A stretch of 64,000 bases of DNA from Eubacteriales bacterium (lineage in GTDB: Bacteria > Bacillota > Clostridia > Oscillospirales > CAG-272): the NCBI GenBank assembly GCA_045652425.1, contig JAZRUG010000032.1:111858-175857 (forward strand), written 5' to 3'. The notes under the pieces were generated by a model. The model saw only the letters and a program-made list of their open reading frames with translations, was not told where the DNA came from and ran no database searches. This document shows, piece by piece, positions 1-64,000 of this stretch; positions within the stretch are counted from its first letter, which is position 1, and the number at the start of each line of letters is the position of its first letter. The position numbers and the translations under genes are program-made.

Positions 1-747
1 TGTTCCAACATCTTTCCAATATCCATCAAAAGAATATGCGAAAAGTTTGTACTTGTCCTCAAGAAGTTTTGGAATAATATTTTTACCAAAATCGTTATTC
101 GACTCGGGATCTTCATTGTCCGCAATAAGATACTTCTTCAAAATCTTCCACTTAAAAATGTAAATACCCATAGAAGCCTTCGTACTCTTCGGCTCCTTCG
201 GTTTTTCTTCAAATTCAAAAATTCTGCCGTCAGGCTTGGTATTCATTATTCCAAAACGGCTTGCTTCTTCAAGCGGCACGTCAAAAACTCCTATCGTGCA
301 GTCTGCTTTCTTGCTCTTATGAAGCTGAAGCATCTTTGAATAATCCATCTTATAAATATGGTCGCCCGAAAGGATAAGCACGTTATCCGGATCGTATCTT
401 TCAAGAAAAGATATATTTTGGAAAATAGCGTTAGCCGTTCCCTTGTACCACTCGGAACTTTCACTCTTTGAATAAGGCGAAAGAACGTGAATACCTCCGT
501 TAGTACTGTTTAATCCCCATGGCATACCGTTACCTATATATTCGTTCAGCTGGAGAGGTTGATACTGCGTAAGAATTCCTACCGTATCTATTCCCGAATT
601 AACACAGTTAGACAACGGAAAGTCAATAAGCCTATATTTCCCCCCGAAAGGAACAGCCGGTTTTGCTGTATTTTCGGTCAGAACCACAAGTCTGCTTCCC
701 TGACCTCCCGCCAATATCATGGCAACACAATCTTTTTTTCTGAACAT
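1..747 (-). CDS. glgC: Glucose-1-phosphate adenylyltransferase (5' part; runs off the window edge)
   Basis: Not in the ORF track. The reverse strand from the ATG at 747 reads [60 protein letters not shown], the GlgC signatures. Directly follows glgB. Confidence 0.95.
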
Positions 748-749
748 TA

Positions 750-2639
750 TTAGATTCCCTCCAAACTGTTTTTTTGTTTTTTATAGAAAACTGCTGACAT
801 AGCAGGTATTGTAAATTCAGCAGAATAATCATATCCGTGAAAAGATATTCGCTCTGCCAATGCTTTTTTTAATTTAACCGATGAACCGCCGTATTTTTTT
901 CTGTCAGTCGAAAAGACGGGACAATATGTTCCTTTTTTAGATAATCCCAATCTGTAATTAAATCTTGTAACCGGACAAAAATTGAATATGCAGATAATTT
1001 CCTCGTTTCGTCTGTTTATACGCCGAAAAGCAATAATGCTTTGCGCCGAATCGTCAGCCGATATCCACTCAAACCCATTCCAATCGGAATCATTTTCCCA
1101 AAATTGAGAATTATTAAGATAAAAGCTGTTTAAATCCCTAACTGTAGTATGAAGCATTTTATGTTTCTCATACTCAAGCAAGAACCAGTCAAGCTGTTGC
1201 TCGTAATTCCATTCGATAAAGTGACCGAACTCATTTCCCATAAAATTAAGTTTTTTCCCCGGATGCGCAATCATATAAGCGTATAAAACCTTTAAATTTT
1301 CAAACTTCAAAGCATAATCACCGGGCATTTTTTCTATCATAGATTTTTTCCCATGAACTACCTCATCATGAGAAAACGGTAAAATAAAGTTTTCGGAAAA
1401 AGCATAAGTAAGAGAAAACGTCAATCGGTTGTGATCACCTTTTCTGAACAGTGGATCGTTTGACATATAAGAAAGCATATCGTTCATCCAGCCCATATTC
1501 CATTTGTAATTAAACCCAAGTCCACCGAGATACGTCGGCTTTGTAACCATCGGGAAAGCGGTTGATTCTTCAGCAATCATCAAAACCGAACCATTCTCCC
1601 TGAATGCACATTCATTTAACTTTTTCAAAAAGTCTATTGCATCAAGATTATAGTTACCGCCAAACTTGTTTGGAACATAATCATCTCTGCCGTAATCGAG
1701 ATATAGCATAGAAGCTACAGCATCTACTCTTATTCCGTCAATATGATATTCTCTAATCCAAAATAACGCACTTGAAATCAAAAATGACCTTACTTCATTT
1801 CTGGAATAATCAAAAATTCTGGTATTCCACTCCGGATGCTCATTCATTTTTGGATCTCTTACTTCATAACAGCTGGTACCATCATATTCATATAATCCAT
1901 AACTGTCTTTTGGAAAATGAGCCGGAACCCAGTCGAGAATAACACCTATCCCGTTTATATGGCATTTATTTACAAACTCCATAAAAAGTTTTGGTTCGCC
2001 GTATCTGAATGTCGGTGCATAATATCCAGTTACCTGATATCCCCAAGACGGCGGGAATGGGTGTTCCGTTACCGGCATAAGCTCAATATGTGTATATCCC
2101 ATATCTTTAACGTATGAAATTAGAATATCTGCTAATTCCGAATAGTTATATAACGAACCGTCCTCTTTTAACCTCCACGAACCTAAATGCACCTCGTAAA
2201 TATTTACAGGTCTTTCAAGAACATTTTGTCTTTTCTTTCTTGTTCTGTACGCAGAGTCTTTCCACGCAAATCCCGTATAATCGTATATTACACTTGACGT
2301 GTCGGGCAGTTCGGCAAATCTAAAAGCATAAGGATCTATTTTATATTCAAAAGCACCGTTACATTGACCTACATAATATTTATACTTGTCCCCAATTTTA
2401 GCATATTCAGAAAAAGCCTCCCATACACCGTGGGGATTCTTTGTCATTTTTAAGTCTTCTGTGTTCCAAAAGTTGAAATCTCCGACAACGCTTACACTAA
2501 TAGCGCAAGGAGCCCATACTCTGAAACAAAAGCCCTTAATATTCCCCTTGGTTGCAGGGTGGCAGCCCATAAATAAATATGCATTATCACATTCGCCTGA
2601 ATAAAAACTATCCATATTGTACTTTCGATTATTAGCCAT
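750..2639 (-). CDS. glgB: 1,4-alpha-glucan branching enzyme
   Basis: [43 protein letters not shown] and SHDEVVHGK motifs. Start placed at the ATG at 2639 (GGAGG RBS) rather than the track's 2699. Confidence 0.96.
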
Positions 2640-2799
2640 AATGCCTCCAAATGTCAATTCTGACATGTATATTATATAACATTTAGTGTTACTTTTCAAC
2701 TATTTCACCAATTTTTATTCATATTTTTTTGTTTTTTTGTTGATTATGTATTGAAATAAGTGTTATTTTATATTAATATAGAAACAGAGGTGATAAAAA

Positions 2800-4230
2800 A
2801 TGAGCAGAAAAAGCGGAATATTGATGCATATTTCGTCACTTTACGGTGATTATTCTTGCGGCAGCTTTGGAAAAAGCGCTTTTGAATTTATAGATTTTTT
2901 AGCGGAATGCGGATTTACTTATTGGCAGGTGCTTCCTTTCTGCATTACAGATGAACATAATTCCCCCTATATGTCTTATTCATCTGTAGGCGGAAATATG
3001 AATTTTATCGACCTTGATGTTCTCTACCAAAAAGGTCTTATTACCCCAGAAGAACTCAAGGAAAGCAAACAGCAAACACCATACTTATGTGAATTTGACA
3101 GGCTGAAAAAAGAACGTTTTAAATTACTGAAAAAAGCGGCTTCAAGGGTAAAAAACAAAAAAGAAATAACCGACTTTATTACTACAAATCAAGACATAAA
3201 ATTATGCTGTGAATTTATGGCGCTGAAAGATGCAAATGATAATAAACCCTGGAATGAATGGACTATATTAACTCCGACAGACGAATATCTTTTTGTTTGG
3301 CAATTTATACAGTATGAATTTCATATACAATGGAATAAAGTACACGAGTATGCAACAAATAAAGGCATAAAGATTATAGGCGATCTCCCCTTTTACGTAG
3401 CCTATGACAGTTGTGACGTAAGAAATAACATTAACCAATTTATGCTCGACGATATTAACAAACCCGAATTAGTTGCAGGTGTCCCTCCAGATTATTTTTC
3501 AGAAGAGGGACAACTTTGGGGAAATCCTATCTACAATTGGACACAAATGAAAAAAGATGATTATCAATGGTGGAAGAAACGCCTATCATACACCTTTGAT
3601 CTCTTTGACGGTGTAAGAATCGACCATTTCAGAGCCTTATCTGAATACTGGGCAGTCCCCGCAGACGCCAAAACCGCAAAGCAAGGAAATTGGTATAAAG
3701 GTCCTGCCGAAGAAATGATTGACGTTATAAAAAACATTGCAAATAACAGGCTTGTTATAGCGGAAAATCTCGGTTTAATTGACCAAAAAGTTAATGATCT
3801 TTTATCCTACAGCGACTTTCCCGGAATGGCAGTTTTTCAGTTTGGATTTGACGGAAACACAAAAAATCCGCATCTACCGCATAACTATCCAAGCAACATC
3901 GTTGCATACACAGGCACTCACGACAACAACACGCTTCTCGGTTTTATATGGGAGTTAGATAATTATACACGAAACACAGTGTTGGAATATGTCGGATTTA
4001 CAGATGCAGATTGGAATAAATGTTACGACACCATAATAAGAGCTATGTATATGAGTACTGCTGACACCTTAATAATGCCAATTCAGGATATTTTAGGTTA
4101 TGGGGCAGATACAAGACTTAATACCCCCGGAAAAGCGGACGGAAACTGGTGTTACAGAATAACCAAAGACCAACTTGAGTCTATTGACAAAAATAAATTC
4201 AAACGTTTGAATCAAATCTATGCAAGATAA
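2800..4230 (+). CDS. malQ: 4-alpha-glucanotransferase (GH77)
   Basis: SGILMHISSL, GVPPDYFSEEGQLWGNPIY, RIDHFR, YTGTHDNNT and NTPG motifs. Confidence 0.95.
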   Translation: MSRKSGILMHISSLYGDYSCGSFGKSAFEFIDFLAECGFTYWQVLPFCITDEHNSPYMSYSSVGGNMNFIDLDVLYQKGLITPEELKESKQQTPYLCEFDRLKKERFKLLKKAASRVKNKKEITDFITTNQDIKLCCEFMALKDANDNKPWNEWTILTPTDEYLFVWQFIQYEFHIQWNKVHEYATNKGIKIIGDLPFYVAYDSCDVRNNINQFMLDDINKPELVAGVPPDYFSEEGQLWGNPIYNWTQMKKDDYQWWKKRLSYTFDLFDGVRIDHFRALSEYWAVPADAKTAKQGNWYKGPAEEMIDVIKNIANNRLVIAENLGLIDQKVNDLLSYSDFPGMAVFQFGFDGNTKNPHLPHNYPSNIVAYTGTHDNNTLLGFIWELDNYTRNTVLEYVGFTDADWNKCYDTIIRAMYMSTADTLIMPIQDILGYGADTRLNTPGKADGNWCYRITKDQLESIDKNKFKRLNQIYAR

Positions 4231-4266
4231 AAAGAATTGCACACAAGCTTGTGTGCAATTCTTTTT
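4229..4266. terminator. Bidirectional intrinsic terminator
   Basis: Perfect palindrome AAAAAGAATTGCACACAAGCTTGTGTGCAATTCTTTTT between convergent genes. Confidence 0.85.
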
Positions 4267-5171
4267 TATACCTCAATTTCTTCCGTTGGCTTGGGATTCA
4301 AATGCTCATCAAATTCGGTTATTATCTTTTCCCTGTTCTCTTCATCTATGCGATAACTCTTGTTCTTCCACTCGAAATAATAATCGTCTTCAACTTCATA
4401 TATGTATATTGGCTCAAGTTTTTTTCCTTCAGCATCCTGCATTTGAAATATTATCTTATATTTCCATTCTTCAGGTAGTTCAATTTTTTCTTTCTTGGCT
4501 GTATTCACGCTATAGCGTAATACAGAAACAAGCCCATAATTAAAATGTTCATTCTTTTCGACTCCTGCAATATTCTCTTCAGGTTCATCGGCAATATATA
4601 TTTCAGCTTTTACATAATCATCCCATACAATATGATTGGTAAAGTTTTCCGTCTGTCCTCCGTAAAGACTTGATGTCGGCACTAAAAACAAATACGGAGC
4701 CGTAATAACTGCAAGTATAAGAGACAATACCCTTTTAGTTTTTTGGTCGGTAATCTTTCTGAAAGAAATAAATCTATTAAAAATATATATGAGAACAGCA
4801 GATACAACAACCGCCAAACAAGTATATAACAATGCGTAAACGTTGTCAAAAGGATTCATCGCTACGGGGCCTGTTAAATATTCATAGAAGAAACCGTCAG
4901 ACTCAACAAATTGAGTAGCAAGGAGTACTATTCCGCCTAAAATATCCGCCGCAAATCCAAACAAAAACACCCAGAATATTGTCTTCTTATACAGAGAAAG
5001 TTTTTCTTCGGTACGCAACAAATACATTCCAAAAAGCAAAACCAAACTATCAATAATAAAATTAGCCGGTATTACGAGCAACCACGTCATCGGAAATATG
5101 AATAACAGCCACACGGGAAACATTACGTTATAAAATTTAATATCCTTGTTTTTTCCTTTTAAGTCTTTCAA
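4266..5171 (-). CDS. Hypothetical membrane protein (about 5 N-terminal TM helices, acidic C-terminal domain)
   Basis: 301-aa ORF with TTG start after an AAGGAG RBS. Hydrophobic N-terminal half; no family recognised. Confidence 0.75.
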   Translation of the reverse strand: MKDLKGKNKDIKFYNVMFPVWLLFIFPMTWLLVIPANFIIDSLVLLFGMYLLRTEEKLSLYKKTIFWVFLFGFAADILGGIVLLATQFVESDGFFYEYLTGPVAMNPFDNVYALLYTCLAVVVSAVLIYIFNRFISFRKITDQKTKRVLSLILAVITAPYLFLVPTSSLYGGQTENFTNHIVWDDYVKAEIYIADEPEENIAGVEKNEHFNYGLVSVLRYSVNTAKKEKIELPEEWKYKIIFQMQDAEGKKLEPIYIYEVEDDYYFEWKNKSYRIDEENREKIITEFDEHLNPKPTEEIEV

Positions 5172-5270
5172 TTTTACTTCTCTCCTTTTTTTATTTTTAC
5201 AATAAATTTTATTGAATTATTCAAAAATGTATGATATACTGACTATATAAGAAAAAGTGAGGTAAAGTAC

Positions 5271-5762
5271 ATGAAAAAAATAATCAGTATTCTTCTTATA
5301 TGTGTTATCTGTTTGGTTTCCTGTTCAACAGCAAAAAACAAATCAGACGACAATAACTACAGAGATGACGTTGAAGTTTCTGCAATATCTGCTAAAATTT
5401 CAGAAATCGCAAACATTTCGGCTCTTACACAGGCTGATGAAGGCTGGGTAGCGTTAAATATTCCGCTTGACACCTCTTTGTGCGACGAAAGTTCTGTTTA
5501 TATTCATACTGAAGGCTCGTCAGATATGTTTGGCGTGTTCAAAGCATCGTCAATTGAAAATGCTGAAAAATTTTTGGCAGATACCGAAGTGTTTTTGGAA
5601 ACCCTCGAAGAAAACTGGATGAGCGAATATCTTGCAGAAGAATTCCCAAAAATCGAAAATGCCATCGCTAAAAGATGTGGTCTGTACGTAACATTTCTTA
5701 TATTTGATGACAACGTAAGAACAAGTGCAGAAACTGAATTTGAAAATATGCTAAAAAAATAA
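5271..5762 (+). CDS. Lipoprotein, DUF4358-like
   Basis: Lipobox (LVSC). The C-terminal 'YLAEEFPKIENA..GLYVTFLI' resembles DUF4358. TTGAAT-17-TATACT promoter upstream. Confidence 0.7.
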   Translation: MKKIISILLICVICLVSCSTAKNKSDDNNYRDDVEVSAISAKISEIANISALTQADEGWVALNIPLDTSLCDESSVYIHTEGSSDMFGVFKASSIENAEKFLADTEVFLETLEENWMSEYLAEEFPKIENAIAKRCGLYVTFLIFDDNVRTSAETEFENMLKK

Positions 5763-5824
5763 ACTTTCTTATATTTTAACAATTTTATCGGTATATGTCA
5801 ACCGATTTTTAGGAGGAATCTATT

Positions 5825-6703
5825 ATGAAAAAGACAAAAATAACAGCATTAGTTTTAACCGCTGTAATAGTAATTGCAATTTTAATTTTGGGCATTACCG
5901 CAACGAGCACCGTTCCTGCAGGTCATACAGGTATAGTCGTTACTTTCGGTCGTGTAGAAAACTACGTTCTCAATGAAGGTTTACACTTTAAGTTGCCCTG
6001 GCAGCAGATTATTATAATGGATAACAGAAACCAGAAAGCTCAACTTGACTTCCAAGCTTTCTCAAGCGATATTCAGCAAGTTAACGTTAAATGCTCTGTA
6101 AACTACAGCATAAATAAAGAAACATCGCAAAACCTTTACAAAAACATCGGTGTTGCATATTATAACACCGTAGTTGAACCAAGAATTATTGAAAACGTAA
6201 AATCTATTATCGCAAAATATACTGCAGAAAACCTTATTAAATCACGTGATTCCCTTTCAGGTCAAACCAAAGAAATGCTCTCTCCCGAAATGGATGCATA
6301 CGGAATTAACATTTTAAGTGTAGCAATTGAAGATATTGACTTTACAGATGTATTCACAAACGCTGTTGAAGCAAAACAGGTTGCTGAACAATCAAAACTC
6401 CAGGCTACCATCGAGCAGGAACAAAAGAATATGGAACAGGAAGCCGAGGCAAAACGTAAAGTTATTGCTGCAGAAGCAGAAGCCTCCGTTGCAAAAATTC
6501 AGGCTGATGCTGATGCGTATGCAGTTGCAGTTCAAGCAAAAGCAGAAGCAGAAGCAAACGAAAAACTTGCTGCGTCACTTACAGAGCTTCTTGTAAAATA
6601 TAATGAAACAATGCAATGGAACGGTGAACTTCCTCAAATTGTTGGAAGCGACTCTGTTCTCCCCGTTCTTGATGTTGAAAAAACGGAAACCAATAATACA
6701 TAA
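5825..6703 (+). CDS. SPFH / band 7 / prohibitin family membrane protein
   Basis: N-terminal TM, VPAGHTGIVVTFG..EGLHFKLPW, and an AVEAKQVAEQ Ala/Glu-rich coiled coil. Confidence 0.9.
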   Translation: MKKTKITALVLTAVIVIAILILGITATSTVPAGHTGIVVTFGRVENYVLNEGLHFKLPWQQIIIMDNRNQKAQLDFQAFSSDIQQVNVKCSVNYSINKETSQNLYKNIGVAYYNTVVEPRIIENVKSIIAKYTAENLIKSRDSLSGQTKEMLSPEMDAYGINILSVAIEDIDFTDVFTNAVEAKQVAEQSKLQATIEQEQKNMEQEAEAKRKVIAAEAEASVAKIQADADAYAVAVQAKAEAEANEKLAASLTELLVKYNETMQWNGELPQIVGSDSVLPVLDVEKTETNNT

Positions 6704-6734
6704 AAAACAGTGCGTGAATACGCACTGTTTTTTT
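6703..6734. terminator. Bidirectional intrinsic terminator
   Basis: AAAAACAGTGCGT-gaat-ACGCACTGTTTTT between convergent genes. Confidence 0.8.
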
Positions 6735-6735
6735 A

Positions 6736-7239
6736 TTAATTCAGAATTATAACACCAAGGTTTAAATATGTAGCAAACGCAAGCCAGACCGCATAAGGTA
6801 TAAGCAAATACGCGTATAACGGTTTTATTTTTCTATACTCTATAATACAAATCAGATTTAGTATAAAAATTACAATGATGTCAACCAAAGCAGCTACAAA
6901 CTCTCCACGTCCGAAAAAAATCGGATACCACAAAAGATTTATAAGAAAACCTATAAAAGCAAAAACAAGACCGTTTTTTCTATTCTCTTCTTTGAGTGGG
7001 TCATTCAAAAAATATACACTTCCGTTTACCCCGCCGATTATAATATAAAGTATCGACCACACTACTGCAAACAGTTCGGGAGGGGGAGACAACGGCGGTT
7101 TATTCAGTCCCGCATATGCATTTGAATCGCCTGTGAGAATCGCAGAAAAGAAACCTAAAATCAAAAAACACAGCGCAAAAACAGTCGTATATATTAAACT
7201 TCCTTTTTCTCCGTTATCTTTTTTTATAGAATTATTCAA
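6736..7239 (-). CDS. tspO: TspO/MBR tryptophan-rich sensory protein
   Basis: LNKPPLSPPPELFAVVWSILY, LLWYPIFF and LLIPYAVWLAFATYLN motifs. Probable TTG start at 7239 behind GAGGTG. Confidence 0.88.
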   Translation of the reverse strand: MNNSIKKDNGEKGSLIYTTVFALCFLILGFFSAILTGDSNAYAGLNKPPLSPPPELFAVVWSILYIIIGGVNGSVYFLNDPLKEENRKNGLVFAFIGFLINLLWYPIFFGRGEFVAALVDIIVIFILNLICIIEYRKIKPLYAYLLIPYAVWLAFATYLNLGVIILN

Positions 7240-7317
7240 AAAAATCACCTCATAGAAATGTATGAGGTGATTTTGGATTTTATGAGTAAACCAATCGGGC
7301 AAAGCTGCCGATTTGTC

Positions 7318-10113
7318 TTATCCTGTGGTTTGCGTAGGGGTATCAGGCGGTCCGCCCGGCGCTGTCGTCGCAACTGGATTAGTTCCGCTTGATTCACTTC
7401 CGGGAGTCGTCTCCTTCTGTCCGTCCGGAGGTACAGTAGTTACAACTTCCGGCGGTGCGGTCGTTTCTTCGACATAAGGAGTCTTTATATGCTCAACACA
7501 TGAATGGTTAAAATGCGTTTTACTACCTACAGTACCAACATATCTTCCATCTGTAGCTGTCATAAAGTATGGCTCGTTAAGATTTGTGGACATAGACAAA
7601 TCTTCCTTCAAATTTCTGCAAGTATATTCAGCATCAGTAACCGTAACTTGTATCGGGAAGTTTCTGTCACTTGCATCAACAAGAGCAATCTCAATTACAT
7701 CTTTGGGAGGACATCCGGGACAAGCAATAGATTTTGTTTTTTCATCATATTTAACCAAAACGTGCTTATTGCAGTATGTTTTAGGTTCTGTTCCCGGAGC
7801 AAAGTATGCAGTAAAGCCTCTGCCGCCTCTGGGATCTTTGCTACACGTAGAGGTACAAATCAATCCCGAATCTCTGCATACAGTTCTGGCTACTTCGTTT
7901 GAATAAGTGAATTTCTTTACACCCTCTCCGGATTCTGCAGCCTCATCAAAATACTTCTGATGAGCAATAGTCATAACCTTATCCCAAATATATGCTGCAG
8001 GGTTTCCGCTAACTTTAGAAAGACTGTCCGGTTCAGCGTAACCATACCAAACACCGCCTAAAAGGTAAGGTGTGTAACCAATAAACCATCTGTCGTGGTC
8101 GGCATTTGTAGTACCTGTTTTACCTGCAACGTTAACACGGTTTCTCAAATTCACAGCGTGTCTTGCAGTACCGCTGTCAACAACGCCTTTCAACATTCTC
8201 GTCATAATCGACGCATTTGTTTCACTGATTACTACCGAACTTTCACAACCGTCATCAAGTATAAGGTTATCATCATTATCAAGAACTTCGGTATAAAGTC
8301 TTGGATTGTTATACGTACCCTTGTTTGTAAAAATACTGTATGCGGCAGTTATTTCAAGGTTGGTAACACCATAGTTCATTTCACCCATCGCAAGTGCAAC
8401 CAAGCCTTTATCGGATATCCATTCGCCGTTTGAAAGTTGAAGCTTTTCAATCATACTGTCCATATGAAGCTTATTCTTCGCAAAATCGAATGATGCTTCA
8501 CACGTCAAATCTTGAAGTACTCTCACAGCGACGGTGTTTTTTGAAACACAAACAGCATAATCAACCGTCGTTCTGCCGTCGTATCTCTTCGGAGAGTTAT
8601 TTGGCCACCCGCTATTTCTCGTAATCGTTTGACCGGTTTCGTCATAATAATACGTAACGTTTCCGCCGTTCACTGTATATTTACCCGTATCAAAGTTAAC
8701 GGGAACATCATCATATACAGCGCCCATTGTAATTACACCTGCCTCAAGTGCGGGTGCGTATACCGTAACAGGTTTTATAGATGAACCCGGTGATCTTGTG
8801 GTTTGCGTTGCATAGTTAAGTATCAAGTTGCCCTGCTTCTTACCACGGCCTCCCGCTATACCAAGAACGTCACCGGTCGTCGGATGAATTATAACCATTG
8901 AAGATTCGGGTTTAAATACACCGGGGAGACGGCTATCCTGGAACACTTCGGTATCACTTACATATACAGAATCAAGCGCTGCTTGAATATCGGGATCAAG
9001 AACTGTATAAATTTTCAAACCGCCCGAATAAAGCATATTGTAAGCAAGGTTTTCGGGATACCCCTTCTCTTCTTGAAGTCTCTCAACAATAGATCTGATT
9101 ACAGCATCCGTGTACCAAGTATTGTAATCTTCTTCATTTGTTGACGGTTCACCCTCTACATTAGCAATATTCTTTGCCAAAACCAGTTCTTCATTTAATG
9201 CGTCTTGATATTCGCTGTAAGTTATCTTGCCAAGCTCATACATCTTGTAAAGAACCGTACTTCTTCTCTCTTTGTTGTTTTCAGGATTCTGTATAGGGTC
9301 CCACTTAGTAGGCGCCTGCGTAATTGAAGCAAGAGCAGCACACTCAACAAGAGAAAGTTCGCTTACGTCTTTTCCAAAATAAACGTTAGCCGCCGCCTGA
9401 ACACCATAACAACCTTGAGACAAATATATCGTATTCAAATACAACTCAAGCACTTCGGTCTTGTCTTTGGTCTTATTGAGATAAAGCGCTCTCATTATTT
9501 CCTGAAGTTTTCGCTGAATAGTAACATCTTTTTCGTTGGTTATATTTTTTATAAGCTGCTGTGTAATGGTAGAACCACCGAAATGGTCGCCGCCCGTAAA
9601 GAAATAATACGTAGCGCCGACAGTTCTCTTCCAGTCAACACCGCTATGAGTCCAATAACGTTCATCCTCAATCGAAACAAATGCTTCATACAGATACGTG
9701 GGCATTTCGGTAAAACTAACCCAAATTCTGTTTTCAGAACCATACAACGTTTCACTTTCAAGCTCAACCGGCGTACCAACTCTGTTTTCTCTGTCGGTAT
9801 AATCCATATAGTAAATCTTCGACGACAGTTTCTGTTCAGTAGATATAGTATCAAAGTCATCGATTACAGGGTCAATGTAATTCTTTATATACATTGCAAA
9901 TGCGCCGACAACTATCAACCCGGTTATAAAACCAATAAGCAAAACAGTAAGAAGAAATATTGCAAAACCTGAAAGAATCTTGCTGAATATACTTCTCTCT
10001 TTCGGCGCCTTATTCTTCTTTTTATTTTCTTTTGTTCGTTTCTTTCGAATTAAAGCATCAGTTTTATCGACCGGAGTTTTTGCTTTTATCCTTGGATCCT
10101 TATTTTGATTCAT
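7318..10113 (-). CDS. Class A penicillin-binding protein (PBP1A family) with Cys-rich and Pro/Thr-rich tail
   Basis: Transglycosylase motifs EDERYWTHSGVD, GGSTITQQL and RKLQE. Transpeptidase motifs SSIK, SKN and KTG. Confidence 0.95.
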   Translation of the reverse strand: MNQNKDPRIKAKTPVDKTDALIRKKRTKENKKKNKAPKERSIFSKILSGFAIFLLTVLLIGFITGLIVVGAFAMYIKNYIDPVIDDFDTISTEQKLSSKIYYMDYTDRENRVGTPVELESETLYGSENRIWVSFTEMPTYLYEAFVSIEDERYWTHSGVDWKRTVGATYYFFTGGDHFGGSTITQQLIKNITNEKDVTIQRKLQEIMRALYLNKTKDKTEVLELYLNTIYLSQGCYGVQAAANVYFGKDVSELSLVECAALASITQAPTKWDPIQNPENNKERRSTVLYKMYELGKITYSEYQDALNEELVLAKNIANVEGEPSTNEEDYNTWYTDAVIRSIVERLQEEKGYPENLAYNMLYSGGLKIYTVLDPDIQAALDSVYVSDTEVFQDSRLPGVFKPESSMVIIHPTTGDVLGIAGGRGKKQGNLILNYATQTTRSPGSSIKPVTVYAPALEAGVITMGAVYDDVPVNFDTGKYTVNGGNVTYYYDETGQTITRNSGWPNNSPKRYDGRTTVDYAVCVSKNTVAVRVLQDLTCEASFDFAKNKLHMDSMIEKLQLSNGEWISDKGLVALAMGEMNYGVTNLEITAAYSIFTNKGTYNNPRLYTEVLDNDDNLILDDGCESSVVISETNASIMTRMLKGVVDSGTARHAVNLRNRVNVAGKTGTTNADHDRWFIGYTPYLLGGVWYGYAEPDSLSKVSGNPAAYIWDKVMTIAHQKYFDEAAESGEGVKKFTYSNEVARTVCRDSGLICTSTCSKDPRGGRGFTAYFAPGTEPKTYCNKHVLVKYDEKTKSIACPGCPPKDVIEIALVDASDRNFPIQVTVTDAEYTCRNLKEDLSMSTNLNEPYFMTATDGRYVGTVGSKTHFNHSCVEHIKTPYVEETTAPPEVVTTVPPDGQKETTPGSESSGTNPVATTAPGGPPDTPTQTTG

Positions 10114-10223
10114 ATCTATCCTCCGTTAACATACGGTAAGTTTATTACAATTAACCATATATGGCATATTATAACACATAATTTTAAATTTGTTGTTAAT
10201 TTCTAAAATAATTTTATTAATTT

Positions 10224-13200
10224 TTATTTGAAAATGACATTCTCTTCGCCCAGCAGTTCAAAAAAGAACCTTAAAATATTTCCGGAAAGGTCTACTGAAC
10301 GTCCTTTCGCGCTAACATAGCTCTTTTGAGATGCATCGTAAAAAACAACTTTCGTCCTTCCTTCAAATATCTCAATAAGGTTAAGTGCCTTCTTAAACTG
10401 CTCGCTATCCATACTGCTAACTCTTAAAAAAAGTGTTTTTTCTTTGTTGGCATTTTTAATATCATTTTCTTTTTTGGGTAAATCCGGTTGTATATACTTA
10501 TATTGAGAATTTGGCTTCAACACCTCTGCCTTTTGCATAATAAGCTTAACCTCATTCTCCCCCCTTGCCGATATCTCACAGTAAAATGCAATAATATTGT
10601 CAAGAGTAAGCATATATCCGTATTCTTCCAATGCAGAAGAAAAGACTATAACCTCTATTTGTTTTGTTCTGTCTTCAATAGTCACAAAACACATCTTATC
10701 ACCGCGCCTTGTTGTCTTTTCAACTATCTTGGTAATTATTCCACACACGGAAACCCTTTGTCTGTCTTTAAATTCTCCCGTACCCTCGATTATATCTTCT
10801 CCGTCGGAAATATCAAAAGAATTAATTATAGTTTTTATCGGTACGCATTTTAACACTTTTTCGTGATTGGTGTAGTCATCAAGCAAATTTCCCGAAAAAT
10901 AAAATCCCGCGCACTCTTTTTCGTATAAAAGCTTTTCCTTTGAATCGAAGTCATTTATCTTTGGGTATTCGTAAGAATCCTCTGATTTAGCGTCTCCAAC
11001 GTTGTCAACCGAAAAGAAATCAAGCTGACCTGCAGCGTTTCTTCTATTTGTTTCAGATACGCTATCTATCATACTCTCAAAAACTGCCAAAAGTTGAGAC
11101 CTAAATACACCCGTATAATCAAAACAACCAACTTTGATAAGAGCTTCAATCTGCCTCTTGTTCAGATCTGATTCTCTCATTCGGTTAACAAAGTTTTCAA
11201 AAGAGGTAAAATCACCATTTCTCCTCTCTGAAACAACGTCATCTACAAAAGTTCTGCCCACGTTTTTTAATGCAAGTAGAGCAAACCTTATGTTGTCGCC
11301 CACAACGCTGAAGTATCCGTAGCTTTCATTAATATGGGGAGGCAAAAGTTTTATACCAAGTCTTTTGCATTCCTCTGAATAAACAACAACTTTATCCTCG
11401 TCGCCTATAACCGAAGTTAACAGCGACGCCATATATTCTTTTGGATAATGAGTTTTAAGGTATGCTGTTCTGTACGTTACAACTGCGTAAGACGCCGCGT
11501 GGCTCTTGTTAAATGCATATTTACAGAACCCTACCAATTCTTCAAAAAGCTCGGCAGCAGCAGATTCATCAATTCCCTTTTCGACCGCCTTTGAAAGAAA
11601 AGTATTCTTTTCTTTTTCAATTACGCCCGCTTTCTTTTTAGACATTGCTTTTCTTATAATATCAGCCTGTCCAAATGAGTAATCAGCAACGGTTCTGAAT
11701 ATCTGCATAACCTGCTCCTGATAAACAACACAACCAAACGTCTCTCTTAAAATGGGTTCAATAAGCTTTATTTTGTAATCTATTTCTTGACGGTTCTTTT
11801 TGTTCTCTATATATTTACCTATAGAATTCATAGGTCCCGGTCTGTAAAGCGCTATTGCCGCCATAATGTCAGCCAAACTTTCGGGTTTCAGCTGAACAAG
11901 CTTACTTCTCATACCTGCGCTTTCAAGCTGGAACAGCCCTATGGTTTCTCCGTCTGAAATATTCTTAAATGTTTCCCTGTCTTCAAAAGAAATTTTCTCA
12001 ATATCAAAGTCGGGATCTTGTTTCTTTATCGCCTTAACAGTATTTTCAATAACGGTTAAAAAGCGTAATCCCAAAAAGTCAAATTTCAACAGCCCCAGAT
12101 CAGCGACCGTATTCATATCAAACTGTGTAACGAGCGAACCCTTGGTAACAGCCATCGGAACATAATCACACACCGCTTTTTCTGTAATAACAACACCTGC
12201 TGCGTGCGTTGAAGCATGTCTGGGCATACCTTCAAGCGCTTTGGCGGTATCTATAAGTCTTCTTGTTTCAGGCTCATTTTCATACATTTCTTTTAGTTTT
12301 TCTGTTTTGAGAGCCATATCAAGCGTAACTTTATTAATATTTTCAGTAGTACCATCTTCATTTTTTACGGCTATTCGTTGTGGTACAGCTTCGGCAACCC
12401 GAGCAACGTTATTATAAGAAAGCCCCATAGCACGTCCTACGTCTCTGACGCAAGCGCGTGCCGCAAGTGTACCGAAAGTGATAATATGAGATACTCGCTC
12501 TTTGCCGTACTTACGTGACACGTAATCAAACACAAGGTCGCGTTTTTCGTCGCTAAAGTCAATATCAAAGTCGGGCATACTCACTCTTTCAGGGTTAAGG
12601 AATCGTTCAAACAAAAGACTGTGCTTAATCGAATCAACTTCTGTTATTCCTATAAGATAAGCAATAAGACTGCCTGCCCCCGAACCTCTTCCGGGCCCTG
12701 TAGGAATTTCGTGCCCTTTAGCGTAATTAACAAAATCCCAAACTATAAGGTAATATTCGGCATACCCCATCTTTGTAATAACCGACAACTCGTATTCCAT
12801 TCTCGACATATATTCATCTTTCGTATGCTCGTCGTTGAAAACAATCTGTCCGTTATTTAACTTCTTCTCAAATCCTTCCACAGCCAGAAAACGCAAGTAT
12901 TCTTGTGGACTCATTCCATTTTCGGGAGTATATCTAGGCAACAACGTATTACCGAATGTAAAATCATATTCACACATATCGGCAATTTTCTGCGTATTGC
13001 TTACCGCGTCTTCGTATTTTGAAAAAAGCGCGTTCATTTCTTCTGTTGATTTATAGTAAAACTCATCAGTCTCAAATCCGAGAGGTCTGCCCTCGGATAT
13101 AGTTGTATTCATTTGCAGACACATAAGTACTGCTTGTGTTTCTGCATCTTGCCTTCTCAAATAGTGAACATCATTTGTAGCAACAAGGGGAATACCTGTC

Positions 13201-13787
13201 TCTTCGTGTATTCTTAATAACCCTTCACTCACTTCAGCTTCAGCATCAATACCGTGATCCTGCAGTTCAAGGTAAAAATTACCTCTGCCAAAAATTTTAT
13301 CAAGTTTAACAGCATAATCCAAAGCGCCCTGATAATCATTTTTCATTATCAATTTCGGGATGGTCCCCGCCAAACAAGCCGAAAGACAAATAAGCCCCTC
13401 TGAATGCGCTTCAAGTAAATCATTATCAATTCTAGGCTTTGAGTAAAACCCTTCTTCAAAAGCCTTTGAAACCATATATATAAGATTCTTATAACCAACT
13501 TCATTTTTTACAAGAAGAATCAAGTGATTGTAACCGCTATCGGTCCCATATTCCTTATCAAATCGGGTTCTTGAAGCGACGTAGACTTCACAGCCAATAA
13601 TAGGCTTTATATCGTTAGCTTTGCAAGCCTTATAAAATTCAACAACACCGTACATAGCGCCGTGGTCGGTAATAGCTACGGCATTATGTCCCATCTCTTT
13701 CGCTATTTTCGGAATGTCGGAAATCCTGCAAGCGCCGTCGAGCAGACTGTATTCCGTATGCAAATGTAAATGAACAAATCCGCTCAT
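10224..13787 (-). CDS. dnaE: DNA polymerase III alpha subunit (DnaE)
   Basis: PHP motif HLHLHTEYSLLDG, plus GPGRGSGAGS, PDFDIDF, FNKSH and a C-terminal OB fold. Confidence 0.97.
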   Translation of the reverse strand: MSGFVHLHLHTEYSLLDGACRISDIPKIAKEMGHNAVAITDHGAMYGVVEFYKACKANDIKPIIGCEVYVASRTRFDKEYGTDSGYNHLILLVKNEVGYKNLIYMVSKAFEEGFYSKPRIDNDLLEAHSEGLICLSACLAGTIPKLIMKNDYQGALDYAVKLDKIFGRGNFYLELQDHGIDAEAEVSEGLLRIHEETGIPLVATNDVHYLRRQDAETQAVLMCLQMNTTISEGRPLGFETDEFYYKSTEEMNALFSKYEDAVSNTQKIADMCEYDFTFGNTLLPRYTPENGMSPQEYLRFLAVEGFEKKLNNGQIVFNDEHTKDEYMSRMEYELSVITKMGYAEYYLIVWDFVNYAKGHEIPTGPGRGSGAGSLIAYLIGITEVDSIKHSLLFERFLNPERVSMPDFDIDFSDEKRDLVFDYVSRKYGKERVSHIITFGTLAARACVRDVGRAMGLSYNNVARVAEAVPQRIAVKNEDGTTENINKVTLDMALKTEKLKEMYENEPETRRLIDTAKALEGMPRHASTHAAGVVITEKAVCDYVPMAVTKGSLVTQFDMNTVADLGLLKFDFLGLRFLTVIENTVKAIKKQDPDFDIEKISFEDRETFKNISDGETIGLFQLESAGMRSKLVQLKPESLADIMAAIALYRPGPMNSIGKYIENKKNRQEIDYKIKLIEPILRETFGCVVYQEQVMQIFRTVADYSFGQADIIRKAMSKKKAGVIEKEKNTFLSKAVEKGIDESAAAELFEELVGFCKYAFNKSHAASYAVVTYRTAYLKTHYPKEYMASLLTSVIGDEDKVVVYSEECKRLGIKLLPPHINESYGYFSVVGDNIRFALLALKNVGRTFVDDVVSERRNGDFTSFENFVNRMRESDLNKRQIEALIKVGCFDYTGVFRSQLLAVFESMIDSVSETNRRNAAGQLDFFSVDNVGDAKSEDSYEYPKINDFDSKEKLLYEKECAGFYFSGNLLDDYTNHEKVLKCVPIKTIINSFDISDGEDIIEGTGEFKDRQRVSVCGIITKIVEKTTRRGDKMCFVTIEDRTKQIEVIVFSSALEEYGYMLTLDNIIAFYCEISARGENEVKLIMQKAEVLKPNSQYKYIQPDLPKKENDIKNANKEKTLFLRVSSMDSEQFKKALNLIEIFEGRTKVVFYDASQKSYVSAKGRSVDLSGNILRFFFELLGEENVIFK

Positions 13788-13809
13788 ACTTTACCCACCC
13801 TTCTACTTT

Positions 13810-14574
13810 TTAAATTTCATCAGCCATCATAGTCATTTTTTTAAGTCTGTGATTAACTCCCGATTTTGAAATTCTGTCAGAATGCATTTCTGCAAGTTCT
13901 TCAAGACTTGCAAAGGGGTTATCCACCCTCAAACGAGCAGTTTCTGCAAATCCGCGCGGCAGTTCGGCAAGTTTGCCTCTTTTAATAAGTTTATTTATAG
14001 CATCAACCGATTCTTGAGCTGCATCAACCGTCTTTTGTATATTTACAACTTCAAAATTACTTCGTCTGTTTGCTTGGTTTGATATATTTCTTTTTATCTT
14101 CTCGTTTGCAAATTCAAACGCTTCTCGGCTTGAGCCCATATAATGCATCAAGTCTTCGATATCGTAACCTTTTTTTAAATAAAGGCAATAATTATCGCCT
14201 CTGGTCGTCCTTTTCATCTCAATGCAATTGTCGGAAATAAATTCAAAAAGCGCATCGGCAAGAAGTTTATTCTTTGTTTTTATCTCTAAATGAAATGACT
14301 TTTCGGGATCTGAAACAGTACCTGCTACGTAAAACACACCGCGCAAAAAACTGCTTTTACAAGTTGAACATTTAAAATTATCTCCTATTATTCTTTCGGG
14401 TTTTTCATTCTCCCCGTACCCATATTTCGTCAAATCAGTATTTTCATCCCTTTTTTTATCAGGGGTAAATAAAGTTTCACCGAAAAAGAAAGCTCGTCTG
14501 CAACACTTCTTTTTCATACTAATTTCTTTAAGATTCTTTTTTAATAAACTTGAATATGACATTGCTGTCTCCAA
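13810..14574 (-). CDS. whiA: DNA-binding protein WhiA (short form)
   Basis: FLRGVFYVAGTVSDPEKSFHLE, NRRSNFEVVN and SKSGVNHRLKK motifs. Follows rapZ. Confidence 0.88.
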   Translation of the reverse strand: METAMSYSSLLKKNLKEISMKKKCCRRAFFFGETLFTPDKKRDENTDLTKYGYGENEKPERIIGDNFKCSTCKSSFLRGVFYVAGTVSDPEKSFHLEIKTKNKLLADALFEFISDNCIEMKRTTRGDNYCLYLKKGYDIEDLMHYMGSSREAFEFANEKIKRNISNQANRRSNFEVVNIQKTVDAAQESVDAINKLIKRGKLAELPRGFAETARLRVDNPFASLEELAEMHSDRISKSGVNHRLKKMTMMADEI

Positions 14575-14579
14575 AATAA

Positions 14580-15440
14580 TCAGTACATTTTTTCAATATC
14601 TCTGTGAACAATAACTGTTTTATAGTTTTTCTTCAAATAAGCATTAAGTTCTTCAGCTATAGCAACCGAACGGTGTTTTCCGCCGGTACAGCCAACCGCT
14701 ACTGTAAGCTGTGATTTTCCCTCTTTTTCATATAAAGGAATCATATAATCAAGCATATCATATAGCTTTTGTAAAAAAAGTTGCGCTTCACCGCTTGAAA
14801 AAACATATTCTTTTACGTCCCTTTCAAGTCCGGTCTTTTCTTTTAATTCAGGTAAATAAAATGGATTTGGAAAACATCTAACATCAAAAACCAGATCGGC
14901 ATCAGACACAATTCCATTTTTAAAACCAAAAGACATACATGTTACAACCAGCTCTTTTTTGTTAGTGTTAGTGTGAATTGTAAGCATCTTTTCTCTAAAC
15001 TGTCTGACGGAAAGATATGAAGTATTAATAATATAGTCAGCATATTCTTTGATAGGAGAAAGCATACTCCTCTCAAGTTCAATAGCACCGCGCGTATTTA
15101 CGTTTTTTATTGGAACGAGCGGGTGTATTCTTCTGCTCTCCTTGTATCGGTTTATAAGAATCGAATCATCGCAATCAATAAACACCGTAGTACAACTGTA
15201 TCCTCTGTCTTTCAAAGCATCAAGCTCTGAAATAAGAGTCTCAAATTCAATTTCTCCTCTAACGTCTATAACAAACGCTACCTTTGAGTTTTTATTTGGT
15301 GTCTGATTATACATTTCTGCAAACTTTGGAATAAATGCAACCGGCATATTGTCTATACACAAATACCCCATATCTTCCAATGTATTTGCCGCGCATGATT
15401 TTCCCGAACCTGACATTCCTGTTAAAATAACAAATTCCAT
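14580..15440 (-). CDS. rapZ: RNase adapter RapZ / YvcJ P-loop protein
   Basis: TGMSGSGKS, DNMP, SFGFKNG, DVRCFPNP and GCTGGKHRSV motifs. Confidence 0.95.
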   Translation of the reverse strand: MEFVILTGMSGSGKSCAANTLEDMGYLCIDNMPVAFIPKFAEMYNQTPNKNSKVAFVIDVRGEIEFETLISELDALKDRGYSCTTVFIDCDDSILINRYKESRRIHPLVPIKNVNTRGAIELERSMLSPIKEYADYIINTSYLSVRQFREKMLTIHTNTNKKELVVTCMSFGFKNGIVSDADLVFDVRCFPNPFYLPELKEKTGLERDVKEYVFSSGEAQLFLQKLYDMLDYMIPLYEKEGKSQLTVAVGCTGGKHRSVAIAEELNAYLKKNYKTVIVHRDIEKMY

Positions 15441-15479
15441 AAATTTCTACCCTATTTTTTTGCGTTCTTTTAATTGATT

Positions 15480-16388
15480 TTAGTCTATATACTTGACTTC
15501 CTCTTGGATATCTAAATCGTATTTCTCTTTTATTTTCTGCTTTATTATCTTGATAAGCTCTTTGATATCCTTCGATGTAGCGTTACCCTTATTTATAACA
15601 AACCCTGCATGTTTTTCAGATACTTGTGCGCCGCCGACAGAAAAACCTTTTAATCCAAGTTCATCAATCATCTGTGCAGTATAATGTCCCTCGCATCTTT
15701 TAAACGTGCTTCCGGCACTCGGATACTCAAGTGGCTGTTTTTCTTTTCTTGCAGCCATATATCCGTCCATTTCAGCCTTTATTTCTGCGGGATCTTTCTG
15801 CTTTAATTCAAACACTGCAGAAAGGATAACGTTATTATTCGTTTCATAAATACTATCCCTATAACCGAATTTATGTCCTGCATTATACAATTCGCATCTT
15901 TTCGATATAGAAAGGTCAAAATATGCGCTTTTCTGTAAAACGTCTTTTATTTCACCGCCGTATGCGCCCGCATTCATATATACGGCTCCGCCGACAGTTC
16001 CTGGAATACCGTAAGCAAATTCAAGCCCCGACAAACCGTGTTTCTGCGCATAAACCGCAAGGGCTGTCAAAGACACCCCGCACTCTGCGTACAATGTATT
16101 TCTTGTCTTTCGTATTTTCTTTAGGTGGTTGGTTATAACAACGACACCCCTATATCCTTCATCGGCAAAAATTAAATTACTGCCGTTTCCAACAACCGTG
16201 TATTTTATTCCCTCGTCATTAAGATAATCAACCAATGCACATAATGCACTTTCTGACTTTGGATATGCAACGTAATCTGCATATCCGCCCACTTTCATGG
16301 TCGAATGTTCAGCAAGTGAAACATTCTTTTCAAAATCAAGGGACGCACATTCCTTCATAAATTGCTCTAAATTAGAACACTCAAACAT
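15480..16388 (-). CDS. murB: UDP-N-acetylenolpyruvoylglucosamine reductase
   Basis: GNGSN, GIPGTVGGAVYMNAGAYG, QPLEYPSAGSTFKR and SEKHAGF motifs. Confidence 0.96.
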   Translation of the reverse strand: MFECSNLEQFMKECASLDFEKNVSLAEHSTMKVGGYADYVAYPKSESALCALVDYLNDEGIKYTVVGNGSNLIFADEGYRGVVVITNHLKKIRKTRNTLYAECGVSLTALAVYAQKHGLSGLEFAYGIPGTVGGAVYMNAGAYGGEIKDVLQKSAYFDLSISKRCELYNAGHKFGYRDSIYETNNNVILSAVFELKQKDPAEIKAEMDGYMAARKEKQPLEYPSAGSTFKRCEGHYTAQMIDELGLKGFSVGGAQVSEKHAGFVINKGNATSKDIKELIKIIKQKIKEKYDLDIQEEVKYID

Positions 16389-16465
16389 AATATTTCCCCT
16401 TTAGTCTTTGTAAAAAATCAATATACCGTTAGTATATGTCATCATAATTACAAACTTCACATATT

Positions 16466-18157
16466 TTAATATTTTTTAGAAGTATCAAGCAATTCTTTCG
16501 CACTCGAAAGTAAAACTTCTGTTATATCCTGACCGCCCATTATTCTTGCGATTTCTCTTATTCTCGCAGAATAATCTAAAACAGTAACTTCCGTCTCTAC
16601 TCTTCCATTACGTTCATTTTTTGAAATATACAAATGCTCGTCAGCCAATGCTGCTATTTGCGCCGAATGTGTTATACAAATAACCTGACAGCTTTCCGAC
16701 GTTTGTTTTAATTTTATGCCGATTTTTTGAGAAGTCTTACCCGAAACACCCGCATCTACCTCATCGAATACAACTGTTCCCGTACTCTCTTTTTCTCTTA
16801 ATACACTCTTTATAGCAAGCATAATTCTGGATAGTTCACCGCCTGATGCTATTTTTGATAACGGCTTCAACGGTTCACCGGGATTTGCAGAAAGCATAAA
16901 ACTAACATCATCTTTACCTTTAGGCGTAAACTTACCGCAATCTTCAACAAGTGCTTTAAATTTAACCTTTGGCATTTCAAGAAAGGATAAACAATCACAA
17001 ACAGAGTTTTCAAGCATTTCTGCCGTTTTAAGTCTGTTTTGTGTTATGACCTTTGCAACCTTTTCAGCTTTTTGTTTAATCTCGTTATATTCTCTCTGTA
17101 ATTCTTCCGTTTTTTCTTCGCTTCGCGTTATGTTATCTAACTCTTCGGCTCTCTTGTCTCTGTATTCAAGTATCTCTTCTACGGTGTTACCATATTTTCT
17201 CTTTAGCTTATGAATAACGTCAAGCCTTGACTGCACTTCGTTTAATTCAAGCAAAGGATCGAGACTGATATCACCCACGGCATCTTTTGCGCTAATGGCT
17301 ATCTCTTCCATTTCATAAGCAAAATTATTAAGTTTATCTGCCATTTCTTGGAAGTCCGGTATCATATCGGATACCGAATTCAATGCATCTGCTGACTTTC
17401 TCGCTAAAGTCGATGCCGTAACCCCTTTGTCGTTTGAATAAAGTGCTTTATAACAAAATCTAATTTGTTTTGAAATGTTTTCGCTGTTTCGCAAAACACT
17501 TTCTCTTGACAAAAGTTGTTCTTCTTCGCCACTCTTCAATTTGGCATTATCTATATCTTTGATTTGATACGTCAATATCTCGGTAAGTCTTTCTTTTTCG
17601 CCCTCGCTAATCTGTATCTCTTTTATTTTGGCGGCAATATCGTTCAGCTTTTCGTAGTATTCTTTGTATTCCGAAAGACTTTGTCCGTTTTCTGCAAAAG
17701 AATCTAAAATGTCTATATGATATTTACTTTCAAGCAGGTATTTACTGTCGTGCTGACCGTGAATGTTTATCAAAAGACCTGCTGCCTCTTTCAAAATAGA
17801 CGCAGTACACGCTCTTCCGTTTATCTTTACTTGAGATTTTCCGTCTGTATTAAGGGTTCTCTGCAAAAACATTTCTCCGTTCTCATCAGCTGAAAAGCCA
17901 AGTTCAAAAAGTTTATCAAGAACATCTTTAGGTATATCCGTAAAAATTGCAGAAACAAGCGCACCGTTTTCTCCGTTTCTTATGAGTTCTTTTCCCGTAC
18001 GGTTACCCATTAAAAAATTAATAGAATCAATTATAATGGATTTACCGGCACCTGTCTCACCTGTCAAAACCGTAAAACCTTTGCATAAATCAATATCTGC
18101 GCTCTTTATAACAGCAATATTTTCTATATGTAATGATGAAAGCATTTTTGCATTCAC
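16466..18157 (-). CDS. recN: DNA repair protein RecN
   Basis: LTGETGAGKS, IHGQH, KIASGGELSRIMLA, FDEVDAG and CITH motifs. Confidence 0.96.
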   Translation of the reverse strand: MNAKMLSSLHIENIAVIKSADIDLCKGFTVLTGETGAGKSIIIDSINFLMGNRTGKELIRNGENGALVSAIFTDIPKDVLDKLFELGFSADENGEMFLQRTLNTDGKSQVKINGRACTASILKEAAGLLINIHGQHDSKYLLESKYHIDILDSFAENGQSLSEYKEYYEKLNDIAAKIKEIQISEGEKERLTEILTYQIKDIDNAKLKSGEEEQLLSRESVLRNSENISKQIRFCYKALYSNDKGVTASTLARKSADALNSVSDMIPDFQEMADKLNNFAYEMEEIAISAKDAVGDISLDPLLELNEVQSRLDVIHKLKRKYGNTVEEILEYRDKRAEELDNITRSEEKTEELQREYNEIKQKAEKVAKVITQNRLKTAEMLENSVCDCLSFLEMPKVKFKALVEDCGKFTPKGKDDVSFMLSANPGEPLKPLSKIASGGELSRIMLAIKSVLREKESTGTVVFDEVDAGVSGKTSQKIGIKLKQTSESCQVICITHSAQIAALADEHLYISKNERNGRVETEVTVLDYSARIREIARIMGGQDITEVLLSSAKELLDTSKKY

Positions 18158-18173
18158 CCCTTTTTGCTAAAAC

Positions 18174-18629
18174 TTATTTTTGAGCGATAAGATTGTTGAA
18201 TTTTGAATAAAATTCCTTTGCGCTCTCATCACTGCGCATAATTATCAAAATAGTATCATCTCCGGCTACAGAGCCTACCATTTCATTCCACCCCATATTA
18301 TCTATAGCCGCTGCAGCCGCTTGAGCCATACCCGAATACGTCTTTAATACAACCGTATGACAAGCAAAATCTGCGCTGATGAGTGTCTCTCGAAGAATAT
18401 TTTTATATTTAACCGATATTTTTATATCATCTTTAGGAGCTACAGCATATTTATATGACATACCGTCAACAGACACCTTGATAAGATTAAGTTCGCGAAT
18501 ATCACGCGAAGCCGTTGCCTGCGTAACGTTATATCCCTCTTTGCCTAATCTGGCAGTCAACTCCTCTTGAGTTTCGACGTTGTAACGTTCTATTATCTCA
18601 AGTATTTTCTTCTGTCTTTCTTTTTTCAT
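18174..18629 (-). CDS. argR: Arginine repressor
   Basis: TQEEL, TQATASRDI and GSVAGDDTI motifs. Confidence 0.95.
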   Translation of the reverse strand: MKKERQKKILEIIERYNVETQEELTARLGKEGYNVTQATASRDIRELNLIKVSVDGMSYKYAVAPKDDIKISVKYKNILRETLISADFACHTVVLKTYSGMAQAAAAAIDNMGWNEMVGSVAGDDTILIIMRSDESAKEFYSKFNNLIAQK

Positions 18630-18644
18630 TTCAAACCCTCTTTT

Positions 18645-19493
18645 TTATATTTCGGTCATCTTACTGCGCATAACGCTGTAAAAGTTATTTTTCTTTATTT
18701 TTATAAGTTTGGTATATACGTCGCTCTTTTTTACCGTAACAACGTCTCCCTCTTCTATTTCACAAACAACTTCACCGTCGCCCGTCAAAACGACTTTGCC
18801 GTGTCCTCTGCTGCCCTTTCTGAATTCAAGAACCGAAGATCCTCCGAAAATCAACGGCTTTGCGTAAAAAGATTGAGGACAAATTTGAGACACTCCGAAA
18901 CACTCCATGCCGGGATCAATTATCGAACCGCCCGCAGCAAGTGAATATGCGGTAGAGCCCGTCGGTGTAGCGCATATCAAGCCGTCAGCAAAATACTTAC
19001 CAACCTCTTCTCCGTTACAAACAAGTTCAATCTCAGGCATAACCGAATAACCGCCTTTAGACAGTACAACTTCATTCAACACATTTGCTTCAGCTGTTTT
19101 CACTCCGTTCTTCTTAACAGTATAATTAAGCATCATTCTGTTTTCGATAGAAAAATTATCACAAAGAAGCTCTTTAAGCATTTGAAGTTCATCGGTTTCA
19201 AGTTCTGCAATGTAACCTATTCTTCCTAAATTCACACCAAGTATGGGAAGTTTTGTTCTATGGGCGGTACGCATTATAGAACCATCGCCACCAAAAACTA
19301 TTACACATTCCGCTTCGTTACAAACTACGTCCTCATCACAGTAAAAAACATTTTCTCTGTCGCCTATATATTTCTTGTCCGATTCCGGAAGATATAAAAT
19401 ACATCTATGTTCGGACAATATATCAACAGTCTCCCGCGCAACGTTAAGTCCATCTTCTGTATCATTTTTTATAATCAATGCAATCTTTTTCAT
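18645..19493 (-). CDS. nadK: NAD(+) kinase
   Basis: GGDGS, LNEV and DGLICATPTGSTAYSLAAGG motifs. Confidence 0.95.
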   Translation of the reverse strand: MKKIALIIKNDTEDGLNVARETVDILSEHRCILYLPESDKKYIGDRENVFYCDEDVVCNEAECVIVFGGDGSIMRTAHRTKLPILGVNLGRIGYIAELETDELQMLKELLCDNFSIENRMMLNYTVKKNGVKTAEANVLNEVVLSKGGYSVMPEIELVCNGEEVGKYFADGLICATPTGSTAYSLAAGGSIIDPGMECFGVSQICPQSFYAKPLIFGGSSVLEFRKGSRGHGKVVLTGDGEVVCEIEEGDVVTVKKSDVYTKLIKIKKNNFYSVMRSKMTEI

Positions 19494-19512
19494 ATAGTTT
19501 TGCTCCGATATG

Positions 19513-20241
19513 TTATTTTTTCAACTTAAATAAAGCTAAAAACTCTTTATTTCCGTCGCCGCCTCGAATGGGGGAATCAACTATTTTAATACATTCAAGT
19601 CCGTAAATCGAAGCATTTTCTTTTATATCTTCACAAACTCTCTTGTGTATTTTTTCATTCTTCACTATACCATTTTTTCCAATATATGATTTACCTGCTT
19701 CAAACTGGGGTTTTATCAAAGAGATAAACATTCCACCATTTTTTAACACCGAAGAAACACCATGATAAAGAATCGTTTGTGATATAAAAGAAACGTCCAT
19801 AACCGCTAAATCAACTTCTTCACCTAAATCTTTTTCAGAAAGCTGTCTCGCGTTAAACTCTTCCATACAAACAACTCTGTCATCTTCACGAAGTTTAGGA
19901 TGAAGCTGGTCCTTGCCCGAATCTATAGCAAAAACCTTTGATGCCCCCCTTTGTAAAAGACAATCTGTAAATCCACCGGTTGATGAACCAATATCAACAC
20001 ACACCAAATCTTTTACATCTACCCCAAAAGAATCAAGAGCACCCTCAAGTTTAAAACCACCTCTGCCAACGTACGGACAAAAGTTTCCGACTATCTCTAT
20101 TTTTTCCGAGCCATCAACACAAAATGCAGGTTTTGTTATAATATTTCCGTTAACCGAAACGTATCCGTTCTTTATATTGTCCGTTGCTTTTTTTCGGCTT
20201 TCAAAGATATTATTGTCAGTTAAATATACATCAAGACGCAT
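19513..20241 (-). CDS. tlyA: TlyA family rRNA methyltransferase
   Basis: S4 domain, plus YVGRGGFKL, DIGSSTGGFTD, LIKPQFE and SPIRGGDGNKEF. Confidence 0.95.
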   Translation of the reverse strand: MRLDVYLTDNNIFESRKKATDNIKNGYVSVNGNIITKPAFCVDGSEKIEIVGNFCPYVGRGGFKLEGALDSFGVDVKDLVCVDIGSSTGGFTDCLLQRGASKVFAIDSGKDQLHPKLREDDRVVCMEEFNARQLSEKDLGEEVDLAVMDVSFISQTILYHGVSSVLKNGGMFISLIKPQFEAGKSYIGKNGIVKNEKIHKRVCEDIKENASIYGLECIKIVDSPIRGGDGNKEFLALFKLKK

Positions 20242-20243
20242 TT

Positions 20244-21122
20244 TTAATTCTTTCTTTCAAGCAAGTAATACGCAAGTTCTTTCAATACTTCAGCATCTTC
20301 CCCTTGGCCGATAACGTCACAAGCTTCTTCGGTAAGTTTTTTTGCGTATTCTGCTGCCTCTTCAAGCGACATAAAATCCATATAAGTAGTCTTATTGTTT
20401 TCTGCATCACTGCCTATTGGCTTACCTAACGTTTCTTCATCACTTGTCACGTCAAGAATATCGTCAACTACCTGAAATGCAAGACCTATATTATGTCCGT
20501 AAGTTTTAGCGCTTTCTATATATTTCTCGCCGTTTTCTGAAGTACAACAACCGAGAACGCAAGCCGCTTGAATAAGCGCACTCGTCTTTAAATCATGAAC
20601 ATGGTGAAGCTCGTTTCTATTAAGTTTTCTCGTTTCGCCTTCAAGGTCAAGAACCTGTCCTCCGACCATACCGCAAGGACCGGCATATTTAGCAAGATAT
20701 GCAACCGCTTTTGCCGCAAGTGAAGGTTCAACGTATTTATTTGATGCGCATACTTCAAAAGCGTAAGTCAGTAAAGCATCTCCTGCCAACAATGCGTTCG
20801 CTTCACCGTAAACAATATGGTTTGACGGCTTCCCTCTCCTCATATCGTCATCATCCATACAGGGCAAGTCGTCGTGAATAAGCGAATATGCGTGTATCAT
20901 TTCTAAAGCGCACGCAAAAGGAACAGCCGACTCAACCGTACCGCCGGAAAGCCGCGCAAACATAAGAGTCAAAAATGCTCTTATTCTTTTACCGCCCGCC
21001 ATAGTCGTATATTTCATTGATTCAAACAACTTCGGAAACATCTCGTCCTTTGTAGCAAGATATTTTTCGAGTGCTTCGTCAATAAGTAAAAGATCCGATT
21101 TCAGTAAATCCTTGAAGCTCAT
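20244..21122 (-). CDS. ispA: Farnesyl diphosphate synthase / polyprenyl synthetase
   Basis: GGKRIR, SLIHDDLPCMDDDDMRRG and FQVVDDILD motifs. Confidence 0.93.
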   Translation of the reverse strand: MSFKDLLKSDLLLIDEALEKYLATKDEMFPKLFESMKYTTMAGGKRIRAFLTLMFARLSGGTVESAVPFACALEMIHAYSLIHDDLPCMDDDDMRRGKPSNHIVYGEANALLAGDALLTYAFEVCASNKYVEPSLAAKAVAYLAKYAGPCGMVGGQVLDLEGETRKLNRNELHHVHDLKTSALIQAACVLGCCTSENGEKYIESAKTYGHNIGLAFQVVDDILDVTSDEETLGKPIGSDAENNKTTYMDFMSLEEAAEYAKKLTEEACDVIGQGEDAEVLKELAYYLLERKN

Positions 21123-21352
21123 TCTTTGCCTCCGACAAAATCACTCTCGATCATTTCGCCCGAATCATTTTTTGACAAAATTTTTATTCTCTGTTCAACG
21201 TTATCAAGCTGAACATTGCACATCTTAACGAGCCTTACACCCTCTTCAAAATATTCAAGGGATTTATCAAGGGGAGCCGATCCGCTTTCAAGCATTCTTA
21301 CGATTTCTTCAAGTCTTGCCAAAGCCTGTTCAAAAGTAATATTGTTATCCAT
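21119..21352 (-). CDS. xseB: Exodeoxyribonuclease VII small subunit
   Basis: FEQALARLEEIVRMLESG..PLDKSL..FEEG. Adjacent to xseA. Confidence 0.95.
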   Translation of the reverse strand: MDNNITFEQALARLEEIVRMLESGSAPLDKSLEYFEEGVRLVKMCNVQLDNVEQRIKILSKNDSGEMIESDFVGGKE

Positions 21353-22568
21353 TTTTTGTTTTTCCTTTCACTTCAGCAGACACACTTCCGTCTACTGTCT
21401 TAAAATTCAACACGTCGCCAACATCAACTTGGTCAACACTCTTTATGAGCTGTCCGTCATCCGAAAAAACAGCCGAATACCCACGCGAAATTACAGACAT
21501 TGGATTCAAAGCCTCAAGCTTTGACGTATAACGCGCAAATACTTCTTTCTTCAAACTTAACGAATACTTCATACCGTTTTCCATTCTCGCATCAAGATTC
21601 ATAAGTTGAACACGTCTGTCATCCACAATATAATCAGGGGTATTTAAAACACGCTTTCCCGCAAGTTCGTTAAGCTTCTGTCTGTTGTTTTTTATGTTGT
21701 GCATAATCAGCATATCCATTCTGCCGATTATGTTTAATATCTTCTGCTTAAGCTCCATCGTTTCGGGAACTGCAAGTTCTGCAGCCGCTGAAGGTGTGGG
21801 TGCGCGTCTGTCTGCAACAAAATCGCATATAGTAAAATCAGTCTCGTGTCCTACCGCTGATATTACCGGAATCTTCGATGCAAATATCTCTCGTGCCAAT
21901 CCCTCGTCGTTAAATGCCCATAGGTCTTCTATTGAGCCGCCTCCTCTGCCTATTATAATAACGTCAACGTTATTAGCGGAGTTAAAGTACTTCATACCGG
22001 CTATAAGCTGCACCGGCGCACCGTCTCCCTGAACAAGCGCAGGATACAAAATGCCTTCGGCGTAAGGAAAACGCCGTCCAAGGATATTTATTATATCTCT
22101 TATAGCCGCCCCTGTCGGCGAAGTAATAATCCCAACCCTTTTAGGTATTTTAGGCAACGGCTTTTTATACATAGGACTAAACAGTCCCTCTTTTTCAAGT
22201 TTTGCTTTCAACTGTTCATAGGCTATATATAAAGCCCCTATACCGTCAGGCTCCATATTATCTGCATATAGCTGATACTGACCGTCTTTGGGATATGCAG
22301 AAACTTTGCCGTGAAGAATAATCTTCATACCGTTTTCGGGAACAAATTTCAGTTTTTCGGCAAACCCCTTAAACATAATACATCTAATAAGACTGTTTTC
22401 ATCTTTTAAAGTAAAATAAAAGTGTCCGGTCTTGTAGTGATTAGTAAAGTTTGAAATTTCGCCCTTTACAAATAAACTTCGCAGTACGGGCTGTCCTTCG
22501 ATCACAGCCTTTATATATTCATTTAATTGGGAAACGGTGATTATCCGTCTTGTTTCTTCTGCCACCAT
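21345..22568 (-). CDS. xseA: Exodeoxyribonuclease VII large subunit
   Basis: GEISNF, ITSPTGAAIRD, RGGGSIEDLWAFN, SAVGHETD and PTPSAAAE motifs. Confidence 0.96.
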   Translation of the reverse strand: MVAEETRRIITVSQLNEYIKAVIEGQPVLRSLFVKGEISNFTNHYKTGHFYFTLKDENSLIRCIMFKGFAEKLKFVPENGMKIILHGKVSAYPKDGQYQLYADNMEPDGIGALYIAYEQLKAKLEKEGLFSPMYKKPLPKIPKRVGIITSPTGAAIRDIINILGRRFPYAEGILYPALVQGDGAPVQLIAGMKYFNSANNVDVIIIGRGGGSIEDLWAFNDEGLAREIFASKIPVISAVGHETDFTICDFVADRRAPTPSAAAELAVPETMELKQKILNIIGRMDMLIMHNIKNNRQKLNELAGKRVLNTPDYIVDDRRVQLMNLDARMENGMKYSLSLKKEVFARYTSKLEALNPMSVISRGYSAVFSDDGQLIKSVDQVDVGDVLNFKTVDGSVSAEVKGKTKNG

Positions 22569-22587
22569 ATTCCCTCACTTTCATTTT

Positions 22588-23508
22588 TTATTTGCTTAAA
22601 TAAGCATCTCTTGTAAGCAGTGCAATGCCTGCCGCATTATCCGCCGAAAACGCTCTTTCGGCAAAATATGAACTTTCGTATTTTGACAATGCTTTTTTTA
22701 TTGCACCGTTACTCATAACTCCACCAGCAAAAATTATCGGAAGACTGTATTCATTCCTTAAATTTTCCGTAAGTTTGTCTAATGTCATTTCAACGTATTT
22801 TAATGCATACAAAGATATGTCTTCGGGCGAAAATCCCATATCTTTAAATTTTATAACCTTATTTTCAAGTCCCGACAGGTTACAATTTAACCCTTTAACG
22901 CATATTTTCGGCTTCTCGGGTAATTTGCCTTTCAAAGCCAAAGCCTCCAAAGCAGGTCCACAAGGAAATTTTAATCCTAACAATACACCGGTTCTGTCAA
23001 TAGCCTGTCCTGCATTAAGGTCGAGCGTTCCACCGATATTTTCAATTTTAAGCTTTCCCTCGGTTCCATCGCATAAAAGTATTTCCGTCGTTCCTCCCGA
23101 AACATGAAAAGCGTTAAATTTTCTTTTTAACAAATCCATTCGCTCTGCCGAATATGCCGCCGCAACCACGTGTCCGTTCTGATGTGAAAACTTATATACC
23201 GGTACGCCTATCAATTTACCAAGTGATTGAGCAAAACTCTCGCCGGCTTTAAAGCACGGCATATATGAGCCTTCTGCATCACGGGGCTTTGAAGATACCC
23301 CTACGGCAATAATATCTTGAGTACCAATTCTTTCGGCGACAACAGGCAGATTGTTTATATGCGAAAAAACAGCATCACTTTGTCTGAGACCTCTTTCGCC
23401 CTCTTTAACCTCGAGTAATATCTTCTCATTCAAGAGTATACCTTTCGAATCGCATACTGCCATTGACGTTGTATAATTACTCGTGTCTACACCGAGAAAA
23501 ACACCCAT
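22588..23508 (-). CDS. Kae1/TsaD-like (peptidase M22) ASKHA-fold protein
   Basis: LGVDTSNYTTS, HQNGH, HVSGGTT, DLNAGQAIDR, GGVMSN and DNAAG motifs. Probably the clostridial paralog found next to nusB rather than canonical TsaD. Confidence 0.8.
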   Translation of the reverse strand: MGVFLGVDTSNYTTSMAVCDSKGILLNEKILLEVKEGERGLRQSDAVFSHINNLPVVAERIGTQDIIAVGVSSKPRDAEGSYMPCFKAGESFAQSLGKLIGVPVYKFSHQNGHVVAAAYSAERMDLLKRKFNAFHVSGGTTEILLCDGTEGKLKIENIGGTLDLNAGQAIDRTGVLLGLKFPCGPALEALALKGKLPEKPKICVKGLNCNLSGLENKVIKFKDMGFSPEDISLYALKYVEMTLDKLTENLRNEYSLPIIFAGGVMSNGAIKKALSKYESSYFAERAFSADNAAGIALLTRDAYLSK

Positions 23509-23918
23509 TATTTTTTGAGTCCCTCGTTTTCGGCAATCTTATTCAAAACACCGTTAATAAACGAAGGCGCTTTGTCATAATCAAATTTCTTTGCCAACTC
23601 AATAGCCTCGTTAATTGATATATTGAATGGTACGTCTTCGCAGAAAAGCATTTCATACACACAGATACGCATAATCGCAAGTGAAACCTTGGATATTCTC
23701 TCAAGTTTCCAACCTTTTGCATTTTCTTCTATCTTCTTGTCAACAGTTTCAAGTTCAGCCATAACGCCAAAGAAAACTCGTTCAGTAAATTCATCGTATT
23801 CGATAACCCCTAAATCCTGCGCCGTCTGAAACAAATCGGCTGAATTGACGTTATCTTTTTGAAATTCGGTCTCAAAAACCAAGTAAAAAACATTTTCTCT
23901 CGCCTGTCGTCTGTTCAT
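23508..23918 (-). CDS. nusB: Transcription antitermination factor NusB
   Basis: RRQARE, ISINEAIELAKKF and FINGVL motifs. Confidence 0.95.
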   Translation of the reverse strand: MNRRQARENVFYLVFETEFQKDNVNSADLFQTAQDLGVIEYDEFTERVFFGVMAELETVDKKIEENAKGWKLERISKVSLAIMRICVYEMLFCEDVPFNISINEAIELAKKFDYDKAPSFINGVLNKIAENEGLKK

Positions 23919-24186
23919 ATTTGACTCCTCTTACATTTTTATACAGTTAATCAGTGTATATTATATACTTTTTCGCATAAAAAGTCAATATTTATGCGAT
24001 TATATGTTTATATTAGTTATAAAAACATTCCGTCAAAAAAAGAAAATGGAGTTTTTTAGCAGAATATATATTTTTTTTCAAATTTTCCCTTGCAATAAAG
24101 CACAAATGTGATATAATGTAATTGATTATATCCTAATTCAGTACACAGTTTTGTGCTGAAATATATTAAAATAAAAGAGGTGCGCT

Positions 24187-25158
24187 ATGAACAACAAGTA
24201 CATTGGTAACAGAATGCAGTTATTTGACGTGAGAGAGTACAAATTCAGCAACGGAAAAGCAGAAGGAACTCGCGCAATTGATATTTGGAACGGTGCAAAT
24301 CTCCATTTCACAGTTCTTCCCGACCGTTGTCTCGACCTTTTTACAGTACGTTTTAAAAATAAAAATATGGCATTCCACACCCCCAACGGTGTTGTAAATC
24401 CCGCATATTATAACGAACTCGGCAACGTTTGGTTGCGTTCTTTCGGCGGCGGTTTTCTGGCTACCTGCGGTCTCAAGAATTACGGAGGAGCAGACGGCAC
24501 AAATCCCGAACTTACGTTCCACGGCAGAATGAGTAATACGCCCTGCGAACATCTCAACATAGAAATCCCCGAAGACGGAAGTTCCGTTACAATTTCAGGA
24601 GTTATGCGTGAGGCCATCCTGTTTGGTTCAAACATGTCATTAACTCGTTCTATTACGTGTAAATATGGTGAAGATAAGATATTTGTTAAAGACGTTATTA
24701 AAAACGAAGGCTTTACAGATACCCATCTTTCTATGCTTTATCATTTCAATTTTGGTTATCCGCTTATGTCGGAAAACTCAAAAATAGTTATCCCTTCAAC
24801 AAAATGTCATCCTTTCAATGCTTTGGCAAAAGAAAATCCTGAAGCTTGGAAATATTTTGAAGCTCCCCAGGATGAGTTCGGAGAAATGTTGTTTGAACAT
24901 GAACTTTCCGAAAAATGCTTCGGTATTGATAACGCTGATATTAACACAAAACTCAGAATCAACTACCTCTCCCCTGCACTCACAAACTTCCTCGAATGGA
25001 AGGCTTGTCAGTCGGGCACTTACGTTTGCGGTCTTGAACCTATGACTGCAACTAACTCCGGTTTTAAGGCTAACGTTGAAAACGGTACACAAAAATATCT
25101 TAAAGCTCAAGAAAAGGTTGTAAACACCTTTGAAATCAGCTTCTCTGACCTTGATTAA
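24187..25158 (+). CDS. Aldose 1-epimerase-like / DUF4432 family protein
   Basis: TVLPDRCLD, GGFLATCGL, HGR, LYHFNFGYPL and YVCGLEP motifs. TTGCAA..TGATATAAT promoter at about 24090-24117. Confidence 0.8.
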   Translation: MNNKYIGNRMQLFDVREYKFSNGKAEGTRAIDIWNGANLHFTVLPDRCLDLFTVRFKNKNMAFHTPNGVVNPAYYNELGNVWLRSFGGGFLATCGLKNYGGADGTNPELTFHGRMSNTPCEHLNIEIPEDGSSVTISGVMREAILFGSNMSLTRSITCKYGEDKIFVKDVIKNEGFTDTHLSMLYHFNFGYPLMSENSKIVIPSTKCHPFNALAKENPEAWKYFEAPQDEFGEMLFEHELSEKCFGIDNADINTKLRINYLSPALTNFLEWKACQSGTYVCGLEPMTATNSGFKANVENGTQKYLKAQEKVVNTFEISFSDLD

Positions 25159-25161
25159 GAG

Positions 25162-25623
25162 GTGTCTTTGCTTAAAATGAAAACCAAATTTTTGAAATCT
25201 GTTTACGGCATTTTCCAAAACGCATGTGTGATTTTCACAATATGCGTTTTGGTATGTTCGTTTATTGCATTTGCCGCAGGGGCAAATGCAGGTAATTACC
25301 TTAATATTTCTGCGCTGTTGCTGTTGGCTCTTCTTTCTCTCTGGTTGTCTCTTTCATCGCTTCTTTTGAAGCCTAAAAAACTTAATATTATTCTCCGCGT
25401 TATTCTGAACTTTATATCTTCTATTGTCGGCATGTACGTTATACTGTTTGGCATTTCGGAAAAATCGGAAAATAGCGCGTTTGCATTTACTTTTACTATT
25501 GTTTTTTCTGTAGTTTACATACTTGCAGCTACGGTAGTTTTAGTTATAAAGAGTAAATCAGACAAAAAGAAAGCAGAAAAAGAAAATTACGATTCGGTAT
25601 ATAAAAAAGAAAATAATGATTAA
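25162..25623 (+). CDS. Hypothetical 4-TM membrane protein
   Basis: Four hydrophobic segments and a basic tail, inside the operon. The start may be the ATG at 25177. Confidence 0.7.
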   Translation: MSLLKMKTKFLKSVYGIFQNACVIFTICVLVCSFIAFAAGANAGNYLNISALLLLALLSLWLSLSSLLLKPKKLNIILRVILNFISSIVGMYVILFGISEKSENSAFAFTFTIVFSVVYILAATVVLVIKSKSDKKKAEKENYDSVYKKENND

Positions 25624-25638
25624 AGAAGGTATCGGAAT

Positions 25639-25905
25639 ATGAAACTCAAATATAATTTTATTGTTCGAAACGTTGCAGGACAGGCTGTGGCTCTTCCTGT
25701 TGGAAATACAGATAACGAATTCAGCGGTATGATAAAATTAAATTCCGTAGGTGAATTTATTTTTAAACTCCTTGAAAACGATATTACTATTGATGAAATC
25801 GTTAGTAAGATTACCGAATCCTACGACATATCTGCCGAAGAAGCAAAAAATGCTGTTGACTCTTTTCTTGAAACATTGAAAAATAACGAGCTTATAATTG
25901 AATAA
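25639..25905 (+). CDS. PqqD-family protein (RiPP recognition element fold)
   Basis: 88 aa; FIVRNVAG..MIKLNSVGEFIFKLL..ITESYDIS.EEA..VDSFLETL..ELI pattern. Confidence 0.85.
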   Translation: MKLKYNFIVRNVAGQAVALPVGNTDNEFSGMIKLNSVGEFIFKLLENDITIDEIVSKITESYDISAEEAKNAVDSFLETLKNNELIIE

Positions 25906-25911
25906 AATTAT

Positions 25912-26367
25912 ATGAACACCCAAAAAGAAACAGTAGATTTTGAATCACTTATCGAAAAAGAAGGTATACTAGTACACCTTACTAAAGGGTTCAGTATGAT
26001 GCCACTTATTCGCCAAAACCGAGATACTATCATTGTAAAAAAAATGAAGAATCCCCCAAAAGCAAATGACGTTCTTCTTTACAAGGATAAAAGCGGAAGA
26101 TATGTTCTCCACCGTGTAATTAAAGTCCTAAAAAACGGCTATATCATTCGTGGAGACAATAACTTTTTTAATGAATACGATATTAAAGATGAAAACATAA
26201 TCGGTATTCTCGATGGCTTTTACAGAGATGATAAATATATCGACTGTAACAATAATAAGTTATATAGGATATATATCCAGCTCAACAGACGTACGTATTA
26301 TTTGAGAAAAGGTTATTCCAAAATTCGCTCCCTTCTGTCAAAAATCAAACACGCAATAATAAAATAA
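25912..26367 (+). CDS. S24/S26-family peptidase (signal-peptidase-like, no TM)
   Basis: GFSMMPLI (catalytic Ser), DVLLY..YVLHRVI and IIRGDNN motifs. His sits at the usual Lys position. Confidence 0.82.
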   Translation: MNTQKETVDFESLIEKEGILVHLTKGFSMMPLIRQNRDTIIVKKMKNPPKANDVLLYKDKSGRYVLHRVIKVLKNGYIIRGDNNFFNEYDIKDENIIGILDGFYRDDKYIDCNNNKLYRIYIQLNRRTYYLRKGYSKIRSLLSKIKHAIIK

Positions 26368-26396
26368 AAATACCTGCTTAATGAGCAGGTATTTTT
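26367..26396. terminator. Bidirectional intrinsic terminator
   Basis: AAAATACCTGCT-taatg-AGCAGGTATTTT. Confidence 0.8.
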
Positions 26397-26405
26397 TCAT
26401 TCAAT

Positions 26406-27734
26406 TCAAGCAACCGGAGCAACAGCCTCAACTACATTTTTTTCAGTCAAAGCAGACTTGTTGATTAAGTCATCAACATTTTTTAAAATATCCATTATTT
26501 CAGCAGCCTCCTTTTTCTGTTCCTCTTTATCTCTGTGAATCTTTAAATCAAACATGGAAAGAATTTTCATAGATGTGTCAGCGTCTTTTGTAATACTATT
26601 TACAGACGTCAAAATAAGCATCTTTTTAATAGGCAACATAGCATCACTGCAATTTAACCATTTCCCAAAAGCGTACAGAAATTCATCACTGTATAAAACC
26701 GCCTCTTCTTCTTTTTCAATTCTATTCATAAAATCACTCTCAATTAGATATTCGGTAAAACCAAGAGTGCCTTTTATACAAGTTTGAAAGTCCTTTTCAG
26801 GCATATCAAGCGAAGCGATAAACTCATCGGCAAAAATTTTTTCATCCCCCGTCAAACCGTTAGATGAACTATTATACATATTTACAAGCTCATCCTTTGC
26901 AAGTAAATATAAATCATAAAACCATTCTTGACCGACAAGATTCTTATCAATATATTTTATCAATGATTGAACTTTATCTTTTTGTTCATTTTCGGGAAGA
27001 TTTTCTATTCCATTTAATTGTTCCAAAACACCGCTTACAGAGGAAATCATTTTGGGGAGATTAAGAGTCGAATTTTCTATCTTCGTTTTTGCCAGTCCGT
27101 TATAAATAACTTCCATAGGCTTTGTCTTTGCTGCCTTAAGCAACGGATGATTGCCTATCTTTCCAACAATCTCCGAAGCCAAAACTGTATCTCCTGATTC
27201 GTCGGATGAACTGCTGATATTAATTACTTCTTCAGCTATCGGCACATAAGTTGCCATAGTTCCGTAAATCGGAAGCAACAAAAGCATTGAGAAAACCAAA
27301 GCTTCAACAAAACGCACACCAAGTCCTGCCCAACGCATTTTTTTGCCTTGAGGCTCAAACTTATCTTTTACAATAACACTTGCAATAACTTTTATAATTA
27401 TTGTCAAGAAAAACAATATAGTCGAAAACATAAACAAAGCAATAATGCCCTGTACAAGCCCCTTTGCAAAAAGCTCTATTAAGTTAGAAAACATTTCATC
27501 GGAATCAGCAATATTTTCCGCCATAATTGAGCCATAAATGCTATCAGCCATACCTGCTGCAAAAAACTTTGCTAAAACGGCACTTATAATTCCGGAAACA
27601 ACAGTCGCACCAACCGATACCAAAGAACGATATAAGCCTTTTTTATAACCTCTTACACTATAAATAGAACCATAAACAGAAGCATACAAAAGAAACGGTA
27701 TCCACATCAAAAAAGTTATTAAAGCCGTATTCAC
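26406..27734 (-). CDS. Membrane protein with CvpA-like N-terminus and helical C-terminal domain
   Basis: RGYKKGLYRSLVS followed by TM helices resembles CvpA. GTG start at 27734 behind GAGGTG. Confidence 0.6.
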   Translation of the reverse strand: MNTALITFLMWIPFLLYASVYGSIYSVRGYKKGLYRSLVSVGATVVSGIISAVLAKFFAAGMADSIYGSIMAENIADSDEMFSNLIELFAKGLVQGIIALFMFSTILFFLTIIIKVIASVIVKDKFEPQGKKMRWAGLGVRFVEALVFSMLLLLPIYGTMATYVPIAEEVINISSSSDESGDTVLASEIVGKIGNHPLLKAAKTKPMEVIYNGLAKTKIENSTLNLPKMISSVSGVLEQLNGIENLPENEQKDKVQSLIKYIDKNLVGQEWFYDLYLLAKDELVNMYNSSSNGLTGDEKIFADEFIASLDMPEKDFQTCIKGTLGFTEYLIESDFMNRIEKEEEAVLYSDEFLYAFGKWLNCSDAMLPIKKMLILTSVNSITKDADTSMKILSMFDLKIHRDKEEQKKEAAEIMDILKNVDDLINKSALTEKNVVEAVAPVA

Positions 27735-27803
27735 GAAAACACCTCGCAAACTATTAAAAAATGTTAAGAATATTATATAATTTATTATGTGTTTTGTCAA
27801 CAA

Positions 27804-27843
27804 AAAATATGGTACACAGACTATAGCCGTGTACCATATTTTT
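27804..27843 (-). terminator. Terminator of the aro operon
   Basis: AAAAATATGGTACAC...GTGTACCATATTTTT inverted repeat just after the DAHP synthase stop. Confidence 0.75.
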
Positions 27844-28870
27844 AAAGCATATCAGCAAGTTCAAGTATAAGTTTTTCTGTCTTTTCCCACCCAAGACATG
27901 GATCTGTAATCGACTTACCGTAAACGTGTTCTCCGACACATTGCGCACCGTCTTCAATATAGCTTTCAATCATTAGCCCCTTTACAAGACTCTTTATGTC
28001 AGCGTTCTGCGCTCGGTTTTCAACTACCTCTTTAGCGATTCTTATCTGTTCAAGATATTTTTTTGAAGAGTTTGCATGGTTCGTGTCGATAATTGCGGCA
28101 GGATTTGTAAGTCCTGATTTGGCATACATTTCACATACATCTATCAAATTTTCATAATGATAATTCGATATGTTTTTTCCGGCAAAATCAGTATAGCCGC
28201 GCAATATGGCGTGTGTCAACGGGTTCCCGTCGCTCTTAACTTCCCATCCTCTGTAAATAAAAGTATGACTGCTCTGCGCAGCTTTTATGGAATTCATCAT
28301 AATCGAAAGGTCACCACTCGTTGGGTTCTTCATACCTACAGGAATATCAAGTCCACTTGCAGTCAATCTGTGTTGTTGGTCCTCGGTAGATCTTGCGCCT
28401 ACGGCTACATAAGAAAGTAAATCAGATAAATAACGGTGATTTTCCGGGTAGAGCATTTCGTCAGCACAAGTAAATCCATAGTCTTTTAACGCATCTAAAT
28501 GCATCTCTCTTATAGCTACTATTCCCTTCAACATATCGGGCTTTTCGTCGGGGTTAGGCTGATGAAGCATACCCTTATATCCAGCACCTGTCGTTCTTGG
28601 TTTATTGGTATATATACGGGGAATGATAATAATTTTGTCGTTAACCTCATCCTCTACTCTGCGCAGACGTGAAATATAATCAAAAACCGCCTCGTGATTA
28701 TCTGCGGAACAAGGCCCTATTATAAGCAAAAATTTATCCGATGTCCCCTCAAATACCTCTTTTATTTCCTTATCTCTTTTGTTCTTTATCTGTTCCATTT
28801 CCGCAGACACGGGGTATTCTTCTTTAATAACCTGCGGAATCGGAAGCTTTCTATAAAAATGCATATTCAT
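27842..28870 (-). CDS. aroF: DAHP synthase (class I, AroF/G/H type)
   Basis: IIGPCS, KPRT, AVGARS, PVGMKN, HANS and YGKSITDPCLGW motifs. Confidence 0.92.
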   Translation of the reverse strand: MNMHFYRKLPIPQVIKEEYPVSAEMEQIKNKRDKEIKEVFEGTSDKFLLIIGPCSADNHEAVFDYISRLRRVEDEVNDKIIIIPRIYTNKPRTTGAGYKGMLHQPNPDEKPDMLKGIVAIREMHLDALKDYGFTCADEMLYPENHRYLSDLLSYVAVGARSTEDQQHRLTASGLDIPVGMKNPTSGDLSIMMNSIKAAQSSHTFIYRGWEVKSDGNPLTHAILRGYTDFAGKNISNYHYENLIDVCEMYAKSGLTNPAAIIDTNHANSSKKYLEQIRIAKEVVENRAQNADIKSLVKGLMIESYIEDGAQCVGEHVYGKSITDPCLGWEKTEKLILELADML

Positions 28871-28891
28871 ATATTTTTTCGCTTTCTATCG

Positions 28892-30103
28892 TTAGTTTTC
28901 CTTACTTATCTTTATTCCTAAACTATCTATTTTTTCAAAATAATCGGGGTAGCTTTTTGCTACACTTTCTGCGCCGACTATCGTACCGCCCGTAACAGAA
29001 CAAAGCAAAGATAATGCCATTACTATTCTATGGTCATTATGTCCGTTAAGGTTTTCTGTAGGCTCTTTTAAAAGTCCTTTGTGAACTGTTACCGAGTCTT
29101 CAAAAACAGACACTTCTATTCCAAACTTTGCAAGTTCCTCTGCCATAGCAGCGGCTCTGTCGCTTTCTTTCATCTTTAATCTGGCAGTTCCCGTGAACTC
29201 TGCACCGCCGCAAAACGCTGCCATAGCAAACATAACAGGGGCAAGGTCGGGACAATCGGACAAATCAAACTTTTTTGCGCCGTTTTTTAAATCTCTAAAA
29301 AACTTTTTATAAACTCTGTCACCTTGAAGTGTATCGGGGGTTGTCCCTTCAACCTCCACACTACCGCCTAAAAGATTAAACGCTTCAAGAAAAGCCGCAT
29401 TTGAGCAATCTCCCTCAACGTTATACGTTCCGGCTTTATATTTCTGTCCGCCTTTTATAAAAAACACATTGTCTTTTCTTGATATTTCAACACCAAAAAA
29501 CAGCATAGCTTGAAGTGTCAAATCAATATATGATACACTTTCAAACTTCCCCGTAACAGTCAAAATACTATCATTTTCAAGAAGAGGCAAAACAAACAAG
29601 AGTCCTGTTATAAACTGACTCGAAATATCTCCCGGGACAGCATATTCACCCGCTGTAAGTTTTCCATACACCGTTACACTGTCAATTTTTTTATCAAAAA
29701 ATATCCCTTGTTTATTGCATATATCTTCATATACGCTTAACGGTCTTTCAAAAAGTCTTTCGCTCCCGCAAAAAGTCATTTTCTTACCAAAAAGTAAAGC
29801 TAATGGTATCAAAAATCTTAAAGTACTTCCGCTTTCATTACAAAAAACTTCAACGTTTTCTTTTGTGCTTTTGGAGTCTAATCCGCCAATTTTTACAGAA
29901 TCTCCCTTTTTCTCAACGTAAGCCCCCATATTTTTCAAACAATCTATGGTTGCTTGAATATCTTTAGAATATGCAAGATTACGTATCTCTGCGCTCTCAC
30001 TTAACGCACCGCATATAAGCGCTCTGTGAGCAACGCTTTTTGACGGCGGCGCTTCAATAACACCCTTGGCAATTGATTTTTCTATTCTTACAATCATAAT
30101 CAC
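28892..30103 (-). CDS. aroA: EPSP synthase
   Basis: PPSKSVAHR, NESGSTLRF, SSQFITG, KESDR and DHRI motifs. Confidence 0.95.
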   Translation of the reverse strand: MIMIVRIEKSIAKGVIEAPPSKSVAHRALICGALSESAEIRNLAYSKDIQATIDCLKNMGAYVEKKGDSVKIGGLDSKSTKENVEVFCNESGSTLRFLIPLALLFGKKMTFCGSERLFERPLSVYEDICNKQGIFFDKKIDSVTVYGKLTAGEYAVPGDISSQFITGLLFVLPLLENDSILTVTGKFESVSYIDLTLQAMLFFGVEISRKDNVFFIKGGQKYKAGTYNVEGDCSNAAFLEAFNLLGGSVEVEGTTPDTLQGDRVYKKFFRDLKNGAKKFDLSDCPDLAPVMFAMAAFCGGAEFTGTARLKMKESDRAAAMAEELAKFGIEVSVFEDSVTVHKGLLKEPTENLNGHNDHRIVMALSLLCSVTGGTIVGAESVAKSYPDYFEKIDSLGIKISKEN

Positions 30104-30534
30104 TTACCGTATTTTGTATTCAAATATTCCATAGCTTCAAGGTATCCTTCAAAACCGTGCCCACATATCGTCTTCTCGCAATATTGTCTTACATAACTTA
30201 TCTGTCTGAAATCTTCCCTCTTTGCTACGTCTGATATATGTACTTCAACAGTCGGAATACTAACAGCCTTTAATGCATCGAGCAACGCAACACTTGTGTG
30301 CGTATAAGCGGCAGGATTCATAACAATACCGTCAAATTTACCGTAAGCATCTTGTATCTTGTCAACCAAACAGCCTTCGTGGTTCGATTGATACAACTCA
30401 ATCTCTATATCATTCTCTGAAGCATATTTTTCAATCATTTCACACAAATATGCATAATTTTGTTTACCGTAAAGGTGCGGTTCTCTTATTCCGAGCATAT
30501 TTATATTCGGTCCGTTAATTACAAGTATCTTCAT
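30100..30534 (-). CDS. aroQ: Type II 3-dehydroquinate dehydratase
   Basis: INGPNINMLGIREP..YG, NPAAYTHTSVA and EVHIS motifs. Confidence 0.95.
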   Translation of the reverse strand: MKILVINGPNINMLGIREPHLYGKQNYAYLCEMIEKYASENDIEIELYQSNHEGCLVDKIQDAYGKFDGIVMNPAAYTHTSVALLDALKAVSIPTVEVHISDVAKREDFRQISYVRQYCEKTICGHGFEGYLEAMEYLNTKYGK

Positions 30535-31768
30535 CGCAAAAATCCTTCTTAATCAGTTGCATATTTTCCTGTGCATCATTTTCTATGCGTATATGTCTGT
30601 CGCATCTTGAAGTATAGAGAGGATATCTTTCCCTATATCGCTTTTCAAGATCGGCTCTGTTGCTTGACAAAGGTCTGTCGGATGTAGCAACAATATTTTC
30701 AATATTTCGGTCAATGAAGTATATTCTTCCGTTTTCACCCAGCATTTCCATATTCAGAGGGTTTAATATAGCTCCGCCCCCTGTGGCAATAACTGCACTT
30801 TGCACTGACGAAAGTTCAATTATCACCTCAGTTTCAAGCTTTCTGAATACTTCTTCACCCTCTTCGGCAAATATCTGCGGTATTGGTTTATTAACCTTTT
30901 TGACTATCTCTTCATCAGTATCTATAAATACTCTTCCAAGCTCTTTGGCAAGTAACTTACCTATAGTCGATTTTCCGCTTCCGGGCATACCGGTCAGAAC
31001 TACATTTTCTTTAAATCTTACGAGTTCTCCGTAAACTCTGTCTATTTCCGATACCGGAACCTCGGTATCTATAAACTTTTCCGCGGCAACTGCTGCCTGA
31101 GCCACAAGCATATACAAACCGCCTACGGCATTTATTCCTTTTTTTCTTGCATCATATACAAGCTTTGAGCGAAGGGGGTTATAAACAGCGTCAACTACAG
31201 AAACAACATTAGGATAATCCTCTAAATCTATGGGAGAATAACCTATTTTCGGATACATTCCCACCGGAGTCGTGTTGATTATAACATCTGTATCTGCGTG
31301 TTTTACCTTTGCATCACTATAAGTAATACAATCTTCTTTACCTTCTCTTGAAACACGGTAAATCGAAGAACATTCCATACTTTTAGCTACTGCAAGGGCT
31401 GTCTTTGATGTTCCGCCGCTTCCAAGTATCAAAACCTTTTTGCCCTTTAATTTAATTCCGTTACGATTTATAAGAACTGACAATCCTGAAAAATCTGTGT
31501 TATATCCTTTTAAGTAACCATTTTCGTTTACAATAGTATTTACAGCACCTATCATTTTTGCAGTATCGCTAATCCAATCAAGATAAGGTATTACACTTTC
31601 TTTGTATGGAATAGTAACGTTAATTGCCTTAAAATCCTTCTTGCGCATAAATGCATCAAGCTTGTCTTTAGGTACCTCACATAATTCGTAATCGTAATCA
31701 AAAAGTCTGTTATGAATATCTTTTGAAAAACTGTGTCCCAGCTTTTCGGCTATACATCCGTATACCAT
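30515..31768 (-). CDS. aroE: Fused shikimate dehydrogenase / shikimate kinase (AroE-AroK)
   Basis: N-terminal HSFS, NVTIPYK, GAVNT and NTD, then a kinase domain GMPGSGKST..ATGGG..RPL. Start placed at MVYGC (31768). Confidence 0.92.
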   Translation of the reverse strand: MVYGCIAEKLGHSFSKDIHNRLFDYDYELCEVPKDKLDAFMRKKDFKAINVTIPYKESVIPYLDWISDTAKMIGAVNTIVNENGYLKGYNTDFSGLSVLINRNGIKLKGKKVLILGSGGTSKTALAVAKSMECSSIYRVSREGKEDCITYSDAKVKHADTDVIINTTPVGMYPKIGYSPIDLEDYPNVVSVVDAVYNPLRSKLVYDARKKGINAVGGLYMLVAQAAVAAEKFIDTEVPVSEIDRVYGELVRFKENVVLTGMPGSGKSTIGKLLAKELGRVFIDTDEEIVKKVNKPIPQIFAEEGEEVFRKLETEVIIELSSVQSAVIATGGGAILNPLNMEMLGENGRIYFIDRNIENIVATSDRPLSSNRADLEKRYRERYPLYTSRCDRHIRIENDAQENMQLIKKDFCDEDTCN

Positions 31769-31770
31769 TT

Positions 31771-32865
31771 TTATTTCGCCAACCAATCCGTGCCATATCT
31801 TGTTGTAAGTAAATCCGCAACCGTAAGTGCAATCATACAATCAACAACTATTCTTGCCCTGTGAACTATACAAGGATCGTGTCTTCCTTTTGAATGAAGA
31901 ACTGCATCTTGCATTTCTTTAATATCCACCGTATCTTGTTCCATACTCAAAGTCGGAGTAGGTCTTACGGCACATCTGAACAAAATCGGCATACCGTTTG
32001 TTATTCCGCCGTTAATTCCACCTGCGTTATTCGTCTTTGTGTATATTTTTCCGCCTTCGGTATAAAAACTGTCATTTGCTTCTCTTCCGGTCATATCGGC
32101 AATAGCAAATCCTGCGCCGAATTCAATTCCCTTTATTCCGGGAATAGCAAACATAGCATGGGAAATCATCCCCTCAAGTGTATCAAACATAGGTTCTCCT
32201 ACACCTGCATCAAGCCCTGTAATTACAGTTTCAAGTATACCGCCTACGCTGTTTCCATTTTTCTTTGCCTCTGTTATTGCATAAGTCATTTTTTCTGCAA
32301 CAGAATCATCAAGTACGGCAAAACTCTTTTCGTATAAACTGTCTATCTCAAAATTAACATTACCGGAAAAATCAATATCAGATATTCCTGCACATTTCTT
32401 TATGTGAGTGCCTATCTTAATTCCCTTTTTATTCAATGCTGGTAAAACTATAGCTCCTGCCGCAACTATAGCCGCGGTTATTCTTCCGCTGAAATGTCCT
32501 CCACCTCTGTAATCCTCAAATCCGTGATACTTACAGTTCGCAGTATAATCAGCGTGAGACGGTCTCGCCAACCATCGCGTTGATGAATAATCCTTGGATC
32601 TTGTATCGCTGTTTGGTATAAATATGCTTATCGGAGTCCCCGTCGTTCTTCCTTCAAAAACACCGCTTTGAATCACAAATTCATCCTTTTCCTGCCGCGA
32701 CGTTGATATTACTCCCATAGGTCTGCGCAAAGAAAGAAGCTTGTCTATATATTTCGTATCTACTTCTATACCGGGAGAGAGTCCGTCTATTACTACACCT
32801 ATTCCCGCGCCGTGACTTTCACCATAAATTGTGCAAGAAATATTGCTTCCGAAAGTATTCCTCAT
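31771..32865 (-). CDS. aroC: Chorismate synthase
   Basis: GESHG, RPSHAD, RGGGHFSGR, GGITNG and GRHDPC motifs. Confidence 0.96.
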   Translation of the reverse strand: MRNTFGSNISCTIYGESHGAGIGVVIDGLSPGIEVDTKYIDKLLSLRRPMGVISTSRQEKDEFVIQSGVFEGRTTGTPISIFIPNSDTRSKDYSSTRWLARPSHADYTANCKYHGFEDYRGGGHFSGRITAAIVAAGAIVLPALNKKGIKIGTHIKKCAGISDIDFSGNVNFEIDSLYEKSFAVLDDSVAEKMTYAITEAKKNGNSVGGILETVITGLDAGVGEPMFDTLEGMISHAMFAIPGIKGIEFGAGFAIADMTGREANDSFYTEGGKIYTKTNNAGGINGGITNGMPILFRCAVRPTPTLSMEQDTVDIKEMQDAVLHSKGRHDPCIVHRARIVVDCMIALTVADLLTTRYGTDWLAK

Positions 32866-33875
32866 TTCTTTAATCCTTCCCTTACCATTTCTTCAAATTC
32901 TGAAATTTTCATCTTGAGAAGTTTTGCTTTTCCTATCTCTGCAACATAAACAACAGTTATATCGTCTCCCGATGCTTTTTTATCGTGTCTGCACGCATCA
33001 ATAAGCTGTTCTGCGGTATATTCCGTCTCTGTCGGAAGATTCAACTTTTTAAGTATAGGCAAGAGCCTTTCTCTTATGCTTCCTACACACATCGGCACCA
33101 TACCAATGCTCACGCACTCTCCGTGATAAAGGGTATCAAGTTCATTTACGCTTTCAATGGCGTGAGCCAAAGTATGACCGAAATTCAGCGTCTTACGTAG
33201 TCCCGATTCTTTTTCGTCTTCTTCTACCACGTATTTCTTTATGTAAAGAGAACGCTCTATTATCGTATCAATATTTTCTTTTATATCCCCTTTTTCAAAT
33301 ATGTCAAACAATACGGAATCGTTTATCATCGACATCTTCAACGCTTCGGCTAAACCGTTTGAAATTTGTCTTTCGGGCAAAGTACTCAAAGTATCAGAAT
33401 CTATCAGTACTCCGTTTGGTGGATAAAATGCGCCAACAATATTTTTCAATCCCATAAAATCTATCGCGGTTTTTCCTCCGATTGATGAATCAACCTGCGA
33501 TAAAACCGTTGTAGGAATATTATAAAAGTCTACGCCTCTCATAAAGCTTGAGGCAACAAAGCCCGAAAGGTCGCCGACAACTCCGCCTCCTACGGCAACA
33601 ACACAGTCTGTTCTTGTAAAATTGTTGTTTACCATACATTCCAAAAGGTACTTGTAGGTATCTATGTTTTTTGATTTTTCCCCTTGTTCAAACTTTACTA
33701 TAACAGCCTCTTTACAACAAGAAGCAACAGTTTCTGCATATTGAAAAGGAACTCCCGTGTCAGTTACAACAAAAACCTTTCGGTTCAGGTTAAAGTACTC
33801 TCCTGCCTTTTTCAATGCGCCTCTTTCGAGATATATGTTATACGAGCTGTTTTGTGTTTTTACCGGAATAATCAT
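32862..33875 (-). CDS. aroB: 3-dehydroquinate synthase
   Basis: GEKSK, GGGVVGDLSGF, PTT..QVDSSIGGK and LNFGHT motifs. Start placed at MIIPVKT. Confidence 0.95.
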   Translation of the reverse strand: MIIPVKTQNSSYNIYLERGALKKAGEYFNLNRKVFVVTDTGVPFQYAETVASCCKEAVIVKFEQGEKSKNIDTYKYLLECMVNNNFTRTDCVVAVGGGVVGDLSGFVASSFMRGVDFYNIPTTVLSQVDSSIGGKTAIDFMGLKNIVGAFYPPNGVLIDSDTLSTLPERQISNGLAEALKMSMINDSVLFDIFEKGDIKENIDTIIERSLYIKKYVVEEDEKESGLRKTLNFGHTLAHAIESVNELDTLYHGECVSIGMVPMCVGSIRERLLPILKKLNLPTETEYTAEQLIDACRHDKKASGDDITVVYVAEIGKAKLLKMKISEFEEMVREGLKK

Positions 33876-33888
33876 TTTCTTCGCCCCG

Positions 33889-34977
33889 TTAAATATGAAT
33901 TTCTTTTTCAAATCTTCCAATAACCTTTAAATTTGAGCAACACTTTTCAAGCTCTTCAAGCATAGCCTTGCCCTGCCAACTGTCTATATTACCTTCACCC
34001 TCAACATAGAAGAAATAATCCCACACCAATTCTTTGGTCGGTCTGCTCTTCAATGCTCTCAAGTTAAATCCGTGCTGACCTATTACCGATATCGCACGTC
34101 CCAACGAACCTGCGGCATTCTTCACCGTAAACAACATAATAAATCTGTCATCAGTTGAAGAAGACGCTCTGTTTGAACGGGAAAATACGGCAAATCTCGT
34201 CGTATTCGTATTACTTTCGTTAATATGAGAAGCAAGTACTTTCAATCCAAACTTTTCAGCCGCTTCAATGCTTCCGATTGCCGCAATATCTTTTCTTCCC
34301 GATTCTGCAACCATTTTTGCCGCAACAGCTGTATTAACAGCATCTTCGGTTTCAAACCCGTGTTTTTCTATATACGATGCGCTTTGTCCCAACGCCTGCG
34401 GATGACTGATTACTTTTTTTATATCGTCAATGGTCGTACCCTTATTAGCCAAAAGATTCTGCACAACATCAGCTTCGTAGACGCCGTTTATATAAAGACT
34501 GCCAAAAAAAGCCAAATCAAGAACGTTTCCAACATCACCGTTGTGGCTGTTTTCGATAGGCAAAAGAACGCAATCGCATTCACCGTTCTCCACAGCTTTA
34601 TAAGCAGATTTAAAATCACCGTAAGGCACACAAAAAGCATCGGGAAATATTTTTTGAGCAGCAATATTTGCAAATGCGCCTTCAACACCGCTGTATGCAA
34701 CTTTCATTCCTTCAAGGAGCTTGTGCTGCATATCCTTTGAAAGTTTTATATTATTCTTCAAAAAATTTACGTAATACGACCTATATTCTTCATTTTCGAT
34801 ATAATCGGAATTACGCTTAATCATTTCTTCCTCGCGACCAAAATCGTCAATCGGAATACCATTCTCCTTTTTGTACTCGGAAACTATCTTCACAGCGTCC
34901 ATTCTTTTTTCAAAAAGACGCGCCATTTCCTTGTCGGCTTCATTAATTATCTCTCTTGCCCTTTGGAGTTCACTCAT
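33889..34977 (-). CDS. pheA: Chorismate mutase / prephenate dehydratase
   Basis: N-terminal chorismate mutase helix bundle, PIENS, SHPQALGQ, NTTRF and a C-terminal ACT domain (KSRP). Confidence 0.93.
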   Translation of the reverse strand: MSELQRAREIINEADKEMARLFEKRMDAVKIVSEYKKENGIPIDDFGREEEMIKRNSDYIENEEYRSYYVNFLKNNIKLSKDMQHKLLEGMKVAYSGVEGAFANIAAQKIFPDAFCVPYGDFKSAYKAVENGECDCVLLPIENSHNGDVGNVLDLAFFGSLYINGVYEADVVQNLLANKGTTIDDIKKVISHPQALGQSASYIEKHGFETEDAVNTAVAAKMVAESGRKDIAAIGSIEAAEKFGLKVLASHINESNTNTTRFAVFSRSNRASSSTDDRFIMLFTVKNAAGSLGRAISVIGQHGFNLRALKSRPTKELVWDYFFYVEGEGNIDSWQGKAMLEELEKCCSNLKVIGRFEKEIHI

Positions 34978-35216
34978 AACCCTTTGCACCTTTTTTCAGT
35001 ATAAATATAATAAAATATTATAAAACTAATTAATTAGGAAGTCAATAATTTTTATTTAAAAAAATATGGTTTCCAAAGATTGTGAATTTTTTATTAACAT
35101 TGCAACCTTTTATACCAATTTAATCCAAATGTGTGGTAAAATAAATAGGATTATGGATTTATCCAAAACATTTTATTTTTTAAAACAATTTTAATCCAAA
35201 TAAAGGAGCAAAAACT

Positions 35217-35537
35217 ATGGGCAACTACCTACTTCAATCAACAGGCGCTGAAGAACCCTCTATACTGCTCGTTTGCGCACTTGGTATCGGTGTTGTTTTT
35301 GTCGGTCTCGCTTTTCTTGTCGGTATCGTTTCTATTATGAACGCATTTTTCCGCAACAACATAGCTAAACCGCAAACATCAAATTCACCGGTTACAACTG
35401 ATACGCCGACAATAGAGACATCAACAGCCCCCATTGAAAACAAACAAGAATTGATTGCGGCGATTTGCGCGGCAATCGCAGAAGAAAACGGAACGGACAT
35501 CTCGGCTATAAGAGTACTTTCGTTCAAAAAACTTTAA
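35217..35537 (+). CDS. OadG-family decarboxylase gamma/delta subunit
   Basis: Single TM (GIGVVFVGL), Pro/Thr linker and ELIAAICAAIA tail. First gene of the operon. Confidence 0.85.
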   Translation: MGNYLLQSTGAEEPSILLVCALGIGVVFVGLAFLVGIVSIMNAFFRNNIAKPQTSNSPVTTDTPTIETSTAPIENKQELIAAICAAIAEENGTDISAIRVLSFKKL

Positions 35538-35560
35538 TTAACGACAAAGAGGTAAAAAAG

Positions 35561-35956
35561 ATGAAAGCTTACAAAGTAAATGTAAATGGAAACGTATACG
35601 AAATCACACTCGAAATAATCGACAAAGAAGAAATCAAAAACGCTCCTGCAGCTCCTGTTGCTACTCCTGCACCCGCAGCGGCCCCTGCACCTGTAGCAGC
35701 TCCGGCTCCTTCTGCCCCCGCAGCAGCTCCTGCTTCTTCAGGTTCTGTTACTATCAACTCACCTATGCCCGGAACTATACTTAAGGTTAACGTTGCTAAC
35801 GGTCAAGCTGTTAAAAAAGGCGACGTTCTTATGATTCTTGAAGCAATGAAAATGGAAAATGAAATCATGGCACCTTCCGACGGTACAATTGCATCTGTAA
35901 ACGTTCAGGCGGGCGCTTCCGTTGACTCCGGCGCTGTTCTCTGTACTCTCGCATAA
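35561..35956 (+). CDS. Biotin carboxyl carrier protein
   Basis: Ala/Pro linker and EAMKM biotinylation motif. Start at the ATG at 35561 (GAGG RBS). Confidence 0.93.
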
Positions 35957-35976
35957 TCGCTTTCGGAGGACTTTTA

Positions 35977-37161
35977 ATGAACGCTTTGATTAATTTTTTA
36001 AACGACACGGGGTTTGCCCTCTTCTTTGAACAAGGCGGTTGGAAAAACCTCATTATGATTGGTATTGCCTGTCTTTTGTGCTACCTTGCTATCGGAAAGA
36101 AATTCGAGCCATTGCTCCTTCTTCCAATCGCAATCGGTATGCTTCTCACAAACCTTCCCGGTGCCGGAATTTTCCACGAAGAAATATTCGCAAACGGTAA
36201 CATTAACTGGGGCGCATTCGCTGACGTAAAAAATGTAGGTCTTATCGATGTACTCTACCTTGGTGTTAAGCTCGGTGTTTATCCTTGTCTTATCTTTATC
36301 GGTGTAGGCGCTATGACAGACTTCGGTCCGCTGATCGCAAACCCCAAGAGCCTTATGCTCGGTGCGGCTGCTCAGATTGGTATTTTCGCTACCTATGCTG
36401 TTTCTATTCTTCTCGGCTTTACAGGCCCCGAAGCAAGTTCTATCGGTATTATAGGCGGTGCTGACGGTCCTACTGCAATTTTCGTTACATCGAAGCTTGC
36501 ATCACACTTGCTTGGACCTATTGCTGTAGCGGCTTACTCGTATATGGCGCTTGTTCCCGTAATTCAGCCCCCCATTATGAAAGCACTTACAACAAAAGAA
36601 GAACGCGCTATAGTTATGGACTCTTTGAAACCCGTTTCAAAGTTGCAGAAAATCATATTCCCCATTATATCTACAATTTTCGTAGCTTTGATAGTACCCA
36701 GCGCTGCTCCATTGATTGGTTGTCTTATGTTCGGTAACCTCCTTAAAGAATGCGGTGTTTGCGAACGTCTTTCAAAAACGGTACAAAACGAGCTTATGAA
36801 CATTGTTACGGTATTCCTTGGTGTTTCCGTTGGTGCAACTGCAACAGGCTCTACGTTCCTTAAGCTTCAAACTATTAAGATTATTATTATGGGTGTTGTT
36901 GCATTCGGTGTTGCTACTGCATTCGGTGTTCTTATCGCTAAATTTATGAACCTTTTCCTTCCCGAAGGAAAGAAAATCAATCCCCTTATCGGTTCTGCAG
37001 GCGTTTCTGCAGTTCCTATGGCTGCCCGCGTATCCCAGAAGGTCGGTCAGGAAGAAAATCCCGGCAACTTCCTTCTTATGCACGCTATGGGGCCCAACGT
37101 TGCCGGAGTTATCGGCTCTGCTATTGCGGCAGGTGTGCTGATAGCTATTTTCGGCGGTTAA
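35977..37161 (+). CDS. oadB: Na+-translocating decarboxylase beta subunit
   Basis: [29 protein letters not shown] and HAMGPNVAG motifs. Confidence 0.93.
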
Positions 37162-37177
37162 TGTGAGGTAATTATTT

Positions 37178-38581
37178 ATGGCAAAGAAAGTTTTTATTAC
37201 AGATACAATTCTCCGTGACGCTCACCAGTCTCAAGCGGCCACAAGAATGAGAATCGAAGATATGCTCCCTGCGCTTAAGGATCTCAACGAAGCGGGATAT
37301 TGGTCTCTCGAATGTTGGGGCGGAGCTACCTTCGACTCTTGTATGAGATTTCTCGGCGAAGATCCTTGGGAAAGACTCAGAACTCTCAAAAAGAATCTTC
37401 CCGACACAAAATTGCAAATGCTTCTCCGTGGACAGAATCTTCTCGGTTACAAGCACTATGCAGATGACGTTGTTGATATGTTTATCAAAAAATCTATTGA
37501 AAACGGCATCGACGTAATCAGAATATTTGACGCGCTTAACGATACAAGAAATATGGAAGCCGCTATGCGCGCTACCAAAAAATATAAGGGCATTGCAGAA
37601 GCCGCTATAAGCTATACCGTAAGCCCCGTTCACAATGAAGAATACTTCGTTGACCTTGCAGTGAAATTGCAGGATATGGGCGCCGATACAATCTGTATCA
37701 AGGATATGGCAAATCTTCTCCTTCCCTTTGATGCTTATTCCCTTGTTTCAGCTATGAAAAAGAAGGTTGACGTTCCGATTCACCTTCATACTCATAACAC
37801 AACCGGTACGGGTGAAATGACTTACCTTATGGCAATTCAGGCGGGTGTTGATATCATTGATACAGCGCTTTCTCCTCTTGCAAACGGTACTTCTCAGCCC
37901 TCTACCGAAGCCCTCGTTGCTACACTTAAGGGTACGGAATACGATACAGGTATTGACCTCGGTCTCTTGACAAAACCTGCGGCTCACTTCCGTAATATTG
38001 CCGCTAAACTCAAAGAAGAAGGCTTCCTTGACCCCAAGGTGCTTAACGTTGACCCCAACACTCTTCTCTATCAGGTTCCCGGCGGTATGCTTTCTAACCT
38101 TATTTCTCAGCTCAAGCAAGCTAAAGCAGAAGATAAATACTATGAAGTTCTTGAAGAAGTACCGAGAGTTAGAAAAGACTTCGGTTATCCTCCCCTCGTT
38201 ACTCCTACAAGCCAGATAGTTGGAAGCCAGGCAGTTCTTAATGTTCTCACCGGCGAACGCTACAAGATGGCTACAAAGGAATCCAAAGGTCTTCTTCGCG
38301 GCGAATACGGTCAGCTTCCCGGTGAAGTTAATGAAGATGTTCGCAAAAAGGTTCTCGGTGACGATACTGAAATAATCACTTGCAGACCTGCAGACCTTAT
38401 TTCTCCCGAATTTGAAAAATACAAAGAAGAAGCAAAAGACCTCGCAAAATGCGACGAAGACGTTCTTTCATTTGCTCTCTTCCCTCAGGTTGCCCCCAAG
38501 TTCCTTGCAGAACGCAACAATGCAGGCAAGAAAGATGATGAAAACGCTGTTCGCGAACTTTTCGTACAGGATCTAACTTAA
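37178..38581 (+). CDS. oadA: Oxaloacetate decarboxylase alpha / carboxyltransferase subunit (no biotin domain)
   Basis: RDAHQS, ECWGGATFD, IKDMA, HTH and GYPPLVTPTSQIVG motifs. Confidence 0.9.
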   Translation: MAKKVFITDTILRDAHQSQAATRMRIEDMLPALKDLNEAGYWSLECWGGATFDSCMRFLGEDPWERLRTLKKNLPDTKLQMLLRGQNLLGYKHYADDVVDMFIKKSIENGIDVIRIFDALNDTRNMEAAMRATKKYKGIAEAAISYTVSPVHNEEYFVDLAVKLQDMGADTICIKDMANLLLPFDAYSLVSAMKKKVDVPIHLHTHNTTGTGEMTYLMAIQAGVDIIDTALSPLANGTSQPSTEALVATLKGTEYDTGIDLGLLTKPAAHFRNIAAKLKEEGFLDPKVLNVDPNTLLYQVPGGMLSNLISQLKQAKAEDKYYEVLEEVPRVRKDFGYPPLVTPTSQIVGSQAVLNVLTGERYKMATKESKGLLRGEYGQLPGEVNEDVRKKVLGDDTEIITCRPADLISPEFEKYKEEAKDLAKCDEDVLSFALFPQVAPKFLAERNNAGKKDDENAVRELFVQDLT

Positions 38582-38593
38582 TTTTATAACATT

Positions 38594-38623
38594 AAAAAAG
38601 TCCCTTTTTCAAGGGACTTTTTT
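38594..38623 (+). terminator. Intrinsic terminator of the decarboxylase operon
   Basis: AAAAAAGTCCCTT-tttc-AAGGGACTTTTTT. Confidence 0.85.
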
Positions 38624-38632
38624 GTTGGATAC

Positions 38633-38672
38633 AATCGAGGGGATATGGGCCTTGCCCATATCCCCTTTGATT
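38633..38672. repeat. REP-like palindrome, copy 1 (copy 2 at 61331-61371)
   Basis: GAGGGGATATGGGC-ctt-GCCCATATCCCCTT, closely similar to AGAGAGGATATGGAC-aat-GCCCATATCCTCTCT. Confidence 0.6.
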
Positions 38673-41331
38673 AATTAACAGTATTTTGAGTTATTATATA
38701 CTTCGTCGCTTTATTAGTCGTAATATTATAGTCCACATAACCACTGAGAACTATTTTCTTATCGAAAGATTCAAGCTTGTTTGTAAAGCGAATAACGTCC
38801 TTTTTAGGCTGACTTATTTCAAAATCAGTCGAATATTGCGCCGGTCCTGCTTGTGACTTGAAATAATAAGCCTTTCGTATATCCTCGGATATTTCATGGG
38901 CGTCAAGCATCATCTGCTCTGTCATACCACCGTTTAATATTATTTTTCCTGTTTTCAGGTCAATAATCGCCGCCCTGTCCACATACTTATGTCCTTCGTT
39001 TTTATTTGCACAATAGTATTTTATTAAAGCTCTGCTTTCATCTTCAAACACGTACATCTCGGGAGCTTTTTCAAGATTTATCGACCACAGTATAACCTCT
39101 TCGTTTTCCCGTGGTTCATACATTTCTCCAACCCACGTATTATAGTGAAGATACCTTAAATTAACGTAATAGAAGCTTTTTCCGTTCTTCCCATCAACGT
39201 GCAACCACCAATTCTCGTCGGTTCTGAGTATCCAATTGGAATTATTACTGTAAAGAGGTGAATTATAAAGCTTCATATCATATCCTTCTACACTTCCCTC
39301 TACTTTTGACAGTCTCTTTACAACAAGTCCGTTTTCAGACGAGTATTCCAAAACAGCTGACACGTCAAACTTAACGTGAGTTCGGTATCCGGTCAATGCA
39401 TTCATAACGTAACATGATGCATTGTAGGAGAATTTTCCATCTTCGGTTATTATTGCATCTCCTCCGCTGAAAACTTCAAGTCCGCCAAAATACTCGCCCT
39501 TTTCAAGCTTTGTTCCAAATCTTATTTCTTCCGCCTTTTCACCGTTGTTATACACAGTCAATTTCTTTTCGGTACTGTCATAATCATAAGTAAACACCTT
39601 TTCAATTTTTTCAAACAAAGGTTTACCGCTGAATGGGTGACATATCCAGCCATCGTCTGTTTCATCAAACAGATAAAGGTGGTTCACATTATTGTCGAAT
39701 TGATTCTTTTCCGGTTTAAGCTTCAAGTAATATTCATTATCGCCGTCTTTATCTATATCTATAGTTTGAATCTTGTCATAATTCAGTCCGTTTAGGGTTA
39801 TCCAGGTTATAGGAAATTCATAATATTTACCTTCACTGTCTTGCAAAGCAATCGATTTTCCTCCATACTTACCGTACAGTTTAAGCCCATTGTCCAACTC
39901 TTGAATAAATACAAAATAATTCCATGAGTTCGAACTGTATGAGTTCAAATAATACGAGGAAGGCTTGCTACTGTCATACACCCTATCATAATTGCTCGCC
40001 AAAGGAATAGTTGTTGTGTTCGGCTCTGTTTCAGGAGGTTCTGTTTCAGGAGGTTCTGTTTCTAAAGGCTCTGTTTCGAGAGGCTCTGTTTCGAGAGGCT
40101 CTTCGCTTTCAGACTCTTTTACAGTTTCGCTATATGTCGGTTGCATCGGTTTGTTTTCTTTTGGGGACTCCTCTTTTTTATCAGCACTGAAGCCGATAAG
40201 TACACCTGCAACGACACAGACAATCAAAACTGCCGCAACTATAACCGTTCCTTTTTTCTTTTTGGTCGTATCAAGAATATTCATGATACGTTTTTTTACT
40301 TTGCTCTCCTTGGAATCAAAATGCGTAGTCAAGCCGATGTGTACATTATTGCACCTGCCGGCAGTTTCAAGAAGAGCGCGGCTGTAAGTTATTCTTTCCT
40401 CTTCATTCAGCCCCCTCAACACCAACTCATCGCAAGACAGTTCCATCTCATCGTTAAGTTCTCTGACTGCGAAATATACAAATGGATTAAACCAGTTGAT
40501 AGAGTTGGCTGCCAAGGCAATTAATTTAACCCAAAGATCGCCCCTTTTGTAATGAGTCAACTCGTGGGATAAAACGTTTACCAACGATTCCTCGGAAACA
40601 TCTGCGGGAACTACTATTTTCTTTGTTATAAATCCGTAATGAACGGGACTGCCGACGCCACCGCTTACATGAAGAAGCGGATTACGGTCCAAATTCAATC
40701 TGCGGCACGCCTCTATGTAAACCTCCGTCAATCTGTCATCGGGCAAAGTAAGTGTATAGTTAAGCTTTGCTGAAAAAGAAATGTATCTCACTATATTCGC
40801 ACCAAAGAACACTGCTGCGCCAACAACCCAAACAGCAAAAATTATTTTGATATAATCATTTGCAGACAGCTTATTTTCGTCATTTACAACTATATCGGCA
40901 GAGGGATTCTGAACACTTGGTAACTCATTTTCTGTTTTAACACTGTCATCTGACGGACCAATAACGCTGTCATCATTGTCTGCAACGCCCTCAATGCTCG
41001 GTCTGCCTTGTTCTTCAATCGTATCATCGAAGTTATCAAAAGTCGGTTTATCAATCCCATGTTGAATGTCGGGAACAGTATTTGTTAATTCATCCGACTG
41101 TATGACCTCGGAATATTCATCTTCGGTTACGGGAACGGCAATATTTATGAATGACGGAAAAGCTATACTGCCTATGGGCAAAACAAGTCTTACTATTACC
41201 ACAAGCCAGATCACGTATCTGCAGGTTGCGGTAAATCTATTTTTAAATATACGAGAAAGAACCAGCAGGATAAATATTACAACAGACATCGAAAGAGTTA
41301 ATCCACCAAAAGATAAAATAAAATTTCTCAT
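38671..41331 (-). CDS. BlaR1/MecR1-like M56 metallopeptidase with a large non-PBP extracellular region
   Basis: HELTHYKRGD, WFNPF and ELSCDE motifs, then a TM, an EPLET/EPPET linker and an unrecognised C-terminal domain. Downstream of the BlaI-like gene. Confidence 0.88.
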   Translation of the reverse strand: MRNFILSFGGLTLSMSVVIFILLVLSRIFKNRFTATCRYVIWLVVIVRLVLPIGSIAFPSFINIAVPVTEDEYSEVIQSDELTNTVPDIQHGIDKPTFDNFDDTIEEQGRPSIEGVADNDDSVIGPSDDSVKTENELPSVQNPSADIVVNDENKLSANDYIKIIFAVWVVGAAVFFGANIVRYISFSAKLNYTLTLPDDRLTEVYIEACRRLNLDRNPLLHVSGGVGSPVHYGFITKKIVVPADVSEESLVNVLSHELTHYKRGDLWVKLIALAANSINWFNPFVYFAVRELNDEMELSCDELVLRGLNEEERITYSRALLETAGRCNNVHIGLTTHFDSKESKVKKRIMNILDTTKKKKGTVIVAAVLIVCVVAGVLIGFSADKKEESPKENKPMQPTYSETVKESESEEPLETEPLETEPLETEPPETEPPETEPNTTTIPLASNYDRVYDSSKPSSYYLNSYSSNSWNYFVFIQELDNGLKLYGKYGGKSIALQDSEGKYYEFPITWITLNGLNYDKIQTIDIDKDGDNEYYLKLKPEKNQFDNNVNHLYLFDETDDGWICHPFSGKPLFEKIEKVFTYDYDSTEKKLTVYNNGEKAEEIRFGTKLEKGEYFGGLEVFSGGDAIITEDGKFSYNASCYVMNALTGYRTHVKFDVSAVLEYSSENGLVVKRLSKVEGSVEGYDMKLYNSPLYSNNSNWILRTDENWWLHVDGKNGKSFYYVNLRYLHYNTWVGEMYEPRENEEVILWSINLEKAPEMYVFEDESRALIKYYCANKNEGHKYVDRAAIIDLKTGKIILNGGMTEQMMLDAHEISEDIRKAYYFKSQAGPAQYSTDFEISQPKKDVIRFTNKLESFDKKIVLSGYVDYNITTNKATKYIITQNTVN
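40022..40101 (-). repeat. 15-bp coding tandem repeat (EPLET/EPPET about 5 times)
   Basis: GG(C/T)TCTGTTTC..A units in the linker of the M56 protein. Confidence 0.9.
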
Positions 41332-41346
41332 TCTTGTCTCTCCCTA

Positions 41347-41736
41347 TTATTTCTTGTTTTTAATTGCCTCGAGTCTTTTGTCAAGCATTTCAGAAAGCTC
41401 AAGCAGTTCCTCTTCACTTACGTCTTCGGATTCAACAAGTGATGCAAACATCATTGGTAATCTTCCCTTTGCCTTTTTCATCAGCAAAGCAGATTCTCCT
41501 GCGAAATACTCACTTTCGTCAATTAACGGAAAGAATTTATGCGAATATCCGCTTTTGTCTACACCTACAAAACCTTTATTCAAAAGTCTTGAAAGCAAAA
41601 CGTGGGCAGTCGGTACTTTCCAACTGTATTTGTCGGCAAGTAATTTTACGATTTCACTCGCTTTTAATGCATTTTTTTCAGTCCACAAAACTCTCATTAT
41701 ATCAAGTTCGGATTCGGGCAGTCGTTCAAAACCCAT
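41347..41736 (-). CDS. BlaI/MecI/CopY family repressor
   Basis: ESELDIMRVLW..W..PTAHVLLSRL..KGFV motif. Start at MGFERL behind GGGGTG. Confidence 0.9.
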   Translation of the reverse strand: MGFERLPESELDIMRVLWTEKNALKASEIVKLLADKYSWKVPTAHVLLSRLLNKGFVGVDKSGYSHKFFPLIDESEYFAGESALLMKKAKGRLPMMFASLVESEDVSEEELLELSEMLDKRLEAIKNKK

Positions 41737-41757
41737 AATTTTCACCCCACTATAATT

Positions 41758-41810
41758 CATAGACATCTTGTCTTCGATTTAATCATAACAAACCATAGAC
41801 ACTTTGTCAA
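41758..41810 (-). promoter_or_regulatory. SigA promoter with two GACA-N3-TGTC operators
   Basis: TTGACA (41810-41805)-17-TATGAT (41787-41782). Palindromes TAGACActtTGTCAA over the -35 and AGACAtctTGTCT downstream of the -10. Confidence 0.75.
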
Positions 41811-41860
41811 GAGTTTTTTGTAAAAAAAATGTATATGAGCAAAACCCATATACATTATCA

Positions 41861-42586
41861 TTATATTATTTCTCCCGATGAAAGCAATCTTTCTGTTCCG
41901 TCGGCAAGTATTATTTTTAAGAAGCAATCTTCGTTTACTCCAATTATTTTACCTGTAATTTTCCTGTTATTATCTGCATAATCGGTTACTGTTACACTTT
42001 CACCTATCCACGCCATATTCTTTTCATATTTAGTAACGAGGTCGGTTGGATTTGTCTTTACAAGCGCGCCAAGCCTTTTTACGATATCAGATGCAAGTAT
42101 TAGCTTGTCGCCGTTATAATAAGCGCACCCTGCTTTATGTTTTATCTCTTCCGGAAAGTCGTTTTCCGGCTCGGTAAGGTTTATTCCTATGCCTACAACT
42201 ATGTTCTTTAATCCCTCTTCTGTTGTTCTACACTCCGTAAGAATACCGCATATCTTCTTTTCATTGAGCAATATGTCGTTTACCCACTTTATTTTAACAC
42301 CCGATACACCTGCTTCATTTAAAGCATCTTTTACCGCCAATGCCGCCGCAGGTGTACACAAATTTATGGGAATAGCTATCTCCGACATTTGTAAAACAAC
42401 CGACATATATAGTCCGCCGTTATACGAAAAATACTGTCTGCCCATTCTCCCCTTGCCCCCCGACTGACTGTCGGATATCACGGTCAAAAGGTGCTGTGAA
42501 TCAGTATTTTCAAGGGCTATTCTGTTCGTCGAATCAACACAAGTATAATGATGTATTTTTATTCCGTTAATTGTCTTTTCGGTCAT
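41861..42586 (-). CDS. birA: Biotin-protein ligase (no N-terminal HTH)
   Basis: DSTN, QSGGKGRMGR, KWVNDI, KICGIL, GIGIN and SGEI motifs. Confidence 0.93.
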   Translation of the reverse strand: MTEKTINGIKIHHYTCVDSTNRIALENTDSQHLLTVISDSQSGGKGRMGRQYFSYNGGLYMSVVLQMSEIAIPINLCTPAAALAVKDALNEAGVSGVKIKWVNDILLNEKKICGILTECRTTEEGLKNIVVGIGINLTEPENDFPEEIKHKAGCAYYNGDKLILASDIVKRLGALVKTNPTDLVTKYEKNMAWIGESVTVTDYADNNRKITGKIIGVNEDCFLKIILADGTERLLSSGEII

Positions 42587-42626
42587 TAATATAATCACCT
42601 CTTTTTGCAATATTATAAAATAATTA

Positions 42627-42796
42627 ATGAAATATTGCTGCGCAATATGAAATAATTCTGCGAATTATGAAATATTTTGACTCAACGGCAAAATGTGAAA
42701 TAAAATTCGCCTCCTAACATTTGCGAAGCAAATATTTCATACGCGTTAGCGTATTTCATAGCAAAGCTATTTCACTCGCCGTAAGGCGAATTTCAT
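42627..42796. repeat. Symmetric array of 4 RTGAAAT and 4 ATTTCAY boxes separated by mini-hairpins (function unknown)
   Basis: RTGAAAT boxes at 42627, 42647, 42667, 42695 and ATTTCAY boxes at 42734, 42753, 42769, 42790, with a short hairpin between successive boxes. Confidence 0.85.
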
Positions 42797-42797
42797 T

Positions 42798-42830
42798 GAA
42801 AAAGACCAAGTCATTGACTCGGTCTTTTTC
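42798..42830 (-). terminator. Terminator of tRNA-Leu(CAA)
   Basis: GAAAAAGACC-AAGTC-att-GACTC-GGTCTTTTTC directly after the tRNA CCA. Confidence 0.8.
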
Positions 42831-42917
42831 TGGTGCCGGAAGCGGGGGTCGAACCCGCACGGTATCGCTACCACTGGATTTTGAGTCCAGCACGTCTGCC
42901 AATTCCATCATTCCGGC
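42831..42917 (-). tRNA. tRNA-Leu(CAA)
   Basis: GCCGGAA acceptor stem, CTGGA-CT-CAA-AA-TCCAG anticodon arm, long variable arm, GTTCGA and encoded CCA. TTGACA-17-TATAAT promoter at 42966-42938. Confidence 0.96.
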
Positions 42918-43057
42918 GATTATTTTCAACATTCTGTATTATAACAAATTTATTTATAATTGTCAAGTGTTTACGGATATTTTATGTTAAATAAATATCA
43001 AGTTAAACTATAAGCCTCCCAAAGTTTTAATATCTTCGAGAGGCTTTATGTACTCAC

Positions 43058-43381
43058 TTAATATTTTATAGGCCAAACAAGTTTTGCGGGGTCAAGAAGC
43101 TCGTCAATCTCATTCTACGTAAATATTCCTTCTTCCAAAAGATACTCTTTTGCAGTCTTACCGGAAGAAATTACTTTCTTCGCTATATCCGCCGCCTTAA
43201 CGTATCCGATTACGGGACAAAGCGCTGTAACAAGACCTGCGCTTCTCTCTACGTAAGATTTGCAAACGTCTGCATTTGCAACAATACCGGCTCAAATGCG
43301 TTAAGTTCAAGTTGTCCTGCCTCTGCTGCCATATTTACCGTCTTAAGTCCGTCTGCAGTCTTTCTCAATTCTGGTATTCAT
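43058..43381 (-). pseudogene. aspA: Aspartate ammonia-lyase remnant with large internal deletions
   Basis: RBS then MNTRIEKD, then out-of-frame TVNMAAEAGQLELNAFEP, then GIVANADVCKSYVERSAGLVTALCPVIGYVKAADIAK..IFT*NEIDELLDP. Only about 320 bp remain. Confidence 0.85.
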
Positions 43382-43616
43382 AGTTCGATTCCTCCGCACA
43401 ATTACCTATATCGTATTTTATATAACCATTTTTACACTAACACAACCCTCTTTTTTTGACAATATCAACATTATTTTTTCTTGTTTTTAAATTATTTTAA
43501 AAGAAAAATTTTATATAATTATGTAATATATCGATATGTTTGTTATAGTTAAGCAAAAAAGGAAAAAGGAAGTATTATAAAAACAATACTTCCTTTTGGT
43601 ATCTAAAATTTTTAAA

Positions 43617-44705
43617 TCAGTCTTTTGGAGTCAAATAACCCTTCTTTGCAAGAAGTTCAGCAATAAGTACTGCACCGCCTGCTGCGCCTCTCAATGTATT
43701 GTGAGAAAGACCAATAAACTTATAGTCATAAAGGTGGTCTTCGCGAAGTCTGCCCGCTGTAATCCCCATTCCCTTTTCGATGTCTCTGTCAATACCTGTC
43801 TGAGGACGGTTATCTTCTTCGAAATATGTGATAAACTGCTTGGGTGCTGAAGGCAATTCAAGTTCCTGGGGCGCGCCCTTGTATTCTTTCCATGCCTTCA
43901 AAATTTCTTCCTTGGTGGGCTTATTCTTAAATGATACAAATACAGCCGCCAAATGTCCGTCTGTTACGGGAACTCTTATACACTGTGTTGTAATGTGAGG
44001 TCCGTCTGCCTTAACGATCTCGCCGTTTTCAACCTTACCCCAAATACGAAGAGGTTCCTGTTCGCTCTTCTCTTCTTCGCCTCCGATATACGGAATAACG
44101 TTATCAATCATTTCGGGCCATTCCTTGAACGTCTTGCCTGCGCCCGAAATCGCCTGGTAAGTAGTTACAACTACGTCTGTAGGCTCATATTTAAGCAATG
44201 CAGAAAGCATGGGAACATAGCTCTGAATAGAGCAGTTGGGTTTAACTGCGATAAAGCCCTTCTTTGTACCGAGTCTCTTCTTCTGTGCTTCGATAACTTC
44301 AAGGTGCGCATCGTTTATTTCCGGAACCACCATAGGAACGTCCGGTGTCCAACGGTGTGCAGAGTTGTTTGATACAACGGGGATTTCAGCTTTTGCATAA
44401 GCTTCTTCCAGTGCTTTAATCTCATCTTTCTTCATATCAACAGCACAGAAAACGAAATCTACTTTTTCGGTACTTGCCTTTATATCAGATGCATCTGTTA
44501 CTACAATCTTCTTTACTGCCTCGGGCATAGGAGTCTTAAGTTTCCATCTTTCTCCTACTGCTTCTTCATAAGTCTTTCCTGCAGAACGGGCGCTTGCCGC
44601 AATAGCAACTACTTCAAAATAGGGGTGGTTTTCAAGGAGTGTCAAAAAACGCTGACCTACCATACCGGTTCCGCCTACAACGCCTACTCTTAATTTTCTT
44701 TCCAT
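43617..44705 (-). CDS. asd: Aspartate-semialdehyde dehydrogenase
   Basis: GGTGMVGQRF, SNNSAHR, PNCS, YQAISGAG and HNTLRGAAGG motifs. Confidence 0.95.
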   Translation of the reverse strand: MERKLRVGVVGGTGMVGQRFLTLLENHPYFEVVAIAASARSAGKTYEEAVGERWKLKTPMPEAVKKIVVTDASDIKASTEKVDFVFCAVDMKKDEIKALEEAYAKAEIPVVSNNSAHRWTPDVPMVVPEINDAHLEVIEAQKKRLGTKKGFIAVKPNCSIQSYVPMLSALLKYEPTDVVVTTYQAISGAGKTFKEWPEMIDNVIPYIGGEEEKSEQEPLRIWGKVENGEIVKADGPHITTQCIRVPVTDGHLAAVFVSFKNKPTKEEILKAWKEYKGAPQELELPSAPKQFITYFEEDNRPQTGIDRDIEKGMGITAGRLREDHLYDYKFIGLSHNTLRGAAGGAVLIAELLAKKGYLTPKD

Positions 44706-44763
44706 AATATCTTCTCCATTCTATAATGAATTTTATTTTTTCAAAACAATCTACACAGATAAT

Positions 44764-44950
44764 AAAAAAAACCGAAGCCAAAATACTGCTTCGGGGTGAG
44801 GATATCATTTTATCCGCACGGTTCCACCCAAATGTTTCACTCGTGTTTAATCTGTATAAAAATTGACTCACAGGTGGTACCTTGCATCTTTCCCGTACGG
44901 CTCTTTCAGCTTCTAAAACCGCTCTCTGTTACGGCAATTAATACAAAACG
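44764..44950 (-). promoter_or_regulatory. T-box riboswitch upstream of asd
   Basis: Stem I with CAGAGAG and GCTGAAAG boxes, T-box GGGTGGAACCGTG (44829-44817), and a CCGAAGC..GCTTCGG terminator with U-tract. Confidence 0.88.
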
Positions 44951-45034
44951 TGTCCCGTAAATTTACATAATCATACCATACAAAATTAAGTATGTCAAGA
45001 AAAAATCCGTATTTTTTAAGTATTATCAACAATT

Positions 45035-45415
45035 TTATTTATCAAGAACAAAACTTTCGGGCAAAAGCTCACTCAATTTGTACACCTTGGTCTCGTTTTC
45101 GGTCTTCGCAAGTACAATCTTGAAATCTCTGTCAGCAAATTCAGCCAACGTCTGTCTGCACATACCGCAAGGATAGCAATAATCGTCTCCCCCGGTTATA
45201 ACTATTGCTTTAAAATCTCTGTTACCGTCAGCAACAGCATTTCCAACTGCAACGCGCTCGGCGCAGATAGTTACGGGATATGATGAATTTTCAATATTAC
45301 AGCCCTTATATATCCTACCGTCTCCACAAAGCAGTGCCGCGCCTACTTTAAAATTTGAATACGGCGCATACGCATTTTCCTTTGCTTCAAATGCTTCTTT
45401 TATCGGATATCTCAT
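45035..45415 (-). CDS. cdd: Cytidine deaminase
   Basis: AYAPYSNFKVGAAL, GCNIEN, CAER and PCGMCRQ motifs. Confidence 0.95.
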   Translation of the reverse strand: MRYPIKEAFEAKENAYAPYSNFKVGAALLCGDGRIYKGCNIENSSYPVTICAERVAVGNAVADGNRDFKAIVITGGDDYCYPCGMCRQTLAEFADRDFKIVLAKTENETKVYKLSELLPESFVLDK

Positions 45416-46371
45416 CTTAATTCTCCAATATAAATAATCTTATCTAAATCATTATTTTTTAAAGCGTTTATCACGTGTCCTGCCAATCTTATACTGCTCT
45501 TCTGAATATAAGGTTCGTCAAAACATTTTTCTACTGTCTCAATAACAATCCTTCTCTGTTCGTTTTCGGGTAATTTCTTCAACAGCTTCGATATTTTCAA
45601 AACATCTTCTTTTAATACTTCGATACCGCTATTTCCTGCCATTTCGGCAAATATACGGTTCATAAGTACAATCGAATAAATATTGTTCCCAATTTCATTA
45701 TATGCAATATCGTTCTTTTCGCAATAACCGTATATAAGATTTTGTATATTATCTTCACCGAACCCGTTAACAAAACCGTTCTCAAAAATAATATTTTCAA
45801 GATATTTCTTTAGTTGCAAAATCCCTCTGTATCCACCGCAACCGTTCACAGAATCGTAAGAAAGATATCTGCTCATTCCGTGCGCAAAATATTTGCCGTC
45901 ATATCTCTTTAAATATGCAAGTATCTCCCCGTCAAGCATTTTATTATACCGGGTGTGCGGGTAATTTATTCTACTGCTCTTCGCCTTTACCAAAAGGCTT
46001 ACACATTCAAAAACGCACTGTTTTATAACCTTTTGTCCTTTTTTGTAAACGGTATTTACGTCATTTTCTATTATAAAATCCAGCGCATCCTCGTGTGATT
46101 CAAAAGTAAAAAGCGCCATATCAAGACAATACAAAAGCGACACGAATATATCATTTGCCGTATCTTTCATAACAGAGGTACTCTCATACCCAGTATATTC
46201 CGCAATAAGTTCAGATAATATTTCACCTATCTGTTTCTTAATATCAGCAAACTTTTTCTCGTTCAAAAACGACTGTCGCTTTCCCTCGCTTGAAAGAGTG
46301 CGAAAATAATCGGAAAAGTTTATATATTCATAATTAAGTGAATTTCCGTAAAAATTTTTAAGTTCTTTCAT
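45412..46371 (-). CDS. Hypothetical protein, DUF6179-like
   Basis: Start at MKELKN. YTGYESTSV..A..I..S..YC and GILQLKKYL..I..EN.F patterns recalled from DUF6179. Coupled to the upstream gene and to cdd. Confidence 0.6.
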   Translation of the reverse strand: MKELKNFYGNSLNYEYINFSDYFRTLSSEGKRQSFLNEKKFADIKKQIGEILSELIAEYTGYESTSVMKDTANDIFVSLLYCLDMALFTFESHEDALDFIIENDVNTVYKKGQKVIKQCVFECVSLLVKAKSSRINYPHTRYNKMLDGEILAYLKRYDGKYFAHGMSRYLSYDSVNGCGGYRGILQLKKYLENIIFENGFVNGFGEDNIQNLIYGYCEKNDIAYNEIGNNIYSIVLMNRIFAEMAGNSGIEVLKEDVLKISKLLKKLPENEQRRIVIETVEKCFDEPYIQKSSIRLAGHVINALKNNDLDKIIYIGELR

Positions 46372-46882
46372 CCGTATAGCTTTCCGTTTCGTAAACATCT
46401 CCCACCGAAGCGTTATTCTGCCCCAGTTCCATCTCAACGTATTTCACCAAAAGGTCAATATCTCTTTCTCGCATTATCTCAACAGAACCCATGGCCTTGT
46501 TTTCATAATAATCCCTTAAAAGTCTTACGAGGTCATTGTCGGATATTCTGTCACATACCGCCGTCTTAACCTGAAAGAAAATATATACCAACTCTTCAAG
46601 AAGCGCAGCATAATTCCCCTGATCAACAAATATAGAACGGGAAAATTCATCGGCGAGTATCGGCAAAATCCCCGCACCTATCTCTACTCTGTCGCTTTCT
46701 CTTAATGCGCCCTTTACCGCATCAGCAAGTCTGTTTACCTGCTTTACGGTCAATACTACACCGTATTCGTTAGTTTGGCTGTTAAGTTCTGCAAGTGCAT
46801 CTTTCAGCGCATTCGTATCTGACAACTGTATTTGATTTATATTAATTAGAGAATTGTTTTTTTGGTTTCTTTTAAAATACAT
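46358..46882 (-). CDS. Hypothetical protein, DUF6323-like
   Basis: Start at MYFKRN. N..T..YGVVLT..L..RVE.G.GI..L..FS.S.F..Q.NY pattern. Upstream partner of the DUF6179-like gene. Confidence 0.6.
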   Translation of the reverse strand: MYFKRNQKNNSLININQIQLSDTNALKDALAELNSQTNEYGVVLTVKQVNRLADAVKGALRESDRVEIGAGILPILADEFSRSIFVDQGNYAALLEELVYIFFQVKTAVCDRISDNDLVRLLRDYYENKAMGSVEIMRERDIDLLVKYVEMELGQNNASVGDVYETESYTDERT

Positions 46883-46884
46883 TT

Positions 46885-48024
46885 TTACTTCTTCTTTTTC
46901 TTTGCAATAACTATAATAACTGCCGCAACTACAGCTGCAGCAACACAAGCAATAACAATTATAAGTCCTGTATTGCTCTTTCCGGGCATCGTAACATTAT
47001 TCTCTGTTTCCGGCGCTTGAGTTTGATTAACCGTTTCTGATAAAGTTTCCGTTACCTTTTCTATACTTTCCGTTTCCTTTAGCGTTTCAGCTTCGGTTAC
47101 TGGCTGTGTTGCCGGCGGTGTTGTTCCCGGTTCATACCAATAGGCTGACTGTGTAACTTCAAAGGGGGTTGCCAGTGCGTTATCAACACATTCTCTTATA
47201 AAAGGCAAAACTCTCGCTCTCATTCTGTTTGGCATAGTCTTTAAATTATCAAGAGAAAAACCAAGCGTCTTCATCCAAGTTGCCGCAACGATATATCTTC
47301 CGTAATCAAGTGTTAAGTGCAGTCCATCTCTTGTTAATTTGTCACCAAGATAACTTGTTCTTGCATTCTGTATAGCCGTACCTGCAGGAATAATAAAATC
47401 TATCTTTTCGTTTGGCACTATATATGTTTTTACGCACCTCATAATGCTATTATACATATATTTTTCGTCTTTCTTGTAATATGTTGCAAAAGCAGAACCC
47501 GTATAACCGGTTTCGTATGCCCACGTCATATGCCAACCAAGCTTTGCATTCGGACATTTACTCTTTACGTAATCAACCATATACGTTAAATCGTCTTTGT
47601 ATTTACTTTCCTGCCCACTGTGAACGCTGGAATTCTGGAGTGTAACTATATCCCAATCCTCGTCTGTTAATGCAGTTTCCAAAGAAACATTTTGAGTTGT
47701 CGGACAAACACTCATAAGCGAAAAGGACGTATTCTTGTAATATTTATAAGCTGCTTTATTATTTTTTGCATTTTCCGCGTGCTGCTGAATAGTGCAACCG
47801 CCTATATACATATTACCAACTATTATATTTTTTACGCCGCAATCCTTTGCAACCATGGGTATATATTCGGTGGCATCTTCGCTAAAACTGTTTCCAATCG
47901 CAAGTATTTTCAAAGAATCTTTTTGCGCAATACTCGTAACGTCAGTAAGAGCGTTTGCGGGGATACAACACAACAGCATTGCAATCGCCATAAAAACAAC
48001 AATTGCTCTTAATTTCTTTCTCAT
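46885..48024 (-). CDS. Secreted SGNH-like hydrolase (DUF4886-like) with C-terminal membrane anchor
   Basis: Signal peptide, ILAIGNSFS, WDIVTLQ, HMTWAY and RDGLH motifs, then a Thr/Glu linker, TM and KKKKK. Confidence 0.8.
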   Translation of the reverse strand: MRKKLRAIVVFMAIAMLLCCIPANALTDVTSIAQKDSLKILAIGNSFSEDATEYIPMVAKDCGVKNIIVGNMYIGGCTIQQHAENAKNNKAAYKYYKNTSFSLMSVCPTTQNVSLETALTDEDWDIVTLQNSSVHSGQESKYKDDLTYMVDYVKSKCPNAKLGWHMTWAYETGYTGSAFATYYKKDEKYMYNSIMRCVKTYIVPNEKIDFIIPAGTAIQNARTSYLGDKLTRDGLHLTLDYGRYIVAATWMKTLGFSLDNLKTMPNRMRARVLPFIRECVDNALATPFEVTQSAYWYEPGTTPPATQPVTEAETLKETESIEKVTETLSETVNQTQAPETENNVTMPGKSNTGLIIVIACVAAAVVAAVIIVIAKKKKK

Positions 48025-48215
48025 TTTCTATACACTCCAATCGCTTTTTCGTTTACTTTATTATACCCCTCACGTTTTATTTTGTCAACAACACGCCTAC
48101 TGCAACTTTTATGTTATGGTAGAATACATTATTTAACTATTGACAACTTGCTGACTATGTTATAAAATGTAGTGGTAGTAATATCGAATTCGTTTCGTTC
48201 AGCGAGGTAAACAAT

Positions 48216-49400
48216 ATGAAAAATTCAATTATTATTCCCTCCGCCCTTCAACTTTGCATTGATGATATCGGTTGGTTTAACGGCGCTGACGAAAGACATA
48301 TAGGCAGACCGTCTCGTACGGGGATGCCGAGAAAACACGTTCCCGAAGATTATACCGTATTGAACGAAATAGGTAAGGCGCTCGATATGAAAATAATCTG
48401 CCCTCTCATACTTGGCGAGTGGGATAAAGATAACCTATTAAGAAACGAGGTCGGTGCAACCTTTCAGCCTTTCACTTGGGACAGAGCCTCTTTAATAGAT
48501 TATAAGATTGCAGAAAAGTCGCTTGAGGTTGCTGAAAACAGCGAATTTATTGAATACGCGTATCACGGTTTACTTCACGGCACATACGACGAAAAAGGCA
48601 ACCAAATTACAGAATGCGAATTTTTTGAATATAAAAGCCCGACAGATAAAACATTGGTACTCCAAACGGAAGATGAAATTCTTCACCGTATGGAGATTTA
48701 CTACAAAATATACGACTCTTGGGGCTTCAAGAAAAAAATCCGCTCATTCTCTTCCCCAACCGTTATTCCTCAATATTTTAAAGCAGAAAATCTTCTCCCA
48801 CTTGCATCGGCGTTGGAGAAAAACGGTATTTATTATTGGACGAACAGGTGGAAAAGCGTTATATCTTATTCGGAGTTTATCGGAAACGTTTTGTATTTAG
48901 AAAAAAACGTCAGATACAAAAACCCAAGAATTGGTATTCCATGGAACGCCTATGATTTTGACCCAAATTATATTATGGATTTTGCAAAATCGGGCGATGA
49001 CGTCATTGGTGATATCTTAAGCACACATTGGCCAAATTATCTCCGTTTCAACTATCAGAAAAACCTTGAATCAGTTGAACCTTGGGTAAGATATTTAAAA
49101 AAGCAGAGTGAAGTTTTTGGGCTTATGCTTTCAAAAGATATCGTATTCTGCGGAAATCAGCATTTGTACAAAAAATTTACCAGAGCAACAAAAATCAAAA
49201 ATATTGTTACTTTTGACGTTTCGGAAGTTTCAAAAAACTCTAAATTACAACTTACACCTGAATTTTACGTTAGCTTTAAAAACGGTGTGGTTCCACAAAG
49301 CATCACAGGCGGCAGTTTTGAACTCTACGAAACACACAAAAATTTTATAACTTATAAAATCAAGCACACAACCAATATTATACAAATCACCGTAAATTAA
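48216..49400 (+). CDS. Polysaccharide-deacetylase-like protein, paralog 1 of 3
   Basis: LCIDDIGW, YHGLLH and HWPN motifs resemble NodB/CE4 metal ligands. TTGACA-17-TAAAAT promoter at 48140. Confidence 0.65.
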   Translation: MKNSIIIPSALQLCIDDIGWFNGADERHIGRPSRTGMPRKHVPEDYTVLNEIGKALDMKIICPLILGEWDKDNLLRNEVGATFQPFTWDRASLIDYKIAEKSLEVAENSEFIEYAYHGLLHGTYDEKGNQITECEFFEYKSPTDKTLVLQTEDEILHRMEIYYKIYDSWGFKKKIRSFSSPTVIPQYFKAENLLPLASALEKNGIYYWTNRWKSVISYSEFIGNVLYLEKNVRYKNPRIGIPWNAYDFDPNYIMDFAKSGDDVIGDILSTHWPNYLRFNYQKNLESVEPWVRYLKKQSEVFGLMLSKDIVFCGNQHLYKKFTRATKIKNIVTFDVSEVSKNSKLQLTPEFYVSFKNGVVPQSITGGSFELYETHKNFITYKIKHTTNIIQITVN

Positions 49401-49447
49401 CGGTCATTAGCATAAATTGTAAATGATAAAAAAGGAGTATAGATTTA

Positions 49448-50616
49448 TGAAAAATTCAGTCATTCTCCCCTCGGCGCTTCAACTTTGCGTTGATGATGTG
49501 GGGTGGTTTTTGGGAAGAGATGATAGACATATGGGACGCCCTTCGCGTACCGGTATGCCAAGAAAGCATTTTCCCGAAGACTATGAAGCTCTTGCCGACC
49601 TCGGTAAAGCTATCGATATGAAAATTATGTGCCCTATCTGTCTCGCAGAATGGGATAAAGATAATATTTTAAGAGGAAAACCCGGATTTACATACGAGCC
49701 CGATACTTGGGACAGAGCATCTATTATCGATTATAAAGTTGCTGAAAAATCATTCGAAATTGCAGAAAACAGTGAATATATCGAATATGCATATCACGGA
49801 AATCTTCACGGCAACTATGCCCCCGACGGAAGCCAAATAACAGAAATGGAGTTTTTTGAATACAAGACACCCGAAGATACCCTTCTTTCTACACAGTCAG
49901 AAGAAGAAATACTCTACAGACTTGACGTCTTCAATCAAATATACAAATCTTGGGGATTCAAGAAAAAAATCCGTTCGTTCTGCGCTCCAAACGGTATTCC
50001 CAAACACCTCACAAATGAAGATTTGTTACCGTTGGCATCAGCTCTAAAGAAGAATAACATTGAATATTGGACAAGTCGTTGGAAAAAAACTGTATGTGAT
50101 ACCGTATTCTACGATGGTATTATCTATATGGAAAAGAACGTTAACTTCGGTGTGCCGTGGGATGCGTACGATTTTGACCCCGAATATATGAAGGACTTTG
50201 CAAAAGAGGGCGATGAGGTTATCGGTGACGTTCTCGGTATGCATTGGCCCAATTTCTTGCATTATCAACCGCAAAACAACTATAAGGCTTTGGGCGGTTG
50301 GGTGAAATATTTCAAAAAACAGGCTGAAATATTCGGTCTTATGCTCTCAAAAGATATTGCTTTCTCTTCCAAACAGCACGTTTACCGCCGTTTCAGTAAG
50401 CTTTCATTTGAAGAAAATAAAGTTATTGTTGACCTGACCGACGTTCTTAACAAACCTACTGATGCACTTGAAGGCGAGTTTTATATAAGCTTTAAAAACA
50501 ACGTTACTCCTATTGAATGTAACGGCGGAAGTTTTGAGCTTTACGAAACTCACAATAACTTTAAAACATATAAAATAAAACACACCTCTGACAAAGTACA
50601 AATCACTGTTAATTAA
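49448..50616 (+). CDS. Polysaccharide-deacetylase-like protein, paralog 2 of 3
   Basis: MKNSVILPSALQLCVDDVGW..YHGNLH..HWPN. AAGGAG RBS before the MKNSV start codon (position approximate). Confidence 0.65.
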
Positions 50617-50647
50617 TATGCAAATGATAAAAAAGGAGTATATATCT

Positions 50648-51817
50648 ATGAAAAACTCAGTAATTCTTCCTGCTGCTCTGCAGCTCTGCGTTGACGACAT
50701 CGGTTGGTTTAGAGGCTCAGATGACAGATACGTAGGAAAACCCTCACGTACAGGTATGCCGAGAACACACGTAGCAGAAGACTATATCATTCTGAACGAA
50801 ATCGGTAAAGCCATTAACCAAAAGATCGTTGCTCCCTTCGTTATCGGCGAATGGGATAAGGATAACATTCTTCGCGGCGAAATCGGTGCGACTTACGAAC
50901 CGGAAAACTGGGACAGAAGAAAAATCATTAATATGGAACTTGCAGAAAAGTGCTTTGAAGCGTCTGAAAGTTCTGAATATATCGAAAACTGCCATCACGG
51001 TCTCCTCCACGGAAACTATGATGCCAACGGTGGTCAGATAACAGAATTGGAACACTTCTATTATAAGAACCCCGGCGAAAAACTTCTCTACACTTTACCC
51101 AAAGACGATATTGAACGCAGATTCGAACTCTACTTCAAAATCTACGATTCTTGGGGCTTCAAAAAACCTATTCGTACATTCTCTTCCCCCACAAACGTTC
51201 CGAAAAACTTAAAGGCAGAAGACGTTATTCCTCTTGCTGAAGTTTTGGAAGAATACGGTATGAAATATTGGTTTAACCGTTGGAAAGGTCAGATTTGTTA
51301 CTCTGAATTTATCGGTAACACATTATATATTGAAAAACACAGAAAATTCGGTATTCCGTGGAATGCTTACGACTTCGACCCCGAATATCTCTTTGATTTC
51401 TACGAAGAAAAAGACGGCGAAATCGGTGATATTATGAGTACTCACTGGCCCAACTTCTTAAGATTCAACTACCAGAAGAATATGGAATGTCTTGAACCTT
51501 GGGTTAAATGGTTCAAAAAACAGGCTGAAATTTTTGGAGTTATGCTTTCAAGAGATATTGCATTTTGTTGCAATCAGCATATTTACAGAAAATATAGCGA
51601 CCTCACCTTCGACAACAACGTATTGACTATTGACGTTTCAGGCGCAGTTAGCTTCTCAAAGCTTCCTCTTGATGATGAATTCTATATCAGCATCAAGAGC
51701 GACCTTGTTCCCTTTGACGTTCAAGGTGGTACAATCGAGCTTTATGAAAGCCACAAGGACTTTAATAACTACAAAATTACACGTTCAAGCGATAAGATTG
51801 TAATTACACTTAACTAA
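50648..51817 (+). CDS. Polysaccharide-deacetylase-like protein, paralog 3 of 3
   Basis: MKNSVILPAALQLCVDDIGW..HHGLLH..HWPN. Same RBS context as paralog 2. Confidence 0.65.
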   Translation: MKNSVILPAALQLCVDDIGWFRGSDDRYVGKPSRTGMPRTHVAEDYIILNEIGKAINQKIVAPFVIGEWDKDNILRGEIGATYEPENWDRRKIINMELAEKCFEASESSEYIENCHHGLLHGNYDANGGQITELEHFYYKNPGEKLLYTLPKDDIERRFELYFKIYDSWGFKKPIRTFSSPTNVPKNLKAEDVIPLAEVLEEYGMKYWFNRWKGQICYSEFIGNTLYIEKHRKFGIPWNAYDFDPEYLFDFYEEKDGEIGDIMSTHWPNFLRFNYQKNMECLEPWVKWFKKQAEIFGVMLSRDIAFCCNQHIYRKYSDLTFDNNVLTIDVSGAVSFSKLPLDDEFYISIKSDLVPFDVQGGTIELYESHKDFNNYKITRSSDKIVITLN

Positions 51818-51820
51818 ACT

Positions 51821-51852
51821 TATGAACCCCTTTTCACGAAAAGGGGTTCATA
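51821..51852 (+). terminator. Intrinsic terminator
   Basis: TATGAACCCCTTTT-cacg-AAAAGGGGTTCATA. Confidence 0.8.
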
Positions 51853-52012
51853 TTTTCATTTTAATGAAATTAATATTGTACATCTTTTTAAAAGCATTAA
51901 TTAAAATTGTGTATTGCAAAAAAAAGCTATTGATTATATAATTGAATTAAGATAAGTAAAAAATAAAAGTTTTGATTCCTATCAAAACTAAAAATCAAGG
52001 AGACTATGAATT

Positions 52013-53233
52013 ATGTGTATCAATCCGTTACGTCAAAAAGTTGTTGACTATATGAAAAATATGGCAACAATTGAATGGATCCCCGACGAAAATTTTGTAA
52101 CCTATAATCCCGGTAATAGAGGAGGATGTACTTCACAACTTTGCGTATACCGCAAAGGCGTTAAATACTACGGACCTCCTTACATTAACGGAAATATGAC
52201 TAACGCTGAAACATTCAATGACAAGCGTGTCGGAGCGTACATTCCCTTCCCCGGAACAGAAGAGGAACTTAATAAAATTGATTCTGTTGCTTCCCTTAAA
52301 GCAATTGGTGGAGAAATCCTTGAAACCTCTATCAAAAATGCATTCACTTTCCCCGGAAATGACTGTATGGGTGCTGTTCAAATCGCTTGGAACGCTGCTA
52401 TAAACAACAATGAGAAAATGCAGAAATTGCAGTTCTGTAATAACACCATCCCCTTTGAAGGCGCTTGTGTTATTCCTGTAGGCGAATACGTTTGCAACCC
52501 TGATCACGGCAACAACACAGACCTTATCTGTGAAGAAAACGGCGAACAGGTTATGGCTAAAGCATACGCTCAACTTCTCCCCGGCGATGCTGTTACTCAC
52601 GTAAAATCACGCGATAGTAATGCACGTCATATCAGACTTGTTGTCGGCGAACCTTACGTTGAATACAAAACCCTTGAAAACGGCGAAAAAGTTATTAATA
52701 TGGATATAAGTTACGTTAAACTTCTTGACCAAGCAGGAGGCGCATCAAGACGTTACGTTAAGGGACCTATCAAGGCTTCAATGCAAGAGCACGAATGGAA
52801 GTTTATCGACCTTTATAACGGTGCAGATTTGCCTATAACGCTTCCTGAACTCGTATCCGGCGACAACGGCGTAGAAAATACTGTTCTTGAAGATGCTGTA
52901 ATTGACACTCTCTTCACTGAAAAGAAAATATCCGGTAAAGTAACTTCTAACAGACAGATTATTTATGCAAGAGCTGAAATAACCGACGGCACTACCGTTT
53001 ATACAATAAAAGACATTGTTCCTATGGCTATCCGCCACAAGAGAAACTACCACAACCCCGTTTATGATCTTGAAAACCTTGATTTCTCTTGCTTTAACTT
53101 TAAGGAAGACACACAATATACGTTCAATCTCTTTGTATGTACTTCGGGTAACGAAGGCAAAGAAATTAACCTCGTTAAAGACTTTAAACGCGAAGGCAGA
53201 TACAGAAACGGTTGGACCTACGAGGAACTATAA
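52013..53233 (+). CDS. Hypothetical protein, possibly NlpC/P60-like (Cys-His) fold
   Basis: 406 aa with an AAGGAG RBS. GNDCMGAV..LLPGDAV..HIRLV spacing. No signal peptide. Confidence 0.55.
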   Translation: MCINPLRQKVVDYMKNMATIEWIPDENFVTYNPGNRGGCTSQLCVYRKGVKYYGPPYINGNMTNAETFNDKRVGAYIPFPGTEEELNKIDSVASLKAIGGEILETSIKNAFTFPGNDCMGAVQIAWNAAINNNEKMQKLQFCNNTIPFEGACVIPVGEYVCNPDHGNNTDLICEENGEQVMAKAYAQLLPGDAVTHVKSRDSNARHIRLVVGEPYVEYKTLENGEKVINMDISYVKLLDQAGGASRRYVKGPIKASMQEHEWKFIDLYNGADLPITLPELVSGDNGVENTVLEDAVIDTLFTEKKISGKVTSNRQIIYARAEITDGTTVYTIKDIVPMAIRHKRNYHNPVYDLENLDFSCFNFKEDTQYTFNLFVCTSGNEGKEINLVKDFKREGRYRNGWTYEEL

Positions 53234-53342
53234 ATTAATTTCAAGCAGTTACATTTTTGGTAACTGCTTGTTTTTTTGTATTATTTTTAAAAACCATTGA
53301 CATGTTGACGCAAAAATGATAAAATACAAAAGTACTATATTT

Positions 53343-53429
53343 GCGGGTATGGCGGAATTGGCAGACGCGCTAGATTCAGGTTCTAGTGAGGGCAACTTCA
53401 TGCAGGTTCAAGTCCTGTTACCCGCACCA
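53343..53429 (+). tRNA. tRNA-Leu(CAG)
   Basis: GCGGGTA acceptor stem, CTAGA-TT-CAG-GT-TCTAG anticodon arm, long variable arm, GTTCAA and CCA. TTGACA-17-TAAAAT promoter at 53297. Confidence 0.96.
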
Positions 53430-53524
53430 AGTCTTAATAGCTTGAACCTCTTTACCGTTGGTAAGATGTTCGGGCTATTTTGCTTTATGTCGGAGTATGA
53501 AAACTTCGAAGAATAAAGGCATAG

Positions 53525-53559
53525 CAAAGCCGCAGGCGAATTTTCGTCTGCGGCTTTGT
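53525..53559. terminator. Hairpin / terminator at the island's left end
   Basis: CAAAGCCGCAGGCGAA-tt-TTCGTCTGCGGCTTTG. Confidence 0.7.
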
Positions 53560-53575
53560 GTATTCAGGTATTCCC

Positions 53576-53797
53576 TTATGCTTCTATTTCATCAAGTTTG
53601 TTTTCTTGGTTGCTTACTCTTTTCTCGGTGCTGTCAGCGCCCTGTTTTTTACGAGCCTTCCATTCTGCATAGTCTCGTTTTCCTTCTTCGGATGCAAGAT
53701 ACTCCCGCATAATCGGCAGTAGTATTCGTGCCAAAGATTCCATTTCATATTCGGGGATACCTAAATCATTGCGAGGGATTTTCTTTTTTCTCGGCAT
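53576..53797 (-). CDS. Small mobile-element protein (73 aa)
   Basis: AAAGGA RBS. IPEYEMESLARILLP..Y..SEEG..YAEWK pattern; downstream of the tyrosine recombinase. Function unknown. Confidence 0.7.
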   Translation of the reverse strand: MPRKKKIPRNDLGIPEYEMESLARILLPIMREYLASEEGKRDYAEWKARKKQGADSTEKRVSNQENKLDEIEA

Positions 53798-53827
53798 GAT
53801 ATAGTTATCCTTTCTTTTTTGATTTGA

Positions 53828-54790
53828 TCACTCTTCATAGATTTTCGTGATTCCGGAACGATGATGACCGAGTCGCTCTGAGACCTCTCGTCTTGCCTGT
53901 TCCTCATTCATACCACGGGCAATAAGTCTTTCTTCCGTCTTTTGTGCGTAAGTGTGCCGTATTGCATGCCAACCGTAACCGCTGTCTGCTCGCTCTTTCT
54001 TGCCCTCTTTGACCTGAGTCTTTCGATCGGGACCCAAAATTTCGTCAATATGATTGCTCATCCAATTGGTCAATGCTGTCTTTACTTTCTTCACGCTATT
54101 CTTGTGATTATCGCAGAACAAATAATTGCTTGACTTCTTTCCGTCTGCTTTAGCAATATTTAAAATTCTTTGTAGCACTATAACTTGTTCTTCTGTATCA
54201 AGCGGAATAGCTCTTGCCTGACCGCCTTTTCCGTTGGGTATGTGTAACTGTTTTGATTTAAGAGCTTCTTCCAATTGATAGATTCTTAATGTGACAAGCT
54301 CATTCTTTCGCAGACCAAAATGGTAAACAATATATACCCCAAACACTACGTCACGTCTGTCTCCGCTTTTTGCTACATCTACCATTTTCGTCAGTTCACT
54401 GTCAAGGAATCCTTTGTTGTACTTGCCGACCTCTCGCTTCTCTAAATCCAGCTTCTTGTTCTCGGGCAGTTTGTTCTTGCAATTTGAATGCTTGTGCCAA
54501 AATCGGATTGCGGATAACTCGGTCAGAATATACGATGCGCTTTTTCCGTTTGCTTGAAGGAAATCAACGTAGGCGAAGATGTGCTTGGCAGAAACATTCT
54601 TAACATTCTCAAGACGAAATTCAACTGCAAGGAATTTGGCAAAGCGGTCTTCAAGCGCAGGGTGATAACGCCTTCTTGTTTCAATCGATCCATTGTTACA
54701 GTTATTAATATCGCGCCTGAACTGAACTGCAAGGTTGTTCGCCATATTCGCTTGCATCTCGGTTAATTCATACTTAATCTGAACGCCCAT
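53828..54790 (-). CDS. Tyrosine recombinase (Integrase_1 / phage-integrase N-terminal-like)
   Basis: Complete catalytic set: FGLR, NGKGG, HAIR, LGH, KIY. N-terminal GS.ETRRRY..KHI..YV..G.S..ELSAIR. AAGGAGGTG RBS before the ATG at 54790. Confidence 0.92.
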   Translation of the reverse strand: MGVQIKYELTEMQANMANNLAVQFRRDINNCNNGSIETRRRYHPALEDRFAKFLAVEFRLENVKNVSAKHIFAYVDFLQANGKSASYILTELSAIRFWHKHSNCKNKLPENKKLDLEKREVGKYNKGFLDSELTKMVDVAKSGDRRDVVFGVYIVYHFGLRKNELVTLRIYQLEEALKSKQLHIPNGKGGQARAIPLDTEEQVIVLQRILNIAKADGKKSSNYLFCDNHKNSVKKVKTALTNWMSNHIDEILGPDRKTQVKEGKKERADSGYGWHAIRHTYAQKTEERLIARGMNEEQARREVSERLGHHRSGITKIYEE

Positions 54791-54912
54791 AGGACTTTCA
54801 CCTCCTTTCTGCAAATTTTGCAAACGAAAATTTCAATGTTTTCGTTTGTACTGTTGTAGTAATGCATTGCAAAAAGGGGTGTTTTCAAGAAAAATACAAA
54901 AATTTCTTGAGC

Positions 54913-54951
54913 AAAAAAAGCAGGGGCGAAAGATTTATCTTTCACCTCTGC
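54913..54951 (-). terminator. Intrinsic terminator about 120 nt upstream of the tyrosine recombinase
   Basis: Minus strand GCAGAGGTGAAAGAT-aa-ATCTTTCGCCCCTGC followed by T7. Confidence 0.75.
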
Positions 54952-54994
54952 GTTTTGCTGACGAAAATAATGTCCGAGACCAAAATTTATGAGC

Positions 54995-55585
54995 TATCAT
55001 CTCGAAACGAAAATTTTCGCCGTCATATCGATACGACTATCATATATCATTCCAAAAGGACAGCATACTTTCAAACTTGAGGGGACTCTTTTTCAGCCGA
55101 CTGTTTTGTGTGTGATACGGCTTGTACCTATACCGCTTGTCCGTATTACACATAAAACAGCCGGAACGCCGAAGGCGAAAAAACGCCTCCCTACAATTAA
55201 TCTATAGGACCTCATTTCAAAGAGAGAATCATACATTATCATTTCGAAATCATAGATTCTCATATATCATTTCAAAAAGACCGCGGCAAGGCATAGCTAT
55301 CCCATTGGCACGTGAGGCTATTTCTCGTGTCATTTCTTCTGTTTTCTTTCTCTATGCTCTAAAAATGCCTTGCCGTACGGCGACTTCAATAGTATTTTCG
55401 TCGCCGTTTCTATTTTCTTCGCCAATAGAAACGGCGACGCTTTCAAAAAGACAATCATCAATCATTTCAAAATGAGCCGTTCCACTTATCATAGAACAGT
55501 TATTGGGGAGATAACTGCTATGCGGGACTTTTCATATATCATCTCGAAACGATAATCATAGAGCATATCGAAAAGTGTATCATAT
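54995..55585. repeat. Clustered direct repeats, consensus TATCATYTCRAAANGA
   Basis: Copies at 54995, 55023, 55045, 55212, 55237, 55265, 55441 (partial), 55460, 55537 and 55563 (degenerate). The 54995 and 55537 copies are identical over 16 bp. Confidence 0.85.
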
Positions 55586-55868
55586 TTGATTGTGTAACAA
55601 TGAAGGTGAGTACAGCGGATATAATCCGGCGCATACCTGCCACGTGACAGGCGTCAGATACTCGCGTACTGACAGCGCAGTGCCGTATACTGTAACTGCT
55701 TACAGTGCCTACTTAATTCGGTCGACGGCAAGGATTTCATTTACCATTTGAAATCCGGGAAACTTCGGCTGTGACCTTTGTCGCACAGAGACAGCGGTTA
55801 AATTGACCGTGCCGCACACGGTTGACTGCTTGGCAGATCTTTTGCTTTGGCTGTGGGGTCAGCCTTTG

Positions 55869-55976
55869 CTATCCACCATTTTCATTCACAGCCGCAGTCT
55901 GCCGTGAACCGTTCGTTGCCTTGTCACTTAAATTTGAACGTTGTAGGCAATACTTTCTTGGGATTTGTCCTTTCAT
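55869..55976 (-). CDS. Putative 35-aa small ORF MKGQIPRKYCLQRSNLSDKATNGSRQTAAVNENGG
   Basis: AAGGAGG RBS (55990-55984) 7 nt before the ATG. Below the ORF-track cutoff. Confidence 0.45.
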   Translation of the reverse strand: MKGQIPRKYCLQRSNLSDKATNGSRQTAAVNENGG

Positions 55977-56057
55977 TTGAATTCCTCCTTCATTGTCATA
56001 AATATATTTTGACTCCAAAGCAGGCTCCTTGCCTGCTGGAGAACAAAAACAAGGTAC

Positions 56058-56086
56058 AAAAAAGCACCTACCCGAAGATAAGTGCT
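56058..56086 (-). terminator. Leader terminator / possible attenuator
   Basis: AGCACUUAUC-UUCG-GGUAGGUGCU-UUUUU, with a cUUCGg loop and G.U pairs only on the minus strand. Confidence 0.8.
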
Positions 56087-56179
56087 GCTGTTGCTGTATA
56101 CGGAAGGAAACATACTACCTCGAAGGTTCTACTGAGTTTGGTTTTGAATGCTTCCTTCATATTTTTTAAGCTCATATAT

Positions 56180-56208
56180 AATATAATCGATTTTGGGGCA
56201 ATCGTCAA
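56180..56208 (-). promoter_or_regulatory. SigA-type promoter firing into the non-coding region
   Basis: TTGACG-17-TATATT. Confidence 0.6.
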
Positions 56209-56260
56209 GGTGGTGTGACACAATTATTTTTAAATTCCAATCACAAACGTTACATTACGA

Positions 56261-56297
56261 AATACACGTCAGATGTTACCATCTGACGTGTGTTATT
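56261..56297 (-). terminator. Hairpin downstream of the cargo operon
   Basis: ACACGTCAGATG-ttac-CATCTGACGTGT, about 60 nt after the stop of 56356-57129. Confidence 0.6.
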
Positions 56298-56355
56298 TTT
56301 GTGCATTGTTTAAGTGTTTTTGAAATTTTGTATTATACACTCAGTTTAAAAAGGT

Positions 56356-57129
56356 TTAGTACAATTCTTCGACACCCTTACTATTGTATCTTTCTTCTCG
56401 TAATGGTTCTTTATCTCCTGTTACGTAACGAATGAGTGTTCTAATGCGCTTCCAATCCATATCGTTTATTTCTGCCAAAGAACCATTGTCCAAACGAGCA
56501 AAATATAGTTTAGGAGTACCGTCCGAAAATTTCCCATCACAATACACTATAAAATGATCATGACTGTCAGTGAACTCAAAACTCAAGACTACTTCCACCG
56601 TTGTTTCTGAACCGTCAGAATTTTCAATAATCATGCGCTTATTATTGGTAGTGGCATCTCCTGCTGTAGCAATATTTTGCTGCCACTCTCTGATTAGATT
56701 TTTTGGAATGTTATCCATTGCAACATTAACTATTTTAAATTCCTCATTGTTGATAAACTTGCCAACTGTTAATTTTACTTTTGTTCCTCTAAACACAATT
56801 GTATTTGATACAGGGCATTGCTTAACGACGACAACATTATCATCAACTATCAGTGAATATTTCAATTTTTCTCTTTCCAAAAAGAGTATTGCATCTTTTA
56901 TTTTAAGTCCTGTTACATCTGGAACAATAGAAAAGAACATATTCAGTATGGTAGTTATCGATGAAAAAATATTAATTGTTAACAAAATGTACCAAAACAA
57001 AGGTTCAATCTCTATTCCTATTGCAATATGAGAAATCAGTGTAAATAAATCCAGCAAGATGGCACACAAAATAAAAATGACACGTATAAATACATTTTTC
57101 TTTAGGAAAATCCAGCTAATGTATGTCAT
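56356..57129 (-). CDS. Membrane protein: 2 TM + PASTA-like domain + DUF1292-like domain
   Basis: VPDVTGLKIKDAI..L..KL..VVKQCP..GTKVKLTV (PASTA). IIENSDGSETTVEVVLSFE..FIVY..LAEIND.DW..I (DUF1292-like). Confidence 0.65.
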   Translation of the reverse strand: MTYISWIFLKKNVFIRVIFILCAILLDLFTLISHIAIGIEIEPLFWYILLTINIFSSITTILNMFFSIVPDVTGLKIKDAILFLEREKLKYSLIVDDNVVVVKQCPVSNTIVFRGTKVKLTVGKFINNEEFKIVNVAMDNIPKNLIREWQQNIATAGDATTNNKRMIIENSDGSETTVEVVLSFEFTDSHDHFIVYCDGKFSDGTPKLYFARLDNGSLAEINDMDWKRIRTLIRYVTGDKEPLREERYNSKGVEELY

Positions 57130-57153
57130 ATCTAGTTTCTTGTAACCAGGCGA

Positions 57154-58887
57154 TTACTTATTATTACAAGTTTCAAATATGTTCTCTTTCTCCAATGTTC
57201 TATAATCAACTTTACCAATATCAGTTAAAGGCAGTTTATCTATAGAAAAAAATTCTACAGCCGTATCTCGGGGGGGCAACTTCTTATCACAATGCTCCTT
57301 GATATCATTGAGCACATTTTCATCGTTTTTATAGTCATCTTTTAACACAACAAACACTATCGGCCATTGCCCGCTTGTGTGCTCTTTGTCCTTTCTGCCA
57401 ACTACCGCACAAGTTTCAACAGCATTATGTTCCAAAATAACATTCTCGATTGCTACCGGAAATACGTTGTGTCCATCAGGGCGGATAATCATACGCTTCA
57501 ATCTTCCCTTGATATAGATAAAGCCGTCTTCATCCATATATCCGATATCGTTTGAATGAATCCATACATTCCCATCGGAATGCTTTTTTAAAACCTTTTT
57601 TGTTTCTTCATCATTTGCCATATATCCAACCATCATAGCCGGAGTAGATATGCATATTTCTCCTTCTTGATTGTAAGATAACTCATTGTCAGTGCCCGGT
57701 TCAAAAACAGACACTATTGTTTTACAATGTGGAACCCCCACACTACCAATTTTATTGACATTTCCATGGCAAGCCACAGCGGCAGAACCTACTTCTGTCA
57801 TTCCATATCCTTTCGCAATATTGTATTTGTTATTATGCGATTTAAGGAATTCGTTTATCTCATTTTCCATTTTAATATTAAATGCATCACCGCCTGCGCC
57901 AGCACTCTCTAGAAACGATAAATCATAGCCTTCCATTTTCTTTGATTTTGAAAGTTTCTCGTAATGTGTTGGTACACCAAGAAAATGAGCGGGTTTGTAT
58001 TTAATAATTAAATCATCGAATTCATCTGGATTAAATACAGGTATTAATACGTTGTTTAACCCTAAAACCAAGGGCATATGTATACCGCAAGTGATACCAT
58101 ATGCAATAAACGGAGGCATAATGTCAAGGAAGTTTTGCTTTCGGTTATAATTTGCTCCTAACAAACGATACTGCATTGCGATTATGTTAAGCGTATCATT
58201 CGATAACATTGCCCCTTTAGGTACACCAGTGGTTCCTCCAGTATATACGATTGTTGCAACATTATTCTTTTGATATGAAATAGTTTTAATTGTTCTTTGA
58301 GCACCCGATTTGATAAATTGTTTCCAATCAACGACTGCTGAAAATTTTGGGCTTTTGTTTTTCAGTGAATAACCCATTCTCATAAAGACGGGTAACGAGT
58401 CTTTAGGAGAAAGATTAATAATGTTTCCATTAAAGCCCAACTCTCTAAGTTTTATTATCTTGGGGATACACTTATCAATTGCGAGTATGCATTTTGTTTT
58501 GGAATTTTCGATATAAGTTTTTATACGTTCAAGATTCGTGCGTGGATCTATCATATTAGAAATAGCACCTAAACGATTAAGAGCATATACTGAATAAATA
58601 ACTTCTGGAATAGTGACGGAACATATAGCAACTACATCGCCATCTTTTATGCCTGCACTGGCAAAAGCCTTAGCGGTTTTGTCAATGTTTTCAAATAATA
58701 CTTCATATGTAATTTTCTTTCCATAGTAAATGAGCGCAACATCGTCAAGGTGATCTTTGTTGTTTTCCCAAAGGTACTCATAAATAGTATGTTCAGGCAG
58801 TTTAGCATTGATAGCCTCTTCTGTGTAATACTTCAACCAAGGTTTATCAATAGAAGGGTGGCCTGTAAGTTTTTGTTCTGTGTTCAT
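57154..58887 (-). CDS. Class I adenylate-forming enzyme (acyl-CoA ligase-like)
   Basis: YTGGTTGVPKG, GYGMTE, DIGYMD..GRLKR and PLTDIGKVD motifs. Confidence 0.92.
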   Translation of the reverse strand: MNTEQKLTGHPSIDKPWLKYYTEEAINAKLPEHTIYEYLWENNKDHLDDVALIYYGKKITYEVLFENIDKTAKAFASAGIKDGDVVAICSVTIPEVIYSVYALNRLGAISNMIDPRTNLERIKTYIENSKTKCILAIDKCIPKIIKLRELGFNGNIINLSPKDSLPVFMRMGYSLKNKSPKFSAVVDWKQFIKSGAQRTIKTISYQKNNVATIVYTGGTTGVPKGAMLSNDTLNIIAMQYRLLGANYNRKQNFLDIMPPFIAYGITCGIHMPLVLGLNNVLIPVFNPDEFDDLIIKYKPAHFLGVPTHYEKLSKSKKMEGYDLSFLESAGAGGDAFNIKMENEINEFLKSHNNKYNIAKGYGMTEVGSAAVACHGNVNKIGSVGVPHCKTIVSVFEPGTDNELSYNQEGEICISTPAMMVGYMANDEETKKVLKKHSDGNVWIHSNDIGYMDEDGFIYIKGRLKRMIIRPDGHNVFPVAIENVILEHNAVETCAVVGRKDKEHTSGQWPIVFVVLKDDYKNDENVLNDIKEHCDKKLPPRDTAVEFFSIDKLPLTDIGKVDYRTLEKENIFETCNNK

Positions 58888-58908
58888 AAATTATCTCCTT
58901 TTTGACCA

Positions 58909-59081
58909 TTATCAAAAGGTACACCTTTTGATAATGGTCTCGTTTAATACGTTGGATGAAAAATCTGTAACTTTTTTCGAAATTTTGTCGCATTGAATGG
59001 CTAAATCACTTGAATTTTTTGCATTTTTATGATATACCTATCTAAATAATTATGCCTATCAAAAGGTGTACCTTATGATAG
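58909..59081. promoter_or_regulatory. Putative invertible promoter flanked by 26-bp serine-invertase sites
   Basis: TTATCAAAAGGT-AC-ACCTTTTGATAA (58909-58934) and CTATCAAAAGGT-GT-ACCTTATGATAG (59056-59081), with complementary central dinucleotides. Internal TTGAAT-17-TATACC with extended TG. Confidence 0.72.
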
Positions 59082-59089
59082 TTACTGCT

Positions 59090-59719
<630 letters not shown>

Positions 59720-59935
59720 CTAAAAATATTTTACCTTAGAGTTGTGTAAAATTCCTTATCAGGTAACAATATGGATTGCATTTGGGGCTCTTTTCAAAAA
59801 AACAATAATCATACAACTATTAATTTTCGTCACAAAAAAATTACGCATAATATGAATTTATAATCCATATATGTATTGACCGTACGCTTTGTTTGTGTTA
59901 TAATATCAATATACGAAAAAGCGAGGTGTGTTTTA

Positions 59936-60304
59936 ATGACGAAAATTATTGGTAAAAGGCTGAGAGAACTGCGTGTGGAAAACCGCTACTCTCAGCAGCA
60001 GATCGCAGAAATGTGTGGATTGACACAAGCGACCATCGGCAGATACGAGCAAGGACTTGTTGATGTTGCATTGGACAAGCTATTTTGGTACGCAGAACAT
60101 TTTGAGGTATCTTTGGACTACATCTTCGGAAGAACCGATGATCCCAAGGGTCATCTGTACGATAAAGACGAGCCGTCCTTGCCCTCTGATGCAAGTATCA
60201 ATGACTTTATTGAGTTCTGCTTTGATCCTACTTCACCTGCCAACGCCAAGCTGAAAAAGATGCTTGTACAGTTAATGGAGGATAGCAAAAGACGAGAGCA
60301 GTAA
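59936..60304 (+). CDS. XRE-family HTH transcriptional regulator
   Basis: RLRELR..SQQQIAE..TQATIGRYEQG..VSLDYIFGRTD. GAGGTG RBS and a TTGACC-17-TATAAT promoter at 59876-59904. Confidence 0.92.
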   Translation: MTKIIGKRLRELRVENRYSQQQIAEMCGLTQATIGRYEQGLVDVALDKLFWYAEHFEVSLDYIFGRTDDPKGHLYDKDEPSLPSDASINDFIEFCFDPTSPANAKLKKMLVQLMEDSKRREQ

Positions 60305-61197
60305 TTTACGCTCGATATTCATCGGACAATCAGCGTGAAGAGAGTATAGACGGGCAACTTCGTGAATGTATGGAATTTGCCAAATACAACGAAATGACTG
60401 TTGTTAATACATATATTGACCGCGCACTGTCTGCCAAACCAGATAATCGTCCTGAGTTTCAGCGAATGATAAAGGATAGCTACAAATGCAACTTTGATGT
60501 AGTTATCGTTTGGAAGTTAGACCGCTTTGCACGTAATCGCTATGACTCAGCACACTACAAAGCACTTCTAAAAAAGAATCGCGTGCGTGTGGTGTCTGCT
60601 AAAGAAACTATTTCTGAAGGCGCAGAGGGCATTCTGTTGGAATCCTTACTTGAAGGCTACGCAGAATACTACTCCGTAGAACTTGCCGAAAAAGTCAAAC
60701 GAGGACTTACAGAAAACGCTCTGAAAGGTGTTTGGAACGGCGGTACGGTTCCTTTCGGTTATGTCGTCAACAAGCAAACTCAGAAGTTGGAGATCAACCC
60801 ACTTGCCGCAGAGGTTGTCCGTGAAATCTTTGATATGGCTTATGATGGCAAGACAGTCAAAGAGATTCATCGTTATTTAGAAGAAAAGAATGTCACACGT
60901 TCTAACGGAAAACCGCTCCGCTATAATGCAGTACGCTATATTCTCTCCAATCGCACGTACATAGGCGAATACAATCATTCGGGTGTATTAATTGAAGATG
61001 GGGTTCCCGCAATCATTGAAAAGGATCGTTTTGAAAGGGTTCAAAGTGAATTGAAAAAGAACTCCAAGGCACCGGCACGACACACAGCAGACGATGATTA
61101 TCTTCTCACAATGAAATTGTTCTGCGGTAAATGCGGGGCAATGATGGTAGCACAGGCAGGCACAAGCCACACAGGATATGTGTGTTTCTGCCGGTAA
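60292..61197 (+). pseudogene. Large serine recombinase; ACG at the start position and C-terminally truncated
   Basis: In-frame (ACG)RAVIYARYSSDNQREESIDGQ upstream of the tracked ORF, then DRFAR and the recombinase domain. Stops just after the first CGKCG of the Zn ribbon. Confidence 0.85.
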
Positions 61198-61240
61198 TTC
61201 AATGCTTTTTAATCAAGTCCGTTATGAACACCCGCACCAC

Positions 61241-61287
61241 CGGCAGTGCCGGCTCCCAATCTCGGGTGTCGTTACTGCCGTTTTTTT
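61241..61287 (+). terminator. Terminator directly after the attR-like sequence
   Basis: CGGCAGTG...TTACTGCCG followed by T7. Confidence 0.75.
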
Positions 61288-61330
61288 ATTTATCACACGA
61301 GGGCGAAGTTCTGTATTGCCACTTGTACCA

Positions 61331-61371
61331 AATTAGAGAGGATATGGACAATGCCCATATCCTCTCTGATT
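61331..61371. repeat. REP-like palindrome, copy 2
   Basis: AGAGAGGATATGGAC-aat-GCCCATATCCTCTCT. Confidence 0.6.
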
Positions 61372-61417
61372 ATATTCAAAAAATAACCCCGACTTTCAAA
61401 GCCGAGGTTATAATTTT

Positions 61418-61822
61418 TTATTCAAACATCTTATCAATAAATGCAATCTTTATTGCTTTTTTGTTGTATGATGCCAATGCAAACAATGCAAATACTACTA
61501 CCTTCAAAACATAAAGCACTGAATCAAAGAAATTGAAAATCCTGTGGATTACGTCAATGTTAAAGTATACTGTAAATATCGAAATAAAACTTTCAATCAC
61601 ATTTATAATGTTAGGAATAAAGTTTATTACGATAGATGCAAGTGAAAATACCAACATTAATACAACCGTCTTAACAGCCACACCCTTCAAAAATTTGTCT
61701 TCCTCTGCAAAAAGTATGTAACCTGCCATTACAATTGCTGCTACGTATCCGCCCATCCAGCCGCCAAGAACCATTATTATAGCCATAAGCGCTACAGGCA
61801 ATCCAAGTTTTGTCTTTTCCAT
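61418..61822 (-). CDS. Hypothetical small membrane protein
   Basis: AAGGAG RBS and three to four hydrophobic segments. Confidence 0.75.
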   Translation of the reverse strand: MEKTKLGLPVALMAIIMVLGGWMGGYVAAIVMAGYILFAEEDKFLKGVAVKTVVLMLVFSLASIVINFIPNIINVIESFISIFTVYFNIDVIHRIFNFFDSVLYVLKVVVFALFALASYNKKAIKIAFIDKMFE

Positions 61823-61858
61823 AAATGTCTTTCTCCTTTTTATATTTAAATTAATATT

Positions 61859-63760
61859 TTAAAATCTGCTAAGTATATTCGCCGTAACTATATCACACCA
61901 ATAATGCAAGTGATTCAAAGCTAAACCGTCCTTTTCGGGTAAATACGGAATTCTCTCAACTTCAAGTTCCGGTATAGACTCCGTCTTGCCCGAAATATAG
62001 TCAAGCAATACCGTTCTAATTGTCTTTGCTCTCTGAATAAGTCCACCAAAACGGATATCTATAACTTCAAAACCGCAAGGTCTGTTATATTTATCCCACT
62101 GCGCTTTGTTAGCTATATAGTACTTTTCATATCTCTTAACAAGCTCGGGTAATACTACATCTGCATATTCCTGCAACGCCTCTTTATCCTTTGCATCATA
62201 AGCCTTCTTAATATTTACACCGAGTGCCGCCTTAATCTTAAGTACCGAACAAAGCGCTGAAAGAGTCTTAAAGAACTCTTCGTACCCCTTATTTCTCTTG
62301 CCGAGCTTCTTCATATACTCTTCCCGCTCTGCAAAGTGCTTCTCTATTCCCTCGGGAATATGACAATCGTACTTGCCATTAAGAATATCCTGATAAAGCA
62401 TATACTTGTAAGGATTTGCAATATCTTTTGCAAAGTTATCTCTTGAGGGAACATTGTTAACCTGTTCCATTTCAAGAAAATCTTTATAAGATGCGCCCGT
62501 ACACGTCTTCATTCTTATTTCAGCATATTCGTCTGTTGTGTTTCCACTCCAACATGCCTCTGCATATATCTGAAGTGTCGGCAATGTTGCAAAATGAGGA
62601 CATTCGGAACCGTCATCGCCCCACATTGTTATCCAAGCCTCTTTACAACCCTTGTTTATACAACAGTCAGTTGCTGCCCTCGCAGATTCAACGGAGAATG
62701 CGTTAAGGGGTACAACACCGTACCAGCACACAGCACCACCGGCAAAGCCCGTTTCATTATTCTTGAAGCAAGCGTGCAGGTCGAACATATGGTTATATCT
62801 GTTTCTGTCTATTGAGTAGTAATCCCAGTAAAGAAGCTTCAAACCTTCAGGCACAAGCGAAACTATATCCTCGGGTATGATTTCTAAATCTTTTCTGTAA
62901 TATCCCCCCGTAGAGTTAAGAGCAGGAACCATTCTGAAGAACATATCGCTCCAAATCATAGGCTCAAGCCCTCTCGCCTTGCATTTGTTTACAACGTTTT
63001 CAAGGTGCTTTTTCATTATCTCGGAACGAGGAGTATAGCCGTTCTTTTGCATATATGTACCGCAACCGAGCAAGAAAGCTTCATCCATACCCAAATTTAT
63101 CTTTCTTGAACGGAAATTATTAGCACAAGTATCAAGCATATCATCTATAAGCTTTTCTACCTTTTCATCGCCGACCAAGAGAATACCGTCAACGTCACGA
63201 AGCGGTGCCATAGTCGCGTTAAGGAATAATGTTCTGAGATGCGCCAAAGTCTGTATACAAGGCACAAGCTCTATTCCCATAAGATTGGCATAATCGTCAA
63301 TCTCTTTTATTTCTTCCTTCGTATATCTGCCTCTCATATAGCCAAAATACGGCTGTGCTTCAATCTCATAAGTATCTTCGGTATAAAGCATCATAGCATT
63401 CAAGCCCATCAATGCATTTATGCGTATCCACTCTTTCAAAGACTTTACGGTAAGCATTGCGTTTCTTGAACAGTCAGGCATCGTTCCAAGATAGTTAAAT
63501 TTTGGAGTTTCTTCTATATCAAGAGTCTTTTTCTTTAAATTTTCAACAAGGAGACCTACCGCTCTCATAAGAGATATTCTTGTGGAAAATTCAATAGTAT
63601 ACCCTTTTGAATCTTTGCTTATCTTAAGTCCTTCAGGTCTTCTTTTCAACATAACAGGTGTTCCTGAAGCATCGTCAACGGTATTAAGCTTCGGAAGTAT
63701 TTCATTAATCGCCTTCATTTCAGGCGAAGTCTTATCAGTCAAAAAATAAAGTTTATTCAT
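61859..63760 (-). CDS. Beta-N-acetylhexosaminidase (GH20)
   Basis: DCSRNA, LYTEDTY, PCIQTLAH, NLGMDEA (catalytic DE), WSDM and TMWGDDG motifs. Confidence 0.9.
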   Translation of the reverse strand: MNKLYFLTDKTSPEMKAINEILPKLNTVDDASGTPVMLKRRPEGLKISKDSKGYTIEFSTRISLMRAVGLLVENLKKKTLDIEETPKFNYLGTMPDCSRNAMLTVKSLKEWIRINALMGLNAMMLYTEDTYEIEAQPYFGYMRGRYTKEEIKEIDDYANLMGIELVPCIQTLAHLRTLFLNATMAPLRDVDGILLVGDEKVEKLIDDMLDTCANNFRSRKINLGMDEAFLLGCGTYMQKNGYTPRSEIMKKHLENVVNKCKARGLEPMIWSDMFFRMVPALNSTGGYYRKDLEIIPEDIVSLVPEGLKLLYWDYYSIDRNRYNHMFDLHACFKNNETGFAGGAVCWYGVVPLNAFSVESARAATDCCINKGCKEAWITMWGDDGSECPHFATLPTLQIYAEACWSGNTTDEYAEIRMKTCTGASYKDFLEMEQVNNVPSRDNFAKDIANPYKYMLYQDILNGKYDCHIPEGIEKHFAEREEYMKKLGKRNKGYEEFFKTLSALCSVLKIKAALGVNIKKAYDAKDKEALQEYADVVLPELVKRYEKYYIANKAQWDKYNRPCGFEVIDIRFGGLIQRAKTIRTVLLDYISGKTESIPELEVERIPYLPEKDGLALNHLHYWCDIVTANILSRF

Positions 63761-63937
63761 ACTCTCTTTACCTTTCCATATGTCCCCTTTGAGTTAATAT
63801 GATTATAACATTTTGCAATTAAAAAGTCAACCAAAACAATGGGTTTTGAGAAATAAAAGCAATATATGGTTACAAAACAAATATACAAAATGCAACAAAT
63901 GGCCATATGCTCTCATACGCCGCACAAAAACATAATC

Positions 63938-64000
63938 ATAACCACCGGCTAAGCCGGTGGTTTGCACAGGCGTATAACGCCATATTACTGGCGGGGCTGA
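63938..64000. mobile_element. Possible end of an IS200/IS605-family element (runs off the window)
   Basis: Perfect hairpin AACCACCGGC-taa-GCCGGTGGTT plus a second small hairpin GGCGT-ata-ACGCC. No transposase inside the window. Confidence 0.5.

What the first reader, a model, noticed from the sequence alone, without database searches (positions are those of the whole stretch)
53828..56208. Tyrosine recombinase coupled to a ~1.25 kb structured, repeat-punctuated non-coding unit
Seen: an intact tyrosine recombinase is preceded on the same strand by about 1.4 kb with no credible long ORF. The stretch has a promoter (TTGACG-17-TATATT, 56208-56180), a ~115-nt leader ending in a UUCG terminator, a 35-codon ORF and a ~350-nt dense hairpin core. 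Clusters of a 16-bp repeat then alternate with long hairpins, and a terminator closes the unit just before the recombinase RBS. Established: ordinary integrase att sites are far shorter, and the island also encodes a large serine recombinase that could account for the tRNA integration. Inference: this could be an undescribed recombinase-plus-RNA module, or a recombinase acting on an array of its own sites and cassettes. It is the best candidate for a new system in this window.
Basis: partly seen in the sequence, partly recalled or inferred. Interest (0 to 1): 0.85.

Follow-up and report, generated by a model that had tools for sequence, protein, structure and literature searches.

The report
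Giant structured RNA gene beside integrase
The 1.4 kb gap in front of this integrase gene looks like the gene for a very large folded non-coding RNA of no described family, and it travels with one particular group of integrases on small mobile islands of gut and rumen Clostridia.

Summary
An intact Xer-like tyrosine recombinase (53828-54790, minus strand) follows about 1.4 kb with no conserved ORF. That stretch has a promoter, a leader terminator, a folded core, repeat clusters alternating with hairpins, and a closing terminator.

The stretch is a conserved unit. Versions of it (sequence types A-C, plus one divergent copy) lie upstream on the same strand of every recombinase of this clade that I could inspect (36-93% identity). 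None of 79 more distant relatives has it. In type A it is more conserved than the recombinase gene (83-86% against 75% nucleotide identity).

Three sub-structures show compensatory base changes: 94-97% of cells are paired, and 0 of 500 shuffles match the covariation in the two that were tested. G-U outnumbers A-C 40 to 8 on the sense strand. No Rfam family matches.

The recombinase is most likely the integrase of a 7.8 kb island in tRNA-Leu (53430-61239), which an empty site in a congener delimits. The island's large serine recombinase is a 275-aa remnant.

Best reading: a new, very large (1.1-2 kb) structured RNA coupled to an integrase clade. Its function is unknown. I infer a protein-binding scaffold or regulator of recombination. 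Transcription was not shown.

The parts
56180..56208 (-). Promoter of the non-coding unit (TTGACG-17-TATATT)
   Evidence: 10 of 12 matches. A promoter-like site stands at the same relative place in type B (L033 5963-5991, TTGACG-17-TAAACT). L008 and L010 have one directly before the core (read from alignment A1).
56056..56172 (-). About 115-nt leader: a hairpin, then an intrinsic terminator (stem 56086-56063, T run)
   Evidence: The terminator sequence is shared by types A and B. L008 and L010 lack the leader. The 30-codon ORF in it is broken by a 1-nt insertion in L006 (by eye).
55560..56050 (-). Folded core domain. A long-range helix (56006-55983 with 55609-55581) encloses a multi-helix junction of about 370 nt and contains the non-conserved 35-codon ORF 55976-55869.
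   Evidence: Near-invariant across 5 type A loci. RNAalifold predicts 150 pairs, 9 with compensatory change. The 3' half aligned with type C gives 31 pairs, 16 compensatory, 0 of 500 shuffles. z = -5.5.
55527..55591 (-). Repeat cluster 1 (about 24-nt unit TTYGRAATGA-N3-4-ATGA)
55275..55480 (-). Module R1: repeat, hairpin 55439-55399 with an invariant inner stem, then long-range helix 55375-55365 with 55294-55284
   Evidence: Found in types A, B and C and in the divergent copy L141. 23 pairs, 96.5% paired, 29 double-change cells against 9.0 +/- 2.5, 0 of 500 shuffles. An alternative partner for the 3' strand co-varies in 13 of 16 sequences.
55205..55284 (-). Repeat cluster 3 (three units)
   Evidence: Copy number differs in L010, L008 and L005.
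55096..55166 (-). Hairpin H2 (24-nt arms)
   Evidence: I1. Shared with type C. 20 pairs, 6 with compensatory change.
54990..55064 (-). Repeat cluster 4, with the CGAAAATTTTCG palindrome
54908..54972 (-). ATTTTCGTCAGC motif, then the closing intrinsic terminator of the unit
   Evidence: (I3). Stem changes between the window and L008/L010 are compensatory (by eye). Type C has the same layout: terminator, promoter-like site, integrase.
54821..54848 (-). Inverted repeat CAAACGAAAA-N8-TTTTCGTTTG just before the recombinase RBS (operator or site; function not tested)
   Evidence: read directly. The arms are kept and the spacer changes in L005 and L006.
53828..54790 (-). Xer-like tyrosine recombinase, the probable island integrase
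   Evidence: A tRNA lies downstream in 6 of 6 type A relatives that reach far enough.
53576..53797 (-). 73-aa ORF of no known family, kept downstream of the recombinase in type A only
   Evidence: tblastn hits in L005-L010, 6 of 6, and none in other types at E<=1e-3. No Pfam or NCBIfam match.
53343..53429 (+). tRNA-Leu(CAG), the integration target. Its last 10 nt (53420-53429) are the left direct repeat.
61230..61239 (+). Right direct repeat ACCCGCACCA, the far end of the 7.8 kb island (53430-61239)
   Evidence: Empty site in congener G304: the tRNA 3' end is joined directly to the sequence that follows 61239.
60370..61197 (+). Truncated large serine recombinase (275 aa)
   Evidence: Pfam Resolvase from profile position 25, plus Recombinase. 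The CcrB model scores 129 bits against a cut-off of 900 and covers profile positions 36-315 of 542.

Best explanation
Window 56208-54908 (minus strand) is a self-contained transcription unit for a very large structured non-coding RNA. The RNA is about 1.1-1.3 kb here and about 1.8-2.2 kb in type B relatives.

The unit is the conserved neighbour of one clade of Xer-like tyrosine recombinases. In type A these are the integrases of small islands inserted at the 3' ends of tRNA genes in Oscillospirales-type Clostridia.

The RNA has three parts:
- a 5' leader ending in a terminator, which may work as an attenuator;
- a core of about 450 nt closed by a long-range helix;
- a 3' array in which stable hairpins alternate with clusters of a single-stranded repeat of about 24 nt.

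What is shown: conservation, strand-specific base-pair covariation, promoter and terminator signals, and linkage to the recombinase clade.

What is inferred, at roughly 0.3 on its own: the repeats bind many copies of a protein. That protein could be the recombinase, whose clade carries Lys/Arg-rich insertions, or a host or island factor. On this reading the RNA is a scaffold or regulator that sets when the island integrates or excises.
For: (1) Conservation. L005 and L006 come from other species and match the window only over 56209/56233..53343, at 89%. In L008 and L010 the non-coding part 56048-55269 is 83-86% identical, while the recombinase gene is 75%.

(2) Linkage. The unit lies upstream on the same strand in every clade member with enough flank.
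- Type A: 6 loci.
- Type B: L030, L031, L033, L143, L144, L020.
- Type C: L034-L037 and L114.
- L141, at 36% identity.
In a sample of 400 genomes of the order, all 6 genomes with a recombinase of 39% identity or more also hold the unit; in 5 of them it is on the same contig, upstream and on the same strand. For the 7 loci with a recombinase at 33-37% identity, 6 show no unit and the seventh (L141 in G013) holds a divergent one. The R1 model hit none of the 79 metagenome and viral loci with 22-36% identity, L039-L113 and L115-L118.

(3) Structure.
- A6: 23 pairs, 96.5% paired, 29 double-change cells against 9.0 +/- 2.5, 0 of 500 shuffles, slid controls at most 46% paired.
- A7: 31 pairs, 16 compensatory, 94.6% paired, 0 of 500 shuffles, slid controls at most 49%.
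- A8: 20 pairs, 6 compensatory.

(4) Strand. In these three structures there are 40 G-U cells against 8 A-C cells. RNAalifold favours the sense strand: -139 against -129, -218.5 against -189.2, -33.8 against -27.8. Promoters and T-run terminators are on the sense strand in types A, B and C.

(5) Not coding. The ORF frame is not kept, and its 'RBS' is base-paired.

(6) Not a known RNA. Rfam gives only tRNAs above threshold.

(7) Recombinase features. The 7 unit-linked recombinases in the alignment share the insertions LQNWMSNH and GKKxR before HxxR. Six of the 7 fully aligned relatives without the unit lack them; L107 keeps a related WIRNH stretch.
Against: - Transcription is not shown. RNA-library contigs of relatives cover the unit and the recombinase gene at similar low depth, and DNA carry-over cannot be excluded.
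- For the type A core the antisense strand folds about as well (z = -5.15 against -5.53).
- Covariation and G-U excess would also arise in folded sense-strand DNA. The structures were predicted on this strand with G-U allowed, which biases the G-U count.
- No complementarity to the tRNA or att region beyond 10 nt was found, so nothing ties the RNA chemically to recombination.
- The unit has its own terminator, and regulator genes can sit between it and the recombinase. It may therefore be an independent gene.
- The alignments hold only 8-16 related sequences.
Confidence: 0.6

Rival explanations
1. The unit is an independent 'ornate' RNA cargo, like ROOL or GOLLD. It would be a large structured RNA carried by mobile elements for a role unrelated to recombination, for example in host physiology or in interplay with phages. 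On this reading it sits next to the integrase only because both belong to the island's conserved backbone.
For: The unit has its own promoter and terminators. Regulator genes can separate it from the recombinase. No complementarity to att was found. ROOL and GOLLD are described as often lying near tRNAs and in prophages (passages read in PMC5737381). Modules such as R1 and H2 are optional, as are peripheral domains of large RNAs.
Against: Order and strand relative to the recombinase are fixed across all types, down to 36% protein identity. The unit was not found apart from this clade, except on short contigs or beside a truncated recombinase. The clade has its own insertions. No Rfam model matches.
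Confidence: 0.25
2. The unit acts as DNA. It could be an array of folded or duplex sites used by the recombinase (an integron-like platform), or an iteron-type origin or packaging region for the excised island.
For: - The repeat has a period of about 24 nt, lies in one orientation, and varies in copy number, as iterons do.
- In type B, regulator genes are flanked in L030 and L143 by duplicated copies of ATTTTCGTCA-N21-TGACGAAAAT.
- Folded single-stranded DNA sites such as attC also show covariation (passage in PMC5737381).
- The best fold match is integron integrase 2a3v.
- Distant relatives of the recombinase sit on small plasmids behind 0.85-1.5 kb with no listed gene.
Against: - The unit has promoter and T-run terminator signals.
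- A long-range helix encloses a multi-branch domain of about 370 nt.
- There are no cassettes between the hairpins.
- The unit is 1.2-2.8 kb from the island's att core.
- The integron-integrase model scores 24.9 against a cut-off of 265.
- No replication or relaxase gene is present among the island's genes that I scanned.
- There is no nucleotide match in plasmids or phages.
- The plasmid stretches show no similarity to the unit.
Confidence: 0.12
3. The unit is a very long regulatory 5' leader of the recombinase mRNA. Read-through of the two terminators would control integrase synthesis.
For: It is on the same strand, with terminators at both ends of the unit. An alternative pairing in R1 looks like a switch.
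Against: A promoter-like site lies between the closing terminator and the recombinase in type C. In type B, genes on the opposite strand separate the unit from the recombinase. The size and conservation are far beyond known leaders.
Confidence: 0.03

Closest known systems
ROOL and GOLLD large 'ornate' bacterial RNAs
   Same: They are very large structured non-coding RNAs of unknown function, carried on mobile elements and often near tRNA genes (passages in PMC5737381). The habitat is similar: rumen and gut Firmicutes.
   Different: No match to any Rfam model. This unit is longer, at 1.1-2.2 kb, against an average of 581 nt stated for ROOL. It has a repeat-and-hairpin array and a 5' terminator leader. 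It keeps a fixed position upstream of one recombinase clade.
Integron (IntI with attI/attC)
   Same: Both have a tyrosine recombinase without an arm-binding domain, next to conserved hairpin-forming non-coding DNA. 2a3v is the top fold match. Insertions lie between the beta-hairpin Lys and HxxR. In type B, gene insertions are flanked by inverted-repeat sites.
   Different: The IntI model scores far below its cut-off (24.9 against 265). There are no cassette ORFs between the hairpins. The unit is on the same strand as the recombinase and has promoter and terminators. The recombinase appears to integrate a whole island into a tRNA gene.
IS110 recombinase with bridge RNA
   Same: A recombinase gene is preceded by a structured non-coding RNA encoded in the same element.
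   Different: The recombinase class differs: this one is a tyrosine recombinase. The RNA is about ten times longer. No guide-like match to target or donor was found (10 nt at most). The bridge RNA's properties are recalled and seen in an abstract listing.
tRNA-targeting genomic islands with P4/lambda-type integrases
   Same: The island is inserted at the 3' end of a tRNA gene and flanked by a direct repeat of the tRNA end. The integrase gene lies next to the tRNA.
   Different: The integrase is Xer-like, with a SAM-like N-domain only. It carries a conserved 1.4 kb non-coding partner.
Multi-site protein-sponge RNAs (CsrB/RsmZ type; recalled, not tested)
   Same: Many copies of a short single-stranded motif are set between hairpins.
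   Different: The motif is different, the RNA is much larger with an added core domain, and it is encoded on a mobile element. No binding protein is known.

Membership tests
Tyrosine recombinase (Pfam PF00589 Phage_integrase) | Catalytic domain match and the R-K-H-R-H/W-Y residue set | tested here: met
   PF00589 scores 6.8e-12, 45.9 bits against a cut-off of 27.1. R161, K188, H275, R278, H309 and Y318 are invariant in 17 sequences; their roles are assigned from recalled family knowledge. Fold matches include IntI, XerA, Tn1549 Int, XerH, Cre and lambda Int.
XerC/XerD chromosome-dimer resolvases | Score above the NCBIfam equivalog cut-offs | tested here: not met
   XerD scores 55.5 bits against 329.6. 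XerC scores 51.9 against 335.15.
Integron integrase (IntI) | TIGR02249 score above cut-off | tested here: not met
   24.9 bits against 265. PDB profile hit to IntI4 2a3v at only 1.1e-6.
Integron | Array of promoterless cassettes, each ending in an attC hairpin, next to a divergently oriented intI | tested here: not met
   There are no ORFs between the hairpins. The unit is co-oriented with the recombinase. In type B the inserted genes lie on the opposite strand; that they bring their own promoter and terminator is my reading of the flanking sequence.
Any Rfam 15 RNA family, which as I recall includes ROOL, GOLLD, OLE, group II introns and riboswitch or T-box leaders | Covariance-model match | tested here: not met
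   Window 52000-58000 at E<=1: only the tRNA is above gathering. 15 loci at gathering threshold: tRNAs only. Types B and C at E<=5: only weak chance-level hits.
IS110 bridge-RNA system | IS110-type recombinase, and RNA loops complementary to target and donor | tested here: not met
   The protein is a tyrosine recombinase. The longest match between the unit and the tRNA or att region is 10 nt, no better for a unit paired with its own tRNA than with another locus's tRNA.
Type III toxin-antitoxin (ToxIN-like) | Tandem RNA repeats, a terminator, then an endoribonuclease toxin gene | tested here: not met
   The repeats-terminator-gene layout is present, but the gene is a recombinase.
tRNA-integrated genomic island | Empty site in a relative, and a direct repeat of the tRNA 3' end at the far border | tested here: met
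   In G304 the tRNA-Leu end is joined to the sequence after 61239. ACCCGCACCA occurs at 53420-53429 and 61230-61239 and nowhere else in the window.
Large serine recombinase (as the island's integrase) | Full-length protein of about 450-550 aa with Resolvase, Recombinase and zinc-ribbon domains | tested here: not met
   275 aa. The Resolvase match starts at profile position 25 and there is no zinc ribbon. The CcrB model is covered over positions 36-315 of 542. Intact proteins of 509-550 aa stand beside the module in L033, L034 and L114.
Functional non-coding RNA (general) | A transcript of defined ends is detected | tested here: inconclusive
   Contigs from two RNA libraries cover relatives of the unit and of the recombinase gene alike.

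The most novel reading that the evidence does not exclude
The RNA is a dedicated partner of the tyrosine integrase. It would form a ribonucleoprotein in which many recombinase molecules (or a recombinase-recruited factor) load on the 24-nt repeats. The folded core and the R1 switch would then license or block integration and excision of the island. This would be the first tyrosine recombinase with its own large RNA cofactor. A related variant of this reading: the sense-strand hairpins and the ATTTTCGTCA...TGACGAAAAT sites are also used as folded substrates for capturing genes next to the integrase.
Probability: 0.2. Interest if true: 0.92.

Novelty: new variant of a known kind. Interest (0 to 1): 0.8.

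Why it matters
Bacterial non-coding RNAs longer than 500 nt with complex conserved folds are very few, and each has opened new biochemistry. This candidate is longer than ROOL (581 nt on average) and, as I recall, than GOLLD and OLE too. It has clear covariation and a strict genetic partner, which gives an immediate experimental handle: the integrase and the excision or integration of a small island. If the RNA acts with the recombinase, tyrosine recombinases would join the short list of RNA-assisted DNA recombination systems. If it acts alone, it adds a new class to the unexplained 'ornate' RNAs carried by mobile elements of gut and rumen Clostridia.

Tried and rejected
**Readings tested and rejected**
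- Decayed gene or small protein: rejected. The 35-codon ORF loses its frame in L008 and L010, and its Shine-Dalgarno-like stretch is one strand of a helix. The 30-codon leader ORF is broken in L006.
- Repeat as a mini-hairpin (TCATT-TCGA-AATGA): rejected. Over 104 copies only 297 of 520 stem cells are Watson-Crick, with 39 G-U against 42 A-C.
- Arm-type att sites: rejected. The att core lies at the tRNA end, 1.2-1.8 kb from the repeats on the far side of the recombinase gene.
- RNA guide for the target: no support, 10 nt at most.
- Known RNA family: none.

**Searches that found nothing or little**
- Nucleotide similarity to phage or plasmid records: none for type A, none for type B in phages.
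- Second copies in the window's own genome: none.
- R1 model in 145 genomes of other orders of the class: no hit. The filters were stricter there and only 16 candidates per genome were scored, so this is not proof of absence.
- Small plasmids of Bacilli carry recombinases of 26-32% identity behind 0.85-1.5 kb with no listed gene. nhmmer found no likeness to the unit. That annotation table is incomplete by its own description.

**Inconclusive**
- Expression: read laying on two RNA and two DNA runs gave contigs of relatives over both the unit and the recombinase. A part without cover is no finding. The 56170/54867 joint could not be resolved.
- Thermodynamic strand test on the type A core: not discriminating.
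- The fold of the recombinase (pLDDT 87.2) and the fold search place it among ordinary tyrosine recombinases without naming a subfamily.

**Literature**
Four searches were seen as listings and abstract starts. Passages of PMC5737381 and PMC11109978 were read. I found no description of a large RNA tied to tyrosine recombinases. Supplements were not opened. The supplementary motif lists of PMC5737381 could hold a motif that overlaps part of this unit.

**Rows left out**
- The motif count used 68 loci.
- It left out L056, L062, L063, L065, L069, L076, L078, L080, L082, L091, L095, L096, L100, L102, L103, L105, L110 and L113 (mostly short contigs), L115-L118, L007 and L009.
- later scanned L034-L118 with the R1 model.
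Full report
**What is in the window**

On the minus strand an intact tyrosine recombinase gene occupies 53828-54790. The listed ORF runs to 54823, but the ATG at 54790 behind AGGAGG gives the 320 aa of its homologs. It matches Pfam Phage_integrase (6.8e-12) and a SAM-like N-domain. It keeps six invariant residues that fit the family's catalytic set (roles recalled).

Upstream, 54824-56355 has no long ORF.
- Promoter TTGACG-17-TATATT at 56208-56180, with 10 of 12 matches.
- A leader terminator at 56086-56063.
- A closing terminator at 54946-54925. Nine terminator-like sites were found against 2.9 +/- 2.0 expected.

The repeats are real and lie on one strand only. With a strict pattern, 7 of the window's 13 minus-strand hits lie in 54980-55600, and the plus strand has 3 hits in all. 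The repeat unit is about 24 nt, TTYGRAATGA-N3-4-ATGA, with 9 copies here. The hairpins between the clusters are confirmed.

**Setting**

A congener (G304) has the same tRNA-Leu, but its 3' end is joined directly to the sequence that follows window 61239. ACCCGCACCA stands at 53420-53429 and 61230-61239. So 53430-61239 is a 7.8 kb island in tRNA-Leu(CAG). In order, it holds:
- the 73-aa ORF, the recombinase and the non-coding unit;
- a PASTA-domain protein, an AMP-ligase, a small resolvase and an HTH protein;
- a 275-aa remnant of a large serine recombinase.

In two other species (L005, L006) only 56209/56233..53343 is shared with the window, at 89%, and the rest differs. The recombinase, small ORF and non-coding unit are therefore the conserved backbone and the rest is cargo. 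All 6 type A relatives that reach far enough downstream have a tRNA gene (Leu x2, Trp x2, Ala, Leu-TAG) on the opposite strand. This makes the tyrosine recombinase, not the serine remnant, the likely integrase.

**The unit is a family tied to a recombinase clade**

All-against-all comparison sorts the upstream regions into three types:
- Type A: the window and L005-L010.
- Type B: L014-L033, L038, L143 and L144. One genome, G013, has two copies.
- Type C: L034-L037, L114 and L013.

A fourth, divergent copy lies before a 36%-identical recombinase in G013.

In a sample of 400 genomes of the order, 6 hold a recombinase of 39% identity or more, and all 6 also hold unit DNA. In 5 of them the unit is upstream on the same contig and strand; in the sixth both pieces lie at contig ends. 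The 79 metagenome and viral loci with recombinases of 22-36% identity have no R1 module. The 58 more distant loci that I checked have 0-1 repeat motifs; 56 of them have upstream gaps of about 340 nt or less, and two (L079, L094) have a 1.67 kb ORF-free gap without the motif.

In type A the non-coding part is better conserved than the gene: 83-86% against 75%. The 7 unit-linked recombinases in the alignment share the insertions LQNWMSNH and GKKxR just before HxxR. Six of the 7 fully aligned relatives without the unit lack them.

**RNA evidence**

Three sub-structures were tested on alignments that span types.
- R1 (16 sequences, types A, B and C): 23 pairs, 96.5% paired, 29 double-change cells against 9.0 +/- 2.5, 0 of 500 shuffles, slid controls at most 46% paired.
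- The 3' half of the core (9 sequences, types A and C): 31 pairs, 16 compensatory, 94.6% paired, 0 of 500 shuffles, slid controls at most 49%.
- Hairpin H2 (8 sequences): 20 pairs, 6 compensatory.

Within type A, a long-range helix (56006-55983 with 55609-55581) closes the core. It uses the 'RBS' of the 35-codon ORF, whose frame is not kept in L008 and L010.

Evidence for the strand:
- The three structures hold 40 G-U cells against 8 A-C cells.
- RNAalifold prefers the sense strand in three alignments.
- Promoter-like sites (types A and B) and T-run terminators (types A, B and C) are on the sense strand.

In R1, a copy of the hairpin's 5' strand lies 13-16 nt downstream and co-varies with it in 13 of 16 sequences. 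This suggests alternative pairing. No Rfam family matches any type.

**Against the RNA reading**

- No transcript was shown. RNA-library contigs of relatives cover unit and gene alike.
- The type A core folds about equally well on both strands.
- Folded sense-strand DNA would give the same covariation.

**What it might do**

No segment matches the tRNA or att region beyond 10 nt, so a guide role has no support. The repeats are not hairpins and are too far from the att core to be arm sites. Many copies of one short motif set between stable hairpins, in variable number, is the layout of a multi-site protein-binding RNA. Together with the strict synteny and the clade-specific basic insertions, this leads me to infer a scaffold or regulator acting with the recombinase. 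That is inference, at roughly 0.3.

The main rival is an independent 'ornate' RNA cargo like ROOL or GOLLD, which are also described near tRNAs and on mobile elements. A DNA-level role keeps some weight for three reasons:
- In type B, HTH-TPR regulator genes lie between unit and recombinase in 4 of 4 loci with inserts.
- In L030 and L143 these genes are flanked by duplicated copies of ATTTTCGTCA-N21-TGACGAAAAT.
- The best fold match is an integron integrase, although the IntI model fails (24.9 against 265).

**Comparison and novelty**

The recombinase is a tyrosine recombinase, but not XerC/D and not IntI by the curated cut-offs. The island is an ordinary tRNA island. The non-coding unit belongs to no described RNA family and I found no paper on it (seen as listings; passages). 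I file it as a new variant of a known kind, large ornate RNAs of mobile elements. What is new is a fixed recombinase partner, a repeat-and-hairpin array and a length of 1.1-2.2 kb.

Noticed in passing
window 48100-53280: Four paralogous genes of 394-406 aa with no Pfam match (48216-49400, 49423-50616, 50618-51817, 52013-53233) lie between sequences that are adjacent in congener G304. They may be a second insertion or a local expansion just upstream of tRNA-Leu.
   Followed up: partly
window 54867 and 56170: Contigs of one DNA run and one RNA-library run join these two places with 19-20 other letters between. This is either a relative without the 1.3 kb unit or a head-to-tail junction of the unit (table 5c).
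   Followed up: no
L120 (G049), downstream of its tRNA-Leu: The last roughly 20 nt of the tRNA plus about 150 nt of downstream sequence occur twice, about 250 nt apart. This looks like the scar of an earlier island at the same site.
   Followed up: no
L033 9608-11140, L034 5757-7286, L114 5736-7388: Intact large serine recombinases (509-550 aa) lie within 0.3-0.8 kb downstream of the tyrosine recombinase in types B and C, in varying orientation. The window's island holds a remnant. This recurrent pairing is unexplained.
   Followed up: partly
L030 8170-10575, L031 7784-8896, L143 1728-2795, L144 2936-4069: HTH_3 plus TPR-like regulators of 305-377 aa (and one sigma-70-like gene in L030) sit on the opposite strand between the unit and the recombinase. 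They may control the module.
   Followed up: partly
L152 (B. cytotoxicus pCh1_14) and L153 (Brevibacillus laterosporus plasmid): Recombinases about 31% identical to the window's sit on small non-mobilizable plasmids behind 0.85 kb and 1.5 kb with no listed gene. The Brevibacillus stretch has long hairpins but no sequence likeness to the unit.
   Followed up: partly
G013 (L030, L031, L141): One genome carries three modules: two type B copies and one divergent copy with a 36%-identical recombinase.
   Followed up: partly
window 42831-42917: A second tRNA-Leu (CAA) lies on the minus strand, about 10 kb from the first. Its surroundings were not examined.
   Followed up: no
L010 3970-4491: A 173-aa protein with a weak DRAT (ADP-ribosyltransferase) match lies between the small ORF and the tRNA, as cargo of a type A island.
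   Followed up: no
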